Source of the DNA: Streptomyces sp.
GTDB lineage: Bacteria; Actinomycetota; Actinomycetes; Streptomycetales; Streptomycetaceae
NCBI RefSeq assembly: GCF_035644915.1
Contig: NZ_DASQNP010000006.1
Location: 996-64,995, forward strand
Direction: 5' to 3'
Length of the DNA: 64,000 bases
A program made the translations under genes and the position numbers. Below, piece by piece: positions 1-64,000 of this stretch (the first letter of the stretch is position 1; each line of letters begins with the position of its first letter). The notes below the pieces were generated by a model that did not search any database, had not been told where the DNA came from, and saw nothing but the letters and a program-made list of their open reading frames with translations.

Positions 1-107
1 CGAGAAGCGCGGCGGCAAGGTCCACTGCCGCGACTGCGGACGGCAGCTCTACCTGTGAGGGTCCACCCGTGAGGGCGGCCCCGGGCCGGAACCGGCCGCC
101 CGGGCCC

Positions 108-2435
108 TCAGAGCGTCTCGCTGAGGGTGTCGGCGATGCGGCGGCGGGCCGCGCGGGCGGCCGGGACGACCGAGGCCGCGACCGCGCCCACCAGGGCCAC
201 CGCGATCACCAGCAGCAGGGCGCCCGGGGACGGCGGCTGGGCGATGCCCGCGCCGATGCCGCTGGAGCGGCCCTGGGCGTCGATCAGCCAGTTGCCGGCG
301 ACGACGCCGACGGCCGTGCCGACCACGGCGGCGGCCAGCGCGGTGAAGCCGGTGGACACCACGATCACCCCGGCGATCTGCCGCGGTGACAGGCCGATGG
401 CCTTGAGCGCCAGCAGGTCGCGTCCGCGGTCGCGCACCCGCGCGCCGATGGTGGTGGACAGTTCGGTGAGGCCGATCAGGGCGAGGACGGTGATCAGTCC
501 GGCGACGACGCCGCGGACGGCGGAGAGCCCGTCGGCGGGGTTGGCGACCTCGCGGACCTCCAGCCGTCCGCCGGAGGAGGCCACCAGGTCGGCGCCGACC
601 TCCGCGGCGTCGGCGTCCTCGCGCAGCACGAGCTGGTGGAAGTCGGGCTCGGTCGTGCCGGGTCCGCCGAGATCCAGGTTGTCCAGGGAGGTGGAGATCG
701 TCCGGCCGCCGTCCTCGGGCTCGATGCTGCGGCCCACGATGTGCAGGATCTGGGGCCGTCCCTGGACGGTCATCCGCACCCAGTCGCCGATGCCCACCTC
801 CAGCAGGTCCAGCAGTCCCTGGCCGGCCACCGCCTCGTCCGGGCCGTTGGGGAGCCGTCCCTCGGCGAGGGCGAACGGGTACGGCTCCTCGTCCGTGCCC
901 AGGCCGCGCAGGGTGATGGTGCCGGTCTGGCCCGGGACCAGCGCGGCGACCTCCGCGCCCGGGTGGACGGCGGTGACGTCCGGGTGCGCGGCCAGCAGCC
1001 GCCGGGTCTCCGCGCGGTCGCCGGGGCCGCCGGGGGAGCCGTCGCGCACGGTGAGCGCGGCGGGGAGGCCGATCTCCTCGGGGTGGCTCTGGAAGCGGTC
1101 CAGGGTGGCCCACGCGCCCAGCGCGACCGTGATCATCATCAGCGGTACGGCCAGCCGTCCCACGGCGGCCAGCGAGCGGGTCCGGCCGGGGAAGGCGCCG
1201 CGCCAGCCGAGCGCCAGGGCGGGCGGCAGTCCCGCGCCCAGCGCCCGCCGTTCCACCGCCGTCAGCCGTCCCGGGCCGCGCGGCACCGCCGTGCGCGCCA
1301 CCGGCACCGGCGGCACCCGGCCCGCCCGCCAGGCGGCCAGGGAGGTGGCCACGGCGATGAACAGCACCGTGCCGGCCGTGGTGCCCAGCACCGCCCAGGT
1401 GTGGCCGGGCAGTCTCCGCCACAGGTCCACCGCCTCCCCGATCCGGCCGGGGATGCCGGCGCCCACCAGCTCGGTGACGGCGGCGCCGCCGGCGACCCCG
1501 AGGAGGGCGAAGCCCAGGTGCTGGACGAGGAAGACGCGGACGACCTGGGCGGGGGTGAAGCCGATGGCCTTGAGCACGGAGATGTCCCGCAGGTGGCCGT
1601 GGATGCGGGTGCTGATCGCCCCGGCCACCGCCAGCGCGGCGGCCAGCAGCGCGCCCAGGCCGAAGAGGCCGAGCAGCAGCCCGAGCAGCCGGCCCTCGCC
1701 CTCGGCGTCGGCGCGGGCCTGCTGCCAGCGGGTCACCTCGGTCACCTGGTCGGCGCCGAGGGCGGTGACCGCCCGCTGGATCATGAAGTCGGTGTCGCCG
1801 GGGTCGTCCAGCCGCAGCCCGACGGTCTGCCCGGTGCGTTCGGGCGGGGGCGAGACCCGGCGCAGGCCCTCGGGGAGCAGCCAGCCGACGCCGGGCGTCT
1901 CGCCGGGCACGTACCGCGGTTCGGCGGTGTCGGCGACGCCCACGACGCGCAGCTCGCGCTCGGTTCCGCGGGCGTCCCGGACGGTGAGCGCGTCGCCGGG
2001 CTCGGCCCACAGGGCGCGGGCCAGCGAGGCGTCCAGGACGATCTCGTCGGCGGCGCCCGGCCGCAGCCAGCGGCCGTCGCCGACCAGCGGGCGGCCCACG
2101 TCGGGCGGCTTGGGTCCGGTGGCCCGCAGTTCCACCGTCGCCCGGGCGCCGCCCAGCTCCACGGCGGTGCGGGCGGTGTCGAAGGGGCCGGCGACGCCCG
2201 CGACGCCCTCCAGGTCGGCCAGTTCCCCCGGCTCGGCGCCGGCGCGGGTGTGGATCCACACGTGCGCGCCCTCGGACTGGGTGAAGATCCGCTGCCAGGG
2301 GTTGGCCGCGTAGGAGAACAGCGCCGCGGCCAGCAGCAGCGAGGCGGTGATCCCGGCCGTCGCCAGGACGATGAACAGCGCCTCGCCGCGGTGTGCCCGC
2401 AGGTCGGCGTGGGCCCAGCGCAGGGTGGCGCGCAC
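108..2435 (-). CDS. ABC exporter permease, FtsX/MacB-like duplicated domains
   Basis: 775 aa; two repeats of TM + extracytoplasmic domain + 3 TM; motifs RDISVLKAIGFTP and RDLLALKAIGLSP; directly downstream of ABC ATPase. Confidence 0.9.
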   Translation of the reverse strand: MRATLRWAHADLRAHRGEALFIVLATAGITASLLLAAALFSYAANPWQRIFTQSEGAHVWIHTRAGAEPGELADLEGVAGVAGPFDTARTAVELGGARATVELRATGPKPPDVGRPLVGDGRWLRPGAADEIVLDASLARALWAEPGDALTVRDARGTERELRVVGVADTAEPRYVPGETPGVGWLLPEGLRRVSPPPERTGQTVGLRLDDPGDTDFMIQRAVTALGADQVTEVTRWQQARADAEGEGRLLGLLLGLFGLGALLAAALAVAGAISTRIHGHLRDISVLKAIGFTPAQVVRVFLVQHLGFALLGVAGGAAVTELVGAGIPGRIGEAVDLWRRLPGHTWAVLGTTAGTVLFIAVATSLAAWRAGRVPPVPVARTAVPRGPGRLTAVERRALGAGLPPALALGWRGAFPGRTRSLAAVGRLAVPLMMITVALGAWATLDRFQSHPEEIGLPAALTVRDGSPGGPGDRAETRRLLAAHPDVTAVHPGAEVAALVPGQTGTITLRGLGTDEEPYPFALAEGRLPNGPDEAVAGQGLLDLLEVGIGDWVRMTVQGRPQILHIVGRSIEPEDGGRTISTSLDNLDLGGPGTTEPDFHQLVLREDADAAEVGADLVASSGGRLEVREVANPADGLSAVRGVVAGLITVLALIGLTELSTTIGARVRDRGRDLLALKAIGLSPRQIAGVIVVSTGFTALAAAVVGTAVGVVAGNWLIDAQGRSSGIGAGIAQPPSPGALLLVIAVALVGAVAASVVPAARAARRRIADTLSETL

Positions 2436-2441
2436 GGTCGG

Positions 2442-3266
2442 TCAGTCCTTCAGCTCGAGTACGTCGGCCACGCCCGTGGCGCGGCGCGGCCGGCGGCCGT
2501 CGTCCGCGTCCAGGGTCGCGTCGTCGACGATGCGGCCGTCGAAGAAGCTGATCACGCGGTCCGCGGCGCTGGCCATCCGGGCGTCGTGGGTGACCAGCAC
2601 GATGGTCTGGCCGCGCCGGTGGAAGCGGGAGAGCAGCCGCAGCACCTCGCGGGTGCCCTTGCTGTCCAGGCTGCCGGCGGGTTCGTCGGCCAGCAGCAGG
2701 GCGGGGTTGTTGACCAGCGCGCGGGCCAGGGCGACGCGCTGCTGCTCGCCGCCGGACAGCTCGCCGGGCATGCTGCGCTCCTTGCCGGTCAGGCCCAGCT
2801 CCGCCAGCAGCTCCTCGCGGGCGGCGCGGGCCTGCCGCGGGCCGTGCCCGGCCAGCAGGGCGGGGAGTTCGACGTTGTCGGCGACGGTCAGGTTGGAGAC
2901 GAGGTTGAAGAACTGGAAGACGATGCCGATGCGGCGGCGGCGCAGCACCGCCCAGTCGGACTCGCCGTAGGAGTCCAGGCAGGTGCCGTCGAACCAGATG
3001 CTGCCGGCGTCCGGCTTCTGGAGCCCGCCGAGCAGGTGCAGCAGCGTGGACTTGCCCGCGCCGGAGGGGCCGGTGACCGCGACGAACTCGCCGCGCGCCA
3101 CGCTCAGGTCCACCCCGCGCACGGCCTTCACCGGGGCGCCCTCGCCGTGGTGGGTCTTGACCAGGCCCTCGGCGCGGACGATGGGGTGCGGGGCGGGCTC
3201 GGACTGCGCCGCGGACGCGGCCGGTTCCGCGGCGGGACGGGCGCCGGACTCCTCGGCACGGCTCAT
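2442..3266 (-). CDS. ABC transporter ATP-binding protein (LolD/MacB-like)
   Basis: Walker A GPSGAGKST, signature LSGGEQQRV, Walker B LLLADEP, H-loop VTHD. Confidence 0.95.
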   Translation of the reverse strand: MSRAEESGARPAAEPAASAAQSEPAPHPIVRAEGLVKTHHGEGAPVKAVRGVDLSVARGEFVAVTGPSGAGKSTLLHLLGGLQKPDAGSIWFDGTCLDSYGESDWAVLRRRRIGIVFQFFNLVSNLTVADNVELPALLAGHGPRQARAAREELLAELGLTGKERSMPGELSGGEQQRVALARALVNNPALLLADEPAGSLDSKGTREVLRLLSRFHRRGQTIVLVTHDARMASAADRVISFFDGRIVDDATLDADDGRRPRRATGVADVLELKD

Positions 3267-3769
3267 TCGAACTCCTCCTGACAGCGCTCCAGCCAGTCGA
3301 GGTCGGCCTGGAGGTGCAGCATCGCGCCCTCGATGAGGAGCTGTGCCACCCGGTTGTCCCGGTCCTCGGTGGCGGCCAGTCTGGACAGGGCCCGCATGGT
3401 GTTCAGGTACTGGCGGCGCTGCTTGTTGATCAGGGTGATCTGGTCGGCCAGCCCGCTCTGGGGGGCGAGCGCGAGCTTCATGAAGAACTCGTCGCGCACC
3501 CGCGGCTCGTCGGTCGGCTCGTCGAACCAGGCCCGCACCGCCTCGCGACCCGCGTCGGTGAGGCGGTAGATCCTCTTGTTGGGCCGGGTCGACTGGGCGA
3601 CCTCCTCGCCCGCGATCAGCCCGGATTTCTCCAGTCTGCCCAGCGTGACGTAGATCTGCCCGATGTTCGGCTGAGGGTACGCCGCGCCCAGCAGCTTCTC
3701 AAGGGCCTGCTTGAGCTCGTATCCGTGGGCGGGACCGGCGGCGAGGAGGGCCAGGAGCGGCAGACGCAC
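3263..3769 (-). CDS. PadR-family transcriptional regulator
   Basis: LLALLAAGPAHGYELK...GQIYVTLGRLEKSGLI...KRIYRLTDAGR; start moved to GTG 3769 after GGAGGAAGGAG; stop overlaps ATPase start. Confidence 0.9.
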   Translation of the reverse strand: MRLPLLALLAAGPAHGYELKQALEKLLGAAYPQPNIGQIYVTLGRLEKSGLIAGEEVAQSTRPNKRIYRLTDAGREAVRAWFDEPTDEPRVRDEFFMKLALAPQSGLADQITLINKQRRQYLNTMRALSRLAATEDRDNRVAQLLIEGAMLHLQADLDWLERCQEEFE

Positions 3770-3927
3770 GCGCGCTCTCCTTCCTCCCCGTCCCATGCCG
3801 AAACCGGTCCTGTCAGCCACCTGTCGGTGGTGCCCGGTCGGCGTCTAGTATCGCCCATGCCTAACGGGTATGTATGGGCTGGACGTCCGGCGCTCGACGA
3901 GGAGAGCCGGTGCACGGGGAGGCACCT

Positions 3928-5205
3928 ATGCGGTGGATACGGGCCGCGGGGAGGGGACTCCTGGCCGCCGCCGTCGTCCTGGCCGGCTACGCCGGACTGG
4001 GCGCCCCGGCCGGTGAGCCGGCCGCGCACACCGGAGGGCGCGGGCCCGTCACCCTGGTCACCGCCGGGGACCTGACCGACTACCTCGACCCGGTGCTGGA
4101 CGACTGGAACCGCACGCACCCCGGCGAGGAAGCCACCCTGGTGGAGCTGCCGGACTCCGCGGACGAGACCCGCGCCCAGATGGTCACCAGCCTGCGCTCG
4201 GGCAGCAGCCGCTTCGACGTGCTGAACATCGACGTGGCGTGGACGTCGGAGTTCGCGGCGGCGGGCTGGATCGCCCCGGTCGACCCCGGCCGCTTCCCGC
4301 TGGACAGCTTCCTGCCGCCGGTGGTGGACACCGCCACCTTCGGCGGCCGGCTGTACGCCGTCCCGTACGTGACCAACGCCGGGCTGCTGTACTACCGCTC
4401 GGACGTGCTGGCGGCGGAGGGCGAGGAGCCCCCGCGCACCTGGGCGGAGCTGGAGCGGCTGGCGAAGGAGGTCGCGCCCCGGCACGGCCTGGAGGGCTAC
4501 GCGGGCCAGTTCCTGCCGTACGAGGGGCTGACCGCCAACGTCACCGAGGTGGTGCGGTCCGCGGGCGGCTCCATCCTCGGCGACGAGGGCGCGCGGGTGA
4601 CCGTGGACTCGGCCCCGGCCCGGGAGGGGCTGCGCTTCCTCACCGACGGGGTGCGGGAGGGCTGGATCCCCGAGGAGTCCCTGGGCTGGAAGGAGGAGGA
4701 GTCGCGGCTGGCGTTCCAGCAGGGGCGGCTGCTCTTCCTGCGCAACTGGCCGTACGTGTACGCCGTGGCCAACGGCGAGGGCTCGAAGGTCGCCGGGAAG
4801 TTCGGCGCGGTGCCGCTGCCGGGGCCCGACGGGCCGGGCGTCAGCGTGCTGGGCGGCTCCAACCTCGCGGTGAACACCCACTCCCGGCACCCGGAGACGG
4901 CGGCCGACCTGATCGCGTACCTCACCAGCGAGCCGGTGCAGCGCCGGGTGCTCACCGAGGGCGCGCTGCCGCCGGTGCGGGCCGGACTGTACTCCGATCC
5001 GGAGCTGGTGCGGGACTTCCCCTATCTGCCGACGCTGCGCAGGAGCGTCCTGGCGGCCGAACCGCGTCCCAAGAGCCCGCGGTACGACCAGGTGAGCCTG
5101 GTGGTGCAGGCCGTGGTGCACGACGCGATGGCGGGGCGTCAGACCCCGCGCCAGGCGGTCGCCCGCCTGGCGCGGGAGTTGGGGTCCATCGCCCGCGAAG
5201 GGTGA
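3928..5205 (+). CDS. Sugar-type ABC extracellular solute-binding protein (orphan)
   Basis: DVLNIDVAWTSEFAAAGW, LYAVPYVTNAGLLYYRSD, FLRNWPY, LGGSNLAVN; N-terminal signal; start ATG 3928 after GGAGG. Confidence 0.85.
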   Translation: MRWIRAAGRGLLAAAVVLAGYAGLGAPAGEPAAHTGGRGPVTLVTAGDLTDYLDPVLDDWNRTHPGEEATLVELPDSADETRAQMVTSLRSGSSRFDVLNIDVAWTSEFAAAGWIAPVDPGRFPLDSFLPPVVDTATFGGRLYAVPYVTNAGLLYYRSDVLAAEGEEPPRTWAELERLAKEVAPRHGLEGYAGQFLPYEGLTANVTEVVRSAGGSILGDEGARVTVDSAPAREGLRFLTDGVREGWIPEESLGWKEEESRLAFQQGRLLFLRNWPYVYAVANGEGSKVAGKFGAVPLPGPDGPGVSVLGGSNLAVNTHSRHPETAADLIAYLTSEPVQRRVLTEGALPPVRAGLYSDPELVRDFPYLPTLRRSVLAAEPRPKSPRYDQVSLVVQAVVHDAMAGRQTPRQAVARLARELGSIAREG

Positions 5206-5235
5206 TCCCCCGTCTGGACCCGTCGCCACATTATT

Positions 5236-5360
5236 AGTTACCGGTTAGGTAACTCAAGACCTCTGCACAGCCGCGCCTTTCGGTCATATCCGGCATAAAC
5301 GGACGGCTTTTCAACTATCCGTTGACACTGGAATGTCACCCCTACTTAACATGCATGCAT
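5236..5360 (+). promoter_or_regulatory. Promoter/operator region of the GH13 operon
   Basis: Palindrome AGTTACC-N5-GGTAACT (5236-5254); TTGACA 5322-5327; TAACAT 5347-5352; palindrome ATGCATGCAT 5351-5360; AT-rich relative to flanks. Confidence 0.55.
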
Positions 5361-5412
5361 AACGGCGGCAGCAGCCGTATGCGCCTTCCAAGCAGGAGAC
5401 GGATCACCAGGG

Positions 5413-7128
<1,716 letters not shown>

Positions 7129-7222
7129 ACCTCCCGAAAGACCACCGAGCCCCTTTGAACCTTCCCGAAGAACCTCCCTAGCACCACCCTCCGGCCGCCC
7201 GGCCGGTGAACAACCGAAGGGA

Positions 7223-8563
7223 TTGCAGATGTCCATGACCCCGAAACGCGCCGCGACCGCCGGTGCGGCGGCGCTCCTGCTCGCGCTGACCGCGACCGCC
7301 TGCGGCGGCGGCACGGCCGCCGACTCCGGCTCCGGCACCCAGGAGCTCAAGGGCCAGACGATCACGGTCGCCGGGGTGTGGACCGGCGTCGAGCAGAAGA
7401 ACTTCAAGAAGGTCATGGACGCCTTCGCGGAGGAGACCGGCGCCGAGATGAAGTTCGTCTCCACCGGCGACAACGTCTCCACCGTCGTGGGCAGCAAGAT
7501 CCAGGGCGGCAACGCGCCGGACGTGGTGATGGTCCCGCAGGTCGGCGTGCTCCAGCAGTTCGCCGAGAAGGGCTGGCTCAAGCCGCTGTCGAAGAAGGCC
7601 GACGACCTGGCCGGCGACCACTTCGCCCCGGTGTGGAAGGACTACGGCACGGTCGACGGGACCTTCTACGGCCTGTACTTCAAGGCGTCCCACAAGTCGA
7701 CCGTCTGGTACAGCACGGAGGCGTTCGAGCAGGCGGGCGTCACCCCGCCGAAGGACTACGACGGAATGCTGAAGGCCGGCCGGACCCTCTCCGACTCCGG
7801 CCTGGCCGCCTTCTCCGTCGCCGGCGAGGCCGGCTGGCCGCTCACCGACTGGTTCGAGAACATCTACCTCTCGCAGGCCGGCCCGGAGATGTACGACAAG
7901 CTCGCCGCCCACGAGATCCCCTGGACCCACCCCAGCGTCGTCAAGGCGCTCACCACCCTCGGCGAACTCTTCGGCGACAAGGAGCTGGTGGAGGGCGGCG
8001 GCTCCGGCGCGCTGCGCACCGACTTCCCCGAGTCCGTCGAGAAGGTCTTCGGCAGCGACCCGAAGGCGGGCATGGTCTACGAGGGCGACTTCGTCGCGGG
8101 CCTGATCTCCGGCCAGTTCGGCAAGAAGGTCGGCGAGGACGCCCAGTTCTTCCCCTTCCCGGCCGTGGACGGCGGGAAGCCGCCGGTGGTCGGCGGCGGT
8201 GACGCCGCGGTGGTCCTCAAGGACGGCAAGAACGCCGAGGGCGGCATGAGGTTCGTGGAGTACCTGGCCACCCCCGAGGCGGCGGAGGTGTGGGCCGAGG
8301 CGGGCGGCTTCCTCTCCCCCAACAAGGAGGTCAGCCTGGACGCCTACCAGGACGAGATCACCCGGCAGACCGCGAAGTCCCTGGTGGAGGCCGGTGACGG
8401 CCTGCGGTTCGACATGTCCGACCAGGCCCCGGCCGCCTTCGGCGGCACCCAGGGCGCGGGCGAGTGGAAGCTCCTCCAGGACTTCCTGCGCGACCCCTCC
8501 GACCCCAAGGCCACCGCGAAGGAGCTGGAGGCCGCCGCGGCCAAGGCCTGGAAGAAGAGCTGA
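7223..8563 (+). CDS. Sugar ABC transporter solute-binding lipoprotein (AglE-like)
   Basis: Lipobox LTATAC; KSTVWY, GWPLTDWFENIYL; followed by two permeases. ATG 7229 or 7235 possible. Confidence 0.88.
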   Translation: MQMSMTPKRAATAGAAALLLALTATACGGGTAADSGSGTQELKGQTITVAGVWTGVEQKNFKKVMDAFAEETGAEMKFVSTGDNVSTVVGSKIQGGNAPDVVMVPQVGVLQQFAEKGWLKPLSKKADDLAGDHFAPVWKDYGTVDGTFYGLYFKASHKSTVWYSTEAFEQAGVTPPKDYDGMLKAGRTLSDSGLAAFSVAGEAGWPLTDWFENIYLSQAGPEMYDKLAAHEIPWTHPSVVKALTTLGELFGDKELVEGGGSGALRTDFPESVEKVFGSDPKAGMVYEGDFVAGLISGQFGKKVGEDAQFFPFPAVDGGKPPVVGGGDAAVVLKDGKNAEGGMRFVEYLATPEAAEVWAEAGGFLSPNKEVSLDAYQDEITRQTAKSLVEAGDGLRFDMSDQAPAAFGGTQGAGEWKLLQDFLRDPSDPKATAKELEAAAAKAWKKS

Positions 8564-8575
8564 GGCGGGGGAGCC

Positions 8576-9961
8576 ATGTCCGCCACAGCTCCCGCCGCGC
8601 CGCCCGCGACAGCGGGCGGCGCCCCGCCGGCCCCGGCCGGCGCCTCCGCGAAGACCACCGACCCCGTGCGGCGCGCCCGGCGGCGCCGCAGGCTCGTCGC
8701 GGCCCTCTTCCTGCTGCCCGCGCTGCTGCTGCTCGGCGCGCTGGTCGTCTACCCGATCCTGTTCTCCGTCGGGCGCAGCCTCTTCGACGCCTCCGGCACC
8801 CGGTTCGTCGGCGCCGACAACTACGTCGAGATGTTCCGCGACCCGACGACGCTCAAGGCGGTCCGCAACACCGCGGTCTGGGTCGTGGTCGCCCCCGCGC
8901 TGCTGACCGGGCTCGGCCTGATCCTGGCCGTGCTCACCGAGAAGGTGCGCTGGGCCACCGCGTTCAAGCTGCTGATGTTCATGCCGATGGCGATCTCCTT
9001 CCTCGCCGCCGGCATCATCTTCCGCATCACCTACGAGCAGGACCCCGAGCGCGGCATCCTCAACGCCGTCGTCGTCGGCGTCCACGACACCTTCGCCGAC
9101 CGCCCCGCCTACCCCGGCGCCCGCGCCCGGGAGGAGAGCGGACTCACCAAGGCCGAGGACGGCTCGTACGGCACGGCCGCGAACCTGTCCCCCGGCCGTA
9201 CGGTCTCGCTGGGCATCGTCGGCGTGCCGCCCAAGGAGGTCCCCGCCGACGCCGAGCCGGCCGCCACCGCCCCGAAGGCCGGGGACGGCGTCCTCGCCGG
9301 CACCGTCCACCTCGACTTCACCCCCGGCGGGGGCGGTGAGCCGGGCCGGATCGACAAGGGCGAGCGCGGACTGCCCGGGATGAAGGTCGAGGCGGTCCGC
9401 GACGGCACGGTGGTGGGGAAGGCCACCACCGCCGCCGACGGCTCGTTCCGCATCACCGGGCTGGAGGGCGGCTCGTACGCCCTGCGGCTGCCGGCGGCCA
9501 ACTTCGCCGAACCCTACGGCGGCGTCTCCTGGCTGGGCCCCGCCCTGGTCACCCCGGCCATCATCGGCGCCTACCTGTGGATCTGGACGGGCTTCGCGAT
9601 GGTGCTCATCGGCGCCGGCCTCTCGGCGATGCCCCGGGACGTGCTGGAGGCCGCGCGGATGGACGGCGCGAACGAGTGGCAGATCTTCCGCAGGATCACC
9701 GTGCCGCTGCTCGCGCCCGTGCTGACCGTGGTCTTCGTGACCCTGGTGATCAACGTGATGAAGGTCTTCGACCTCGTCTACATCATCGCCCCGGGGCCCG
9801 TGCTGCAGGACGCCAACGTGCTGGCCATGCAGATGTGGCTGGTCTCCTTCGGCGGCGGCAACAACCAGGGCCTGGGCAGCGCCATCGGCGTCCTGCTGCT
9901 GCTCCTGGTGGTCCCGGCCATGATCTTCAACATCCGACGCTTCCGCAGGAGCCAGCGATGA
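8576..9961 (+). CDS. Sugar ABC permease with large extracytoplasmic insertion
   Basis: FLLPALLLL...YP, EAA motif EAARMDGANEWQIFRRITVPL; about 150 aa insert. Confidence 0.9.
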   Translation: MSATAPAAPPATAGGAPPAPAGASAKTTDPVRRARRRRRLVAALFLLPALLLLGALVVYPILFSVGRSLFDASGTRFVGADNYVEMFRDPTTLKAVRNTAVWVVVAPALLTGLGLILAVLTEKVRWATAFKLLMFMPMAISFLAAGIIFRITYEQDPERGILNAVVVGVHDTFADRPAYPGARAREESGLTKAEDGSYGTAANLSPGRTVSLGIVGVPPKEVPADAEPAATAPKAGDGVLAGTVHLDFTPGGGGEPGRIDKGERGLPGMKVEAVRDGTVVGKATTAADGSFRITGLEGGSYALRLPAANFAEPYGGVSWLGPALVTPAIIGAYLWIWTGFAMVLIGAGLSAMPRDVLEAARMDGANEWQIFRRITVPLLAPVLTVVFVTLVINVMKVFDLVYIIAPGPVLQDANVLAMQMWLVSFGGGNNQGLGSAIGVLLLLLVVPAMIFNIRRFRRSQR

Positions 9962-10953
9962 CCACCCACGGCACCGTCGACGGCACCGTCGAGAAGGGAC
10001 CGGAGGCAGGGCCGGTCACACAGACCCCGGCGCCCGCGGCGGCGGACGCGGGCGCCGGGCCCGCCGCCGCGTCACCCGCCGCCGTACGGCAGCGCCGTCC
10101 GGCCGCGCCGGCCGGCGCCCGGCTCGGGCACTGGCTGGGCAAGGGCGCGGTCCAGGCGTTCCTGGCCGTGGTCGCCCTGGTCTGGCTCACCCCCGCGTTC
10201 GGCCTGTTCCTGTCCTCCCTGCGCTCGGAGGAGGCCAACGCCACCAGCGGCTGGTGGACGGCGCTGACCGAACCGGGCCAGTTGTCGCTCGACAACTACA
10301 CCGCGCTGCTGGAGGACTCCGGGATCAGCGAGGCGTTCTGGAACACCGTGCTGATCTCGGTGCCCACCACCGTCGCGGTGGTGGTGATCGCCGCCCTGGC
10401 CGGCTACGCGTTCGCCTGGCTGGAGTTCCCCGGCCGCGACTGGATCTTCCTGCTGGTGGTCGGCATGCTCGTGGTGCCGGTCCAGGTCGGACTGCTGCCG
10501 GTCGCCAAGATGTTCGGCGCGGTGGGGCTGTTCGGCACGATCCCCGGCGTGGTGCTGTTCCACATCGCCTACGGCCTGCCGTTCGCCATCTTCCTGCTGC
10601 GCAACTACTTCGCGGAGATCCCGCGCGAGATGCTGGAGGCGGCGCGGATGGACGGCGGCGGGGAGTGGCGGATCTTCGTCCAGCTCGTCCTGCCGGTGGG
10701 CCGGCCCGCCGTGGCGAGCCTGGCCATCTTCCAGTTCCTGTGGGTGTGGAACGACATGCTGGTCGCGCTGATCTTCGCCGACAGCGACTCGCAGCCGCTG
10801 ACCGTGGCGCTCCAGTCGGAGATGCGCCAGTTCGGGAGCAACATCGAGATCCTGGCGCCGGGGGCCTTCCTCTCCCTGGTCGTCCCGCTCGTGGTGTTCT
10901 TCGCCTTCCAGAAGCACTTCGTCCAGGGCGTCATGGCGGGCTCGGTGAAGTAG
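9958..10953 (+). CDS. Carbohydrate ABC permease (MalG-like)
   Basis: EAARMDGGGEWRIF, FLWVWNDML, FQKHFVQG; ATGA overlap with upstream permease (ORF-track 9577 start is too long). Confidence 0.9.
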   Translation: MTTHGTVDGTVEKGPEAGPVTQTPAPAAADAGAGPAAASPAAVRQRRPAAPAGARLGHWLGKGAVQAFLAVVALVWLTPAFGLFLSSLRSEEANATSGWWTALTEPGQLSLDNYTALLEDSGISEAFWNTVLISVPTTVAVVVIAALAGYAFAWLEFPGRDWIFLLVVGMLVVPVQVGLLPVAKMFGAVGLFGTIPGVVLFHIAYGLPFAIFLLRNYFAEIPREMLEAARMDGGGEWRIFVQLVLPVGRPAVASLAIFQFLWVWNDMLVALIFADSDSQPLTVALQSEMRQFGSNIEILAPGAFLSLVVPLVVFFAFQKHFVQGVMAGSVK

Positions 10954-10971
10954 CCCCCGGTGGCGAAGGGT

Positions 10972-11397
10972 TCAGACCTCCAGCAGCACCGTGAACGGGC
11001 CGTCGTTCGTGAGCGAGACCTCCATCTTCGCTCCGAACCGGCCCGTTTCCACGTGCGCGCCCAGCGCCCGCAGCCGGGCGCACACCTCGTCCACCAGGGG
11101 CTCGGCGACGGGGCCGGGGGCGGCCGCGTTCCAGGTGGGGCGGCGCCCCTTGCGGGCGTCACCGTAGAGGGTGAACTGGCTGACCACCAGCAGCGGCGCC
11201 CCGGTGTCCGAGCAGGACTTCTCGCCCTCCAGGACGCGCAGTCCCCACAGTTTGCGGGCGAGCCTGTCCGCCGTCTCCGGGGTGTCGTCGTGGGTCACGC
11301 CGACCAGGACGCACAGGCCCTCCCCCACGATCTCGCCGACGGTCTCCCCCGCCACCACCACCCGGGCACCGTTGACCCGCTGCACCACAGCTCGCAT
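10972..11397 (-). CDS. dtd: D-aminoacyl-tRNA deacylase
   Basis: [36 protein letters not shown] (Gly-cisPro motif). Confidence 0.95.
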
Positions 11398-11590
11398 GCG
11401 GACCATCATGCCGCGTCCCGGCCCGGGCCCGCGGCAGGCCGCCGGACGGGTGGCCCCCGCTGCACGGAGGGTGCCCGCGGTGGCACGATGCGTGCAGCAC
11501 GGTGCGCACGGTGGCCAACGCGGCGCATCCGTGACGGACCGTGGCGTTCCGTTGTGATCCACGGCGCAAGGGGATGAGGGGCACAGAACC

Positions 11591-12256
11591 ATGAGCACTG
11601 CCGGAACCGGGCGGACGCCCGGAGCCGTACCGACCGCCCGCACGGCACGGGGGACCGGAACGCACGCACCGGGCGCACCGGGCGCGCAGCACACACAGCC
11701 CGCGGGGAGCGCCCCGCACCCGCCGGACCGGTACCGCGGCGCGCTCCCGGCGGTCCTGCGCGACACCGAGCCGCCGGAGCTGACCGGCCTGCGGCTGCCC
11801 CAACTGCGCGAGCTGCGCCGCCAGGCGCAGCAGGAGGAGGCGGACCTCAGCTACGTACGGCGGCTGCTCCAGGGGCGGATCGACATCCTCCGCGCCGAAC
11901 TGATCCGCCGCAGCGCCGCGGACGTCCCCCTCATCGACCGGCTGGCGGAGATCCTCGCCGACGCCCCGCCCCCCGGCGGGGGCTCCACGCGCTCCGCCCG
12001 CCACGTGACGCTCCGCACGCCGCGCAGCGAGGAGTACCGCCGCCTGGCCGAGGACATGCTGGCCGAGGTCGAGCTGTCCGACCTCACCGCCCGCACCGAC
12101 GAGGAGCTGCACGCCGCCATGGCGCGGCTGGGCCAGTACGAGCACCAGATCTCCCGGCGCCGCCGGGCGCTCCAGCGGACGGCCAACGGGTGCAGCGCCG
12201 AGATCGCGCGCAGGTACCGTGAGGGGGAAGCACGCGTGGACGACCTGCTTCCCTGA
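11591..12256 (+). CDS. rsiG: c-di-GMP-binding anti-sigma(WhiG) factor RsiG (AmfC)
   Basis: E-x3-S-x2-R-x3-Q-x3-D motif [16 protein letters not shown]; C-terminal [17 protein letters not shown]; sits between dtd and asparaginase as in other streptomycetes. Confidence 0.9.
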
Positions 12257-12299
12257 CCCCGGGGGCAGTCGTCCCCCCTCCACCCAGGGAAGGCCGCCC

Positions 12300-13286
12300 A
12301 TGACCACCCTCATGCCCGCCGCCCGTTCCGGGGCGTCCCCCGCCGCCGCGCCCCCGGTCCTCGCCGAGGTCGTCCGCTCCGGGTTCACCGAGGGCCGGCA
12401 CCGCGGTTCGCTGGTGGTGCTGGACCGGGACGGCGGGGTGGACTGGTCGCTGGGCGAGGTCACCGAGCCGGTCTTCCCCCGCTCCTGCAACAAGCCGATG
12501 CAGGCGGCGGCCGTGCTGCGCGCGGGGCTGGAACTGTCCGGCGAGCGCCTGGCGCTGGCCGCCGCCAGCCACTCCGGCGAGCCCTTCCACCTGGAGCTGG
12601 TCCGGAAGATGCTCGCCGAACACGGCCTGACCGAGGACGATCTGGGCTGCCCGCCCGACCTCCCGCTGGACCGCGAGGAGCGCGACCGGCTCCTGGCGGC
12701 GGGCGGGCAGGCCTCCCGCACCGCCATGAATTGCTCGGGCAAGCACGCCGCGATGCTCGCCGCCTGCGCGGTGAACGGCTGGTCGCGCGGCGACTACCTC
12801 GACCCCGGCCACCCGCTCCAGGTGCTGGTCCGCGAGAGCGTCGAGGCCGCGGCGGGCGAGCCGGTCGCGCACACCGGGACGGACGGCTGCGGCGCACCGC
12901 TGTTCGCCCTCTCCCTCACCGGCCTGGCCCGCGCCTTCCGCGCCTGCGTGCTGGCCGCGCCCGGCACCCCCGAGCGCCGGGTCGCGGACGCCATGCGCGC
13001 CCACCCCGAGTACGTCGCGGGCACCCGCCGCATCGACACCCGGCTGATGCGCGAGGTGCCGGGCGTCCTGGCGAAGATGGGCGCCGAGGCGGTCCAGGCG
13101 GTGGCCCTGCCCGACGGCCGCGCCCTCGCGTTCAAGATCGACGACGGTGCGCAGCGGGCGCTCGGCCCGGTGCTGGCCCGCGCGCTGGCGAGGATGGGCG
13201 TGGACTCCCCCGTCCTGGCGGGGATCGCCGACGCGCCGCTGTCGGGCGGCGGCGGGAAGGTCGGGGAAATCCGCGCGACGTTCTGA
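12300..13286 (+). CDS. L-asparaginase II, class 3 (Rhizobium etli AnsA-type)
   Basis: FPRSCNKPMQ (RSxxK), NCSGKH, DGCGAP, KMGAEAV. Confidence 0.88.
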   Translation: MTTLMPAARSGASPAAAPPVLAEVVRSGFTEGRHRGSLVVLDRDGGVDWSLGEVTEPVFPRSCNKPMQAAAVLRAGLELSGERLALAAASHSGEPFHLELVRKMLAEHGLTEDDLGCPPDLPLDREERDRLLAAGGQASRTAMNCSGKHAAMLAACAVNGWSRGDYLDPGHPLQVLVRESVEAAAGEPVAHTGTDGCGAPLFALSLTGLARAFRACVLAAPGTPERRVADAMRAHPEYVAGTRRIDTRLMREVPGVLAKMGAEAVQAVALPDGRALAFKIDDGAQRALGPVLARALARMGVDSPVLAGIADAPLSGGGGKVGEIRATF

Positions 13287-13310
13287 GCCCGCCGGCCGTA
13301 GCGTGCCCCC

Positions 13311-14582
13311 ATGCACGCGAACAGCCGCCCGGGCATCCCCGAGGTCCGCGCCCTGACCGAAGACGACTATCCGCAGTGGCTGCGCGCCCTGTGGACCGGG
13401 TTCCTGCGCTCCGAGGAGGTCACCGAGGAGGAGATCAGGGCCCGGCGCGGCGGCGCGGACCTGGACCGCACGCTGGGAGCGTTCGACCGCGGTCGCTGCG
13501 TCGCCACCTTCCGCACGCTCCCGCAGCGGCTGACCGTCCCCGGCGGGGCGGCGGTGGCCTCCTGCGCCGTCACCAACGTGACCGTCTCCCCCACCCACCG
13601 CCGCCGCGGGCTGCTCACGCGGATGATGACGGACGCGCTGGCCGCGGGGAAGGAACGCGGGGAGGTCTGCTCCACGCTGGACTCCGCCGAGTACCCGATC
13701 TACGGCCGCTACGGCTACGGCCCGGCCGCCTGGTTCACCAGCTGGCGGGTGAACGCCGACCGCGCCGGGCTGGACCCACGCTGGTCCGGGCCCGAGGAGG
13801 CGGGCGCCCGGATCGACTTCGCCGACGGCGCGGAGATGCGCACCGAAGGGGCCGCCCTCCACGAGCGGGTGCGCGCCCTGCCCGACCGGCAGGGGATGAT
13901 CAACCGCACCGAGCGCTGGTGGAAGCTGCACACCGGTGCGCTCACCTGGCCCGGCAGCGGCTGGAAGCAGCCCTTCCACGTCCTCTACCGCGACGCCGCC
14001 GGGCAGGTGCAGGGTCTGGCGACGTACACGGCGGACGACCACTGGGAGGGCAAGGCGCCGTATGTGAACCTCCACGTCCGCGACCTGATCGCCGCCACGC
14101 CCGCCGCCGAACGCGCCCTGTGGCACTACCTGCTGTCCGTCGACTGGGTCTCCACGGTCCACACCGGCCGCCGCGCCCCCGACGACCTGCTGCCGCAGCT
14201 CCTGCCGGACGCGCGCGCCGCCCGGACCGACACCCACGCGGACTTCCTGTGGCTGCGTCCGCTGGACGTCCCCGCGCTGCTCCGGGCCCGCGCCTATCCC
14301 GTCTCCGGCGCCCTCGTGCTGGACCTGCACGACCCGGTGGGCCTGGCCGGGGGCCGCTTCCTGCTGGAGGCCACGCCCGAGGGCGCCGCCTGCGCGCCCA
14401 CCACGCGCTCCGCCGACCTGTCGATGGACGTCGGCGCGCTGGGCTCGCTCTACCTGGGCGAGGCGTCCGCGTCGCGGCTGCGGGCGCTGGGCCGGCTGGC
14501 GGAGGAGCGCCCCGGCGCGGCGGCCCTGGCGGACGTCCTGCTGCGCACGGCCCGCCGTCCCTGGTGCCCGGACGAGTTCTGA
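13311..14582 (+). CDS. eis: Eis-like GNAT N-acetyltransferase with SCP2-like C-terminal domain
   Basis: VTVSPTHRRRGLL, SEYPIYGRYGYGPA, terminal PWCPDEF. Confidence 0.87.
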   Translation: MHANSRPGIPEVRALTEDDYPQWLRALWTGFLRSEEVTEEEIRARRGGADLDRTLGAFDRGRCVATFRTLPQRLTVPGGAAVASCAVTNVTVSPTHRRRGLLTRMMTDALAAGKERGEVCSTLDSAEYPIYGRYGYGPAAWFTSWRVNADRAGLDPRWSGPEEAGARIDFADGAEMRTEGAALHERVRALPDRQGMINRTERWWKLHTGALTWPGSGWKQPFHVLYRDAAGQVQGLATYTADDHWEGKAPYVNLHVRDLIAATPAAERALWHYLLSVDWVSTVHTGRRAPDDLLPQLLPDARAARTDTHADFLWLRPLDVPALLRARAYPVSGALVLDLHDPVGLAGGRFLLEATPEGAACAPTTRSADLSMDVGALGSLYLGEASASRLRALGRLAEERPGAAALADVLLRTARRPWCPDEF

Positions 14583-14655
14583 CGGACCAGGGGCGCGTTC
14601 GGATCGGTTCGGCGGGGCACCCGGTGGGGAGGGCGTCCCGCTCCCCACTCCGTTC

Positions 14656-14829
14656 TCACGCCACCGGCAGGACCAGCAGCGTCAGCACCACCGCGCCGAT
14701 GGAGCTGTAGGTGGCGTTCTTCTCGCGGTAGCCGATGGTCAGCATCACCAGGCCGAAGACTCCGAGCAGTCCGAAGCGGGATTCCATGAGCTCTTCAAGG
14801 GCGGCGAGTGCGAGAGCGTAGACAGGCAT
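14656..14829 (-). CDS. Small 2-TM membrane protein (57 aa)
   Basis: Strong RBS GGAGGAGG before ATG 14829; two hydrophobic segments; divergent from GntR. Confidence 0.6.
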   Translation of the reverse strand: MPVYALALAALEELMESRFGLLGVFGLVMLTIGYREKNATYSSIGAVVLTLLVLPVA

Positions 14830-14934
14830 GGCGGTCCCTCCTCCGGGAGGCTCGTCGGGACGAGTGGTGGCGGTCGGGACCACGCCCCTACGCCGTCGGT
14901 CGGCAACAGTGCGCATGATGGGGGGACATCGCAG

Positions 14935-15056
14935 CCAACTGGGGGATGATCCTTCCAACTCCCCGAAGTTGTTCGCCAACTTACTTATAGTTGTTCCCAG
15001 TTGAGTGAAATTTCAAAACAGATGGAGGCCAACTCCCACTCAATGGCCAGAAGTTG
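14935..15056. promoter_or_regulatory. Array of CAACT/AGTTG half-sites (probable GntR operators)
   Basis: CCAACT at 14935, 14955, 14976, 15029; AGTTG at 14967, 14989, 14999, 15052. Confidence 0.6.
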
Positions 15057-15950
15057 TACGGTCACTCCGTGAGCCACGACAGCCCCGCCGCCAACGGCGC
15101 GCAGCCCCCGTCGAGCGACCGCGTGGCCGACGCCCTGCGTGACCGCATCCTCTCCGGTGACCTCCGCCCGGGCGCCAAGCTGCCCACCCAGCACGAGCTG
15201 GCCGCCGAGTTCGACACCAACCGCACGGCCGTCCGCCAGGCCATCGACGCCCTCCGGAGGGAGGGCCTGCTCACCGGCACCGGCCGCGGCGCCCCGCCCA
15301 CGGTCGCCGAACGGGCCCTGGCCCACGACCAGCCCCGGATCGCCGGCGTCGAGCTGACCGACCGCATCAGGGCGGCCTTCCAGGCCGAACACGTCACGAT
15401 CGACGCCTTCTGCCTCACCTCCGAGACCCTGAACTCGGCCCTCGCCCAGCAGTTGATCGTCCTCCACGGCGGCGCGGGCGCCCCCCGGTCGATCACCGTC
15501 CGCGTCCTGCTGCCCAGCCTGGAGAGCCACCTGGGGCTCCCCCGGCTGGTGCGCACCCCCGACGACCGGCGCCCGCTGGAGCGGCTGCACCAGCTCGCCC
15601 TCACCTTCTGCCGCTCGCTGACGTACTCCCTCCGGGCCCTGGAGGAGGGGGGCATCGTGCCGGAGGTCTCCCTCGGCATCCGGACCGTGCCGATCACCCC
15701 GACCCACAAGCTCTACCTGCTCAACGGCACCGAGGCGCTGCTCGGCTTCTACAAGGTGGTCCCCCGCACCGTGGAGTACCGGGGGGAGCCCATGGAGATC
15801 TACGACGTGCTCGGGCTGGAGGCACCGATCTTCCGCCACTCCCGCGGGCCGGACAGCCGGGACGAGCAGGAGGCCGCCTTCGTCGCGGAGACCCGGGCGT
15901 GGTTCGACTCGCTCTGGTCAAGCATCGCCCAACCCCTGACACTCGATTAG
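15054..15950 (+). CDS. GntR-family wHTH regulator with atypical C-terminal domain
   Basis: VADALRDRILSGDLRPGAKLPTQHELAAEFDTNRTAVRQAIDALRREGLL; start may be GTG 15069. Confidence 0.85.
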   Translation: MYGHSVSHDSPAANGAQPPSSDRVADALRDRILSGDLRPGAKLPTQHELAAEFDTNRTAVRQAIDALRREGLLTGTGRGAPPTVAERALAHDQPRIAGVELTDRIRAAFQAEHVTIDAFCLTSETLNSALAQQLIVLHGGAGAPRSITVRVLLPSLESHLGLPRLVRTPDDRRPLERLHQLALTFCRSLTYSLRALEEGGIVPEVSLGIRTVPITPTHKLYLLNGTEALLGFYKVVPRTVEYRGEPMEIYDVLGLEAPIFRHSRGPDSRDEQEAAFVAETRAWFDSLWSSIAQPLTLD

Positions 15951-16643
15951 ATGTACGAGCTGATCGACGCAGCCGAATGCGTCCTCTTCGACTTCGACGG
16001 CCCGATATGCCGTCTCTTCGCCGGCCGTCCCTCCTCCGGGATAGCCGAACGGCTCCGCGGCCTGATCGAGGAGCGCGGGGAGGGCGGTCTCCTCACCGAG
16101 GAGGTCCGCTCCACCGACGACCCGCAGGTGATCCTGCGCGCCGTGGCTGCCGCGCGGCCCGGCGGCGAACTCGCCGCGCTCGTGGAGCGGACCCTCACCC
16201 AGGAGGAGGCGGAGGCGGCCGGGACCGCCTCGCCCACCCGGTTCGCGGACCGGCTCGTCCGGGCCCTGGCCGCCACCGGGCGGCGGCTCGCCGTCACCAC
16301 CAACAACGCGCCGCTCGCGGTCGAGCGCTACCTGGCCCGCCACGGCCTCACCCCGCACTTCGCCGGCCACATCCACGGCCGCCGATCCGACACCCGGCTG
16401 CTCAAGCCGCACCCCGACTGCCTGTACCGCGCCCTGGAGTCCACCGGCACCACGCCCGGGCGCGCCCTGATGATCGGCGACAGCCCGGTCGACCGGATCG
16501 CCGCCGAGGCGGCGGGCGTCCGCTTCCTGGGGTACGGCCGCACCGAGCGGAAGGCCGGGGAGCTGCGCGCCGCGGGCGCCGAGCACGTCGTCACCTCGCT
16601 CCAGGAGGTGCTGACCGCGGTGGGCGCGCCGACCTTCGGGTGA
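15951..16643 (+). CDS. HAD-family phosphatase
   Basis: LFDFDGP (DxD), VTTNN, KPHPD, MIGDSPVD; starts at the base after the GntR stop. Confidence 0.9.
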   Translation: MYELIDAAECVLFDFDGPICRLFAGRPSSGIAERLRGLIEERGEGGLLTEEVRSTDDPQVILRAVAAARPGGELAALVERTLTQEEAEAAGTASPTRFADRLVRALAATGRRLAVTTNNAPLAVERYLARHGLTPHFAGHIHGRRSDTRLLKPHPDCLYRALESTGTTPGRALMIGDSPVDRIAAEAAGVRFLGYGRTERKAGELRAAGAEHVVTSLQEVLTAVGAPTFG

Positions 16644-16767
16644 CGATCCTGGTGCGGGCGCCGTGACGGACCGCCCGGAGCGGTAATCTTCACCCCCTCC
16701 ACCCCCGCCGCTCCCCCGTACCCTCCCCGCACCCCTCCCGCCCCGCGACAGAGTCCGAACCGCTCCC

Positions 16768-17796
16768 ATGTCCCGACCCTCCGCCTTCCAAGGGCACCAC
16801 CGCATCTGGCACGTGGTCCCCGGGCCGGACGGCCGCGGGCGGGTCAAGCTCAACGAGCCCCGCCAGGGCGTCCTCTGGTTCGACCGGCGCTGCTTCCGCT
16901 CCGAGGAGGAGCTGCTCGTGGAGCTGAACCGGCGGCGGATGTCGTACATCCCGTCGGCCCGCCGGCTGGACGGCGGAGGCCCGGTGGTCCAGGACTACAT
17001 CGAGGGACGGGTGCTCACCGAGCTGTCCCCCGTCGGCACGAGGATCGCGGGGACCCACCTCGCGCAGATCATGCGGCGCTTCCGGGAGCTGGCCTCCGTA
17101 CGCGCCGGGGACATCACCGCGCCGCGCCGCTGCACCCCCCGGGAACGGCCCGGGGACCGGCAGAGCTCCGCGTTCCTGCGGACCCTCATCGACTTCACCC
17201 ACCGGCACTGCTACCTGAAGCGGCTCCCGGAGTACGGCGGGCTCTTCGAGCGGCTGCGCATCCCGCCGGACGTCCTGCGCCCCGGGTCCCGGCTGTGGTC
17301 CGAGGCCGGGGAGCTGACCCCCCGGCCGTTCTGCCTGATCCACGGCGACCTGCACCGGGCGAACTTCATCGTCGACGCGGCGGACCGGCTGTGGACCATC
17401 GACTGGGAGCTGGCCATGATCGGCGACCCGCTCTACGACCTGGCCACCCACCTGTACCTGATGGGCTACCCGCCCTCGCAGGAGGGCGAGGTGGTCGAGC
17501 GCTGGCGGGCGGCGGTGGACGCGGTCCTGCCCGGCGCCGGCGCCGCCGCCGGGGAGGACCTGCCGCGCTACCTCGCGTACAAGCGGGTGCAGTCGGTCTA
17601 CACCGACGTCGTCCGCCAGGCGCAGAAGCTCGCCGACACCGAACCGGCCGACCGCGAGGACCAGTTGCGCCGGACCGCCAAGACCGTGCACCGCGTCCTG
17701 CACCGGGCGGCGGACGTCCTGGGGCTCGGCGCGGTGCCGGGCCCGGGGGAGATCGAGGAGGCGTACGCGGCGTTCGGCGGCCCGCGCGCGCCCTGA
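16768..17796 (+). CDS. APH/choline-kinase-like phosphotransferase
   Basis: Brenner motif LIHGDLHRANF, IDWE, GDPLYDLA. Confidence 0.85.
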   Translation: MSRPSAFQGHHRIWHVVPGPDGRGRVKLNEPRQGVLWFDRRCFRSEEELLVELNRRRMSYIPSARRLDGGGPVVQDYIEGRVLTELSPVGTRIAGTHLAQIMRRFRELASVRAGDITAPRRCTPRERPGDRQSSAFLRTLIDFTHRHCYLKRLPEYGGLFERLRIPPDVLRPGSRLWSEAGELTPRPFCLIHGDLHRANFIVDAADRLWTIDWELAMIGDPLYDLATHLYLMGYPPSQEGEVVERWRAAVDAVLPGAGAAAGEDLPRYLAYKRVQSVYTDVVRQAQKLADTEPADREDQLRRTAKTVHRVLHRAADVLGLGAVPGPGEIEEAYAAFGGPRAP

Positions 17797-17828
17797 GGCC
17801 CGCGCGGGCCCGGCGCGGTGCGGCCGTA

Positions 17829-17864
17829 CCGGCCCGGCCCCGCGGGGAGCGGGGACCGGGCCGG
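17829..17864. terminator. Hairpin between convergent phosphotransferase and MMPL genes
   Basis: CCGGCCCGGCCCCGC / GCGGGGACCGGGCCGG inverted repeat. Confidence 0.55.
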
Positions 17865-17870
17865 CCTGGG

Positions 17871-20072
17871 CTAGCGGGGCTGCTGGTGGCGCTCCAGCTC
17901 CACCGCCGGCAGGAGGCGCCGCAGCGGGCGCGGCAGCCACCAGGCGCGGCGGCCGAGGAGCTGCATGACCGCCGGGACGATCAGGCAGCGGATGACCACC
18001 GCGTCCAGGGCGATGGCCACCGCCAGACCCAGGCCGAACTGCTGGAGCATGCGGTCCGGACTGAGGACGAACGCGGCGAAGACCACGATCATGATGGCCG
18101 CCGCGGCCGTGATCACCCGGCCGGTGTGGGCCAGTCCCTCGCGGACGGCGAGGGCGGGTTCGCCGGTGTTCCGCCACTCCTCGTGGATGCGGGAGAGCAG
18201 GAAGACCTCGTAGTCCATCGACAGGCCGAAGACGATCGCGAAGATCATCACGGGGATGAACGCCTCGATCGGCCCCGGCTCGGGGCCGAGGAAGCCGTGC
18301 TGGAAGACCAGCGTGATCGCGCCCAGCGAGGCGCCGATGCTCAGCAGGTTCAGCACGGCCGCCTTCAGCGGGATCAGCAGCGAGCGGAAGACCACCATCA
18401 GCAGCAGCGCGGACAGGCCCACCACCAGGGCGACGAACAGCGGCATGCGGCCCTCGACGGTGGCCGCGAAGTCCTCCGTGGCCGCGGTCGGGCCGCCCAC
18501 CAGGAAGCGGGCGCCGGTGGACTCCTCCAGGGGCGGCAGGACGTCCTGGCGCAGGTCCGCGACCAGCTCCGAGGTCTCCTCGTCCTGCGGCGCCGACGCG
18601 GGGAAGGCGATCACCGTCGCCGTGGCCGGGTCCCTGGTCGGGATCGGCGGCGTCACCGCCGCGACGCCCGGGGTGCCGGCGAGGGTGCGGCGCAGCTCGT
18701 CCGCCGCGGCCCGGGCCGGCCGGTCACCGCCGCCGCCGGTGTGGGCGACCACCACCAGCGGGCCGTTGAAGCCCGGGCCGAAGCCGTCGGCCAGCAGGTC
18801 GTACGCCGCCCGGCTGGTCGAGGACGCGGGGTCGTTGCCCGCGTCCGCGAAGCCCAGGCGCATGTCCAGCGCGGGCGCGGCCAGCGCGCCCAGCGCGGCG
18901 ACCGACACCAGCAGCGCGGCCCACGGCCGCCGCTGCACCGCCCGCGCCCAGCGGCGCCAGCCGGCGCCCTCTTCAAGGTCGCGGCCCTTCGCCTCCCGCC
19001 GGGCCCGGCCCTTCTCCACGCCGCGCCGGATGCGGCCGCCGAACACGCCGAGCAGCGCGGGCAGCAGCGTCAGCGAGGCCAGCATCGTCACCAGCACGGT
19101 CAGGGCCACGGCCAGCGCCACCCCCTGGAGCGAGCCGAGTCCCAGCGCCACCAGCCCCAGCAGGGCGATGATCACCGTGCAGCCGGCGAAGAAGACGGTG
19201 CGGCCGGCCGCGTCCAGCGCGGTCCGGGTCGCGCTCTCGCCGTCGGCGCCGCGCAGGAGTTCGGCACGGTAGCGGGAGAAGACCAGCAGGGCGTAGTCGA
19301 TGCCGACGCCCAGCCCCACCAGCATCATCACCGGCGGGGTGAAGTCGGCGACGGAGGCCAGGTGCGAGGCCAGCACGATCAGCCCGAGCGTGCTGCCCAC
19401 CGCGAACAGCGCGGTGACCACGGGCAGGGCGGCGGCGACCAGCGATCCGAACAGGAAGACCAGGATCACCAGCGCCCCGAGGATGCCCGCGCCCTCGGCC
19501 GCGCCGCCCGCGCCCCCCTCGGCCACCCGGACGGCGTCGCCGCCCAGCTCCACCCGCAGCCCGTCGCCCTCCGCCTCGTTCGCGGTGTCGATGATCCGCC
19601 GCGTGGCCTCGACGGGGACGTTCTCCGCCTGCCCGTCGAGCGTGACGGTGGCGTAGGCGGTCGTGCCGTCCTCGGAGACCGCCCGGCCGCCCCCGTCCCG
19701 GTACGGGTCCTGGACCCCGGTGACGTGCGGCAGATCGGCGACCTCGGCCAGCATCGCGCCGACGCGCTCGGCGTGCTCCGCCGACCGCACCCCGTCCTCG
19801 TCGTGGAGGACGATCCGTATCTCGGCGCCCGCCTGCGCCGAGCCGTGCTCCCGCAGGAGTTCGCCGGCCTGCTGGGACTCGGTGCCGGGCAGGGAGAAGT
19901 CGTTGTGGTAGTCGTCCCCGACGGCCCCGGCCAGTACCTGCACGCCGACCAGCAGCGCCGCCCACAGGGCCAGCGCCCGCCGGCGGTGCCGGTGGGCCGC
20001 CGCCGCGATCCGCTCGAAGACGCTCGCACGGGAGGCGGCGGTGGGGGCGGTGGCGCGTTCCGCCGGGGTCAT
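17871..20072 (-). CDS. MMPL/RND-family transporter
   Basis: GLGVGIDYALLVFSRYRAEL; FGLSMDYEVFLLSRIHEE; two TM bundles, 733 aa. Confidence 0.93.
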   Translation of the reverse strand: MTPAERATAPTAASRASVFERIAAAAHRHRRRALALWAALLVGVQVLAGAVGDDYHNDFSLPGTESQQAGELLREHGSAQAGAEIRIVLHDEDGVRSAEHAERVGAMLAEVADLPHVTGVQDPYRDGGGRAVSEDGTTAYATVTLDGQAENVPVEATRRIIDTANEAEGDGLRVELGGDAVRVAEGGAGGAAEGAGILGALVILVFLFGSLVAAALPVVTALFAVGSTLGLIVLASHLASVADFTPPVMMLVGLGVGIDYALLVFSRYRAELLRGADGESATRTALDAAGRTVFFAGCTVIIALLGLVALGLGSLQGVALAVALTVLVTMLASLTLLPALLGVFGGRIRRGVEKGRARREAKGRDLEEGAGWRRWARAVQRRPWAALLVSVAALGALAAPALDMRLGFADAGNDPASSTSRAAYDLLADGFGPGFNGPLVVVAHTGGGGDRPARAAADELRRTLAGTPGVAAVTPPIPTRDPATATVIAFPASAPQDEETSELVADLRQDVLPPLEESTGARFLVGGPTAATEDFAATVEGRMPLFVALVVGLSALLLMVVFRSLLIPLKAAVLNLLSIGASLGAITLVFQHGFLGPEPGPIEAFIPVMIFAIVFGLSMDYEVFLLSRIHEEWRNTGEPALAVREGLAHTGRVITAAAAIMIVVFAAFVLSPDRMLQQFGLGLAVAIALDAVVIRCLIVPAVMQLLGRRAWWLPRPLRRLLPAVELERHQQPR

Positions 20073-20311
20073 CGGACGTCTCCCTGCGTGCGGTGGGGCC
20101 CGCGGTGAGATCCGCGGTGGAGCCTGCGGTGGAGGAGGTACGGGCCGGCAGCGGCCCCGGCCACCGCCAGGTAGAGGGGCATCAGCTTGAGCGCGAACGG
20201 CATCGACGCGTCGAGGACGACCTCGGCCGTCACCCCGGCGGCCACGGCGATCAGCTCGCCGAGGAGGAAGCCGCAGACGGCGCCGCCGAGCGCGGCGAGT
20301 ACGTGTTTCAT
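20069..20311 (-). CDS. Small 2-TM hypothetical protein (80 aa)
   Basis: MKHVLAALGGAVCGFLLGELIA...; 3-prime end of the ORF-track frame; stop overlaps MMPL start. Confidence 0.6.
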   Translation of the reverse strand: MKHVLAALGGAVCGFLLGELIAVAAGVTAEVVLDASMPFALKLMPLYLAVAGAAAGPYLLHRRLHRGSHRGPHRTQGDVR

Positions 20312-20376
20312 GTCAGGTTCTGCTCCGGTTCTCCGCTTCCGCGGATCGAAGGACGGGCGAGGAGGGGGATCGGGGG

Positions 20377-21153
20377 TCACAGGAAGGAGGGACCGGTGAC
20401 CCGGCCGCGGAAGACCCGCCACAGCCACACCTGGGCGGCCACCAGCGGCGGCGTGACCACCAGCAGCGCCGTCACCAGCAGCCCCAGCGCCGGGCCGGTG
20501 GCCGCCGAGCCGGCCAGCGGCAGCCGGGCGCCGGCGGCGAGCGGCAGCGCGGCCATCACCAGGGAGGTCAGCGCGAAGGTCTGCCACCCGCCCGTGCGGC
20601 CCGTCGGCAGCCGGGCGCGCTCGTACGGCGGGCCCGTCAGCCGCAGCGCGCCGAAGGCCAGCCCGTGGGCGGCGAACAGCAGGGCCACGCCCAGCGAGGT
20701 GAGCACGGCGGCCGGACCGGTGGCCGGTTCGGCGGGATCGCCGGTCAGCAGCCCGGCGAACAGCCGCCCCCAGGAGAGCGCCGCGGTCCAGCTCCCGGCG
20801 ACGACCATGCCGTCGCAGGCCGCGCGCCAGGCGCGGTACGGCGTGCGACCGCGCCACCACAGGCCCGCGTCGCGCACGATCCAGCCCGCCAGCAGCGGGA
20901 CCAGGACGGCGGACTGACCGCTGAACAGCTCGCCCTCCAGCGCCGGGAAGCAGCCGATGAACACCCCGGCGGCGGCGACCAGCCACACCTCGTTGCCCAG
21001 GAAGAACGGCGCGATGGCGGCCAGGACGAGCCGCCGCTCGCGCCCGTCGCGCCCCAACCAGGGCAGCAGCATGCCGACGCCGAGGTCGGCGCCGCCGAGC
21101 ACGAGGTATCCGACGGTGAAGAAGCCCAGCAGGGCGGCGGCGAGGATTTCCAT
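20377..21153 (-). CDS. cydB: Cytochrome bd subunit II-like, shortened
   Basis: YLVLGGADLGVG, PFFLGNEVWLV, C-terminal WRVFRGRV; only 258 aa. Confidence 0.75.
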   Translation of the reverse strand: MEILAAALLGFFTVGYLVLGGADLGVGMLLPWLGRDGRERRLVLAAIAPFFLGNEVWLVAAAGVFIGCFPALEGELFSGQSAVLVPLLAGWIVRDAGLWWRGRTPYRAWRAACDGMVVAGSWTAALSWGRLFAGLLTGDPAEPATGPAAVLTSLGVALLFAAHGLAFGALRLTGPPYERARLPTGRTGGWQTFALTSLVMAALPLAAGARLPLAGSAATGPALGLLVTALLVVTPPLVAAQVWLWRVFRGRVTGPSFL

Positions 21154-21177
21154 GGGCGGACTCCCGGTCGGCTGCGG

Positions 21178-22497
21178 TCAGTAGGAGGGCAGGGGCTCGG
21201 GTCCGGTGGACGGCTCGCCGTCCGGCACCCGTTCGTCCCGCCCCAGCGCGACGGCCCCCGGGCCGCGGCGGGCGGTGCGCAGCAGCAGCCACCAGTTGAC
21301 GGCCAGGAGCAGGGCGAAGAGCGAGGTGAAGACGGTCAGCGAGGTGCGCATCGCGCCGGCCGACATCTCCGAGAGGGCGTCCTCGGTCCTCAGCAGCTCG
21401 TGGACCACCCACGGCTGCCGTCCCGCCTCCCGGAAGACCCAGCCCGCGGTCATCGCGACGTACGGCAGCGGCACCATGGCCATCAGCAGCAGGTGCCAGG
21501 GGCGGAAGCGGTGCACGGCCCGGCGGAAGCAGGCCAGCAGCGCCGAGCCGCAGGCGGCGTACAGCATCACCGCGAACACCAGGAGCATCACCAGCGCGGC
21601 ACCGCGGGTCAGGCCCTCGGAGGGCACGTAGTCGCCGGGCCCGAACCGCTCCACCAGCTCCGCCTGGAGCCGTGCGATCTCGGCGGTCTCCGCCTTCCAC
21701 ACGGCGTCCTTCATCGGCTGGTGGCCGGCGATCGCGGAGAGCTGGACGCCGCCGAAGGCCGCCGTCCACAGCAGCACGGGCGGCGCGGCGAAGACCGCGA
21801 TCCGCAGGGACCGCCGGAACAGGGCGGTGTCCGCCTCCGGGGAACGGCGCCGGAAGAGGTGGTACGCGCTGACCCCGGCCACGAAGAACGACGCCGTCAG
21901 CAGCCCGCCGCCCGCGATGTGCCCGAAGGCGAGCAGCGCGCTGGGATTGGTCAGGACGGCGGCGGCGTCGGTCAGTTCGATGCCGTGCCCGGTCTCGGTG
22001 TAGCCGACGGGGTGGTTGAGGAAGCCGTTGGCGACCAGGATCCAGTACGCCGACAGGTACGCCGTGGCGGTGACCACCCACAGCAGGGCGCAGTGCAGCC
22101 GGGGGCCGAAGCGGTGCCAGCCGAAGATCCACAGTCCCAGGAAGGTGGACTCCACGAAGAACGCGACGACCGTCTCCATCGCCAGCGCGGCGCCGAAGAC
22201 GTTCCCCGCGTAGTGCCCGAGCCCGCTCCAGGCCAGCCCGAACTGGAACTCCATGACGATGCCGGTGACGATCCCGACCGCGTAGTTGATGACGTAGAGC
22301 TGCCCCCAGAAGCGCACCATGCGCGCGTCACGCTCCGCGTCCCGGCCGCCGCGCCCGCCCCTGCGCAGCACCGCCCACGTCTGGAGGCCGGTCACGAAGG
22401 TGGCCAGTCCCAGCGTCAGCGAGACAAACAGGAAGTGCGCGGCAGCGGTGAGGGCGAACTGCCACCGGGCGAGGTCGAGTGCTTCGGAACCATCCAC
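21178..22497 (-). CDS. cydA: Cytochrome bd subunit I-like, short Q-loop
   Basis: RWQFALTAAAHFLF, GIVMEFQFG, METVVAFFVES, GWVFREAGRQPW; probable GTG start 22497. Confidence 0.82.
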   Translation of the reverse strand: MDGSEALDLARWQFALTAAAHFLFVSLTLGLATFVTGLQTWAVLRRGGRGGRDAERDARMVRFWGQLYVINYAVGIVTGIVMEFQFGLAWSGLGHYAGNVFGAALAMETVVAFFVESTFLGLWIFGWHRFGPRLHCALLWVVTATAYLSAYWILVANGFLNHPVGYTETGHGIELTDAAAVLTNPSALLAFGHIAGGGLLTASFFVAGVSAYHLFRRRSPEADTALFRRSLRIAVFAAPPVLLWTAAFGGVQLSAIAGHQPMKDAVWKAETAEIARLQAELVERFGPGDYVPSEGLTRGAALVMLLVFAVMLYAACGSALLACFRRAVHRFRPWHLLLMAMVPLPYVAMTAGWVFREAGRQPWVVHELLRTEDALSEMSAGAMRTSLTVFTSLFALLLAVNWWLLLRTARRGPGAVALGRDERVPDGEPSTGPEPLPSY

Positions 22498-22731
22498 GCC
22501 ACCACCGTCGGCGCACGCCTCCGTCCCGCGCGTCGGCCTGCGGCGGTCACCCGCGCTACCCCCCGGGTCGCGGCCGGGCACCCGGGCGTACCACCGGGGT
22601 TGCGGCCGCACGCCCCCGTCCCCTAGGGGCCGCGCCGCCCGGACCCCGACCCGTACGGCCGGGCGGACGTCCGGCGGTGGAGCGCTCCGGCCCCGCTACG
22701 CCGGGTGGTGCTCCCGGACCGCCCCGTGGTG

Positions 22732-23442
22732 CTACCCCAGCCAGCCCGGCGTGATCATTCCCGACTCGTAGGCGAGGATCACCAACTGCGCCCGGTCCCG
22801 TGCGCCGAGCTTGGTCATGATGCGGCTGACGTGCGTCTTCGCGGTGGCCGGGCTGAGCACCAGCCGCTCGGCGATCTCGTCGTTGGACAGCCCCGCGCCC
22901 ACCAGCGACATGACCTCCCGCTCGCGCTCGGTGAGCGCGTTCAGCCGGGGAGAGGGGTCGGGCTGCCGCGCCCGCCCGGCGAACTCCGCGATCAGCCGCC
23001 GCGTCACCGCCGGGGCGATCAGCGCGTCGCCGCGCGCCACGACCCGCACGGCGTGCAGCAGCTCCATCGGCTCGGTGTCCTTCAGCAGGAAGCCGGAGGC
23101 GCCCGCGCGCAGCGCCCCGTACACGTAGTCGTCCACGTCGAAGGTCGTCAGGATGACCACCCGCACCCGGGACAGCCGCTCGTCGGAGACGATCCGCCGG
23201 GTGGCCTCCAGGCCGTCCAGCTCCGGCATCCGGATGTCCATCAGCACCACGTCGGGCCGCAGCTCGCGCGCCAGGGCGACGGCGCGCCGCCCGTCCCCGG
23301 CCTCCCCGACGACCTCGATGTCCTCCTCGTCGTCGAGGATCGACCGGAAGCCCGCCCGCACGAGGGTCTGGTCGTCGGCGAGGAGGACACGTACCCTCTG
23401 CCCGTCACGGTCTCCGCGGTCTCCGGATGGGTGCTCAGCCAT
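22732..23442 (-). CDS. NarL/LuxR response regulator
   Basis: VLLADDQ, VLMDIRMP, GFLLKD, LTEREREV, TAKTHVSRI. Confidence 0.93.
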   Translation of the reverse strand: MAEHPSGDRGDRDGQRVRVLLADDQTLVRAGFRSILDDEEDIEVVGEAGDGRRAVALARELRPDVVLMDIRMPELDGLEATRRIVSDERLSRVRVVILTTFDVDDYVYGALRAGASGFLLKDTEPMELLHAVRVVARGDALIAPAVTRRLIAEFAGRARQPDPSPRLNALTEREREVMSLVGAGLSNDEIAERLVLSPATAKTHVSRIMTKLGARDRAQLVILAYESGMITPGWLG

Positions 23443-23850
23443 GGCACGAGCCTATGCCGCACGCCACCGCGGAAGCGGCGGGGCGGTCCGTCCGCCCGGT
23501 CCCCTCCCCGGCCGCGGGGAGCGGGGAGGACGGGGGGAGGACGGAGCAGGGGCGTGGAACCCGTCACACCACCCCGGCCACGGAGCGTGACGAGCCGGAC
23601 GGCGTGCGAGCGGCCGGACGGGGCGTCAACCGCCCGCATCCCGGCCGGACGGACGCCCCCGGGCGGTCCCGGCCGCTCCCGCGCACGAGGCGGCGCACCC
23701 GGCGCGGGAGCGGCCGGTCCCGTGATCCGCCGGGTCCGTTCGACCCTGTGCCCGGGACGGTGAGGGGGTAGTGTTCGAGGCATACGGTTGGCACAGTCAC
23801 CGGCGGCAGGTCCCGGTCCTCGGCCGACGTCGCACCGGAGGGGAGGGAGC

Positions 23851-25116
23851 ATGATCGAGGCGAGCCGCGACATCGACTACGCAGCCCTGTTCGACGCCAT
23901 CCCCACCCCCGTAGCGGTGCTCGACCCCGACCTGGTCATCGTGGCCGCCAACCATGCGTACCTGGAGGTCACCGGGCGCCGCCGGGAGGACCTGCTCGGC
24001 CGGTACGCGTTCGACGCCTTCCCGCCGAACCCGGCCGACCCCCAGGCCGACGGCCTGCGGAACCTCCTGGCCTCGTTCCGGCGCGTCCTGGAGACCGGCA
24101 AGCCGGACACCATGGTCCTCCAGCGGTACGACATCGCCGTGCCGGGCAAGGAGGGGACGTACGAGGAGCGGTACTGGAGCCCGGTCAACACCCCGGTCCT
24201 CAACCCGGACGGCTCGGTGGCCCTGATCATCAACCGCGTCGAGGACGCCACCGCGTACGTGCGCGACAGCCTCGCCAGCCCCAGCAGCCTGACCGGCCGG
24301 GGCGACGAACTGCGGGCGGTCGGCGGGAAGATCGCGGAGGCCGAGCTCTACGCCCGCGCGCGCGAGCTGTACGAGCACAACGAGCGGCTCCGGGCGGCCC
24401 ACGCCCGTGAGCACCAGGTGGCCCTCACCCTCCAGCAGGCCATGCTCCCCACCCACATGCCGCTCCAGCACCGCAACGCGGCCGTCCGCTACCGGCCCGC
24501 CATGGGGTCGCTGAACGTGTGCGGCGACTGGTACGACCTGATCAACCTCAGCGACGACCGCTTCGCCGTCGCCGTGGGGGACGTCGTCGGCCGGGGCCTG
24601 GAGGCCGCCAGCGTGATGGGGCAGCTCCGCAGCGCCCTCAGCGCCTCCATGCGGGTCGCCGACGGCCCCGCCCAGGCGCTGTACGGACTCGACCTGTACG
24701 CCCGCTCCCTGGACGGCGCGCTGGCCACCACCACCGTCAAGATCGACATCGACACCCACACGCACACCCTCACCTACAGCAGCGCCGGGCACCTGCCCCC
24801 GATGCTGTGCCACCCCGACAAGCGCGTCGAGTACCTGGACCAGGCCACCGACGTGCCCCTGGCCGCCCGGAGCAGGCCCTCCCACCGGCCCCAGGCGGTC
24901 ACCACCTACGACCCCGGAGCCGTCCTCATCCTGTACACCGACGGGCTCGTCGAGCGCCGCGAGGAGACCATCGACACCGGGCTGGACCGGCTCTCCGAGA
25001 GCCTGGCCCGGCACAGCGACCTGGGCCCCGAGGAGATCGCCGACAACCTCCTGGAGGACCTCGGCGTGAACGACGGCAACCCCGACGACATCGCCCTGGT
25101 CGTCATCCGGCTCTGA
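23851..25116 (+). CDS. PAS + SpoIIE/PP2C phosphatase (RsbU-like)
   Basis: PAS (LFDAIPTPVAVLDPDLVIVAAN); CGDWYD, VGDVVGRG, AGHLPP, YTDGLVE, DDIALV. Confidence 0.9.
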   Translation: MIEASRDIDYAALFDAIPTPVAVLDPDLVIVAANHAYLEVTGRRREDLLGRYAFDAFPPNPADPQADGLRNLLASFRRVLETGKPDTMVLQRYDIAVPGKEGTYEERYWSPVNTPVLNPDGSVALIINRVEDATAYVRDSLASPSSLTGRGDELRAVGGKIAEAELYARARELYEHNERLRAAHAREHQVALTLQQAMLPTHMPLQHRNAAVRYRPAMGSLNVCGDWYDLINLSDDRFAVAVGDVVGRGLEAASVMGQLRSALSASMRVADGPAQALYGLDLYARSLDGALATTTVKIDIDTHTHTLTYSSAGHLPPMLCHPDKRVEYLDQATDVPLAARSRPSHRPQAVTTYDPGAVLILYTDGLVERREETIDTGLDRLSESLARHSDLGPEEIADNLLEDLGVNDGNPDDIALVVIRL

Positions 25117-25169
25117 GGGTCCCCCCATCCGGCTCCGAGGACCCCGCCATCCGGCTCCGGGGCCTCACC
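25104..25169 (+). repeat. Degenerate 22-bp tandem repeat x3
   Basis: CATCCGGCTC at 25104, 25126, 25148. Confidence 0.75.
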
Positions 25170-26403
25170 GCCCGCCGTCGCCGAGCGGCAGCCGGGCCTC
25201 CACGCGGAAGCCCCGGACCGGGCCCCGGCCCCCGCCGTCCCCGCCGCCCTCACCGTTCCCGCGGACGTTCCCCGCGGTCAGTTCGCCGCCCAGCGCCCGG
25301 GCCCGTTCCGCCATCCCCGCGATGCCGCTGCCCGTGCCCGCCCCGGCCGCCGCGTCCGCGTCCTCCGGCGCGCCGCGCCCGTCGTCCTCCACCCGCACCC
25401 GCAGGTCGTCCCCCTCGTACCGGAGCGTGACGACCGCCCGCCGCGCCCGCGCGTGGCGGGCCACGTTCGTCAGGGACTCCTGCACGATCCGGTACGCGGC
25501 GTGGCCGACCTGCGGCGGTACGAGCCGCCCCCGCGGTCCCTCGGTCTCCAGCCGCGCGTCCAGTCCGGCCGCGCGCGCCCGCTCCACCAGCCCGCGCACC
25601 TCCTCCAGACCGGGCGCGGGCGCGGTCGGGGCCGCCTCCTCGCCCGCCTGCCGCAGCACCCCGAGCGTGGCGCGCAGCTCGCGCAGGGCGTCCTTGCTGG
25701 TGGCGCGGACGGCCTCCAGCGCCGCCACCAGCTCCGCGGTCCCCTCCGGGCGCCGGGCGTGCCGGTGCAGCGCGGCGCCGGACTGCACGTTGATCAGCGA
25801 CAGGCTGTGGCCGATCACGTCGTGCAGCTCCCGGGCGATCCGCAGCCGCTCCTCCGTGGCGGACTGCCGCGCCCGCACCTCCTTCTCGCGCTCGGCCGCG
25901 CTCGCCCGCCGCTCGACCTCCCGCAGGTACGCCTGCCGGTTCCGCTGGGCGTGCCCGAAGGCGATCACGCCGAACAGCCAGCCGGTCAGCAGCACCATCG
26001 CGGCGTCGTCCACGTGGCGCCGCTCCCCCGGCCGGGGCACCAGCTCGCCGTACCCGACGGCCAGCATCGTCAGCACGGCGAGCGCGACGGCCGCCGCGAG
26101 GTGCCCCCCGGCCGCGACCGTGTAGAGGGCGACGACGTAGGCGATCATGGGCAGGGCGCTGTCGTACGGGTTGACCGGGTAGTAGACCCCCGCGCACAGC
26201 AGGGCGACCAGCGCCACCGGCACCGGCCACCTCCGCCGCCAGTACAGGACCCCGCAGCCGACCGCGATCAGCAGCCAGTCGAGGACCATCGCCGGCCACG
26301 GTCCGCCGATGACGGCCATCCGGTACGCGTTGTACCCGGCCAGGACCAGCGCGACGGCGGCGGCCGACAGGTGTGCGGGACGGCGGGTCGCGGGCAGTCG
26401 CAT
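25165..26403 (-). CDS. HisKA_3 (NarX/UhpB-type) membrane sensor kinase
   Basis: ERLRIARELHDVIGHSLS, YRIVQESLTNVARHA, VEDDGRG, GSGIAGMAER. Confidence 0.92.
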   Translation of the reverse strand: MRLPATRRPAHLSAAAVALVLAGYNAYRMAVIGGPWPAMVLDWLLIAVGCGVLYWRRRWPVPVALVALLCAGVYYPVNPYDSALPMIAYVVALYTVAAGGHLAAAVALAVLTMLAVGYGELVPRPGERRHVDDAAMVLLTGWLFGVIAFGHAQRNRQAYLREVERRASAAEREKEVRARQSATEERLRIARELHDVIGHSLSLINVQSGAALHRHARRPEGTAELVAALEAVRATSKDALRELRATLGVLRQAGEEAAPTAPAPGLEEVRGLVERARAAGLDARLETEGPRGRLVPPQVGHAAYRIVQESLTNVARHARARRAVVTLRYEGDDLRVRVEDDGRGAPEDADAAAGAGTGSGIAGMAERARALGGELTAGNVRGNGEGGGDGGGRGPVRGFRVEARLPLGDGGR

Positions 26404-26483
26404 GGAACGAAGCGTACGTAGGGTGAGCGCCACCGGCGCGGCGCCGCCGACGGCACGACGACCACGACGACGAGGAGGACCCG

Positions 26484-26903
26484 ATGTCCGACGCCCCGAC
26501 CCCCGCGAGCGACGAGCCCGCCCACGACCCGGAGGTGCTCCAGCTCGCGGCCAAGGTCTTCGATCTCGCCCGGGACGGTGACACGGACACCCTCGCCGCG
26601 TACGTGGACGCGGGCGTACCGGTCAACCTGACCAACGACAAGGGCGACTCGCTGCTGATGCTCGCCGCCTACTACGGCCGCACCGCCACGGTGCGGGCCC
26701 TCCTCGAACGCGGCGCCGACCCCAACCGGATCAACGACCGCGGCCAGAGCCCCCTGGCGGGAGCGGTCTTCAAGGACGAGGAGGAGATGGTGCGGCTGCT
26801 GCTGGAGGCGGGCGCCGACCCGTCCGCCGGACGCCCGTCGGCCATCGACACGGCGCGGATGTTCGGCCGGGACGGGCTGCTGGGGCTGCTCGGCGCGGAG
26901 TGA
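26484..26903 (+). CDS. Ankyrin-repeat protein
   Basis: GDSLLMLAAYYG, GADPNRINDRGQSPLAGA. Confidence 0.9.
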   Translation: MSDAPTPASDEPAHDPEVLQLAAKVFDLARDGDTDTLAAYVDAGVPVNLTNDKGDSLLMLAAYYGRTATVRALLERGADPNRINDRGQSPLAGAVFKDEEEMVRLLLEAGADPSAGRPSAIDTARMFGRDGLLGLLGAE

Positions 26904-26905
26904 CG

Positions 26906-26942
26906 GGCCGGCCGGGCGGCGGTGCGGGCCGCCCGGCCGGCC
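26906..26942. terminator. Hairpin between convergent ankyrin and FMN reductase genes
   Basis: Perfect 15-bp inverted repeat GGCCGGCCGGGCGGC / GCCGCCCGGCCGGCC. Confidence 0.65.
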
Positions 26943-26961
26943 CCGGCCGGGTGGCGCCGGC

Positions 26962-27534
26962 TCACCCGGCCGCCGGGTACGGCGTCTCCTCCCGGGCCCG
27001 CCGCAGGGCCAGCGCCCACCACGCGAGCTGGTCCAGCAGCACGGTCGCGGCCTGCGCCACCTCGTCCTCCCGCACGTGCTCGCCGTCGGGGCCGAAGTCC
27101 TCCCACGCGTCGTGGAAGCTGACCACGTCCCGGAGGGTGACCGCGTGCTGCTCGGCGAGGACCCCCCGGAGGTGCTCCACCGACCGCAGCCCGCCGGCCC
27201 GCCCGCCGTACGACACGAAGCCGACCGGCTTGGCGAACCACTCCGTCCTGATGGAGTCGATCGCGGTCTTCAACGGGCCGGGGAAGCTGTGGTTGTACTC
27301 GGGCGTCACGATCACGACGGCGTCGGCGGCGCCGATCCGCTCCGCGAAACCGCGTCCGCCCTCGTCCGGCTGCACGAGGTCGATCACGTCGAGCTTCACC
27401 TCGTCACGCCGCTCGGCCTGCCGCACGAACCAGTTGCCCACGGTGGTGACGAACCGTCCCTCCCGCACGCTCCCGAGGATCACGGCGAGCCGGTACTGGT
27501 CCTGCCGCACGGCGGCGTTCGTGTCGGTGGTCAT
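26962..27534 (-). CDS. NADPH-dependent FMN reductase
   Basis: GSVREGR, TPEYNHSFPGPLKTAID, KPVGFVSYGG. Confidence 0.92.
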   Translation of the reverse strand: MTTDTNAAVRQDQYRLAVILGSVREGRFVTTVGNWFVRQAERRDEVKLDVIDLVQPDEGGRGFAERIGAADAVVIVTPEYNHSFPGPLKTAIDSIRTEWFAKPVGFVSYGGRAGGLRSVEHLRGVLAEQHAVTLRDVVSFHDAWEDFGPDGEHVREDEVAQAATVLLDQLAWWALALRRAREETPYPAAG

Positions 27535-27630
27535 CTCGCATCCCGTTCTGTAGGAGTTCTGCCTGCGAACGAGAAGGTAGAACTTCAAGCAGACTTGAAG
27601 TCAACTGCGCCGCCGGAGCGTCCCGGAGCG

Positions 27631-28566
27631 CTAGTGGGCGATGCCGTCGATCAGGTCGCGCGCGCCCTGGCGGAGCAGGGCGACGGCGACGGAGGTGCCG
27701 AGGGTCGCCGGGTCGAGGCGGCCCGCCCACTCGTGCGCGTTGAGGACCGTCTTGCCGTCGGGGGTGAACACGGCGGCCCGCAGCGACAGTTCACCGCCGC
27801 GCCCGACCCTGGCGTACCCGGCGATCGGGCTGTTGCAGTGCCCCTGGAGGACGTGGAGGAACATCCGCTCGGCGGTGGCCTCGCGGTGGGTGTCCGGATC
27901 GCCCAGGTCGCTGACGGTGTCGATGACGGCGGTGTCGTCCTCCCGGCACTGCAGGGCGAGGATTCCCGCGCCGATCGGCGGCATCATCACCTCGGGCGAC
28001 AGGACCTCGCTGATCACGTCCGTGCGGCCGATGCGCTCCAGGCCGGACACGGCCAGCAGCAGGGCGTCCGCCTCGCCGGCCGCCAGCTTCTCCAGCCGCC
28101 GGTTGGCGTTCCCGCGGAACGGCACGCACCTCAGGTGCGGGTAGGAGGCGGCGAGCTGCGCGGTACGGCGCACGGAGGAGGTGCCGATCCGGGTGCCGGG
28201 CGGAAGCTCGTCCAGGGTGAGCCCGCCCGGGTGGACGAGGGCGTCGCGGATGTCGTCGCGCTTGAGGAACGCGGCGAACACCGTGCCGGCCGGAAGCGGC
28301 CGGTCGGCGGGCACGTCCTTGACGCAGTGCACCGCCAGATCGGCCTCGCCGGCCAGGAGGGCGGCATCGACCTCCTTGGTGAACGCCCCCTTGCCCTCGA
28401 CCTGGGAGAGGTCTCCCAGCCACCGGTCGCCGGTCGTCTTCACCGGAACGACCTCGGTGCGGATGCGGGGGTGGCGCGCGGCCAGCTCGGCGCGGACCCG
28501 CTCCACCTGGGCCAGGGCCATGGGCGAGTCGCGGGAGACGATGCGGATCAGCTCGGGGGCGGACAT
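27631..28566 (-). CDS. hemC: Hydroxymethylbilane synthase (stand-alone)
   Basis: [43 protein letters not shown] (cofactor Cys). Confidence 0.92.
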
Positions 28567-28767
28567 GGCGCCCACCCTAGGGCGTCGCGCGCGCCCCGGC
28601 GGACGATCCGGCCACCGCGGGCCCGTCCGGGGCCGGATCCGTCCTCCGCGGCGGGCCCGTCCGGGGCCGTGGACAAAACCCCGCCACTACTGGCGTCGGA
28701 AAGCGACGATCGGGATACAGAAAGTGATAGTCGCCCGTTAGAGGGCCATCACGGAGCACGGAGCACG

Positions 28768-29004
28768 ATGGAATCCCGAATTCAGCACCCTTCGGCGGCC
28801 TTCGCCGACAGCGAGGACTTCGCCCGCGCCGCGACGGACGCGGACACCGCGGCGGAGGTCCTGCTCGGTTTCGACGACAGGGGGTTCTGGTGGACGCCGG
28901 TACCCGTACGCACCGCGCCCGGGCCGGCCTTCGTGCCGACCGCGCCGCTCGCGGAGCTGCCGGAGGAGGCCGTGGACGCGCTGAGGGCGTGGGTGGCGCG
29001 ATGA
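28768..29004 (+). CDS. Small hypothetical protein (78 aa)
   Basis: ATG after GGAG; stop overlaps next ATG (ATGA). Confidence 0.5.
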   Translation: MESRIQHPSAAFADSEDFARAATDADTAAEVLLGFDDRGFWWTPVPVRTAPGPAFVPTAPLAELPEEAVDALRAWVAR

Positions 29005-29264
29005 ACACCCACGAGCGCGCGGACGGGCGGAGCGGACGGGAAGCTCTTCCCGGGATCACGGTCGGTTCGGTGGTGCGGGATCTGCGGGACGGCCGCGTGG
29101 GGGACGTGATGGACATCCACCCCGGGCGGGTCTGGCTGCGTCCGCTGGGCGGCGGGCGCGAGTGGGACGCGGCGCCGGACGAGGTCCAGCCGCTCACCCC
29201 CCGCGAACAGCTCAGCGCCCGCCTCGCCGCCGCCAACGCCCGCAGCCGCCGCGACCTGCCGTGA
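29001..29264 (+). CDS. Small SH3-like hypothetical protein
   Basis: VGSVVRD...GRVGDVMD...VWLRPLGGGREW, a pattern common in streptomycete small ORFs. Confidence 0.7.
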   Translation: MNTHERADGRSGREALPGITVGSVVRDLRDGRVGDVMDIHPGRVWLRPLGGGREWDAAPDEVQPLTPREQLSARLAAANARSRRDLP

Positions 29265-29512
29265 CTGCCGTGACCCGTATGGCGCGTGACCCGCGTGACG
29301 GGAGCCCGCCGGCCGGGGCGGCCGGCGGGCTCCGGACGCACGGGCGGGGACGGCGCGAACGGGAGCCGGAGCGGGAGGACGGCCGTGGCCCCGGTGCGGC
29401 CGCCCCCGCGGGCAGGCCGCCCGCGCGAGGCCCCCTCGTCCGCCCGCCTCGTCGGCCGGGTTGGCCGGAAGTCGTCGTGCACGTACCGTGCGCGCCCGCA
29501 TACGCTGCGCCG

Positions 29513-30595
29513 GTGGAGATCATCGGCGAACACCGGCGGCAGGACCCCGGAACGGAGGAGGCGGCCACGCGGCCGCTGTCCTTCGTCGTGGGCACCGGAC
29601 GGAGCGGTTCGACCGCGCTGTCGCGCGTCCTCAACCTGCATCCGGAGGTCCTCAGCCTCAACGAACTGCTCTCCTCCGTCGGTCCGGAGGGCATGCCCGA
29701 GGGCTCCCTCACCGGCGAGGAGTTCTGGCGGCTCCTCGCCGACCCCAACCCGGGCTTCGACAGGATGATCCGCAGCGGCGCGGCCATACCGGAGTTCCTG
29801 TATCCGCGGCGCCCGGGACGCTTCTCGGCCGGGACCACCGGCATCCCCGGGCTGTGCATGATGGTGCTGCCGCACCTCACCGACGACCCCGACGGGCTGC
29901 TGGACGAGCTCGCGCCGCGGGTGTCCGCCTGGCCGCGCCGCCCGGTCGAGCGGCAGTACCGGGAGCTCTTCGGCCTGCTGTGCGCCCGGTTCGGGCGGCG
30001 GGCGGTGGTGGAGCGCTCGGGGTTCTCGGTGCGGTGGGTGCCCCGGCTGCGCGCGGGCTTCCCCGAGGCGGGGTTCGTCCACCTGCACCGCGACGGCCCC
30101 GACTGCGCCCTCTCGATGAGCCGCCACACCGGCTTCCGGCTGCTCCTGCTCCAGGCCGAGATCCTCGCCCGCCTGGGGCTGGAGCCCGGCACCGAGCTGA
30201 CGCCGGAGCACGCCCGGGAGCTGCCGCCGGACCTGGCCGGGCTGCTGGAGGGGGACACCTTCGACCCCCGGCTGGTGTCCGACCGGGAGATTCCGGTGGC
30301 CCGGTTCGGCGAGCTGTGGTCGCGGTTGGTGACCGAGTGCGTGGCGCACCTGGAGAAGGTGCCGGAGGCGGCCCGGATGAGCCTGGCGTACGAGGACCTG
30401 CTGGACGCGCCGGAGGAGGAGCTGTCCCGGCTGGCCGGGTTCGTCGGCGTGGAGCCGGACCGGCGGTGGCTGGCGGCGGGCCGGTCGATGCTCGACGCGA
30501 GCCGGCGCGGGGCCGCGCTGCGGCTGCCGCCGGACGAGCTGGCCGCGCTGCGGGACGCCTGCGCGCCGGGAGAACGGGCGCTGGCCCGGGCGTGA
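29513..30595 (+). CDS. Sulfotransferase-family protein
   Basis: PAPS loop FVVGTGRSGSTAL, VHLHRDGPDCALS, AYEDLL; start approximate. Confidence 0.82.
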   Translation: MEIIGEHRRQDPGTEEAATRPLSFVVGTGRSGSTALSRVLNLHPEVLSLNELLSSVGPEGMPEGSLTGEEFWRLLADPNPGFDRMIRSGAAIPEFLYPRRPGRFSAGTTGIPGLCMMVLPHLTDDPDGLLDELAPRVSAWPRRPVERQYRELFGLLCARFGRRAVVERSGFSVRWVPRLRAGFPEAGFVHLHRDGPDCALSMSRHTGFRLLLLQAEILARLGLEPGTELTPEHARELPPDLAGLLEGDTFDPRLVSDREIPVARFGELWSRLVTECVAHLEKVPEAARMSLAYEDLLDAPEEELSRLAGFVGVEPDRRWLAAGRSMLDASRRGAALRLPPDELAALRDACAPGERALARA

Positions 30596-30617
30596 TCCGG
30601 GGGCGGAGTCCTTCGGC

Positions 30618-30647
30618 CTTCCGGGCTTCCGGGCTTCCGGGCTTCCG
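30618..30647 (+). repeat. 8-bp tandem repeat (CTTCCGGG) x3.75
   Basis: Read directly, just after the sulfotransferase stop. Confidence 0.85.
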
Positions 30648-31054
30648 CAGAAACGATCATGCTGCGGTGGCGGCCGGCCTCCCCGGGAACGCCACAGGCC
30701 GGGAGCCGGACACCCGCGATCGCACCCGCGATCGACCGGGGAAGCACACCGCGGGGCGCCGCCTCGTCGACCGACGCCGGAACGCCGCTCACCGCCGGGC
30801 GGGCCGCCTCCGCACGACGTCCGCCCATCCGCGCACCGGGCTCCGTACCGGCCCCGGGAGTCCCGCGCGACCGGCGGAATCCGCAGGACACCGCGGGCTC
30901 TGACGGACCGTCGGCGAACCGGGCCGGCGGGCGGCGGAATTCCGGTGGCAGTGGCCGGTGTTGGGCACGAGCGACGACGTACGGCCCGGCGAGGGGCCGG
31001 ACACATGCGGGTGACCGCCCGCCACGACCACACCGGATCCGGGGAGCCACCGCG

Positions 31055-31936
31055 ATGAGCGACACGAACACCTCCGTCATCGGACGCGCCGTGGGGCGCC
31101 ACGGCATCTTCGGCTGGTTCTCCGCCGCGGCGCCGGCCGAGCGCGACGAGGCCGCCGCCGAGTTGGAGGAGCTGGGCTTCGGGGCCCTCTGGCTCCCCCA
31201 CAGCACGATCGAGGAGGCCGCCCCCCTCCTCGCGGCCACCCGGAACATCGCCGTGGGCACCGCCATCCAGAGCATCTGGCGGTACGGGGCGGCGGACACC
31301 GCCGTGCGCCGGGCGGAGCTGGAGGCCGCCCACCCCGGTCGGCTCGTACTGGGCCTGGGGGTCAGCCACCCCCAGATGGTCGACGGCTACCGCAGCCCCC
31401 TCTCGGCGATGTCCGGCTACCTCGACGAACTGGACGCCGCCGACCGGCCGCTGCCCGCCGACCGGCGCGTCCTGGCGGCCCTCGGCCCGAAGATGCTGGG
31501 CCTGGCCCGGGACCGCGCGGCGGGCGCGCTGCCGTACCTGGTGACCGCCGAGCAGGTCGCGGCGGCCCGGGAGACGCTGGGCCCGGGCCCGCTGCTCGCC
31601 CCCGAGCTGGGCGTGGTGCTGGAGCAGGACCCCGGACGGGCCCGGGCCCTGGCCCGCGAGGCCCTGGCGATGTACCTGTCGCTGACGAACTACACCAGGA
31701 ACTGGCTGCGCGGCGGCTTCACCGAGGACGACTTCTCCGGAGGGGGCAGCGACCGCCTCGTCGACGCGCTGTTCGCCTGGGGGGACGAGGAGCGCGTACG
31801 AGCGCGCGTGGACGACTTCCTGGCGGCCGGAGCGGACCACGTCGCCCTCCAGCTCATCGACGACCAGTCCCCCGGCACGCTGCCGCGCGAGGGGTGGCGC
31901 CGCCTCGCCGAGGTCGTCCTGCCCGGCCGGGCGTGA
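31055..31936 (+). CDS. LLM-class, probably F420-dependent, oxidoreductase
   Basis: LEELGFGALW, LGLGVSH, AALGPKML, GALPYLVT, AGADHVALQ. Confidence 0.87.
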   Translation: MSDTNTSVIGRAVGRHGIFGWFSAAAPAERDEAAAELEELGFGALWLPHSTIEEAAPLLAATRNIAVGTAIQSIWRYGAADTAVRRAELEAAHPGRLVLGLGVSHPQMVDGYRSPLSAMSGYLDELDAADRPLPADRRVLAALGPKMLGLARDRAAGALPYLVTAEQVAAARETLGPGPLLAPELGVVLEQDPGRARALAREALAMYLSLTNYTRNWLRGGFTEDDFSGGGSDRLVDALFAWGDEERVRARVDDFLAAGADHVALQLIDDQSPGTLPREGWRRLAEVVLPGRA

Positions 31937-31949
31937 GGTCCGGCGGCTT

Positions 31950-31997
31950 CCGCGCCGCGCGTCCGGCGGCCGTCCGGGCGGCGGACGCGCGGTGCGG
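31950..31997 (+). terminator. Hairpin downstream of LLM gene
   Basis: CCGCGCCGCGCGTCCG / CGGACGCGCGGTGCGG (one G-U pair). Confidence 0.6.
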
Positions 31998-32298
31998 AGG
32001 CGCGCGGTGCCCGCCGTCCCGGAACCGCCCGGAGCCGTCCGTGGAGCGCCCCGCGCGGATGCCCTGCCCGCGAACACTTATGGGCACGGAGTGTGCAGGC
32101 CAGGGCGTTTCCGGCGACAGGAAGCATCCCGAGTCGTCTTTACCGGACTCTTCCCGTCATATGAGTCCATTCCCTTCTCATGTCGCACCAGGTGCTCATA
32201 GTCTCGTGTGACCCCTGAGCCGGCCCCGCCCCACCGCGTGTTCTCAGGGCATCCCCCCTCCGCCGCATTCAGCCACGCATTCAGCCAGGGGAAGCACC

Positions 32299-33486
32299 GT
32301 GAGCGCCGACGCATCCATCGATCACCACAACACGTTCAGCAACAGCAGCAGCCAGGTGGAGCGCACCATCCTCTTCGCCGACCTCACCGGCTCCACCGAG
32401 ATGAAGCACCGGATGGGCTACCTCGCCTGGCTCCCCATCCTCGGCAGCTTCCTGGACATCACGACGGAGGCCGTCACCGGGCACGGCGGCACCATCGTCA
32501 AGTACCTCGGCGACGGCGCCCTCGCGGTGTTCGAGGAGGACCACGCCCACCAGGCGATATGCGCGGCGATCGAGATCCAGGAGAGCCTGCGCAACAACGA
32601 CCGGCGGGCCGCCCTCGGCGAGACGCGGGCCACCATCGGCATCGCCACCGGGAAGGTCATCGAGTACCCGGCCCCGGGCGGCGGAGGGGCCATGGACTAC
32701 GTGGGGTCCGCCGTCGACCTCGCGGCCCGCTTCAGCAGCGACGCCTCCCCCAGCGCCATCTGGATCGACACGGACACCTACGGAGCGGCCAACCACCACA
32801 AGGTCAGTTCCATCATCGGCCGGGCGAACCACAGGAAGGCCGCGGACTACTTCTCCCGCGAGGAGCAGGCACCGGCCAAGGGGTTCCCCAGCGGCGTGCC
32901 CTACCGGGAGGTCGTCTGGGACCAGAACCCCTTCGGGGTGAAGGGCGCCGCGGTGACCGAGACGATCAGGAAGATGGAGGCGGCGCGGCCACCGTCCCCC
33001 CGCCCCCAGCCGCCGGCCCCGCAGTCCGAACCCCTGGAGGGCACCGTGAACCGGTGGTTCGGCGACTCCACCAAGGGCTTCATCTCGACCGTCGGCCACG
33101 GCGACTACTACGTGGACGCGCGCTTCGTCGTCGGCGGGCAGAGCCTCACCGAGGGAGCCGCGGTCCGGTTCGTCCCCCAGCCGCCCGTGACCCCCGACCC
33201 CGACGCGAAGCCGGTCGCCGGGTGCACGGTCCAGGAGGGGCACAGGTTCCGGGGCACCTTCAACAACGTGCTCGCCAGCGGGTTCGGCTTCGCCGACGTC
33301 CGCGACCAGCGCGGCAACCAGCAGAGCCTGTTCGTGTACCTCGGCGGGAACGCGGCGGGCCACCGCATCGGGGACGTCGTCCACCTGGAGGCCGTGCGCA
33401 ACCGCAAGGGGCTGTCCGCCCGCGTGGTGGACGCCCCGGCCGACGAGCACCCGGACGAGGGCGCGGTGGATGGCCGGCACCCCTGA
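32299..33486 (+). CDS. Class III nucleotidyl cyclase (PycC-like) with two C-terminal cold-shock domains
   Basis: ILFADLTGST (D28), IVKYLGDG (K68, D72), IGIATG, MDYVGSAVDLAAR; CSD-like GTVNRWFGDSTKGFI...LTEGAAVRF and SGFGF...LFVY...GDVVHL. Confidence 0.85.
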   Translation: MSADASIDHHNTFSNSSSQVERTILFADLTGSTEMKHRMGYLAWLPILGSFLDITTEAVTGHGGTIVKYLGDGALAVFEEDHAHQAICAAIEIQESLRNNDRRAALGETRATIGIATGKVIEYPAPGGGGAMDYVGSAVDLAARFSSDASPSAIWIDTDTYGAANHHKVSSIIGRANHRKAADYFSREEQAPAKGFPSGVPYREVVWDQNPFGVKGAAVTETIRKMEAARPPSPRPQPPAPQSEPLEGTVNRWFGDSTKGFISTVGHGDYYVDARFVVGGQSLTEGAAVRFVPQPPVTPDPDAKPVAGCTVQEGHRFRGTFNNVLASGFGFADVRDQRGNQQSLFVYLGGNAAGHRIGDVVHLEAVRNRKGLSARVVDAPADEHPDEGAVDGRHP

Positions 33487-33991
33487 CACCGCCCCCGACA
33501 CCGCCGCCGACACCCGTGCCATCGACTCCGCGCTCGCCGAGGTCCGTGCCGAACTGGTGCGGGCCGACCAGAAGGCGGCCACGCTCCTCGCCCTGTTCTC
33601 GGCGATGGCGGCCGGCATCCTGACGCTGTTCGTCGTCCGCCGGGGAGGGCTCTTCTCCCTGTGGAACGGCGTGGAGTGGCTCGCCTGGGCGGGCACGGCC
33701 GCCCTGGCGGGCAGCCTGGCGCAGTTGCTGTTCTGCGTCAGGCCGCAGGGCAGCGGCCGGCCCACCGGCCGCTCCTACTTCGCCTTCTACGCGCTCCACG
33801 CGGACCACCCCGACCGGCTCATCGCCCACCTGCGGTCCGTGAGCGCCGCGAACGGGGAACGGTGCGTCCACCTGGTGGCGCTGTCCGTCCTGGCGAGGAG
33901 GAAGTACCGGATGATCGCGCGGGCCGTCGACCTGCTCGGCTGCTCGCTGCTCCTGATCGCGGGGGCGATGCTCGTCTCCGCCCTGCGCTGA
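33470..33991 (+). CDS. pycTM: Pycsar-type membrane effector (DUF5706/PycTM-like)
   Basis: RADQKAATLL + TM + TM-VRP + SYFAF + LARRKYRMI + TM; 17-nt overlap with the cyclase. Confidence 0.8.
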   Translation: MAGTPDTAPDTAADTRAIDSALAEVRAELVRADQKAATLLALFSAMAAGILTLFVVRRGGLFSLWNGVEWLAWAGTAALAGSLAQLLFCVRPQGSGRPTGRSYFAFYALHADHPDRLIAHLRSVSAANGERCVHLVALSVLARRKYRMIARAVDLLGCSLLLIAGAMLVSALR

Positions 33992-34106
33992 GGGAGGCCG
34001 GCGGGGCGGGTGCCGTACGGCGTCCGCCCCGCGCGGCCGGCGGTCCTCCGGTCTCCGGTCTCCGGGCGACCTGGTCCGGACCGCCCGGCGGTGACGGTCC
34101 GGGTGA

Positions 34107-35051
34107 TCACGGCTCGCCGGCGGGGGAGGACGGCACCGGCCGGTGACCGGTGGTCTCCGGTGCGGGCATGACCTTGCGCAGCCGCTCCAGGAAGGCCCGG
34201 GCCGCCGGTCCGGACGGGCCGTCCGCCCGCCAGGCCAGGGCGATCCGGCCGCGCAGCCGCGGCCGTACGATCTCCAGCACCCGCAGCCGGTCCCCGTGTC
34301 CGGCCGCCGAGGCCGCCGGCAGCACGGCGACGCCCAGTCCGCGCTCGGCGAGCTGGGCGAGGACGTGCGGGGCCGCCGCCTCGAAGCCGACCCGCGGCCG
34401 GATCCCGGCCTCCGCGAAGGCCCGGTCGAGCACGCCGCGCAGCCCGGTGCCGGGCGGCAGGCTGATCAGCGTCCGGTCGCCGAGCGCGGCCAGCGGCACG
34501 CTCCCGCACCCGGCCAGGGGGTCGTCCGGGGGCACGGCCGCGACCAGCGGCTCGTCGATGACCACCTGGAGGCGGATGTCCGGCGGGGGCTCCTCGCCGG
34601 TGAGCCCGACCATGGCGACGTCCAGCTCGCCGCGGTGCAGCGCGGCGAGCATCCGGTCCGAGACGTCCTCGGTGAGGGTGATCTCCACGTGCGGGTGGTC
34701 GTCGTGGAAGTCGGCCAGCACGGAGACCACGTCCAGGTCGTGCGTGGCCGCCGCGGAGAACAGCCCGACCGTGACCCGGCCGCGCAGCAGCCCGGTGAAC
34801 TCCTCCACGACGTGCCGCGCGGCGTCGGCGGCGGCGAGCGCGGCCCGCGCGTACGGCAGCACCGCCTCGCCCGCCTCCGTCAGGCGCACCGAGCGGCTGG
34901 AGCGGTCCAGCAGCGGCTGCCCCAACTCCCTTTCGAGCTGGCGGATCTGCGCGCTCACCCCGGGCTGTGCGACGTGCAGGCGCGCGGCGGCGCGGGTGAA
35001 GCCGCCCTCCTCCACCACGGTGACGAAGTACCGTAGCTGCCGAAGTTCCAT
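34107..35051 (-). CDS. LysR-family regulator
   Basis: MELRQLRYFVTVVEEGGFTRAAARLHVAQPGVSAQIRQLERELG. Confidence 0.95.
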   Translation of the reverse strand: MELRQLRYFVTVVEEGGFTRAAARLHVAQPGVSAQIRQLERELGQPLLDRSSRSVRLTEAGEAVLPYARAALAAADAARHVVEEFTGLLRGRVTVGLFSAAATHDLDVVSVLADFHDDHPHVEITLTEDVSDRMLAALHRGELDVAMVGLTGEEPPPDIRLQVVIDEPLVAAVPPDDPLAGCGSVPLAALGDRTLISLPPGTGLRGVLDRAFAEAGIRPRVGFEAAAPHVLAQLAERGLGVAVLPAASAAGHGDRLRVLEIVRPRLRGRIALAWRADGPSGPAARAFLERLRKVMPAPETTGHRPVPSSPAGEP

Positions 35052-35186
35052 GACCTCCGACCCTAGTTCCCGCACGGGCGGGAGCGCTGGGTTATGGCCC
35101 ATCGGCAGCCGCCGACGGCCGTGCCGTCAGACCGCGTACGGCGGGACGCGCGGTGCGGGCGGCGCCCCTCCGGGCCGGCCGTGCCG

Positions 35187-35786
35187 TCAGGCCGGACGGT
35201 CCGACCGGTCCGACCGGTCCGGGCGCCGCGGCCGGTCCAGGCGCACCCACGCCGTGACGGTCCCGTCCCCGTGCCGCTCCAGGTCGGCGCCCGCCGAGGC
35301 GAGCAGGCGCCGGGTGGCGGCGTTGGCCGCGCTCGTACTGGCGAACAGGCGGGCGGCGCCGCCCGCGCGGGCCGCGTCCAGGAGGCGGGCGAAGACCGCC
35401 GTGCCCACGCCCCGGCCGCGGTAGGAGCGCCCGAGCCACACCCCCGCCTCGACCGCGTCCGGCTCCGGCCGCGGGGCCAGCCGGGCGGCTCCCGCCACCT
35501 TCTCCTCCACCTGCCCCGTCTCCCCCGTCTCCGCCACGACGACGGCGTACGTGACCTCCGCCGGCCCCTCCATCGACCCGGCGCCCGGCAGGCGCGACCG
35601 GTGGAAGCGCAGGAACGCCTCCCGGCGCGCCTCCGTCCACCCGGCGGCACCGCCCCGGTCGTCCTCGTCCACCGGCGGCATCACCTCGCCGGGGTCGGCG
35701 TCGGCGACGGCCGTGGCCAGCAGCGCCGGCAGCAGGTCCTCGTCCAAGGGGCGCAGGGTGACGAGTTCGGGGATCGCGGTCTCCAT
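35187..35786 (-). CDS. GNAT (RimJ-like) acetyltransferase
   Basis: WLGRSYRGRGVG, NAATRRLLASAG. Confidence 0.75.
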   Translation of the reverse strand: METAIPELVTLRPLDEDLLPALLATAVADADPGEVMPPVDEDDRGGAAGWTEARREAFLRFHRSRLPGAGSMEGPAEVTYAVVVAETGETGQVEEKVAGAARLAPRPEPDAVEAGVWLGRSYRGRGVGTAVFARLLDAARAGGAARLFASTSAANAATRRLLASAGADLERHGDGTVTAWVRLDRPRRPDRSDRSDRPA

Positions 35787-35923
35787 GGGGGCACCATGCC
35801 CCACCGCACGCGCCCGTATCCAACGCCTTTTCACACCCGAAAGTCGTTCCCTTACGGGGGAATTCGGCGCGTGTCCCCGTGCGCCGACGCGCCGCCGGGC
35901 CCTCGGGGCCTTAGGCAGGGCTC

Positions 35924-37948
35924 ATGCGTGAAGACCATCACACTGTGGACACCGACACCGCCGCCCCGCCCCTGTCCCGCCGGCGGTTCACCGCCGGCGC
36001 CGGAACGGCCGCCGCCGTCGCCGGGCTCGCCGCCTCCGCCCCCGCGGCCTCCGCCCGTCCCGCGCCCCCCGTTCCCGAGCGGCCCACCGACACCGCGGCC
36101 TCCGCCGACTGGAACACCTGTCTGGCGGTGGCCCGCGCCATCCTCCTCCTGGACGAGCGGAACGAGGAACTCGCCCCCCGGTACGCGAAGATCCTGCACC
36201 ACGACGGCCTGCCCCGCGCCGGGACCTCCCCCAAGAGGGTGCTGGTCGTCGGGGCGGGCCCGGCCGGGCTCACCGCCGCGCTGCTGCTGCGGCAGGCCGG
36301 GCACGACGTCACCGTCATCGAGGCCAACGGCAACCGGGCCGGAGGCCGCGTCAAGACCTTCCGCACCGGCGGGCACGAGGGCGCCGCGCAGCCCTTCGCC
36401 GACCCCCGGCAGTACGCGGAGGCCGGGGCCATGCGCATCCCCGGCAGCCACCCCCTGGTCATGGGGCTGATCGACCGGTTCGGCCTGAAGCGCCGCCGCT
36501 TCCACCTGGTGGACGTGGACGCCGACGGCGAGCCCGCCTACCGCACCTGGATCAACGTCAACGGCGTCCGCGTCCGCCGCGCCGACTACGCCCGCTCGCC
36601 GCGGGCCGTGAACCGCTCCTTCGGCGTGCCCGAGGAGCTCTGGGACGTCCCCGCCGCGACGATCCTGCTCCGCGCCCTGGACCCGGTGCGCGACGAGTAC
36701 AGCACCGTCGGACCGGACGGCAAGCGCGTGAACAAGCCGCTCCAGGAGTGCCTGGCGGGCTGGGCGCGGGTCGTCCAGCGGTTCGGCGACTGGTCGATGC
36801 ACCGCTTCCTGACCGAGCACGCCCGGTTCGACGAGCGCACGATCGATCTGATCGGCACCCTGGAGAACCTCTCCTCCCGGCTCCCGCTGTCCTTCCTCCA
36901 CAGCTTCCTCGGCTGGTCGCTGATCAGCCCCGGCACCACCTTCTGGGAGCTGGAGGGCGGCACCGCCACCCTGACCGACGCGCTGCTGGCGCAGGTGCGC
37001 GACCGGGTGCGCTTCGACCGCCGCGCCACCCGGATCGAGTACCGGCAGGGGAAGCAGGGCGACCGCGACGACACCCCGCACATCGGTGCCGACGGGCCCG
37101 CGGTGTGGATCGACACCGTCTCCGAGGGCCGCGACGGCCTGGTGGTGCGCGAGCAGTTCACCGGCGACTGCGCGATCCTCACCGTGCCCTTCTCCGGGCT
37201 GCGGCACGTCCAGATCGCCCCGCCGCTGTCGTACGGCAAGCGCCGGGCCGTCACCGAGCTGCACTACGACAGCGCCACCAAGGTGCTGCTGGAGTTCAGC
37301 CGCCGCTGGTGGGAGTTCGGCGAGGACGACTGGCGGCGCGAACTGGAGCGGATCCGGCCGGGGCTGTACGACGACTACCGCACCGGGAAGGCGCCCGACG
37401 ACGGCAGCCTGCTGGGCGCGCACCCGTCCGTCCCGCGCGGCCACATCACCGACGCCCAGCGCGTGCACTACACCGCGTGCCGCTGGATCTCCCGGGACCA
37501 GCCCGAGGCGGCGCGCGTCGTCGGCGGCGGTTCGGTGTGCGACAACCCCAACCGGTTCGTGTTCCACCCCTCGCACCGCGTCGCGGGCAGCGAGGGCGGC
37601 GTCCTGCTGGCCTCCTACAGCTGGGCCGACGACGCGCGGCGCTGGGACGCCCTGGACGACGACGCCCGCTACCCGTACGCCCTGCGCGGCGTGCAGCAGG
37701 TGTACGGGCAGCGCGTCGAGGTCTTCTACACCGGCGCCGGGCGCACCCAGAGCTGGCAGCGGGACCCGTACGCGTACGGCGAGGCGGCCGTACTGCTGCC
37801 CGGGCAGCACACCGAGCTGTTCCCGCGCCTGGGCACCCGCGAGGGCCCGCTGTTCTTCGCGGGCGACCACACCTCGATCAGGACCGCCTGGATCGAGGGC
37901 GCCCTGGAGTCGGCCGTACGGGCGGCGCTGGAGGTGCACCGGGCGTAG
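35924..37948 (+). CDS. Tat-secreted flavin L-amino-acid oxidase, L-glutamate oxidase-like
   Basis: Tat signal SRRRF; VVGAGPAG; GGRVKTF; EAGAMRIP; FAGDHTS...WIEGALES; extended similarity to Streptomyces LGOX as recalled. Confidence 0.82.
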
Positions 37949-37977
37949 CCGCGCGGCCCGACCGCGATCCGCTGTCC

Positions 37978-38015
37978 GCACGACGCGCCGGGCCATGGGG
38001 TCCGGCGCGTCGTGC
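37978..38015. terminator. Hairpin between convergent oxidase and HAD genes
   Basis: Perfect 14-bp inverted repeat GCACGACGCGCCGG / CCGGCGCGTCGTGC. Confidence 0.65.
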
Positions 38016-38070
38016 TCCGCGGCGGCGCGGGCGGGCGCGGCGCGCGCCGGTGCCCCGTGGACGGCGGCGG

Positions 38071-38658
38071 TCAGAGCGGGAGGCCCGGCACCTTCCTCAG
38101 GTCGGCGGGCGTGCGGTGGAGCAGGCCCCTCACCCCGAGCGCGGCGGCGGCCTCGACGTTCTCCCGCCGGTCGTCCACGAACAGGCACCGGCCGGGCGCG
38201 ACACCCGCCCGCGCCGCCGCGATCTCGTATGTCTCCCGGTCCGGTTCGGCCACCCCGACCAGGGCGCTGTTGACGACGTGGTGGGCCGGGTCCGTCAGGC
38301 CCATGGCCGCCAGGTCGTCCTCCAGTTCCAGGGAGGCGTTCGTCACCAGCACCAGCGGCATCCGCGCCCGCACCCCGCGGAGGACGGCCACCACCTCGCC
38401 GTCCGCCCGGAACGGCGCCGCGGCGAGCGCCGCGCCCAGCTCGCGCGCCCGCCGCGGCGGCACCCGGTCCGCGAGGGCGAGCGCGACCGACTCCGCCCAA
38501 CGCTCCCGGGTGATCCGGCCCAGCAGCAGCGGCAGGTCCACCTCCGGGGCGAAGGCCACCGCGGTGGTCGTGCCCACCGGCAGTCCGGCGGCGCGCTCCA
38601 GCTCCGCCGGCCGGGTCAGGTCGTAGAAGCGGATCACGTTGTCGAGGTCGCACAGCAC
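38071..38658 (-). CDS. HAD-IA family hydrolase
   Basis: CDLDNV, VTNAS, LFVDDRRENV; usual motif-III KP reads EP (VAEPDRETY); start uncertain. Confidence 0.75.
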   Translation of the reverse strand: MLCDLDNVIRFYDLTRPAELERAAGLPVGTTTAVAFAPEVDLPLLLGRITRERWAESVALALADRVPPRRARELGAALAAAPFRADGEVVAVLRGVRARMPLVLVTNASLELEDDLAAMGLTDPAHHVVNSALVGVAEPDRETYEIAAARAGVAPGRCLFVDDRRENVEAAAALGVRGLLHRTPADLRKVPGLPL

Positions 38659-38820
38659 CGCGTCGAAGGGCCGACCGCGCGTTCCAGGGCCGTCACCGCC
38701 TCGTGCGGCACGGCCGCTCGCGGGCCGCCAGGGCCCGGCGGGCCAGGCGGTGCGCGTCGGCCCGGCGGACGATCTCCTCGGCGCGCAGCCGGTACGGCGC
38801 GGGGTACGGGGCCCGGTCCC

Positions 38821-39909
38821 TCACCGCCGCGGCTCCCGTACGTCGGCGACCACGCAACTGACGTTGTCGGGACCGCCGGAGCGGTTGGCCAGGGCGACGA
38901 GTTCGCGCACCGCGTGCTCGGGGTCGCCGGCCTCCGCGACCACCCGGCGCACCTCGTCCTCGGGGACGACCGCGGACAGGCCGTCGGAGCAGAGCAGGTA
39001 GCGGTCCCCGGGCCGGGCATCGTGCAGCCGCAGGTCGGGGGAGTGCTCGGGGCCGCCGGTCAGGGCCCGTGCCAGCAGGGTGCGCTGGGGGTGGGAGACC
39101 GCCTCCTCGGGGCTGATGCGCCCTTCGTCGACCATCTCCTGGACCAGGGTGTGGTCGTGGGTGATCCGGAAGAACCCGCCGTCGCGCAGGAGGTAGGCGC
39201 GCGAGTCGCCGATGTGGACCAGCGCCAGCCGTGACCCGGCCCGGACCATCGCGGTGAGCGTCGTGCCCGTCTCCCGCGGCGCGGGAGCGGCCCCGGCGAC
39301 GTCGCGCACGGCCCGGCGGGCCCGCTCGACGGCGTCCTCCAGGACGTCGAGGAGGTCGCCCACCGGAACGCCGTCGGCGTCCAGGGACTTCAGCGCGTCG
39401 ATGGCCGCCGCGCCGGCGCGGGCGCCGCCGCTGCCGAAGCCGTCGGCCACGGCGAGCAGGCGGTCCCCGGCGTGGACGGCGTCCTGGTTGCCGTCACGGA
39501 CCAGGCCGGTGTCGGAGAGGGCGGCGTAACGGATGGTCAGGGGTGTGCTGTCGGGCTCGGTCGGGGACACGGCGGGTTCCTTCCGGGACAGGTGGTCGAC
39601 GAGGAAGGCGGCCAGGTCCCGCCGGGCGGCGGTGTCGGCCTCGACCCGGGCCCAGTACGCGCGGACCTCCCGGGCCGCCTCGGGCGCCGGGAGGTCGCAC
39701 ACCTGGCGGATGCGGGCCAGCGGCATGCCGAGCCGCCGGAGCCAGGCCACCAGCCGGGCGCGTTCCACCTGCTCGGGGGCGTAGTAGCGGTAGCCGGTCA
39801 CCGGATCGACGCGGGCGGGGGCCAACAGCCCGAGTTCGTCGTACAGCCGCAGCGCCTTCCGCGACAGCCGCGACGCCCTCGCGAAGGCTCCGATGGTCAG
39901 CAGTCCCAT
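38821..39909 (-). CDS. MerR HTH fused to PP2C phosphatase
   Basis: LTIGAFAR...LRLYDELGLL...YRYY; RDGNQD, VADGFG, GTTLTA, HIGDSRAY, CSDGL, GGPDNVS. Confidence 0.9.
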   Translation of the reverse strand: MGLLTIGAFARASRLSRKALRLYDELGLLAPARVDPVTGYRYYAPEQVERARLVAWLRRLGMPLARIRQVCDLPAPEAAREVRAYWARVEADTAARRDLAAFLVDHLSRKEPAVSPTEPDSTPLTIRYAALSDTGLVRDGNQDAVHAGDRLLAVADGFGSGGARAGAAAIDALKSLDADGVPVGDLLDVLEDAVERARRAVRDVAGAAPAPRETGTTLTAMVRAGSRLALVHIGDSRAYLLRDGGFFRITHDHTLVQEMVDEGRISPEEAVSHPQRTLLARALTGGPEHSPDLRLHDARPGDRYLLCSDGLSAVVPEDEVRRVVAEAGDPEHAVRELVALANRSGGPDNVSCVVADVREPRR

Positions 39910-39951
39910 GCCCGTCCCTCCTCGTGCCGGGCGCCTCGCCCGGCCCCACCG

Positions 39952-39982
39952 ATGCTGGGGCTTGCCCCGGGGTGAGGGTCAA
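39952..39982 (-). promoter_or_regulatory. MerR-type promoter with 19-bp spacer
   Basis: Minus strand TTGACC-ctcaccccggggcaagccc(19)-CAGCAT with dyad centred on CCCCGGGG. Confidence 0.7.
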
Positions 39983-40158
39983 CGGGCGGCTCCGGCCCGG
40001 CCGACGCGTTCCCGGGGGCGGGCGTGCGACGGGTCGTGCCGGCCGGCCGCCTCTCCGCCGCGCTCGACGGCGGCACGGCCCCGGTGACGAGGCGTTCCAC
40101 CGCACCCCCGGCGCGGTTCTCCCGTCCGGCCGACGGCCATATACAGCAGGTCAGTTTG

Positions 40159-40173
40159 CCTAAAAGCTTTAGG
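40159..40173. promoter_or_regulatory. Palindrome, probable TetR operator
   Basis: CCTAAA-AGC-TTTAGG, 39 nt upstream of TetR start. Confidence 0.6.
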
Positions 40174-40211
40174 AAAACACATAATGCTTTTCTCTCAACG
40201 GAGGGAAGCTT

Positions 40212-40781
40212 ATGGCACGGGCAGGACTGACCACGGAACGCCTGGTCCGGGCAGGGGCGGAGCTGGCCGACGAGGTCGGCTTCGACCAGGTGACCGTCTC
40301 GGCGCTCGCCAGGCGGTTCGACGTCAAGGTCGCGAGCCTGTACTCGCACCTGAAGAACTCCCAGGACCTCAGGACCAGGATCGCCCTGCTCGCCCTGGAG
40401 GAACTCGCCGACCGGGCCGCCGACGCCCTGGCCGGGCGGGCCGGCAAGGACGCCCTGACCGCCTTCGCGAACGTCTACCGCGACTACGCCCGGGAGCATC
40501 CCGGCCGCTACGCCGCGGCCCGGATGAGGCTCGACCCGAAGACGGCGGCCGCCAGCGCCGGCGTCAGGCACGCGCAGATGACGCGGGCGATCCTGCGCGG
40601 CTACGACCTGACGGAGCCGGACCAGACGCACGCGGTCCGGCTGCTGGGCAGCGTCTTCCACGGCTACGTCAGCCTGGAGACGGCGGGCGGGTTCAGCCAC
40701 AGCGCCCCCGACGCCCAGGAGACCTGGCCACGCATCCTGGACGCCCTCGACGCCCTGCTGCGGAACTGGCCCGCGCCCTGA
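40212..40781 (+). CDS. TetR-family regulator (WHG-type C-terminus)
   Basis: LARRFDVKVASLYSHLK; VFHGYVSLE. Confidence 0.9.
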   Translation: MARAGLTTERLVRAGAELADEVGFDQVTVSALARRFDVKVASLYSHLKNSQDLRTRIALLALEELADRAADALAGRAGKDALTAFANVYRDYAREHPGRYAAARMRLDPKTAAASAGVRHAQMTRAILRGYDLTEPDQTHAVRLLGSVFHGYVSLETAGGFSHSAPDAQETWPRILDALDALLRNWPAP

Positions 40782-40867
40782 CCACACCCCCGCACCGACC
40801 GGTCCGTCGACCGCGCACCGCATCGGCGAATCCGGACCCCACGGACACTGCGATCGACAGGCTGACC

Positions 40868-42103
40868 ATGCACACCGAGCACGACTGGATCACCACGCCC
40901 ATCACCGCGGACCTCCTGCGCGGCGCCCTCGACCTGGAGCGCACCGAACACGGCGTGCTGCCGCACCGGCTGCCCGCCCGGGCCCGCGCGCAGTGCGCCG
41001 ACGGGCAGCTCGCCATGGCCGAGTCCCAGCCCTCCGGGGTACGGCTGGTCTTCCGCACCCGGGCCACCGCCGTCGAACTGGACACGCTGCCCACCAAGCG
41101 GGTCTACGCGGGCGTCCCGCCCCGCCCGGACGGCGTGTACGAGCTGCTCGTCGACGGCCGCCTGACCGGCCGGGCCACCGTGCCCGGCGGCAACACCCTG
41201 ACCATCGACATGGCCGCCGGGAGGGCCGAGCACCGTCCCGGCCCGGTCGGCACCCTCCGCTTCACCGGCCTGCCCGACCGCGTGAAGGACGTCGAGATCT
41301 GGCTGCCGTACGACGAGACCACCGAACTCGTCGCCCTGCGCACCGACGCCCCCGTCGAGCCCGTACCGGACCGGGGCCGCAGGGTGTGGCTGCACCACGG
41401 CAGTTCGATCAGCCACGGTTCCAACGCCGCCGGCCCCACCAGCACCTGGCCCGCGCTGGCCGCCTCCCTCGGCGGCGTGGAACTGGTCAACCTCGGCCTG
41501 GGCGGCAGCGCCCTGCTCGACCCCTTCACCGCCCGCGCCATGCGGGACACCCCCGCCGACCTGATCAGCCTCAAGATAGGCATCAACCTGGTCAACACCG
41601 ACCTGATGCGCCTGCGCGCCTTCACCCCGGCCGTCCACGGCTTCCTCGACACCATCCGCGAGGGGCACCCCGCCACACCGCTGCTGGTCGTCTCCCCCCT
41701 TTACTGCCCCATCCACGAGGACACCCCCGGTCCCGGGGCCTTCGACCTCGGCGCGCTCAGCGCCGGGGAACTGCGGTTCCGGGCCACCGGCGACCCCGCC
41801 GAGCGCGCCGCCGGGAAGCTGACGCTGGGCGTCATCCGGGAGGAGCTGTCCCGCATCGTGGAGCAGCGGGCGGCCGACGACCCCCACCTGCACTACCTCG
41901 ACGGCCGCGCGCTCTACGGCGAGGCCGACTTCGCCGAGCTGCCGCTGCCCGACCAGCTCCACCCGGACGCCGCCGCCCACCGCCGCATCGGCGAGCGCTT
42001 CGCCGGGCTGGTCTTCGGCGCCGACGGCGCCTTCACCGACCGCACCGCCCGGAACCGGGCCGCATCGCGTCACCCACGACCGGCGGGACAGCGCCCTCTG
42101 TAG
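40868..42103 (+). CDS. SGNH/GDSL hydrolase, SsfX3-like
   Basis: HGSSISHG, NLGLGG, IGIN, DQLHPD; ATG 40868. Confidence 0.85.
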   Translation: MHTEHDWITTPITADLLRGALDLERTEHGVLPHRLPARARAQCADGQLAMAESQPSGVRLVFRTRATAVELDTLPTKRVYAGVPPRPDGVYELLVDGRLTGRATVPGGNTLTIDMAAGRAEHRPGPVGTLRFTGLPDRVKDVEIWLPYDETTELVALRTDAPVEPVPDRGRRVWLHHGSSISHGSNAAGPTSTWPALAASLGGVELVNLGLGGSALLDPFTARAMRDTPADLISLKIGINLVNTDLMRLRAFTPAVHGFLDTIREGHPATPLLVVSPLYCPIHEDTPGPGAFDLGALSAGELRFRATGDPAERAAGKLTLGVIREELSRIVEQRAADDPHLHYLDGRALYGEADFAELPLPDQLHPDAAAHRRIGERFAGLVFGADGAFTDRTARNRAASRHPRPAGQRPL

Positions 42104-42186
42104 ATCCACAGGCGCTGGGCGCCTCCAACGAGGCCGAGCCCCTCGCCCAGGTGATCGCACGGTCCGCACCGCACGTTCGCTGGTCC

Positions 42187-43068
42187 TCAGCCGACGTCCG
42201 GTGCGGCGCGCGAGAAGTCGTACACCGCCCAGTCGGTGAGCGGGCGGTAGCCGAGGCGCCGGTAGAGGGCGTTGCTGGTGGGGTTGGACAGGTCCGCGAA
42301 CAGGACGACGTCCCTCGCGCCCGCGGCCAGCGCGGCCCGGCTCACCTCCGCCGTCACGGCGCCCGCGTAGCCGCGGCCGCGCAGGTGGGCCGGGGTGTAG
42401 ACGATGTCCACCTGGATCTGGCCGCCGATCATCGGGTTCATGCCCGCGATGGAGACGGGGGTGCCGTCCGGGGTCTCCCAGAACGTGTAGCGCTTGTCGG
42501 CGAAGCGGGTGCCGGCCCAGGAGTCGGCGTGGATGGAGACGTCTTCCCCGACGGCCTTGGCGAACTCGCCGCACCAGGACATGACGTGCTCGAGGTCCTG
42601 CTCGCCCAGGACGCGGCCCCGGCCCGCCGGCAGCGGCTCCGGTGGGGTGAGCGTGCCGAGGCGGTACAGACGGAGCCGCGTGTCGCGGAGTCCCGGCGTC
42701 GCCCCGGTGTGCCGCTGCCAGGCCTCGGCGAAAGCGGTGGCGGTGCCGTGGTCCGCGCTGACGCGGGAAAGGGAGTGCCCGAGGGCGGCCAGGCGGGCGG
42801 CGAGGGAGTCGGCCTGCTCGGGCGTGAGCGGGGAGAGGCCCAGAGCACGGGGCGGGAGGCGGTAGAAGGTGGCGCGGACCTCGCCCGCTCGCTCCAGCAC
42901 ACCGAAGACGGGGGCTTCGGCGCCGAACGCGTCCGCCCCCCGCGTTCGCACCCTCTCGGCCCACGTCAGTTGCATGACGTGCGGGCCGGGCCGCGAGCGC
43001 AGGAAGTCTCCGGCTCGGGCGAGGAAGTCGTCGACGTCTTCGGTGAGGTACCAGCCGTCCGGGCGCAT
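42187..43068 (-). CDS. GNAT acetyltransferase
   Basis: VYTPAHLRGRGYAG, NPTSNALYRRLGY. Confidence 0.87.
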   Translation of the reverse strand: MRPDGWYLTEDVDDFLARAGDFLRSRPGPHVMQLTWAERVRTRGADAFGAEAPVFGVLERAGEVRATFYRLPPRALGLSPLTPEQADSLAARLAALGHSLSRVSADHGTATAFAEAWQRHTGATPGLRDTRLRLYRLGTLTPPEPLPAGRGRVLGEQDLEHVMSWCGEFAKAVGEDVSIHADSWAGTRFADKRYTFWETPDGTPVSIAGMNPMIGGQIQVDIVYTPAHLRGRGYAGAVTAEVSRAALAAGARDVVLFADLSNPTSNALYRRLGYRPLTDWAVYDFSRAAPDVG

Positions 43069-43515
43069 GCTCCATGGTTCCCCACGCTCCGGAAGCGCCG
43101 AACGGTTTTCCGCCAGGGTGACTGTCCTTCGACGGCGAACCCGGTCGCTGCGTCGGCCAACCCGGTCGACGCCGCTTGCGTCGCCCCGGCACACCAGCCC
43201 GGGCGGAGCTGTCGATGCTGATCCTCCGCAGTTGCCCGGCCGGTGCGGACCTCCACGACGGCAGGCACCGCCACCGCCCCCAGCCCTCGCAAGGACCTGC
43301 ACAAGGCCACTTGGACAGGGAAAACGCAACTTCGACATGGCCCGCACAGGCAGCTACCTTCACCTGGACTTCGGCGGTCACCCACGGTCGCACAGGGGTT
43401 CCTCCAGGTAAGCCACCCGCGACGGGATGAGTCGGTCACGCCCCGCGAATCCTCGCCCCATCCGCAAGCCGCCGAACCGGGTCCGCACCAGGCACACCCG
43501 ACCAAGGAGAGACGC

Positions 43516-44073
43516 ATGCCCCATCTTGCTCTGTACACGTTCGGCGTCCTGAAGTCGCCTCTCGCCGATCCCTCACCTCTCACGCGCGAGTTCTACGACA
43601 TCGGTGAGGCCGTCTACCGGAAGATCAGTCAGCACCCCGGATACCTCGCGCGTGCTGAAGCGGCAGACGGTGACCGGGGCCTGCTCTTCGAGGCGGACTG
43701 GGGTGCGTGGGGAGAGTTCGCCGTACCGGCCTGGTACGGCAAGGGCCATACCGTGGAAACCACCGCCCTGGCCGCGACCCTCTCACTCTGGACCGGCCTG
43801 CGCCCCGCCTTCGACGCCGTCTACACCGGTCTGCACCGTGAGGCGCTGAACAGGCGTTACGACTGGTTCGAGAGGACAGGGCACCCGAATTACGTGTTCT
43901 GGTGGGTCTCCGACGGCGCGATACCCACCTGGCAGGACGGGGTTTCCAGGCTGGAGCACCTCCACGACCACGGCTCCGCGCCGCACGCCTTCACCTTCCA
44001 CCACTCGTTCGCCCCGGACGGGACTCCGACCAGGGTCAAAGGCATCGGGCCGAAGAGCGACCAGGTTCGCTGA
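43516..44073 (+). CDS. DUF3291-like protein
   Basis: AATLSLW, HREALNRRYDWF, VFWWV...PTW...RLEHLHDHG...AFTF; RBS AAGGAG. Confidence 0.78.
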   Translation: MPHLALYTFGVLKSPLADPSPLTREFYDIGEAVYRKISQHPGYLARAEAADGDRGLLFEADWGAWGEFAVPAWYGKGHTVETTALAATLSLWTGLRPAFDAVYTGLHREALNRRYDWFERTGHPNYVFWWVSDGAIPTWQDGVSRLEHLHDHGSAPHAFTFHHSFAPDGTPTRVKGIGPKSDQVR

Positions 44074-44260
44074 CCAGGAAGCCTGAACGACCGGGTTCGC
44101 TGTCAAACGCCTCGATTGAATGACGGCGAACAGTGGGAGCAACAGATCGTCCGGGACTCGTTCACCCCACCAGGTGGTTCCGGTGAGAAGCCACGGACAT
44201 ACCGGGAACGGACAAGTCCGGTCGGCCGACGCGACCGCCACGGGGCGGGTGCAACACTCC

Positions 44261-44278
44261 TGCAAGCACTTGCTTGCA
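44261..44278. promoter_or_regulatory. Palindrome upstream of XRE gene
   Basis: TGCAAGC-ACTT-GCTTGCA. Confidence 0.6.
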
Positions 44279-44308
44279 AAAGTTAGCGGAACGAGGCACC
44301 GTGGAGGC

Positions 44309-44722
44309 ATGGCTTCACTGCATGTCGGCAATCTCGGCGAGTTCCTGCGGGAGCAGCGGCGCAACGCCCAGCTCTCCCTGCGGCAGCTCGCCGATGCCGC
44401 CGGGGTGTCGAATCCCTACCTCAGCCAGATCGAACGGGGACTGCGCAAGCCCAGCGCGGAGATCCTCCAGCAGCTCGCCAAGGCGCTGCGGATATCCGCC
44501 GAGACGCTCTACGTCCGGGCCGGAATCCTCGACGAGAGAGAGCAGGCCGGCCTGGAGGTGCGCAGCGCGATTCTGGCCGACACGTCGATCAACGAGCAGC
44601 AGAAGCAGGTGCTGCTCCAGATCTACGGGTCGTTCCGCAAGGAGAACGGACACACCGAGGACGCCTCCAGTCCGGAGGCCGGAGACGCCCCCTCCGCCGG
44701 AGCGAAGTCCAGGACCCCATGA
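44309..44722 (+). CDS. XRE-family HTH regulator
   Basis: LGEFLREQR...SLRQLADAAGVSNPYLSQIERGLRKPSAEIL. Confidence 0.93.
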   Translation: MASLHVGNLGEFLREQRRNAQLSLRQLADAAGVSNPYLSQIERGLRKPSAEILQQLAKALRISAETLYVRAGILDEREQAGLEVRSAILADTSINEQQKQVLLQIYGSFRKENGHTEDASSPEAGDAPSAGAKSRTP

Positions 44723-44738
44723 CCAGGAGGAACCCTCA

Positions 44739-45491
44739 ATGCCTGACAAGACCACCCACAAGACCGCCAACAAGGTCAACGACATCCGCAAGGTCCTGGC
44801 CGACCCCACGCCGCTGTACTTCGCCGCCGGGGTGATCGACAAGATCCGCGAGGTGGCGCCCGAGCGCCTCGCCGCCGTGAAGGGGAAGGCCGCCGACCCC
44901 AAGGCCGTGCAGGAACGCTTCACCCAGCAGGCCAAGCAGACGCAGTCGAAGCTGACCGCGGTGTTCTCCGGGCTCGACACCGACCTGAAGAAGCTGCGCG
45001 ACCAGGCCCAGCACCTGGCCCTGCAGGGCGTCGGACTCGCCGCCGAGTACGCCGTGAAGGCGCGCGAGGGGTACGGCGAGCTGGCCGAGCGCGGACGCGG
45101 CGCGGTGAAGACCTGGCGCGGGGAGAAGAACGGCGCCGCCGCCGGCAAGGCGCCCCTGCAGACGGCGCGCGAGCGCAACGAGGTCGTCGTCCTGGAGGAA
45201 GAGGAGGAGAAGCCGCAGGCGAGGACGGCGGCGGGGGCCCGCGGCAGGGCCGCCCGGACCGGTACCGCGAAGAAGACGGAGACCGAGACCGCCCGGCAGG
45301 CCGCCGCCAAGAGGGCCGCGGCCCGCAAGAGCACCACCGGCACCTCGGGTGCCGCCAAGAAGACCACCGCCTCGCGGCCGACCCCGAAGACGGTGGCGAA
45401 GACGGCCTCCAGGCCGCCCCAGAAGCAGGCCGCTCAGAAGCAGACCGCCCAGAAGCAGGCCGCCGAGAAGCAGGACAAGCCGGAGTCATGA
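44739..45491 (+). CDS. HBHA-like coiled-coil protein with Lys/Ala-rich tail
   Basis: TPLYFAAG, coiled coil, LAERG, tail AAKK/QKQAA; XRE-HBHA-DUF2516 order. Confidence 0.7.
   Translation: MPDKTTHKTANKVNDIRKVLADPTPLYFAAGVIDKIREVAPERLAAVKGKAADPKAVQERFTQQAKQTQSKLTAVFSGLDTDLKKLRDQAQHLALQGVGLAAEYAVKAREGYGELAERGRGAVKTWRGEKNGAAAGKAPLQTARERNEVVVLEEEEEKPQARTAAGARGRAARTGTAKKTETETARQAAAKRAAARKSTTGTSGAAKKTTASRPTPKTVAKTASRPPQKQAAQKQTAQKQAAEKQDKPES
45420..45479 (+). repeat. 15-bp coding tandem repeat x4 (QKQAA)
   Basis: cagaagcaggccgct/cagaagcagaccgcc/cagaagcaggccgcc/gagaagcaggacaag. Confidence 0.85.
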
Positions 45492-45564
45492 GCCGGGCCG
45501 GGGCCGGGCACACCCTTCGTGTCCGGCCCCCGGGCCGGTAGCGTGGAGAGCCGACGACCGGCTC

Positions 45565-45933
45565 ATGGACGGGATGGTGGCCAGCGTGCTGTTGGAAGGC
45601 TTCAACGAGCTGTTGTTCTGGGTCTCCCTGGCCCTGCTCGTCTTCAGCATCTTCTGCTTCGTCGACGCGGCCCTGCGCCGCGAGGACGCCTACCGGGCGG
45701 CGGACAAGAACACCAAGGGATTCTGGCTGATCATCCTCGGTCTGACCGCCGCCGTGAACTTCCTTCCCGTCGGCCTGTTCATCCTGGTGATCGCCGGCCT
45801 GATCGCCGACATCGTCTACATGGTGGACGTGCGGCCCGCGCTCATCCGGGTCGGCGGGGGCGGCCGGGGCGGCGGCTTCCGCCGCGGCAGCAGCAGCGAC
45901 GGCCCCTACGGGCCGTACAACGGCGGGCGCTGA
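45565..45933 (+). CDS. DUF2516-family membrane protein
   Basis: RREDAYRAADKNTKGFWLIIL, VYMVDVRPAL. Confidence 0.85.
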   Translation: MDGMVASVLLEGFNELLFWVSLALLVFSIFCFVDAALRREDAYRAADKNTKGFWLIILGLTAAVNFLPVGLFILVIAGLIADIVYMVDVRPALIRVGGGGRGGGFRRGSSSDGPYGPYNGGR

Positions 45934-45977
45934 CCGGTGCCCGGGGCGCGGCGGGGCGGCAGGCACCGGCCCGGTCG

Positions 45978-47252
45978 CTAGCCCCGGTCGAGCAGCAGCA
46001 CCGCCACGTCGTCCGTCAGCTCGTCGCCGTTCAGCTCCCGCACCTCGGCGAGCACGGCGTCCAGCAGCTCCTCGCCGCGCAGTCCGGCGGCCATCCGCTG
46101 CCCGACGATCCCGAGCATGCCCTCCTGGCCGAGCCGCTGGTCGCCCTGGCCGACCCGGCCCTCGATCAGTCCGTCCGTGTACATCATCAACGTCCACGCC
46201 CCGCCCAGCTCCACCTGGGTACGGGGCCAGCGGGCGTTCGGCAGCACGCCCAGCGCCGGGCCGCCGCCGTCCTCGTTCGGCAGCAGCCGCGGTCCGCGTC
46301 CGCCGCCGGCGATCAGCGGCGCGGGATGGCCCGCCAGGCACAGTCCGGCCCGCCGCCCGTCCGGCGCGATGTCGACGGTGCAGAGCGTGGCGAAGATCTC
46401 CTCGCTGGAGCGCTCGTGCTCCAGCACCCGCTGGAGCGTCCCCAGCAGGTGGTCGCCGCAGAGCCCGGCGAAGGTCAGCGCCCGCCAGGCGATCCGCAGC
46501 TCCACCCCGAGCGCCGCCTCGTCCGGGCCGTGCCCGCACACGTCGCCGATCATGGCGTGCACGGTGCCGTCCGCGGTGCGCACGGTGTCGTAGAAGTCGC
46601 CGCCCAGCAGCGCCCGCGACCGCCCCGGCCGGTACCGGGCGGCGAACCTCAGCTCCGAGCCGTCCAGCAGCGGCGTCGGCAGCAGCCCGCGCTCCAGCCG
46701 GGCGTTCTCCTGGGCCCGCAGCCGCGACTCGGTGAGCTGCCGCTGCGCCAGGTCCGCCCGCTTGCGCTCGACCGCGTAGCGGATGGCCCGGCTCAGCACC
46801 CGGCCGTCCAGCTCGCCGCGGAAGAGGAAGTCCTGCGCCCCGACCCGTACGGCCTCGGCCGCGCGCTCGGCGTCGTCCTCGGCGGTGAGCGCCAGCACCG
46901 CGTGCCGGGGCGCCATCCGCAGCACCCGGCGCAGGATGGCCAGCTCGTCCGCGCTTCCCTCCTCGTCGTCCCGCTCCCCGCCGCGTCCGGCGGCGCCGTC
47001 GGACAGGGCGAGGTCCAGCAGGATGCAGTGGACGTCGTCGGTGAGCAGCCGCTCGGCCTCGGTGAGGTTGCGGGCGGTACGGACCCGCACCCGGCCCCCG
47101 GAGGCGTCGAGCAGTTCGGGGATCGCCAGGGAACCCGCCGGGTCGTCCTCGATGACGAGCAGGGTCAGGCCGCCGGCCGACACCGCCTCCGGTGCGGCCG
47201 ACTGCCGCGGCAGCGCCGCGGTCCCCACGTCGTTGCCCATGGATACGGGCAT
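45978..47252 (-). CDS. Receiver domain + SpoIIE/PP2C phosphatase
   Basis: LVIEDD, LLDLAL; GGDFYD, IGDVCGHG, YTDGL, DDVAV. Confidence 0.88.
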   Translation of the reverse strand: MPVSMGNDVGTAALPRQSAAPEAVSAGGLTLLVIEDDPAGSLAIPELLDASGGRVRVRTARNLTEAERLLTDDVHCILLDLALSDGAAGRGGERDDEEGSADELAILRRVLRMAPRHAVLALTAEDDAERAAEAVRVGAQDFLFRGELDGRVLSRAIRYAVERKRADLAQRQLTESRLRAQENARLERGLLPTPLLDGSELRFAARYRPGRSRALLGGDFYDTVRTADGTVHAMIGDVCGHGPDEAALGVELRIAWRALTFAGLCGDHLLGTLQRVLEHERSSEEIFATLCTVDIAPDGRRAGLCLAGHPAPLIAGGGRGPRLLPNEDGGGPALGVLPNARWPRTQVELGGAWTLMMYTDGLIEGRVGQGDQRLGQEGMLGIVGQRMAAGLRGEELLDAVLAEVRELNGDELTDDVAVLLLDRG

Positions 47253-47390
47253 GCCAGAGTTCCTCTTCCCTCCCCCCGAGGGCACACGGGCGTCGGAGTG
47301 AAGACGCCTTGGGCGACCATATCGGTCCCCGAGGGGTGCACGGAATGCCTTGTGGCATATGCCAAACGGCCGCCGGGGCCCGCTCACCGC

Positions 47391-48563
47391 CTACGCGTCC
47401 GGCCGCACCACCCCCAGGATCGGCAGCGAACCCGCTCCTGCCAGGGTGATCGGCCGCCCCGTCCGGGGGGCGTGGACCATCACGCCGTCGCCCACGTAGA
47501 GCCCGACGTGGCTGGCGTCACTCTGGTAGACGATCAGATCGCCGGGGCGCATCCCGGTGACCGCCACCCGCGGCAGCCGCTTCCACTGCTCCTGCGAGGT
47601 GCGCGGGATCGTCCTGCCCGCCGCCTCCCAGGCGCGCAGCGTCAGACCCGAGCAGTCGAAGGTGTCGGGGCCCTCGGCGCCCCACTCGTAGTCCTTGCCG
47701 ATCTGGGCCATGGCGAACGCGACGGCCTTCCTGCCGCGTGCCGAGGCCCGGTCGTCGATCTCGTCCAGCACGCCGGTTTCCAGCCATTTCGCCTGCCGCG
47801 CCCAGGCCGTCTCCTCCTCCAGCCTCCGCAGGCGCTCCAGCTCCCCGGCCGCCAGCTTCGACTCCAGCTTCTCGGCCCTGGCCAGCTCGGCCTCGATCCT
47901 CTTCTTCGCCGCCGCCTTCCTCCGGCGGTCCGCCTCCAGCTTCGCCCAGCGGCCGGTGGCCTCGTCCGCGTACTCGTCGAGGTCCTCCCTGGCCGTCCGC
48001 AGCCTGCCGATCAGGCCCCTGGCCGCCTGCTCGCCCTTGTGCAGCAGGCCGAGGTCGCGCAGGAAGTCGTCCGGGTCGCCGTCGAGGACCAGCCGCGCCC
48101 CGGGCGGCAGTCCGCCGCTGCGGTACTTCGCGCGGGCCATGGCACCGGCCCGGTCCGTCAGCTCCTCCAACTGCTCCCGGGTCCGTGCGATCGCCCGGGC
48201 CAGCCGTACGATCTCGCGCCGCTGCCGGGCGGCCCGCTCATCGGCCGCGTTGTACTCCTCGGTGGCCGATTCCACTCTGTCGTGCAGCTTCTCGATCTTC
48301 TTGTGGATCTCCTCCAGCCGGGCGGTGTCCGCCGCGCCGCCAAACTCCCCGGCGTCCGGCGGCCCGTCGGGCGCGCCGACGCCCGGCGGTCCCTTCGGCC
48401 CGGGCCCGCCCGGCTCCGCGTACGCCGTCCCCGCCGCGGCCGTCAGCAGCCCGAGTTGCGCACACACCAGCGCACAGGCGGCCACGCCCGCGAGCGCGGC
48501 CCCTCCCGGCGTCCTGCGCCGGCCTCGCCGGCCTCCCCTGGCGCCGTCCCCCTGCCGTCCCAC
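47391..48563 (-). CDS. Secreted coiled-coil NlpC/P60 peptidoglycan endopeptidase
   Basis: GKDYEWGAEGPDTFDCSGL, HVGLY, VHA; GTG 48563 after GGAGGGAG. Confidence 0.9.
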   Translation of the reverse strand: MGRQGDGARGGRRGRRRTPGGAALAGVAACALVCAQLGLLTAAAGTAYAEPGGPGPKGPPGVGAPDGPPDAGEFGGAADTARLEEIHKKIEKLHDRVESATEEYNAADERAARQRREIVRLARAIARTREQLEELTDRAGAMARAKYRSGGLPPGARLVLDGDPDDFLRDLGLLHKGEQAARGLIGRLRTAREDLDEYADEATGRWAKLEADRRRKAAAKKRIEAELARAEKLESKLAAGELERLRRLEEETAWARQAKWLETGVLDEIDDRASARGRKAVAFAMAQIGKDYEWGAEGPDTFDCSGLTLRAWEAAGRTIPRTSQEQWKRLPRVAVTGMRPGDLIVYQSDASHVGLYVGDGVMVHAPRTGRPITLAGAGSLPILGVVRPDA

Positions 48564-48706
48564 GCGTCTCCCTCCCACTCCGTACCCATCCGTGCGTAAC
48601 GCGTCACCGTCGCGGATCGTGCCACGCCCACCGGCCCGGACGACAGGGCTGTGGACAAGCCACCCCCGACAGGGGGACGAACCACGCAACTGCACCGTCC
48701 GCCGAG

Positions 48707-48750
48707 GTTCACCTCTCGTTCACCCTCGTCCGCCGGGCACTTCACCTGTC
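48707..48750 (+). promoter_or_regulatory. PHO box (PhoP 11-nt direct repeat units)
   Basis: GTTCACCTCTC (48707), GTTCACCCTCG (48718), one weak unit, CTTCACCTGTC (48740), all in 11-nt register upstream of pstS. Confidence 0.88.
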
Positions 48751-48884
48751 CTGCCTAATTTCGGCCTCGGGGAACGCGCGTCCGGTCGCCGGCGGACGCG
48801 GGCGGCTCCACATGCTGATTGACGACCCGGACACCTCATCGCTTGCCGACCCCACCGGCGGGCCCCAGGAAGGAACTGAACGAA

Positions 48885-50012
48885 GTGAAGCTTCAGCCCA
48901 CCCACCGGCTTCGAGCGATCGCTGTCGGCGCTGTCGCGGTCTCCAGCGCCCTGGTCCTGACCGCCTGCGGTTCGGACGACAACACCGGGGGCACCAACGA
49001 GGGCGGCAGCTCCAAGGCCGCGAGCAACATCAAGTGCGAGGGCGAGGGCAACCTGCTCGCCTCCGGCTCCAGCGCCCAGAAGAACGCGATGGACATCTGG
49101 GTCAGGAACTACCAGGCGGCCTGCGAGGGCGTCGGGATCAACTACAAGCCCACCGGCTCCGGCGCGGGCATCCAGGAGTTCCTGCAGGGCAAGACCGGCT
49201 TCGCGGGCTCCGACTCGGCCCTCAAGGAGGACGAGGTCGAGCAGTCCAAGAAGGTCTGCAAGGACGGCCAGGGCATCAACCTGCCGATGGTCGGCGGCCC
49301 GGTGGCCGTGGGCTACAACCTGTCCGGCGTGGACGACCTGGTCCTGGACGCCGAGACCCTCGCCAAGATCTTCGACTCGAAGATCACCAAGTGGAACGAC
49401 CCGGCGATCAAGAAGCTGAACCCGGACGCCGACCTGCCGTCCACCAAGATCCAGGCCTTCCACCGCTCCGACGAGTCCGGCACCACCGACAACTTCACCG
49501 AGTACCTGCACGCCGCCGCCCCCGACGTCTGGAAGTACGAGCCCTCCAAGGCGTGGGCCGGCAAGGGCGGCCAGTCGGCCGACGGCTCCTCCGGCGTGGC
49601 CACCAACGTCAAGAACAACGACGGCGCCATCGGCTACTTCGAGCTGTCGTACGCCACCGGCAACAACATCCCGACCGTGGACCTGGACACCGGCGCCGGC
49701 GAGCCGGTCGAGGCCACCGTCGAGAACGCCACCAAGGCCATCGCCGCGGGCAAGGTCGTCGGCGAAGGCAGCGACCTGGCCATGGAGCTGGACTACACCA
49801 CCAAGGCCGAGGGCGCCTACCCGATCGTCCTGGTGACCTACGAGATCGTCTGCGACAAGGGCAACAACAAGGAGACCCTGGACCTGACCAAGTCCTTCCT
49901 GGCCTACACGGCCAGCGAGGACGGCCAGAAGGCGCTCGCCGAGCAGGGCTACGCCCCGATCCCCGACGAGATCATCGCCAAGGTCCGCACCACCATCGAC
50001 TCCCTCTCCTGA
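48885..50012 (+). CDS. pstS: Phosphate-binding lipoprotein
   Basis: LTACG lipobox, SGSSAQ, GSGAG, FAGSD, HRSDESGTT; GTG 48885. Confidence 0.96.
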   Translation: MKLQPTHRLRAIAVGAVAVSSALVLTACGSDDNTGGTNEGGSSKAASNIKCEGEGNLLASGSSAQKNAMDIWVRNYQAACEGVGINYKPTGSGAGIQEFLQGKTGFAGSDSALKEDEVEQSKKVCKDGQGINLPMVGGPVAVGYNLSGVDDLVLDAETLAKIFDSKITKWNDPAIKKLNPDADLPSTKIQAFHRSDESGTTDNFTEYLHAAAPDVWKYEPSKAWAGKGGQSADGSSGVATNVKNNDGAIGYFELSYATGNNIPTVDLDTGAGEPVEATVENATKAIAAGKVVGEGSDLAMELDYTTKAEGAYPIVLVTYEIVCDKGNNKETLDLTKSFLAYTASEDGQKALAEQGYAPIPDEIIAKVRTTIDSLS

Positions 50013-50015
50013 CGC

Positions 50016-50057
50016 CCGGGCGGCCGGCCCCGCCCCGGCGCGGGGCCGGCCGCCCGG
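50016..50057 (+). terminator. Intercistronic hairpin pstS-pstC
   Basis: Perfect 18-bp stem, 6-nt loop. Confidence 0.7.
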
Positions 50058-50150
50058 TCACGTCCGCCACCCAGTCCCCCTCCGCACGCGATCGACCCAT
50101 CCGGTGCACCGCCGCCAGGGGATGACACCCCTCATCAGACCGGAGACACC

Positions 50151-51131
50151 ATGGACATAGCACCCACCGCTTCCGCCGCCCCACCACAACCACCCCCGCG
50201 CGGCTCGGCCAACCGGCCGGGCGACCGCGTCTTCCTCGGCCTCTCCAAGGGCTCCGGCATCACCCTGCTGGTGATCATGGCCGCCATCGCGGTCTTCCTC
50301 ACCTGGCGGGCCGTGATCGCCCTCGCCGAGAACGAGGGCAACTTCTTCACCACCTTCGAGTGGAACGCCAACGCCAACCCGCCGGTCTTCGGCATCGCCG
50401 TCCTGGCCTTCGGCACGGTCGTCAGCTCGATCATCGCCATGGTGCTGGCGGTCCCCGTGGCCGTCGGCATCGCCCTGTTCATCTCGCACTACGCGCCGCG
50501 CAGACTCGCCACCCCGCTGGCGTACGTCGTCGACCTGCTCGCCGCGGTCCCCAGCATCGTCTACGGCCTGTGGGGCGCCCTGTTCCTGGTGCCGCACCTG
50601 ACCGGCCTGTACCAGTGGTTCGACGACTACCTCGGCTGGACGGGCGTCCTCTCCTACGAGGGCGGCGCCGCGCGCTCGCTGTTCACCGTGGGCATCCTGC
50701 TGGCGATCATGATCCTGCCGATCGTCACCAACGTCAGCCGCGAGGTCTTCAAGCAGTCCCCCAAGATGCAGGAGGAGGCCGCGCTCGCGCTCGGCGCCAC
50801 CCGGTGGGAGGTCATCAAGATGGCCGTCCTGCCGTTCGGCCGTTCCGGCGTGATCAGCGCCTCGATGCTCGGCCTGGGCCGCGCCCTCGGCGAGACGATG
50901 GCGGTGGCCACCGTCCTGTCCCCGAGCCCCGAGATCAACCTCAGTCTGCTCGATCCGGGCGGCGGCACCTTCGCGCAGAACATCGCCGCGGGCTTCAAGG
51001 AGGCCGGCGACCTCGGACGCGACGCCCTGATCGCCTCCGGCCTGGTGCTGTTCGTCATCACCCTGCTGGTGAACGGCGCCGCCCGCATGATCATTGCCCG
51101 CCGCAAGGAGTACTCGGGGGCGAACGCCTGA
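50151..51131 (+). CDS. pstC: Phosphate ABC permease
   Basis: DLLAAVPSIVYGLWG, EAALALGATRWE, LGRALGETMAV. Confidence 0.96.
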   Translation: MDIAPTASAAPPQPPPRGSANRPGDRVFLGLSKGSGITLLVIMAAIAVFLTWRAVIALAENEGNFFTTFEWNANANPPVFGIAVLAFGTVVSSIIAMVLAVPVAVGIALFISHYAPRRLATPLAYVVDLLAAVPSIVYGLWGALFLVPHLTGLYQWFDDYLGWTGVLSYEGGAARSLFTVGILLAIMILPIVTNVSREVFKQSPKMQEEAALALGATRWEVIKMAVLPFGRSGVISASMLGLGRALGETMAVATVLSPSPEINLSLLDPGGGTFAQNIAAGFKEAGDLGRDALIASGLVLFVITLLVNGAARMIIARRKEYSGANA

Positions 51132-52207
51132 TGAGCAACGCAGTCATGGACAAGCCCCCGGTCGTCGCACCGCTCCCCGGCGGCGCGCTCAAGCAGCCCC
51201 GCCTCCCGCGCTGGGCCCCCGCCGCCCTGGCGCTGGCCTCGGCGGGCATCGGCGCCGGCGTCGGCCTGGCGGCCGGGCTGGCCAGCCGCGTCCAGTGGGG
51301 CCTGATCGCCGCGGTCCTCTACGTCGTGGCGACCTACGTCCTCACCACGGCCGTGGAGGGCAAGCGCCAGGCCAAGGACCGGCTCGCCACCAGCCTGGTC
51401 TGGGTCAGCTTCCTGATCGCCGTGGTCCCGCTCGTCTCCCTGATCTGGGAGACGATCGCCCGCGGCGTGAAGGTGCTGGACGGGTACTTCCTCACCCACT
51501 CCATGAACGGCGTGATCACCCTCCAGCCCGGCGGAGGCATCTACCACGCGATCATCGGCACCGTGGAGCAGGTGGGTCTCGCCACGCTGATGGCGGCGCC
51601 CATCGGCCTGCTGACCGCGATCTACCTCGTCGAGTACGGGACCGGCAGACTCGCCAAGGCCGTCACCTTCTTCGTCGACGTCATGACCGGCGTCCCCTCG
51701 ATCGTCGCCGGCCTGTTCGTCCTGTCCTTCTGGATCATCATCCTGGACTTCGGCTACTCCGGCTTCGCCGGTGCCATGGCGCTGGCCATCCTGATGATGC
51801 CGATCGTCGTGCGCTCCACCGAGGAGATGCTCAAGCTCGTCCCGAACGAGCTGCGCGAGGCGTCCCTGGCGCTGGGCGTGCCGAAGTGGCGCACCATCCT
51901 CAAGGTGGTGCTGCCCACCGCGATCGGCGGCATCACCACGGGCGTGATGCTGGCCGTCGCCCGCATCGCCGGGGAGACCGCGCCGATCCTGCTGCTGGTG
52001 TTCGGCACGCAGCAGATCAACAACAACCCCTTCGACGGCGCCCAGTCGTCCCTGCCGTACTACGTCTACGAGCAGTGGGCCAACGGCAACGAGGCCTCCT
52101 ACGACCGCGCCTGGGCGGCGGCCCTCGTCCTGATCGCCTTCGTGATGATCCTCAATCTGGTGGCCCGCGGCATAGCCCGCTGGAAGGCCCCGAAGACCGG
52201 CCGCTGA
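51131..52207 (+). CDS. pstA: Phosphate ABC permease
   Basis: GVPSIVAGLF, EASLALGVPKWRTI, ARIAGETAP. Confidence 0.95.
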   Translation: MSNAVMDKPPVVAPLPGGALKQPRLPRWAPAALALASAGIGAGVGLAAGLASRVQWGLIAAVLYVVATYVLTTAVEGKRQAKDRLATSLVWVSFLIAVVPLVSLIWETIARGVKVLDGYFLTHSMNGVITLQPGGGIYHAIIGTVEQVGLATLMAAPIGLLTAIYLVEYGTGRLAKAVTFFVDVMTGVPSIVAGLFVLSFWIIILDFGYSGFAGAMALAILMMPIVVRSTEEMLKLVPNELREASLALGVPKWRTILKVVLPTAIGGITTGVMLAVARIAGETAPILLLVFGTQQINNNPFDGAQSSLPYYVYEQWANGNEASYDRAWAAALVLIAFVMILNLVARGIARWKAPKTGR

Positions 52208-52240
52208 CCCGGCCCACGCAGCAGAAGAGAAGTGATTCCC

Positions 52241-53017
52241 ATGGCCAAGCGCATCGACGTCAGCGGCCTCACCGCCTACTACGGCTCCCACAAGGCCATC
52301 GAGGACATCTCGATGGCCATCGAGCCCCGCTCCGTGACCGCCTTCATCGGCCCGTCCGGCTGCGGCAAGTCCACCTTCCTGCGCACCCTCAACCGCATGC
52401 ACGAGGTCACCCCCGGCGGGCGCGTCGAGGGCAAGGTGATGCTCGACCACGAGGACCTGTACGCGAGCGGGGTCGACCCGGTCTCCGTGCGCCGCACCAT
52501 CGGCATGGTCTTCCAGCGGCCGAACCCGTTCCCGACCATGTCGATCTACGACAACGTGGCGGCGGGCCTGCGGCTCAACGGCTCCCACAAGAAGTCCGAG
52601 CTGGACGACATCGTCGAGAAGTCCCTGCGGGGCGCCAACCTCTGGAACGAGGTCAAGGACCGCCTGAACAAGCCCGGTTCCGGCCTCTCCGGCGGCCAGC
52701 AGCAGCGGCTGTGCATCGCCCGCGCCATCGCGGTCGAGCCGCAGGTGCTGCTGATGGACGAGCCGTGCTCGGCGCTCGACCCGATCTCCACCCTCGCCAT
52801 CGAGGACCTGATCTGCGAGCTGAAGGAGCGCTTCACGATCGTCATCGTCACCCACAACATGCAGCAGGCCGCGCGCGTCTCGGACCGCACCGCGTTCTTC
52901 AACCTGTCCGCGGTCGGCCAGCCCGGCAGGCTGGTGGAGATCGACGACACCGAGCGCATCTTCTCCAACCCCTCGGTGCAGGCCACCGAGGACTACATCT
53001 CGGGCCGCTTCGGCTGA
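52241..53017 (+). CDS. pstB: Phosphate ABC ATPase
   Basis: [38 protein letters not shown]. Confidence 0.97.
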
Positions 53018-53159
53018 TCCGCTCCGGGTGGGTCCGACCGGCCCGTCCCGGCCGTCTGCGGTGCTGCATGGCGGTGCCACCGCACGACGAACCGCCCGCC
53101 CCCCGGCTCCCGGGGGGCGGGCGTCCACGGCCCGGTGCGCCGCGCGACGCGACGCACCG

Positions 53160-54155
53160 TCAGCCCGCGACCAGCCTCACGGCCCAGTAGCTCGCCGCGG
53201 CCACCGCCGCGGCGGCGGGCATGGTGATGAACCAGCCCAGGACGATGTTCTTGGCGACGCCCCACCGCACCGCGCTCACCCGCTTCGTGGCGCCCACGCC
53301 CATGATCGCGGACGTGATCACGTGCGTGGTCGAGATCGGCGCGTGGAACATGAACGACGCCGTGTACATCACCGACGCCGCCGTCGTCTCGGCGGCGAAG
53401 CCCTGCGGCGGGTCCAGTTCGATGATCCGGCGCCCCAGCGTCCGCATGATCCGCCAGCCGCCGGCGTACGTGCCCAGCGACAGCATCAGCGCGCAGGAGA
53501 CCTTGACCCAGGTCGGGATCTGGCCGTGGTCCTGGACGTCCGCGATCACCAGGGCCATCACCACGATGCCCATCGTCTTCTGCGCGTCCTGCAGGCCGTG
53601 CCCGAGCGCCATCCCCGCCGCCGACACCGTCTGGGCTATGCGGAAGCCGCGCTTGGCCTTGTGCGGGTTGGCCCGGCGGAAGAGCCACAGGATGACCACC
53701 ATCACCAGGTAGCCGAGCAGCAGCCCGACCACCGGCGAGACGAACATCGGGATGACGATCTTCTCGAGCACGCCCGACCAGTACACCGTGATGCCGCCCG
53801 CCAGCGCCGCGCCCACCATGCCGCCGAAGAGGGCGTGCGAGGAGGAGGACGGCAGGCCGAAGTACCAGGTGATCAGGTTCCAGACGATCGCGCCGACCAG
53901 CGCCGCGAACAGGATCGCCATGCCGCTCCGGCCGTGCGGGGTCTCGATCAGCCCCTCGCTGACCGTCTTGGCCACACCGCTGCCCAGGAAGGCGCCGGCC
54001 ATGTTCATCACCGCGGCCATCAGCAGCGCCACCCGGGGGGTGAGCGCGCGCGTGGACACGGACGTGGCGATGGCGTTCGCGGAGTCGTGGAAACCGTTGG
54101 TGTACGTGAAGAAGAGCGCGACCCCCACGGTCACGACGAGAGCGAAGGTGTCCAC
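53160..54155 (-). CDS. pit: Pit-family inorganic phosphate transporter
   Basis: NGFHDSANAIAT, HGLQDAQK, PISTTH. Confidence 0.95.
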   Translation of the reverse strand: MDTFALVVTVGVALFFTYTNGFHDSANAIATSVSTRALTPRVALLMAAVMNMAGAFLGSGVAKTVSEGLIETPHGRSGMAILFAALVGAIVWNLITWYFGLPSSSSHALFGGMVGAALAGGITVYWSGVLEKIVIPMFVSPVVGLLLGYLVMVVILWLFRRANPHKAKRGFRIAQTVSAAGMALGHGLQDAQKTMGIVVMALVIADVQDHGQIPTWVKVSCALMLSLGTYAGGWRIMRTLGRRIIELDPPQGFAAETTAASVMYTASFMFHAPISTTHVITSAIMGVGATKRVSAVRWGVAKNIVLGWFITMPAAAAVAAASYWAVRLVAG

Positions 54156-54160
54156 GTGGT

Positions 54161-54781
54161 TCAGGACTCCTTGACGGCGATGGTCTCCACCGTGTTCGCC
54201 ACGTGCTCGAAGGCGTCGGCCGCCTCCTCCAGAACGTCCACGATCTGCTTGAGCTTGAGCACCTCGATGGCGTCGTACTTGCCGTTGAACAGGTGGGCCA
54301 GCAGCTTGCGGTGGATCTGGTCGGCCTGGTTCTCCAGCCTGTTGACCTCGATCCAGTACTCGGTGAGGTTGTCCATCGTCCGCAGGTGCGGCATCGCCTC
54401 GGCGGTCAGCTCGGCAGCCCGCGCCAGGACCTCGATCTGCTGCTCCACTCCCTTGGGCAACTCCTCGATCTGGTAGAGGACGACCAGGTCGACGGCCTCC
54501 TCCATGAAGTCCATGATGTCGTCGAGCGACGACGCGAGCCGGTAGATGTCCTCGCGGTCGAACGGCGTGATGAACGAGGAGTTCAGCTGGTGGAAGATCG
54601 CGTGGGTGGCGTCGTCACCGGCGTGCTCGGCCGCACGCATGCGCTCCGAGATCTCGGCCCGTGCCGACGTTTCCGCCCCGAGCAGTTCCATCAGGAGCTT
54701 CGAACCGGTGACGATGTTGTCCGCGGACGCGGCGAACATGTCGTAGAAGCTCGTCTCCCTGGGGGTCAGACGAAAGCGCAC
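54161..54781 (-). CDS. DUF47 / PhoU-like Pit accessory protein
   Basis: EHAGD, FITPFDREDI, LENQAD, ADAFE. Confidence 0.92.
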   Translation of the reverse strand: MRFRLTPRETSFYDMFAASADNIVTGSKLLMELLGAETSARAEISERMRAAEHAGDDATHAIFHQLNSSFITPFDREDIYRLASSLDDIMDFMEEAVDLVVLYQIEELPKGVEQQIEVLARAAELTAEAMPHLRTMDNLTEYWIEVNRLENQADQIHRKLLAHLFNGKYDAIEVLKLKQIVDVLEEAADAFEHVANTVETIAVKES

Positions 54782-54939
54782 TGGGATTCCTCGGGGTGCA
54801 TCGTTGTCGGTCTCAATGATGCTAGGTGCATCATCCGGTCACAGTGAACCGTCGGTCATCAGTGTTACCCATCGGAGCGCACCACTCCGCATCGGGGATC
54901 CCCCATCACACCACCCCGGAACGGAACATTCGGTACGAT

Positions 54940-54956
54940 ATACCCAGCGGGGGTAT
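54940..54956. promoter_or_regulatory. CsoR operator
   Basis: ATACCC-AGCGG-GGGTAT, the C/G-tract palindrome typical of CsoR sites, 30 nt upstream of csoR. Confidence 0.82.
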
Positions 54957-54985
54957 CATCCTCACGGCGACCACGGGAGGACCGT

Positions 54986-55306
54986 ATGACGACCACCGAG
55001 CCCCGTCCAGAGACCGTCCACGGTCCGCACGGATACGCCAAGGAGAAGGACGCGCACCTCAAGCGGCTCCGGCGCATCGAGGGGCAGATCCGCGGCCTCC
55101 AGCGCATGGTCGAGGAGGACGTCTACTGCATCGACATACTCACCCAGGTCTCCGCCTCCACCAAGGCGCTGCAGTCGTTCGCGCTCCAGCTCCTGGAGGA
55201 GCACCTGCGCCACTGCGTGGCCCACGCGGCGACCGAGGGCGGCGCCGAGATCGACGCCAAGGTGGAGGAGGCCACGGCCGCCATCGCCCGCCTGCTGCGC
55301 ACCTGA
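54986..55306 (+). CDS. csoR: Copper-sensing repressor
   Basis: RLRRIEGQIRGLQRMVEEDVYCIDIL...HLRHCV (Cys/His/Cys). Confidence 0.93.
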   Translation: MTTTEPRPETVHGPHGYAKEKDAHLKRLRRIEGQIRGLQRMVEEDVYCIDILTQVSASTKALQSFALQLLEEHLRHCVAHAATEGGAEIDAKVEEATAAIARLLRT

Positions 55307-55399
55307 CCCGACGGTCCCCGACCCGGCGGCCCTCCCGGGGCCCCGTCACGGAAGCTCCCCGGTTCACGGAGGACCTTCGCGGCGGGCCTCCGGAATCCC

Positions 55400-55606
55400 T
55401 CAGCCGCGGACCCTCTTCTCCGCGTCACGGCCGACCCGGAGCACCTCGTCGATGCGGGCGGGGCTGAGCCGGTCCTCGGCGGCGGCCGACGCCGCGATCA
55501 TCAGCTCGCCGTAGAGTTCGATCTCGTCGAGGGCCACGCGGTCCTGGACCAGTGGGCCGCAGCTCTTCCCAGACACACGCACCACCTCCTCCAACTCCCC
55601 TCTCAC
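55400..55606 (-). CDS. Small conserved hypothetical protein
   Basis: DEIELYGELMIAAS...LSPARIDEVL; position next to csoR; start uncertain. Confidence 0.65.
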   Translation of the reverse strand: MRGELEEVVRVSGKSCGPLVQDRVALDEIELYGELMIAASAAAEDRLSPARIDEVLRVGRDAEKRVRG

Positions 55607-55735
55607 GCGCCTGAATCACCAAGGGTAGGAAGAAGCGCCCCGTCGCGCATGGCACGTCCGGACCATTTCACGCCACCGACCTCGGCTACGACCGGCGCAC
55701 GGCGGTGACCTCCGGAACGCGCCGTCACACCACCG

Positions 55736-56599
55736 CTACGGAGCGGCGATCCTCCCGGTGTAGATGTCCTCCGGCTCGGGCAGCTCGATCTCCACCGGCA
55801 CCCCGAAGCCGTACAGCGTCGTCGTCGAGACCACCGAGACCTCACCGCTCCCCCCGCGCCCCGGGGTGCCGGGCGTGGGCGGGAAGACGAAGCGGTGCCG
55901 GACCTTCCGCAGCCGTCCCTGCCCGTCGAAGTAGGCGTCGAAGGGCACGGTCCGGCGGGAGAGCCCCTCGGCCGCCGCGGCCAACTGCCTCCGCGAGCGC
56001 GGCTCGGCGGCCTCCGCGGCCTCCGCCAGGTCCACGGTGCCGCGGTAGTGCCGCACCTCCTCCCCGTGCAGCCGCTCCTCGCCCCGGAACGACACCGAGC
56101 GCACGCCGCGCAGCAGTTCGGCGGCGCTGACCGGATCGGTGGCGCCTCCCGTGACCAGGTTCCCGTCCGGCAGGGTGGCCGTGTCCACGCGCACCCACTT
56201 GCCGTCGGGAACGCCGGCGCCCCGGTTCCTCATGTACAGCGCGCCCGGTGTGACCAACTCCACGATCGGCCGGCGCGCGCCGTCCTCGGTGGCCTCGCCC
56301 GGCAGCACCACCCGCAGCCGCCCCGTCCGCCTCCCGTAGTCGAAGACGCCGCCGCCCCGGATGGTGACGCGGGTGCCGCCGCTGCTCGTCTCCACCGTCG
56401 TACGCGTCCGGGAGGTGCCGGCCCCCGCCAGCACCTCGGCCGCCTTCCGCACCGCGGCCCGCGCCTCGGCCGCGGTCACGTCGGCGGCCACGGCTCCGCG
56501 CCCGGAACACCCGGTGACGGCCAGGGTCGTCAGCACCGCCCCGGCACAGGCCGCGGCGACCGCGACGACCCCGCCCTTCCGTCCGCGCCGCACCACCAT
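55736..56599 (-). CDS. Lipoprotein (LppX/LprAFG-like)
   Basis: Lipobox AVTGC; VRHYRGTVDL, YFDGQGRLRKV, FGVPVEIELP. Confidence 0.75.
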   Translation of the reverse strand: MVVRRGRKGGVVAVAAACAGAVLTTLAVTGCSGRGAVAADVTAAEARAAVRKAAEVLAGAGTSRTRTTVETSSGGTRVTIRGGGVFDYGRRTGRLRVVLPGEATEDGARRPIVELVTPGALYMRNRGAGVPDGKWVRVDTATLPDGNLVTGGATDPVSAAELLRGVRSVSFRGEERLHGEEVRHYRGTVDLAEAAEAAEPRSRRQLAAAAEGLSRRTVPFDAYFDGQGRLRKVRHRFVFPPTPGTPGRGGSGEVSVVSTTTLYGFGVPVEIELPEPEDIYTGRIAAP

Positions 56600-56890
56600 C
56601 GTCCGCCGACCCCCAAGAACACGCCTGGCAACTCGATCCGACTAACGACGGCCACCCGGCCGCCGTCACGGCCGGTACCGTGGTCGCGTGCGGGAGGAGA
56701 GCCTCGGGGAGCGGCCGGTACGGCCGGGGGAACACCAGACCTCGACGACGGAGCGGGGATCGTTCTGCAGCGCGGTCTGCACCTGCGGATGGCGCGGTCC
56801 CGCCCGGCGGGCGCGCTCGCAGGCCCGCCGGGACGCCGCGGCCCACCGGGAGGGGTGACGCGGCGGACGGAAGGCCGACACCCCGGCAGA

Positions 56891-56940
56891 ACACCGGAGG
56901 ACGCCGGGGAACACCGGGGAACACCGGGTAAAACGCCGGG
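56891..56940 (+). repeat. Degenerate 10-bp tandem repeat
   Basis: acaccggagg acgccgggga acaccgggga acaccgggta aaacgccggg. Confidence 0.7.
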
Positions 56941-56985
56941 GAGCGGCCCCGCACGAGGCGGAACCGCTCCCCTCCGTCACGTCCC

Positions 56986-57651
56986 TCAGGCGGCCAGGTC
57001 CCGGTCGTACGGCCGCCGTTCCGCCGGCTCCGCGGTCCGCGCCGCCGCCTCCGGCGCACACACCAGCCGGCCGATCCGCGAGGAGGCCACCGCGCGCAGC
57101 AGCGGCGTCAGCAGCGCCAGCGCCGCGGGCGCCAGCAGCAGCGCCACGGCCGTGCCCAGGGCCAGGCCGCCGATCACGTCGGTGGGGTAGTGCACCCCCA
57201 TGTAGACCCGGCAGAAGCCCGCGAACACCGCCACCAGGATGCCGACGAGCCCCAGTTTCCGGTTCACCATGAAGATCCCCACGGCGAGCGCCATCGCCAG
57301 CGTCGCGTGGTCGCTGACGAACGAGAAGTCCCTCTTCCCGTCCACCAGCACCTCCAGCCCCTCGTGCTGCAGAAAGGGTCTGGGTCGCTCCACGAATCCC
57401 CGGATCGGCACGTTCACCAGCAGCGCCACGCCGGCCGCCAGTGGTGCCCAGACCAGCCCGGCCACGGCCGCCACCGCGTCCACCCGACGCCGCGCGATCC
57501 ACCAGGCCCACACGCCCAGCAGTGCCAGCGCCACGATGGTTCCGTACTCGCCGACGTACTCCATGAGGTGGTCGGCCCACCCGGGGGCGGCCTTGGCCAA
57601 TCCGTTGATGTCGTAGAGCAGCTCGACGTCGGGGTTGTCCCATTCAGCCAT
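56986..57651 (-). CDS. PAP2 phosphatase (BcrC-like undecaprenyl-PP phosphatase)
   Basis: ERPRPF, SFVSDHA, CRVYMGVHYPTDV. Confidence 0.9.
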   Translation of the reverse strand: MAEWDNPDVELLYDINGLAKAAPGWADHLMEYVGEYGTIVALALLGVWAWWIARRRVDAVAAVAGLVWAPLAAGVALLVNVPIRGFVERPRPFLQHEGLEVLVDGKRDFSFVSDHATLAMALAVGIFMVNRKLGLVGILVAVFAGFCRVYMGVHYPTDVIGGLALGTAVALLLAPAALALLTPLLRAVASSRIGRLVCAPEAAARTAEPAERRPYDRDLAA

Positions 57652-57844
57652 CGCGATGCTGCCCTTCACTCGTCGCTGCCGACCCCCGTGGTAGCGGAAT
57701 GCCCTTGTCCGGACAGGACAACGCCCTGCCCGGGCCGCACGTTCCAACCTCCACCGAACGATCACGCGGACGTTATCGGAGGGTGACCCGCGAACCGGGA
57801 CCACGCCCCACGCACTGCTTCACCGGGGCCGCGGGCCCCGGGAA

Positions 57845-58816
57845 TCACGACGCCGTCGGCCTCGTCGCCCCGAAGTAGTCGGGGGTGTCGATCGGATCGA
57901 AGCGGATCTTCGCGCCCGTGTACGGCGCGTCGATCATATAGCCACCGCCGACGTAGATGCCCACGTGATGGATCGACCGCGAGTCGTTCAGGTCGTGCGC
58001 GAAGAAGACCAGGTCACCCGGGAGCAGTTCGTTCCGCTTCGGGTGCGGGCCGGTGTTCCACTGGTCGTTGGCCACACGCGGCAGTTCGATCCCCACGCTC
58101 GCGTACGCCGCCTTCGTCAGCCCCGAGCAGTCGAACCGCCCGCCGTCCTCCGGCGTCCCGTCACCGCCCCACAGGTACGGCGTGCCCAGCCTCTTCTGTG
58201 CGAAGTCGATCGCGCCGGCGGCCTGCCGCGACGGCGACACGCGCCCGGCGGGCGCCGCGAAGCTCTTCTCCAGCTTCCGGATGACCTGCACGTAGTTCTG
58301 CGTCTCCCGGTAGGGGGGCACCCCGCCGTACTTGACCACCGCGTACGCACCCGCGTTGTAGGCGGCCAGCATGTTGTTCGTCGGATCGCCGGGCACGTCC
58401 TCGACGTACTTCGCCAGCGAGCAGTCGTACTTCGCCGCCGACGGGATCGCGTCCTCCGGGTCCCACACGTTCCGCTGCCCGTCGCCGTCCCCGTCGATGC
58501 CGTGCGCCGCCCAGGTGCCCGGGATGAACTGGGCGATGCCCTGCGCCTCGGCCGGGCTCTGCGCCCTGGGGTTCCAGCCGCTCTCCTGGTAGAGCTGGGC
58601 GGCCAGCAGCGCCGGGTTGAGCGCCGGGCAGTAGTTGCCCCACTTCTGCACCAGCGACCGGTACGCCGCCGGCACCGCCCCCTTCGCCAGCGCCACGGTA
58701 CCGCCGCCACCGCCGAAGAGGTTGGCGGCAGCGCTGTACGTGCCGACCACGAGCAACGCCATGAAGCACATGACGAGCCCGAACCCGACCCCGGTCGCCA
58801 CCCACGCCTTCCGCAC
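57845..58816 (-). CDS. Lytic transglycosylase + NlpC/P60 bifunctional hydrolase
   Basis: QESGWNP, GIAQF, AAYNAG; GTPYLWGG...DCSGL, HHVGIY. Confidence 0.92.
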   Translation of the reverse strand: MRKAWVATGVGFGLVMCFMALLVVGTYSAAANLFGGGGGTVALAKGAVPAAYRSLVQKWGNYCPALNPALLAAQLYQESGWNPRAQSPAEAQGIAQFIPGTWAAHGIDGDGDGQRNVWDPEDAIPSAAKYDCSLAKYVEDVPGDPTNNMLAAYNAGAYAVVKYGGVPPYRETQNYVQVIRKLEKSFAAPAGRVSPSRQAAGAIDFAQKRLGTPYLWGGDGTPEDGGRFDCSGLTKAAYASVGIELPRVANDQWNTGPHPKRNELLPGDLVFFAHDLNDSRSIHHVGIYVGGGYMIDAPYTGAKIRFDPIDTPDYFGATRPTAS

Positions 58817-58926
58817 TCCTCAACCATCCCCCATCGGGACACAGTTCACTGCCGATTCAGCCGAGACCGTGTCAGAATCCAAGGGAAGCGCATCTCCAAC
58901 AACCCATCTGGGGCGGTGAATACACC

Positions 58927-59235
58927 ATGTTTCTGGCAGCCGACAAGGGCGACATCAACACCATCATCGGCGGAATCGCCCCTGACTGGGGCCCGTTCGG
59001 ATCGCTGGGCAACGAGGCCCGCGTGATGATCGAGGTCGTGATGGCCGTCGCCATCCTGCTCTGCCTCGGCATCGCCGTCTGGGGCGCCGCCAAGCAGCGC
59101 ATCGGTGCCACGGCACTGCGCGACACCTTCAGCGCCGAGCAGGGCAAGGGCCTGATCGTGGCGGGCCTGACGGGCGTCTTCATCATCGGCTCGCTCGGCA
59201 CGCTCTTCACGATCGTCTACGGCATGGCCGTGTAG
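58927..59235 (+). CDS. cmdF: Small 2-TM protein, VirB2/pilin-like (SCO4131-type)
   Basis: 102 aa, two hydrophobic segments; first gene of the cluster; symbol from recalled S. coelicolor synteny. Confidence 0.7.
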   Translation: MFLAADKGDINTIIGGIAPDWGPFGSLGNEARVMIEVVMAVAILLCLGIAVWGAAKQRIGATALRDTFSAEQGKGLIVAGLTGVFIIGSLGTLFTIVYGMAV

Positions 59236-59885
59236 CACCCGCCCGCCCCCGCCCTCGTCCCCGTCCGTCCCTCCGTCCGTCTCCTTCTCCCGGACCCGAT
59301 CCCCCCGCCCCCGACCCCGGTGCCCGACTCCCGTACGGCCCAGGGCTCCACGATCCGCCCCCGGGGCCTCCCGGCGCACGCCCGGAACCACGGCCGCGGC
59401 ACGGCGCACCACCGACAGACGCGGGTCCCGGCCGCGCACGCGACCGGTCACCGGTACGCGTAGCGGCCGGTGCCCCGCCGGACGACCCACCACACCTGCC
59501 ACGCCCGCCGTGGTAGGCGGAACGGCGCGTACGGCCGCAGAACGGCTCGGGCGCCCTGCCGTACGGCCCGTCCCCCACCGACGGACGGCAGGGCGCCGAG
59601 ACGTGCCCTGCCCGGGACGGCCGCCACGCCCGAACACACCAGGAAAAAGAGCACCACAGCGATGCACCGGCCCATGATCCCCCCCTCGCCCCGGCTGGCC
59701 TCCCGCTCCTCCCGCCGGAGCGGAACGGAACGCCCCTACCGGGCCGATCCCGGCAATCCACCGATCACCGTGCGGAAGCGATCCTGCACACACCGGCCCC
59801 ACAACGACCGGAGCGGGGTTAACGTCATGGAGAGGGCACGACGACAACCGGGCGGCAGCCGGGCGACCGAGGGGGCACGCGCACG

Positions 59886-60749
59886 ATGAGCATCGGCGGC
59901 GATGGCGGGTACGGCGACGAACGGGGCATCGCCGGCGCCGGGTCGGGCGGGCGCGGCCGTGCCCGGACCCGCACCCGCCTTCCGGAGGACGACGTCGTCG
60001 ACGCCTACGAGGAGCCCAGGCGAGGGCCGGTCCGCGTGGGCCGCAGCATGATGACGGTGGTGGGCGTCGTCGTCCTGCTGATCGCCGCCCTCGCCTTCGC
60101 CAACAGGGGCGGCGGTGACGGCTCGTCGGGCACCGGCGGCCCGGACGCGGAGAACCGCGCCCGGCCCACCGCCCCCACCGGCGAACGCCCCGTCACCACC
60201 GGCACGGACGGCGTCCCCACCGGCTTCCCCCGCACCGAACAGGGCGCCCAGAGCGCCGCGGCGAACTACACGGTGGCCCTGGGCGGGACGGGCATGTTCG
60301 ACACCGAACGCCGGCACCAGCTCGTCGACACCCTCTACACCCCCGAGGCCGCCGCCCGCATCAAGGGCCCCCAGGACGAGGCGTACTCGGCGGAGTTCTT
60401 CGAACGCCTGGGCCTCGACGAGCGGGGCCGGGCGCCCGAGGGCATGACCTTCGTCTCACGCGCCATCCCGGTGGGCACCAAGGTCACGGAGTACGGGGAC
60501 GACAGCGCCACCGTCGAGGTCTGGTACACCAGCCTGATCGGCATGGCGGGCGAGGAATCGACCCTCCCCGTGACCACCACCTGGAAGACCTGGACCTTCG
60601 ACCTGCGGTGGACCGGGTCGGACTGGAAGATCGCCGACGACTCCCAGGAAGACGGCCCCGCTCCCGTACCGGGAGACGACCGGGCCTCCACAGCCGAGGA
60701 CATCAGCAAGGCCGTCGAGGAGTACGGAGGGTTCACCTATGCCCGCTAG
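59886..60749 (+). CDS. cmdE: Bitopic membrane protein (SCO4130-type)
   Basis: Single TM then GFPRTEQGAQSAAANY extracytoplasmic domain. Confidence 0.7.
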   Translation: MSIGGDGGYGDERGIAGAGSGGRGRARTRTRLPEDDVVDAYEEPRRGPVRVGRSMMTVVGVVVLLIAALAFANRGGGDGSSGTGGPDAENRARPTAPTGERPVTTGTDGVPTGFPRTEQGAQSAAANYTVALGGTGMFDTERRHQLVDTLYTPEAAARIKGPQDEAYSAEFFERLGLDERGRAPEGMTFVSRAIPVGTKVTEYGDDSATVEVWYTSLIGMAGEESTLPVTTTWKTWTFDLRWTGSDWKIADDSQEDGPAPVPGDDRASTAEDISKAVEEYGGFTYAR

Positions 60750-62037
60750 CCGCCGCCGCGCCCTGTCGCTCGCCGCGATCCTCGCGGGCACACAGGCCGC
60801 GGGACTCTGGCTGGCCGCCCGCGCGGCCGCCGACCCGACGCCGTCGCCCACCGGGGAGGCGGAGAAGGACGAATGCAGGAACGTCCCCGGCGCGGCCAGG
60901 GACGTCTGCGAGCAGGGCCAGGACGGCAGCGGCGCCGACGGCGGCGACACCGCCGACCCCCTGTCCACCCTCGACCCCCTCGCCTCCCTCGCCCAGGGCT
61001 GCGCCGACGCCGCCGCGTGGATCGTCGGCAAGCTCTCCGACGCCGTCACCGCCACCGCCACCGTCGACTTCACCAACCCCACCTTCCTCCGCCAGTACGC
61101 CGTCGTCTTCGCCGCCTCGACGATCCTCACCCTCGTCCTGTGGCTGCTGGCCGTCGCCAAGCGCGCCGTGCGCGGCATCCCCTTCACCGAGGCGATCACC
61201 GAGGCCATCGGCTTCCTGTGGCTGACGGTCCTCGCCTCCGCCTTCACCCCCCTGGTCCTCTACACCCTGGTCACCGCGACCGACGCCGTCACCGACGCGA
61301 TCGCCGCCGGCACCGGCTCCAACACCGACAAGTTCTTCGGCTCCTTCTCCGAGGCCCTCAAGAAGGGCGACGACATCGGCGGCGGACCGATCATGCTGAT
61401 CGTCGTCTCCCTCGTCTCCGTCCTCGCCGCCGGCGTCCTGTGGCTCGAACTCGTCATCCGCGCCGCCCTGCTGTACGTCGGCGCCCTCCTCGGGACCGTC
61501 GTCTACGCCGGGCTCGTCGACAAGAACCTGTGGGGCCACGTCCGCCGCTGGGCGGGCATCATGATCGCGGTGATCCTCGTCAAGCCGGTCATCGTCATCG
61601 TCCTCGGACTCGCCGGAGCGCTGGCCGGCGAGGAGGGCCCCAACGCCTTCTCCGCGATCGTCTCCGGCCTCGCCATCATCCTGCTCGCCATCTTCGCCAG
61701 CGCGATGATCTACCGCTTCGTCCCCGGTTTCGGCGACGAGATCGTCCGTCAGCGCAACGCCAGCGCCGACCCCGCCTCCCGTACGGCCGCCGCCGTCGTC
61801 TCCTCCCCCGCCGCCATGCTCCGGCAGGGCATCAACACCCACAGCGCCCGCGGCGGCGCCGAAAGCGGCGGCGGGGGACAGTCCACCGCCACGCCCAGGC
61901 CCGCCAATCCCGTGTCCGGCGGCGTGGCGGCCCACGCCTCCCGCGGCGGCGCCCAGACCTCCCCGCCCACCGCACCGCCCCCGCCCCGCAGGGGCGACAG
62001 CTCGACCAGCCATCGCACCGGAGGTGATCGCGGGTGA
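60739..62037 (+). CDS. cmdD: Polytopic membrane protein, VirB6/TrbL-like (SCO4129-type)
   Basis: 6-7 TMs, ELVIRAALLYV, KPVIVIVL, Gly/Pro-rich tail. Confidence 0.72.
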   Translation: MPASRRRALSLAAILAGTQAAGLWLAARAAADPTPSPTGEAEKDECRNVPGAARDVCEQGQDGSGADGGDTADPLSTLDPLASLAQGCADAAAWIVGKLSDAVTATATVDFTNPTFLRQYAVVFAASTILTLVLWLLAVAKRAVRGIPFTEAITEAIGFLWLTVLASAFTPLVLYTLVTATDAVTDAIAAGTGSNTDKFFGSFSEALKKGDDIGGGPIMLIVVSLVSVLAAGVLWLELVIRAALLYVGALLGTVVYAGLVDKNLWGHVRRWAGIMIAVILVKPVIVIVLGLAGALAGEEGPNAFSAIVSGLAIILLAIFASAMIYRFVPGFGDEIVRQRNASADPASRTAAAVVSSPAAMLRQGINTHSARGGAESGGGGQSTATPRPANPVSGGVAAHASRGGAQTSPPTAPPPPRRGDSSTSHRTGGDRG

Positions 62038-63584
62038 CGTCCCCGTCCCACACCGTCGCACCGCGCCGCACGTACATGATCGGGCGCGCCCGTCCCAACG
62101 CCATCATCGGCAGGAACCGCGAGACGGGCGAGATCGCGCTGATCATCGCGGGCGCCTTCCTGGGCATGATGAGCGGGCTCCTCGTCCCCGTCCTGTCCCT
62201 GCGCATCGTCGCCCTGGTCGGCTTCCCGCTGCTCGCCCTGGCCGCGGTGTACGTCCCGTACCGGGGGCGGACGTACTACAAGTGGTTCGAGATCAACCGC
62301 AGTTACCGGCGCCTGCTGCGCCGCGGCACCACCTACCGCTCCGCCGCCGCCGAGGCCGGCACCCGGCTGGACGGGACCGAGGTGGACATCCCGCCGCCCC
62401 CCGGCGTCGGCCGCATCACCTGGCTGTCCGCGCCCTTCGGCCCCGACGAGATCGCCGTCCTGCTCCACGCCGACCGGCGCACCGTCACCGCCGCCATCGA
62501 GATCGAGGGACCGGGCGTGGGCCTGCGCGACAGCGAGGACCAGGAGGCCCTCGTCGACCGCTTCGGCACCCTGCTCAAGCACGTGGCCAACGGCGACGGC
62601 TTCGTCACCCGCCTCCAGATGCTCGCCCGCACGCTCCCCGCCGACCCCGACGCCCACGCCAAGGACGTCGCGCAGCGCGGTGACGAGCGGGCCGCGCCCT
62701 GGCTGCGGGAGTCCTACGACCAGTTGCTGTCGATGGTCTCCACCTCCAGCGAGCAGCACCGCGCCTACCTGGTCGCCTGCATGCACTACACCCGCGACCT
62801 GGCCGCCGAGGCCGCCGCGATCGCCAAGGCCACCCGCGCCTCCACCGGCCGCCGCCTCACCCGCGACGAGGGCCTGGCCGTCGTCATGGCCCGCGAGCTC
62901 ACCGACATCTGCGCCCGCCTGACCGAGGCCGACATCCGCGTACGGCAGCCGCTGGGCCAGGCGCGGATGGCCTCGCTGATCCACTCCATGTACGACCCGG
63001 ACCACCCCATCGACCACATCCAGGCGATGACCCGGCGCAACGCCTGGCCGGCCGAGCTGGACGCGGCCGAGCCGACCTACCTCCAGGCCAAGACCCGCGA
63101 GTCGGCCACCCGTGCCCCCTGGTGCCACGCCACGGCCTGGGTCAAGGAGTGGCCCATGACCCCCGTGGGCGTCAACTTCCTGGCTCCGCTGCTGGTCCAC
63201 ACCCCCGACGTGATCCGCACCGTCGCCGTCTGCATGGACCTGGAACCCACCGAGGTCGCCATCGAGCGGATGCTGACGGAGAAGACCAACGACGAGGCCG
63301 AGGCCAGCCGTGCCGCGAAGATGAACCGCACCGTGGACCCGCGCGACGTGGCCGCCTCCAACCGCGTCGACCAGCGCGGCGAGGACCTGGCCTCCGGCGC
63401 CGCGGGCGTCAACCTCGTCGGTTACATCACCGTCTCCTCCCGCTCTCCCGAGGCCCTGGCCCGCGACAAGCGGACGATCCGGGCGTCGGCCGGAAAGAGT
63501 TACTTGAAGCTGGAGTGGTGCGACCGGGAGCATCACCGTGCGTTCGTGAACACCCTGCCGTTCGCGACCGGCATCCGCCGCTGA
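62034..63584 (+). CDS. cmdC: PrgI/TcpE-like membrane protein (SCO4128/SCO6880-type)
   Basis: Two N-terminal TMs then cytoplasmic domain; HHRAFVNTLPF. Confidence 0.72.
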   Translation: MTSPSHTVAPRRTYMIGRARPNAIIGRNRETGEIALIIAGAFLGMMSGLLVPVLSLRIVALVGFPLLALAAVYVPYRGRTYYKWFEINRSYRRLLRRGTTYRSAAAEAGTRLDGTEVDIPPPPGVGRITWLSAPFGPDEIAVLLHADRRTVTAAIEIEGPGVGLRDSEDQEALVDRFGTLLKHVANGDGFVTRLQMLARTLPADPDAHAKDVAQRGDERAAPWLRESYDQLLSMVSTSSEQHRAYLVACMHYTRDLAAEAAAIAKATRASTGRRLTRDEGLAVVMARELTDICARLTEADIRVRQPLGQARMASLIHSMYDPDHPIDHIQAMTRRNAWPAELDAAEPTYLQAKTRESATRAPWCHATAWVKEWPMTPVGVNFLAPLLVHTPDVIRTVAVCMDLEPTEVAIERMLTEKTNDEAEASRAAKMNRTVDPRDVAASNRVDQRGEDLASGAAGVNLVGYITVSSRSPEALARDKRTIRASAGKSYLKLEWCDREHHRAFVNTLPFATGIRR

Positions 63585-63599
63585 GGAGGCGTACCCACC

Positions 63600-64000
63600 A
63601 TGGCCGCGTTCGATCCCCTGACCGCCATCACCGACGCCTTCACCAGCTTCCTGTTCGGGAAGACCGAGACCACCCGGCTGCCCGTCCGCACCTCCACCGG
63701 CCAGGCGCAGGCCGTCTACCTGCCCACCGCCGCCCCCGGGCTGGGCGACTCCGGCGTGATCATCGGCCGTGAGGTCTACAGCGGCAAGGGCTACATCTAC
63801 GACCCCTTCCAGCTCTACGGCCAGCAGCTCCCGGCCCCCCACTGGCTGGTGCTCGGCGAGTCCGGCAACGGCAAGTCGGCGCTGGAGAAGACGTACGTCC
63901 TGCGCCAGTTGCGCTTCCGCGACCGCCAGGTCGTGGTCCTGGACGCCCAGGGCGAGGACGGCGTCGGCGAGTGGAACCTCATCGCCGAGCAGATGGGCAT
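63600..64000 (+). CDS. cmdB: VirB4-like ATPase, 5-prime part (truncated by window)
   Basis: ATG 63600 after GAGGAGG; Walker A LVLGESGNGKS; VVLDAQGE. Confidence 0.85.
   Translation, partial: MAAFDPLTAITDAFTSFLFGKTETTRLPVRTSTGQAQAVYLPTAAPGLGDSGVIIGREVYSGKGYIYDPFQLYGQQLPAPHWLVLGESGNGKSALEKTYVLRQLRFRDRQVVVLDAQGEDGVGEWNLIAEQMG

Follow-up and report, generated by a model that had tools for sequence, protein, structure and literature searches.

A Streptomyces two-gene mobile cassette encoding a class III nucleotidyl cyclase with tandem cold-shock-like domains and a PycTM-family membrane effector

A two-gene Streptomyces operon of the Pycsar type links a class III nucleotidyl cyclase, which carries a tandem cold-shock domain (CSD) module, to a membrane effector of the PycTM family. 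A literature search found no paper on a CSD-fused PycC, in line with the earlier remark that none is known to have been characterised. The pair is a self-contained mobile cassette. It is likely to act as a defence module based on a cNMP and PycTM, and probably represents an anti-phage variant that has yet to be characterised. The complete explanation that we prefer, a horizontally mobile Pycsar-type abortive-infection cassette whose barrels would serve as the infection sensor, we regard as evenly poised. Databases already name homologues of both genes: those of the effector are called 'Pycsar system effector family protein' in RefSeq, and JGI uses 'cold shock CspA family protein' as part of its name for two homologues of the cyclase.

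Organization of the operon

The operon lies in the window, that is, the whole stretch of 64,000 nucleotides that was analysed, and comprises the following elements:

32002..32298, + strand: intergenic operon leader, of lower GC content (0.67 in 32000-32499)
32299..33486, + strand: gene 1, 395 aa, GTG start, class III nucleotidyl cyclase with tandem cold-shock-like domains
32353..32913, + strand: cyclase catalytic domain, aa 19-205, from Pfam, the AF2 model and Foldseek
32947..33033, + strand: linker, aa 217-245, Pro-rich and disordered, variable in length and sequence across the family
33034..33234, + strand: CSD-like barrel 1, aa 246-312, with W253, F261 and Y271 retained at the positions of CspA W11, F20 and F31
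33244..33426, + strand: CSD-like barrel 2, aa 316-376, in which the RNP1-like [KR]G[FY]xF and RNP2-like LFV[YFH]L motifs are kept
33470..33991, + strand: gene 2, 173 aa, ATG start, PycTM-family membrane effector with three hydrophobic segments
34001..34032, + strand: GC-rich hairpin with 16-nt arms, 88% complementary, 10 nt past the PycTM stop

The two overlapping open reading frames reported earlier were recovered from the ORF coordinates as co-directional genes sharing 17 nt. Chance ORFs or mis-called genes are ruled out by the GC3 of the cyclase gene (0.95) and by the existence of 29 full-length homologues of the cyclase and 26 of PycTM. The N-terminus of gene 1 lines up with those of its homologues, and its GTG is directly preceded by the purine-rich GGGGAAG at 32288-32294. 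A further hairpin (31946-32001) lies directly 3' of the stop of the upstream gene and sets its transcription unit apart from that of the operon. A consensus scan of the leader found no sigma-70 promoter, and a consensus terminator scan neither called the hairpin at 34001..34032 nor found a T-tract terminator; the absence of both signals from such scans is usual for high-GC actinomycetes. A search of RNA-seq runs returned none containing the locus. Though devoid of a T tract, the hairpin past gene 2 is probably the terminator of the operon.

The PycTM effector and the mobility of the cassette

The product of gene 2 matches the Pfam PycTM family (PF18967) with 47 bits against a cut-off of 27.2 and contains hydrophobic segments at aa 38-56, 72-90 and 152-170, which bears out its earlier description as a three-TM protein of the DUF5706/PycTM type. 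The adjacent, co-directional effector expected of a Pycsar operon, PycTM or PycTIR, is thus present, and its association with the cyclase is conserved as had been proposed: PycTM is encoded directly downstream in 12/12 related actinomycete loci with the cyclase and both barrels. These are L001-L011, the cyclase of L010 being 5'-truncated, and L035, located on a 1.04-Mb mobilisable Streptomyces plasmid (megaplasmid). In one pair of cyclase and PycTM homologues the locus tags are consecutive, and many of the cyclase and PycTM hits come from contigs of matching length.

The flanks of the cassette in the window have no homologue in the related loci, which share the two genes alone, apart from partial synteny between L004 and L007. 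The distribution of the cassette is patchy, and truncated remnants of it are found at L010 and L012. That the pair is a self-contained mobile cassette follows from the mostly unrelated flanks, the megaplasmid copy, the 5'-truncated cyclase and the invariable linkage of the two genes. As for insertion signatures, nothing was seen but a weak direct repeat of 28 nt (79%) flanking the cassette, which may be due to chance, and a search of phage genomes revealed no homologue.

A defence island around the cassette in the window was looked for and not found: no defence or mobile-element genes adjoin it, its neighbours being ordinary metabolic, regulatory and housekeeping genes. The large neighbour genes at the loci of other genomes likewise included no convincing defence genes, merely generic helicase/ATPase matches.

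Beyond the actinomycete subfamily, cyclases with a tandem CSD form a deep and diverse family of roughly 60 clusters, whose distant members, where the contig is long enough to show their context, lack PycTM and lie next to genes such as those of peptidase M24 or GntR. The predicted linkage of homologous cyclases to PycTM therefore holds for the actinomycete subfamily but not for these distant proteins, and the fusion cannot be regarded as specific to Pycsar. Other members of the family adjoin Kiwa and a restriction-modification methylase, or are located near an Abi gene on plasmids, and the tandem CSD module is also fused to DNPH1/NDT/TIR-like enzymes.

The surroundings bear on an alternative in which the cassette has no part in defence and belongs to a physiological stress pathway, where the status of RNA or ssDNA (e.g., in cold or translation stress) would be relayed by a cNMP to a gated membrane protein. 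The housekeeping and metabolic neighbours in the window accord with it, as do the PycTM-less distant relatives and a cyclase domain whose nearest kin are ordinary adenylyl cyclases of signalling, with which it shares the Lys/Asp pair. We nevertheless judge it improbable: the effector exceeds the curated Pfam PycTM threshold, some relatives stand beside the defence genes named above, and the DNPH1/TIR-like enzymes that carry the same module are of a class typical of conflict systems. Moreover, patchy spread, unrelated neighbourhoods, a plasmid copy and decayed remnants form a pattern that suits accessory or defence genes better than core physiology.

The cyclase domain

Pfam Guanylate_cyc matches gene 1 at aa 22-165 (31.5 bits, cut-off 21.9), and the full-length AF2 model shows the cyclase fold at aa 19-205 with a mean pLDDT of 86; with this model Foldseek retrieved class III cyclases (E about 1e-13). 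How the domains of the full-length model are placed relative to one another is uncertain (pTM 0.58), and its linker at aa 217-239 has pLDDT < 50. F26, D28, K68, D72, D133, D140 and R144 are invariant in a 27-sequence family, and the catalytic residues are kept in 37-38 of 40 diverse members. D28 and D72, proposed earlier as sites for mutation, are the invariant metal-ligand positions; together with the equally invariant R144 they provide the intact catalytic residues expected of a Pycsar class III cyclase. To judge from its sequence, the cyclase domain of gene 1 is intact and is predicted to be catalytically competent.

Whether gene 1 is a PycC is a separate question. Its best match among the PADLOC PycC models has an E-value of 2.7e-19, which was dropped as proof of PycC identity when, in a control, these models also gave 1e-13 to 1e-27 for CHASE2- or HAMP-linked signalling cyclases and for cyclases lacking a PycTM partner. 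Among its solved relatives, canonical adenylyl cyclases come closest, with Ma1120 at 5.6e-12, and BcPycC, the only solved PycC detected, follows at the weaker 8.5e-6. Since signalling cyclases score equally and adenylyl cyclases are closer than the solved PycC, the label 'PycC' derives from operon context alone; the Pycsar-like assignment made at the outset is upheld by architecture and operon but not by the cyclase sequence. An N-terminal alpha-helix is a hallmark of PycC structures (PMC11224242), while in the AF2 model of gene 1 the helix before the first strand is short, spanning aa 9-14 and thus 6 residues at most.

Which cNMP is made

The identity of the cNMP can be inferred from the active site only with caution. 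In alignments K68 and D133 fall on the Lys/Asp pair that sets adenine specificity in the adenylyl cyclase Ma1120, and the invariance of this adenine-type pair casts doubt on a pyrimidine product; the cyclase may therefore make something other than a pyrimidine cNMP. In characterised PycCs the second metal Asp has different residues around it, namely D94/R97 in BcPycC, R142/Q144 in EaPycC and K104/F109 in AnPycC (PMC11224242). An adenylyl-cyclase-like pair distinguishes the active site of gene 1 from theirs, and prompts one to ask which cNMP would serve a Pycsar of actinomycetes.

The messenger would then be a purine cNMP, cAMP or cGMP, instead of cCMP or cUMP, with the architecture as in the preferred explanation and a Pycsar-like logic operating without a pyrimidine cyclase, a possibility compatible with the other explanations discussed here. 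The order of the solved relatives and the failure of the PADLOC models to tell PycC from generic cyclases lend it some weight. On the other side, the effector is a PycTM homologue, and the invariant D140 occupies the canonical position of the transition-state Asn, so that the active site is not that of a textbook adenylyl cyclase. The nucleotide specificity of PycCs also varies among the clades, and sequence is a poor guide to it. Furthermore, cAMP is a physiological signal in Streptomyces, and a suicide effector triggered by it would for that reason risk autoimmunity. On balance, a purine messenger appears rather unlikely.

The tandem cold-shock-like barrels

The OB/cold-shock repeats first noticed at 33034-33180 and 33244-33430 coincide with the two barrels at aa 246-312 and 316-376. 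An AF2 model of the C-terminal part contains two five-strand units with a pLDDT of 94.4 and a pTM of 0.87, each the five-stranded antiparallel OB beta-barrel that defines a CSD. The prediction that this region folds as OB/CSD is in this way confirmed by a confident model, for which the Foldseek hits were Unr CSD789 (E 1.3e-5), RNase II CSD1-2 and S1 repeats. The alternative of a low-complexity linker at the C-terminus is ruled out by the conservation of the sequence and the confidently predicted fold. Single cold-shock proteins (CspA, CspB) superpose on the C-terminal model with TM 0.8, an rmsd of 2.6 A and 25-30% identity.

Profile comparisons agree with the fold. In hhalign each barrel matches CspA/CspB with about 92% probability (P about 7e-7), and the profile of the family picks up CspB/CspA/CspD sequences (4e-4 to 1e-2). 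A C-terminal profile scanned against 1.8 billion representatives retrieved bona fide multi-CSD proteins with E-values down to 1e-29, and these in turn match Pfam CSD at 1e-38 to 1e-69. The curated Pfam CSD model (PF00313) itself gives barrel 1 alone 17.1 bits against a cut-off of 27 and does not match barrel 2. The tandem-CSD claim is thus sustained by fold and profile homology but falls short of the curated threshold; by four independent tests of fold and profile, both barrels are homologous to cold-shock domains.

Like the bacterial CspA and CspB and the eukaryotic multi-CSD protein Unr, the barrels are five-stranded OB folds with RNP1/RNP2-like aromatics, arranged in tandem as in Unr; they differ in being divergent and in being fused to an enzyme, whereas Csp proteins are free-standing. 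In barrel 1 the equivalent of CspA F18 is K/R and that of H33 is Asp (D273), invariant in the close family. Barrel 2 keeps the equivalents of F18, F20 and F31, with Y/F/H at H33, and has lost that of W11; its aromatic platform comprises F329, F331 and F345. Among 40 deeply divergent members the Csp platform aromatics of barrel 1 are kept as W in 36/40, F in 33/40 and Y/F in 39/40, and those of barrel 2 as F/Y in 36/40, F/W in 39/40 and F/Y in 34/40. Some family members possess the fully canonical RNP1 motif KGFGFV. The net charge of both barrels is near neutral. Within the C-terminal part, conservation is highest between the barrels, around P305-G314, where Cys309 is nearly invariant; this segment is not a Csp nucleic-acid motif.

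From domain homology, sensing of single-stranded nucleic acid by the barrels is a reasonable inference; that they sense it directly has, in our estimate, slightly less than an even chance. The Asp at His33 and Lys/Arg at Phe18 of barrel 1 and the near-neutral charge point to a possible ligand other than nucleic acid. The system could be of the Pycsar type with an OB/CSD module that recognises something other than nucleic acid, whether a protein of phage or host origin or a small ligand, or that acts as an autoinhibitory or oligomerisation module. OB folds are versatile, and the model has a weaker Foldseek likeness (E about 3e-4) to the double-OB domain of the Mpa/ARC proteasomal ATPase, which serves in oligomerisation and substrate recognition; in addition, conservation peaks outside the Csp nucleic-acid motifs, and the escape mutations known for Pycsar fall within a capsid protein. 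Such a module is nonetheless unlikely in our view, because the homology at the sequence level is specifically to cold-shock domains and not to the Mpa OB domains, the solvent-exposed Csp platform aromatics persist over deep divergence, and the canonical RNP1 still occurs in the family.

A possible mechanism of activation

How Pycsar cyclases detect infection has been an open question since the system was first described; PycC is possibly regulated by conformation or oligomerisation, and the trigger is unresolved (PMC11224242). A natural PycC-type enzyme hard-wired to a CSD, a domain whose ligand class is well understood, turns the question of the trigger into simple experiments, and the putative built-in sensor of the cyclase suggests an infection trigger that can be tested.

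For the preferred explanation we infer a defence function, a single-stranded nucleic-acid ligand and activation by templated dimerisation, as follows. The flexible Pro-rich linker would tether the cyclase to a rigid pair of barrels acting as the infection sensor. Upon infection single-stranded nucleic acid would build up, be it phage transcripts, ssDNA intermediates of replication or packaging, or products of RNA decay, and would be bound by the aromatic platforms of both barrels. Several cyclases might thereby be brought together on one strand, or an inhibitory contact released, switching on cNMP synthesis. The active sites of class III cyclases are built across a head-to-tail dimer, which is why bringing cyclases together could activate them. 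The cNMP would then activate the co-translated PycTM, and the ensuing membrane damage would stop the infected cell.

[quoted passage not shown] The capsid mutations and the auto-activity count against a nucleic-acid trigger.

That the tandem CSD module is also found on another class of immune-type enzyme suggests a sensor building block of general use. Tentatively, and with a probability well under even, the tandem CSD could be a portable infection sensor for phage-derived single-stranded nucleic acid that switches on whichever immune enzyme carries it, in this operon a cNMP cyclase and in other proteins a DNPH1/TIR-like nucleotide hydrolase. If so, the cassette would be the first of the Pycsar type in which a trigger domain defined by its ligand can be identified, and its activation would come about by dimerisation of the cyclase on a nucleic-acid template.

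Relation to known systems

The PycC-PycTM systems of E. coli and Anabaena (Tal et al. 2021, in the summary of PMC11224242) are likewise two-gene operons of a class III cyclase, with the metal-binding Asp pair intact, and a small multi-TM effector of PF18967. They would be expected to share a logic in which a cNMP leads to membrane disruption and abortive infection. Unlike the cyclases of these systems, gene 1 carries a C-terminal tandem cold-shock-like module of roughly 150 aa, described neither for clades A-E nor for clade F, a recent proposal, the clade definitions being taken second-hand from PMC11224242. The host also differs, being an actinomycete: no report on a Pycsar system characterised in Streptomyces or other actinomycetes came up in the literature search, and the cassette would offer the first handle on Pycsar biology in Streptomyces.

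Accessory domains are known from other PycCs, where the presence of the AGS-C domain or the zinc ribbon goes with clade or is required for activity. PycCs with an Ig-like AGS-C fusion or the zinc ribbon of clade D resemble gene 1 in having an extra, clade-specific domain thought to control activity or phage specificity; in gene 1 this domain has an OB/CSD fold and, since the ligand class of the CSD is well known, it points to a concrete trigger, unlike the other two.

Activation by nucleic acid has a parallel in CBASS, whose CD-NTases are activated by phage RNA (cabRNA in Staphylococcus). What the CD-NTases have in common with the proposal for gene 1 is a second-messenger synthase switched on by infection-derived nucleic acid. 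They differ in being Pol-beta-like nucleotidyltransferases and not class III cyclases, in binding RNA on the enzyme surface and not through a dedicated CSD module, and in making cyclic oligonucleotides.

Cold-shock-like domains occur in further anti-phage systems. PADLOC includes a model, 'CSD_V', that we take to be the cold-shock protein of type V retrons. In the CoCoNuT McrBC-type defence systems CSD-like folds are predicted to bind RNA (PMC11090510). Both resemble the present cassette in the predicted binding of RNA or ssDNA; the partners of their cold-shock-like domains are a GTPase/nuclease or a reverse transcriptase, none of which couples the CSD to cNMP signalling as gene 1 would.

Organization of the cassette

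The original prediction of two overlapping genes proved correct in its limits, both open reading frames being real and sharing 17 nt. The cassette and its borders are as follows:

31946-32001: hairpin directly 3' of the upstream gene
32299..33486, + strand: gene 1, cyclase with tandem CSD (cold-shock domain)-like module, 395 aa, GTG start
33470..33991, + strand: gene 2, PycTM effector, 173 aa
34001-34032: terminator-like hairpin 3' of gene 2

The GTG start of gene 1 is preceded by the purine-rich GGGGAAG, and the N-terminus lines up with those of its homologues. The third-position GC of gene 1 (0.95) is typical of the genuine genes in the window, whose GC content is ~75%. Given the two hairpins, the cassette is predicted to be framed as an independent transcription unit. 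A 28-nt direct repeat (32031-32058 and 34009-34036, 79% identical) flanks the cassette almost exactly, its second copy overlapping the terminator-like hairpin; it is weak and may have arisen by chance in 75% GC DNA. Both parts of the cassette are already labelled by automated annotation.

Effector and cyclase

Gene 2 encodes a PycTM-family protein, as had been proposed: it scores 47 bits against the cut-off of 27.2 for Pfam PycTM (PF18967) and contains three hydrophobic segments. PF18967 is present in all 26 gene 2 homologues, most of which are named 'Pycsar system effector family protein' in RefSeq. In PADLOC the PycTM models match gene 2 and the PycC models match gene 1 (2.7e-19), but signaling cyclases with CHASE2 or HAMP match the latter models at 1e-13 to 1e-27, the same span covering the CSD-less cyclases without a nearby PycTM that were also included in the control set. 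Since generic cyclases match as well as gene 1 does, these models do not set PycC apart among class III cyclases, the match was ruled out as proof of PycC identity, and the Pycsar assignment depends on the effector and the operon.

The class III cyclase core itself was borne out by Pfam Guanylate_cyc, above cut-off at aa 22-165, and by the AlphaFold2 model (27 family sequences as input, mean pLDDT 86), in which aa 19-205 resemble CyaC, Cya2, and Ma1120 (E ~1e-13). The enzyme looks active, as F26, D28, K68, D72, D133, D140, and R144 are all invariant in the close family and, among 40 deeply divergent members, retained in 37-38. In alignment with the adenylyl cyclase Ma1120, K68 and D133 fall on its Lys/Asp pair, which in canonical enzymes occupies the adenine-specifying positions. 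Canonical adenylyl cyclases are also nearer in sequence to gene 1 (Ma1120, 5.6e-12) than BcPycC (8.5e-6), the only solved PycC detected. Beside these matches stands a rival reading in which the product would be a purine and not a pyrimidine. The same domain carries D140 (codon 32716-32718) in place of the canonical transition-state Asn, an Asp invariant in the close family and found in 38 of 40 diverse members; characterized PycCs have different residues near the second metal Asp (PMC11224242).

The tandem cold-shock-like module

The cyclase is followed by a disordered segment (aa 217-239) of variable length among family members. The C-terminal 140 residues, modelled separately, form two five-stranded barrels (pLDDT 94.4, pTM 0.87), whose top multi-domain Foldseek matches are Unr CSD789 (1.3e-5), RNase II CSD1-2, S1 repeats, and the Mpa double-OB domain. 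Superposition of single cold-shock proteins on one barrel gives TM ~0.8, rmsd ~2.6 Å, and 25-30% identity. The two predicted OB/CSD-like repeats are thus upheld in fold and profile homology, but the Pfam CSD score of 17 bits, obtained for barrel 1 only, is below the cut-off of 27. Despite this score, the homology to CSDs is solid: the profile built from the family hits CspB, CspA, and CspD, hhalign of each barrel against CspA/CspB gives ~92% probability, and the module profile recovered genuine multi-CSD proteins among 1.8 billion representatives, with E down to 1e-29.

The aromatic positions of the Csp nucleic-acid platform are largely retained across deep divergence, and a single-stranded nucleic acid is the most likely candidate ligand. 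The rival view, an OB pair with a role other than nucleic-acid binding, is to be weighed with the substitutions in barrel 1 (Asp for the His33 equivalent, Lys/Arg for the Phe18 equivalent). Barrel 2 has no Trp11 equivalent. The best-conserved stretch of the C-terminal half is the inter-barrel segment (aa 305-315, PVAGCTVQEGH, window 33211-33243), with P305, A307, and G308 invariant and C309, Q312, E313, and G314 almost invariant; this stretch does not correspond to a canonical Csp motif.

Proposed mechanism

What is observed here is anatomy, conservation, linkage, and mobility; we infer the rest, from ligand and activation step to nucleotide and defense phenotype. The reading with the best support is an abortive-infection pair of the Pycsar type, whose tandem CSD module would sense infection, most likely through a single-stranded nucleic acid. 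The active form of class III cyclases is a head-to-tail dimer, so cNMP synthesis would start once several cyclase molecules load on one strand or an inhibitory contact is relieved; PycTM would then damage the membrane. Full-text literature searches turned up no description of a Pycsar cyclase fused to CSDs, in line with the earlier statement that no characterized PycC of this kind was known. Accessory modules already described for PycC comprise Ig-like domains (AGS-C) and, in clade D, a zinc ribbon; CSD-like folds with predicted RNA binding occur in CoCoNuT systems (PMC11090510), and PADLOC includes a CSD_V model. The Pycsar trigger is still described as unresolved (PMC11224242), and the uncharacterized cassette gives a clear, testable hypothesis on Pycsar sensing.

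Linkage and mobility

Scanning one genome per species yielded 12 close loci. A PycTM homologue lies directly downstream in all 11 scanned loci possessing the C-terminal module, and a twelfth complete cassette resides on a 1.04-Mb mobilizable Streptomyces plasmid; many of the cyclase and PycTM hits lie on contigs of equal length, and one homologous cyclase/PycTM pair has consecutive locus tags. The other loci contain none of the genes that flank the cassette in the window and, apart from partial synteny of L004 and L007, have only the two cassette genes in common. Two copies are decayed: in L012 (4974-5420) the cyclase is 3'-truncated, residues ~22-158 being followed by a stop codon, without CSDs or PycTM, and in L010 (4935-5924) it has lost residues 1-107 and with them both metal-binding Asp, with CSDs and PycTM kept. 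The conserved pairing, plasmid copy, unshared flanks, and remnants indicate that the cassette behaves as a self-contained accessory unit.

The window neighbors encode a sulfotransferase, a luciferase-like monooxygenase, a LysR regulator, a GNAT acetyltransferase, and an amine oxidase, with no defense genes among those examined; a physiological stress pathway instead of defense is the rival reading here, to be set against the PycTM pairing and the remnants. A MerR HTH-PP2C phosphatase fusion (38821-39978, - strand), weakly matching PADLOC mad1 (8e-9) and PDC-M21C (7e-7), has no evident link with the cassette. The region 48819-54838, where several high-GC3 ORFs have a first-position GC (0.47-0.67) noticeably below that seen elsewhere in the window, may be a segment of distinct composition.

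Wider family of the module

The module-profile search gave 589 cluster representatives (E up to 1e-3). The best 150 comprise ~60 class III cyclases with the full tandem module, ~60 multi-CSD repeat proteins, and about a dozen proteins in which a different N-terminal domain precedes the full module. Six of 10 tested proteins of the last type (P0155, P0060, P0083, P0100, P0141, and P0163; ~300-340 aa, module C-terminal) match the PADLOC 'Effector TIR' model in the N-terminal domain (E 2.5e-9 to 4e-5). Pfam Nuc_deoxyrib_tr is weakly matched by P0060, P0155, and P0086, and P0155 matches Rcl/DNPH1 structures (N-glycosidases). These TIR/DNPH1-like proteins look like single-protein sensor-enzyme fusions. 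Representative genes outside the close family are:

L027 1006-1920 and L028 688-1602: TIR/DNPH1-like plus module genes, on short contigs with GNAT and ABM genes as neighbors
L033 3929-5155: intact cyclase plus tandem-CSD gene, Mycolicibacterium crocinum 18-kb plasmid
L034 3929-5158: intact cyclase plus tandem-CSD gene, Mycobacteroides abscessus plasmid pJCM30620_2

The L033 and L034 proteins are ~30% identical to the window protein and carry the canonical KGFGFV RNP1 motif in barrel 1; their genes are preceded by a DUF6290 gene and have no PycTM within 4 kb, and the surroundings in L034 also include an Abi-family gene and a TIGR02391 gene. The predicted cyclase-PycTM linkage therefore held in the close loci but not in the distant cyclase-CSD genes, none of which has PycTM downstream at the loci inspected, so that the pairing belongs to the actinomycete subfamily and not to the whole architecture. 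One distant cyclase-CSD gene adjoins a peptidase M24 gene and GntR. In L029 (1736-2518) a P-loop NTPase-like gene (Walker A APAGYGKSKL), incomplete at the contig end, lies co-directionally 3' of the cyclase-CSD gene P0112, and its product may be an alternative partner of that protein. P0055 (L026 4001-5359) is a degenerate cyclase of 452 aa in which metal-binding motifs are not evident, with ~94 extra C-terminal residues; a 77-aa single-TM gene overlaps the start of its gene, which adjoins KwaA/KwaB (Kiwa) and a restriction-modification methylase.
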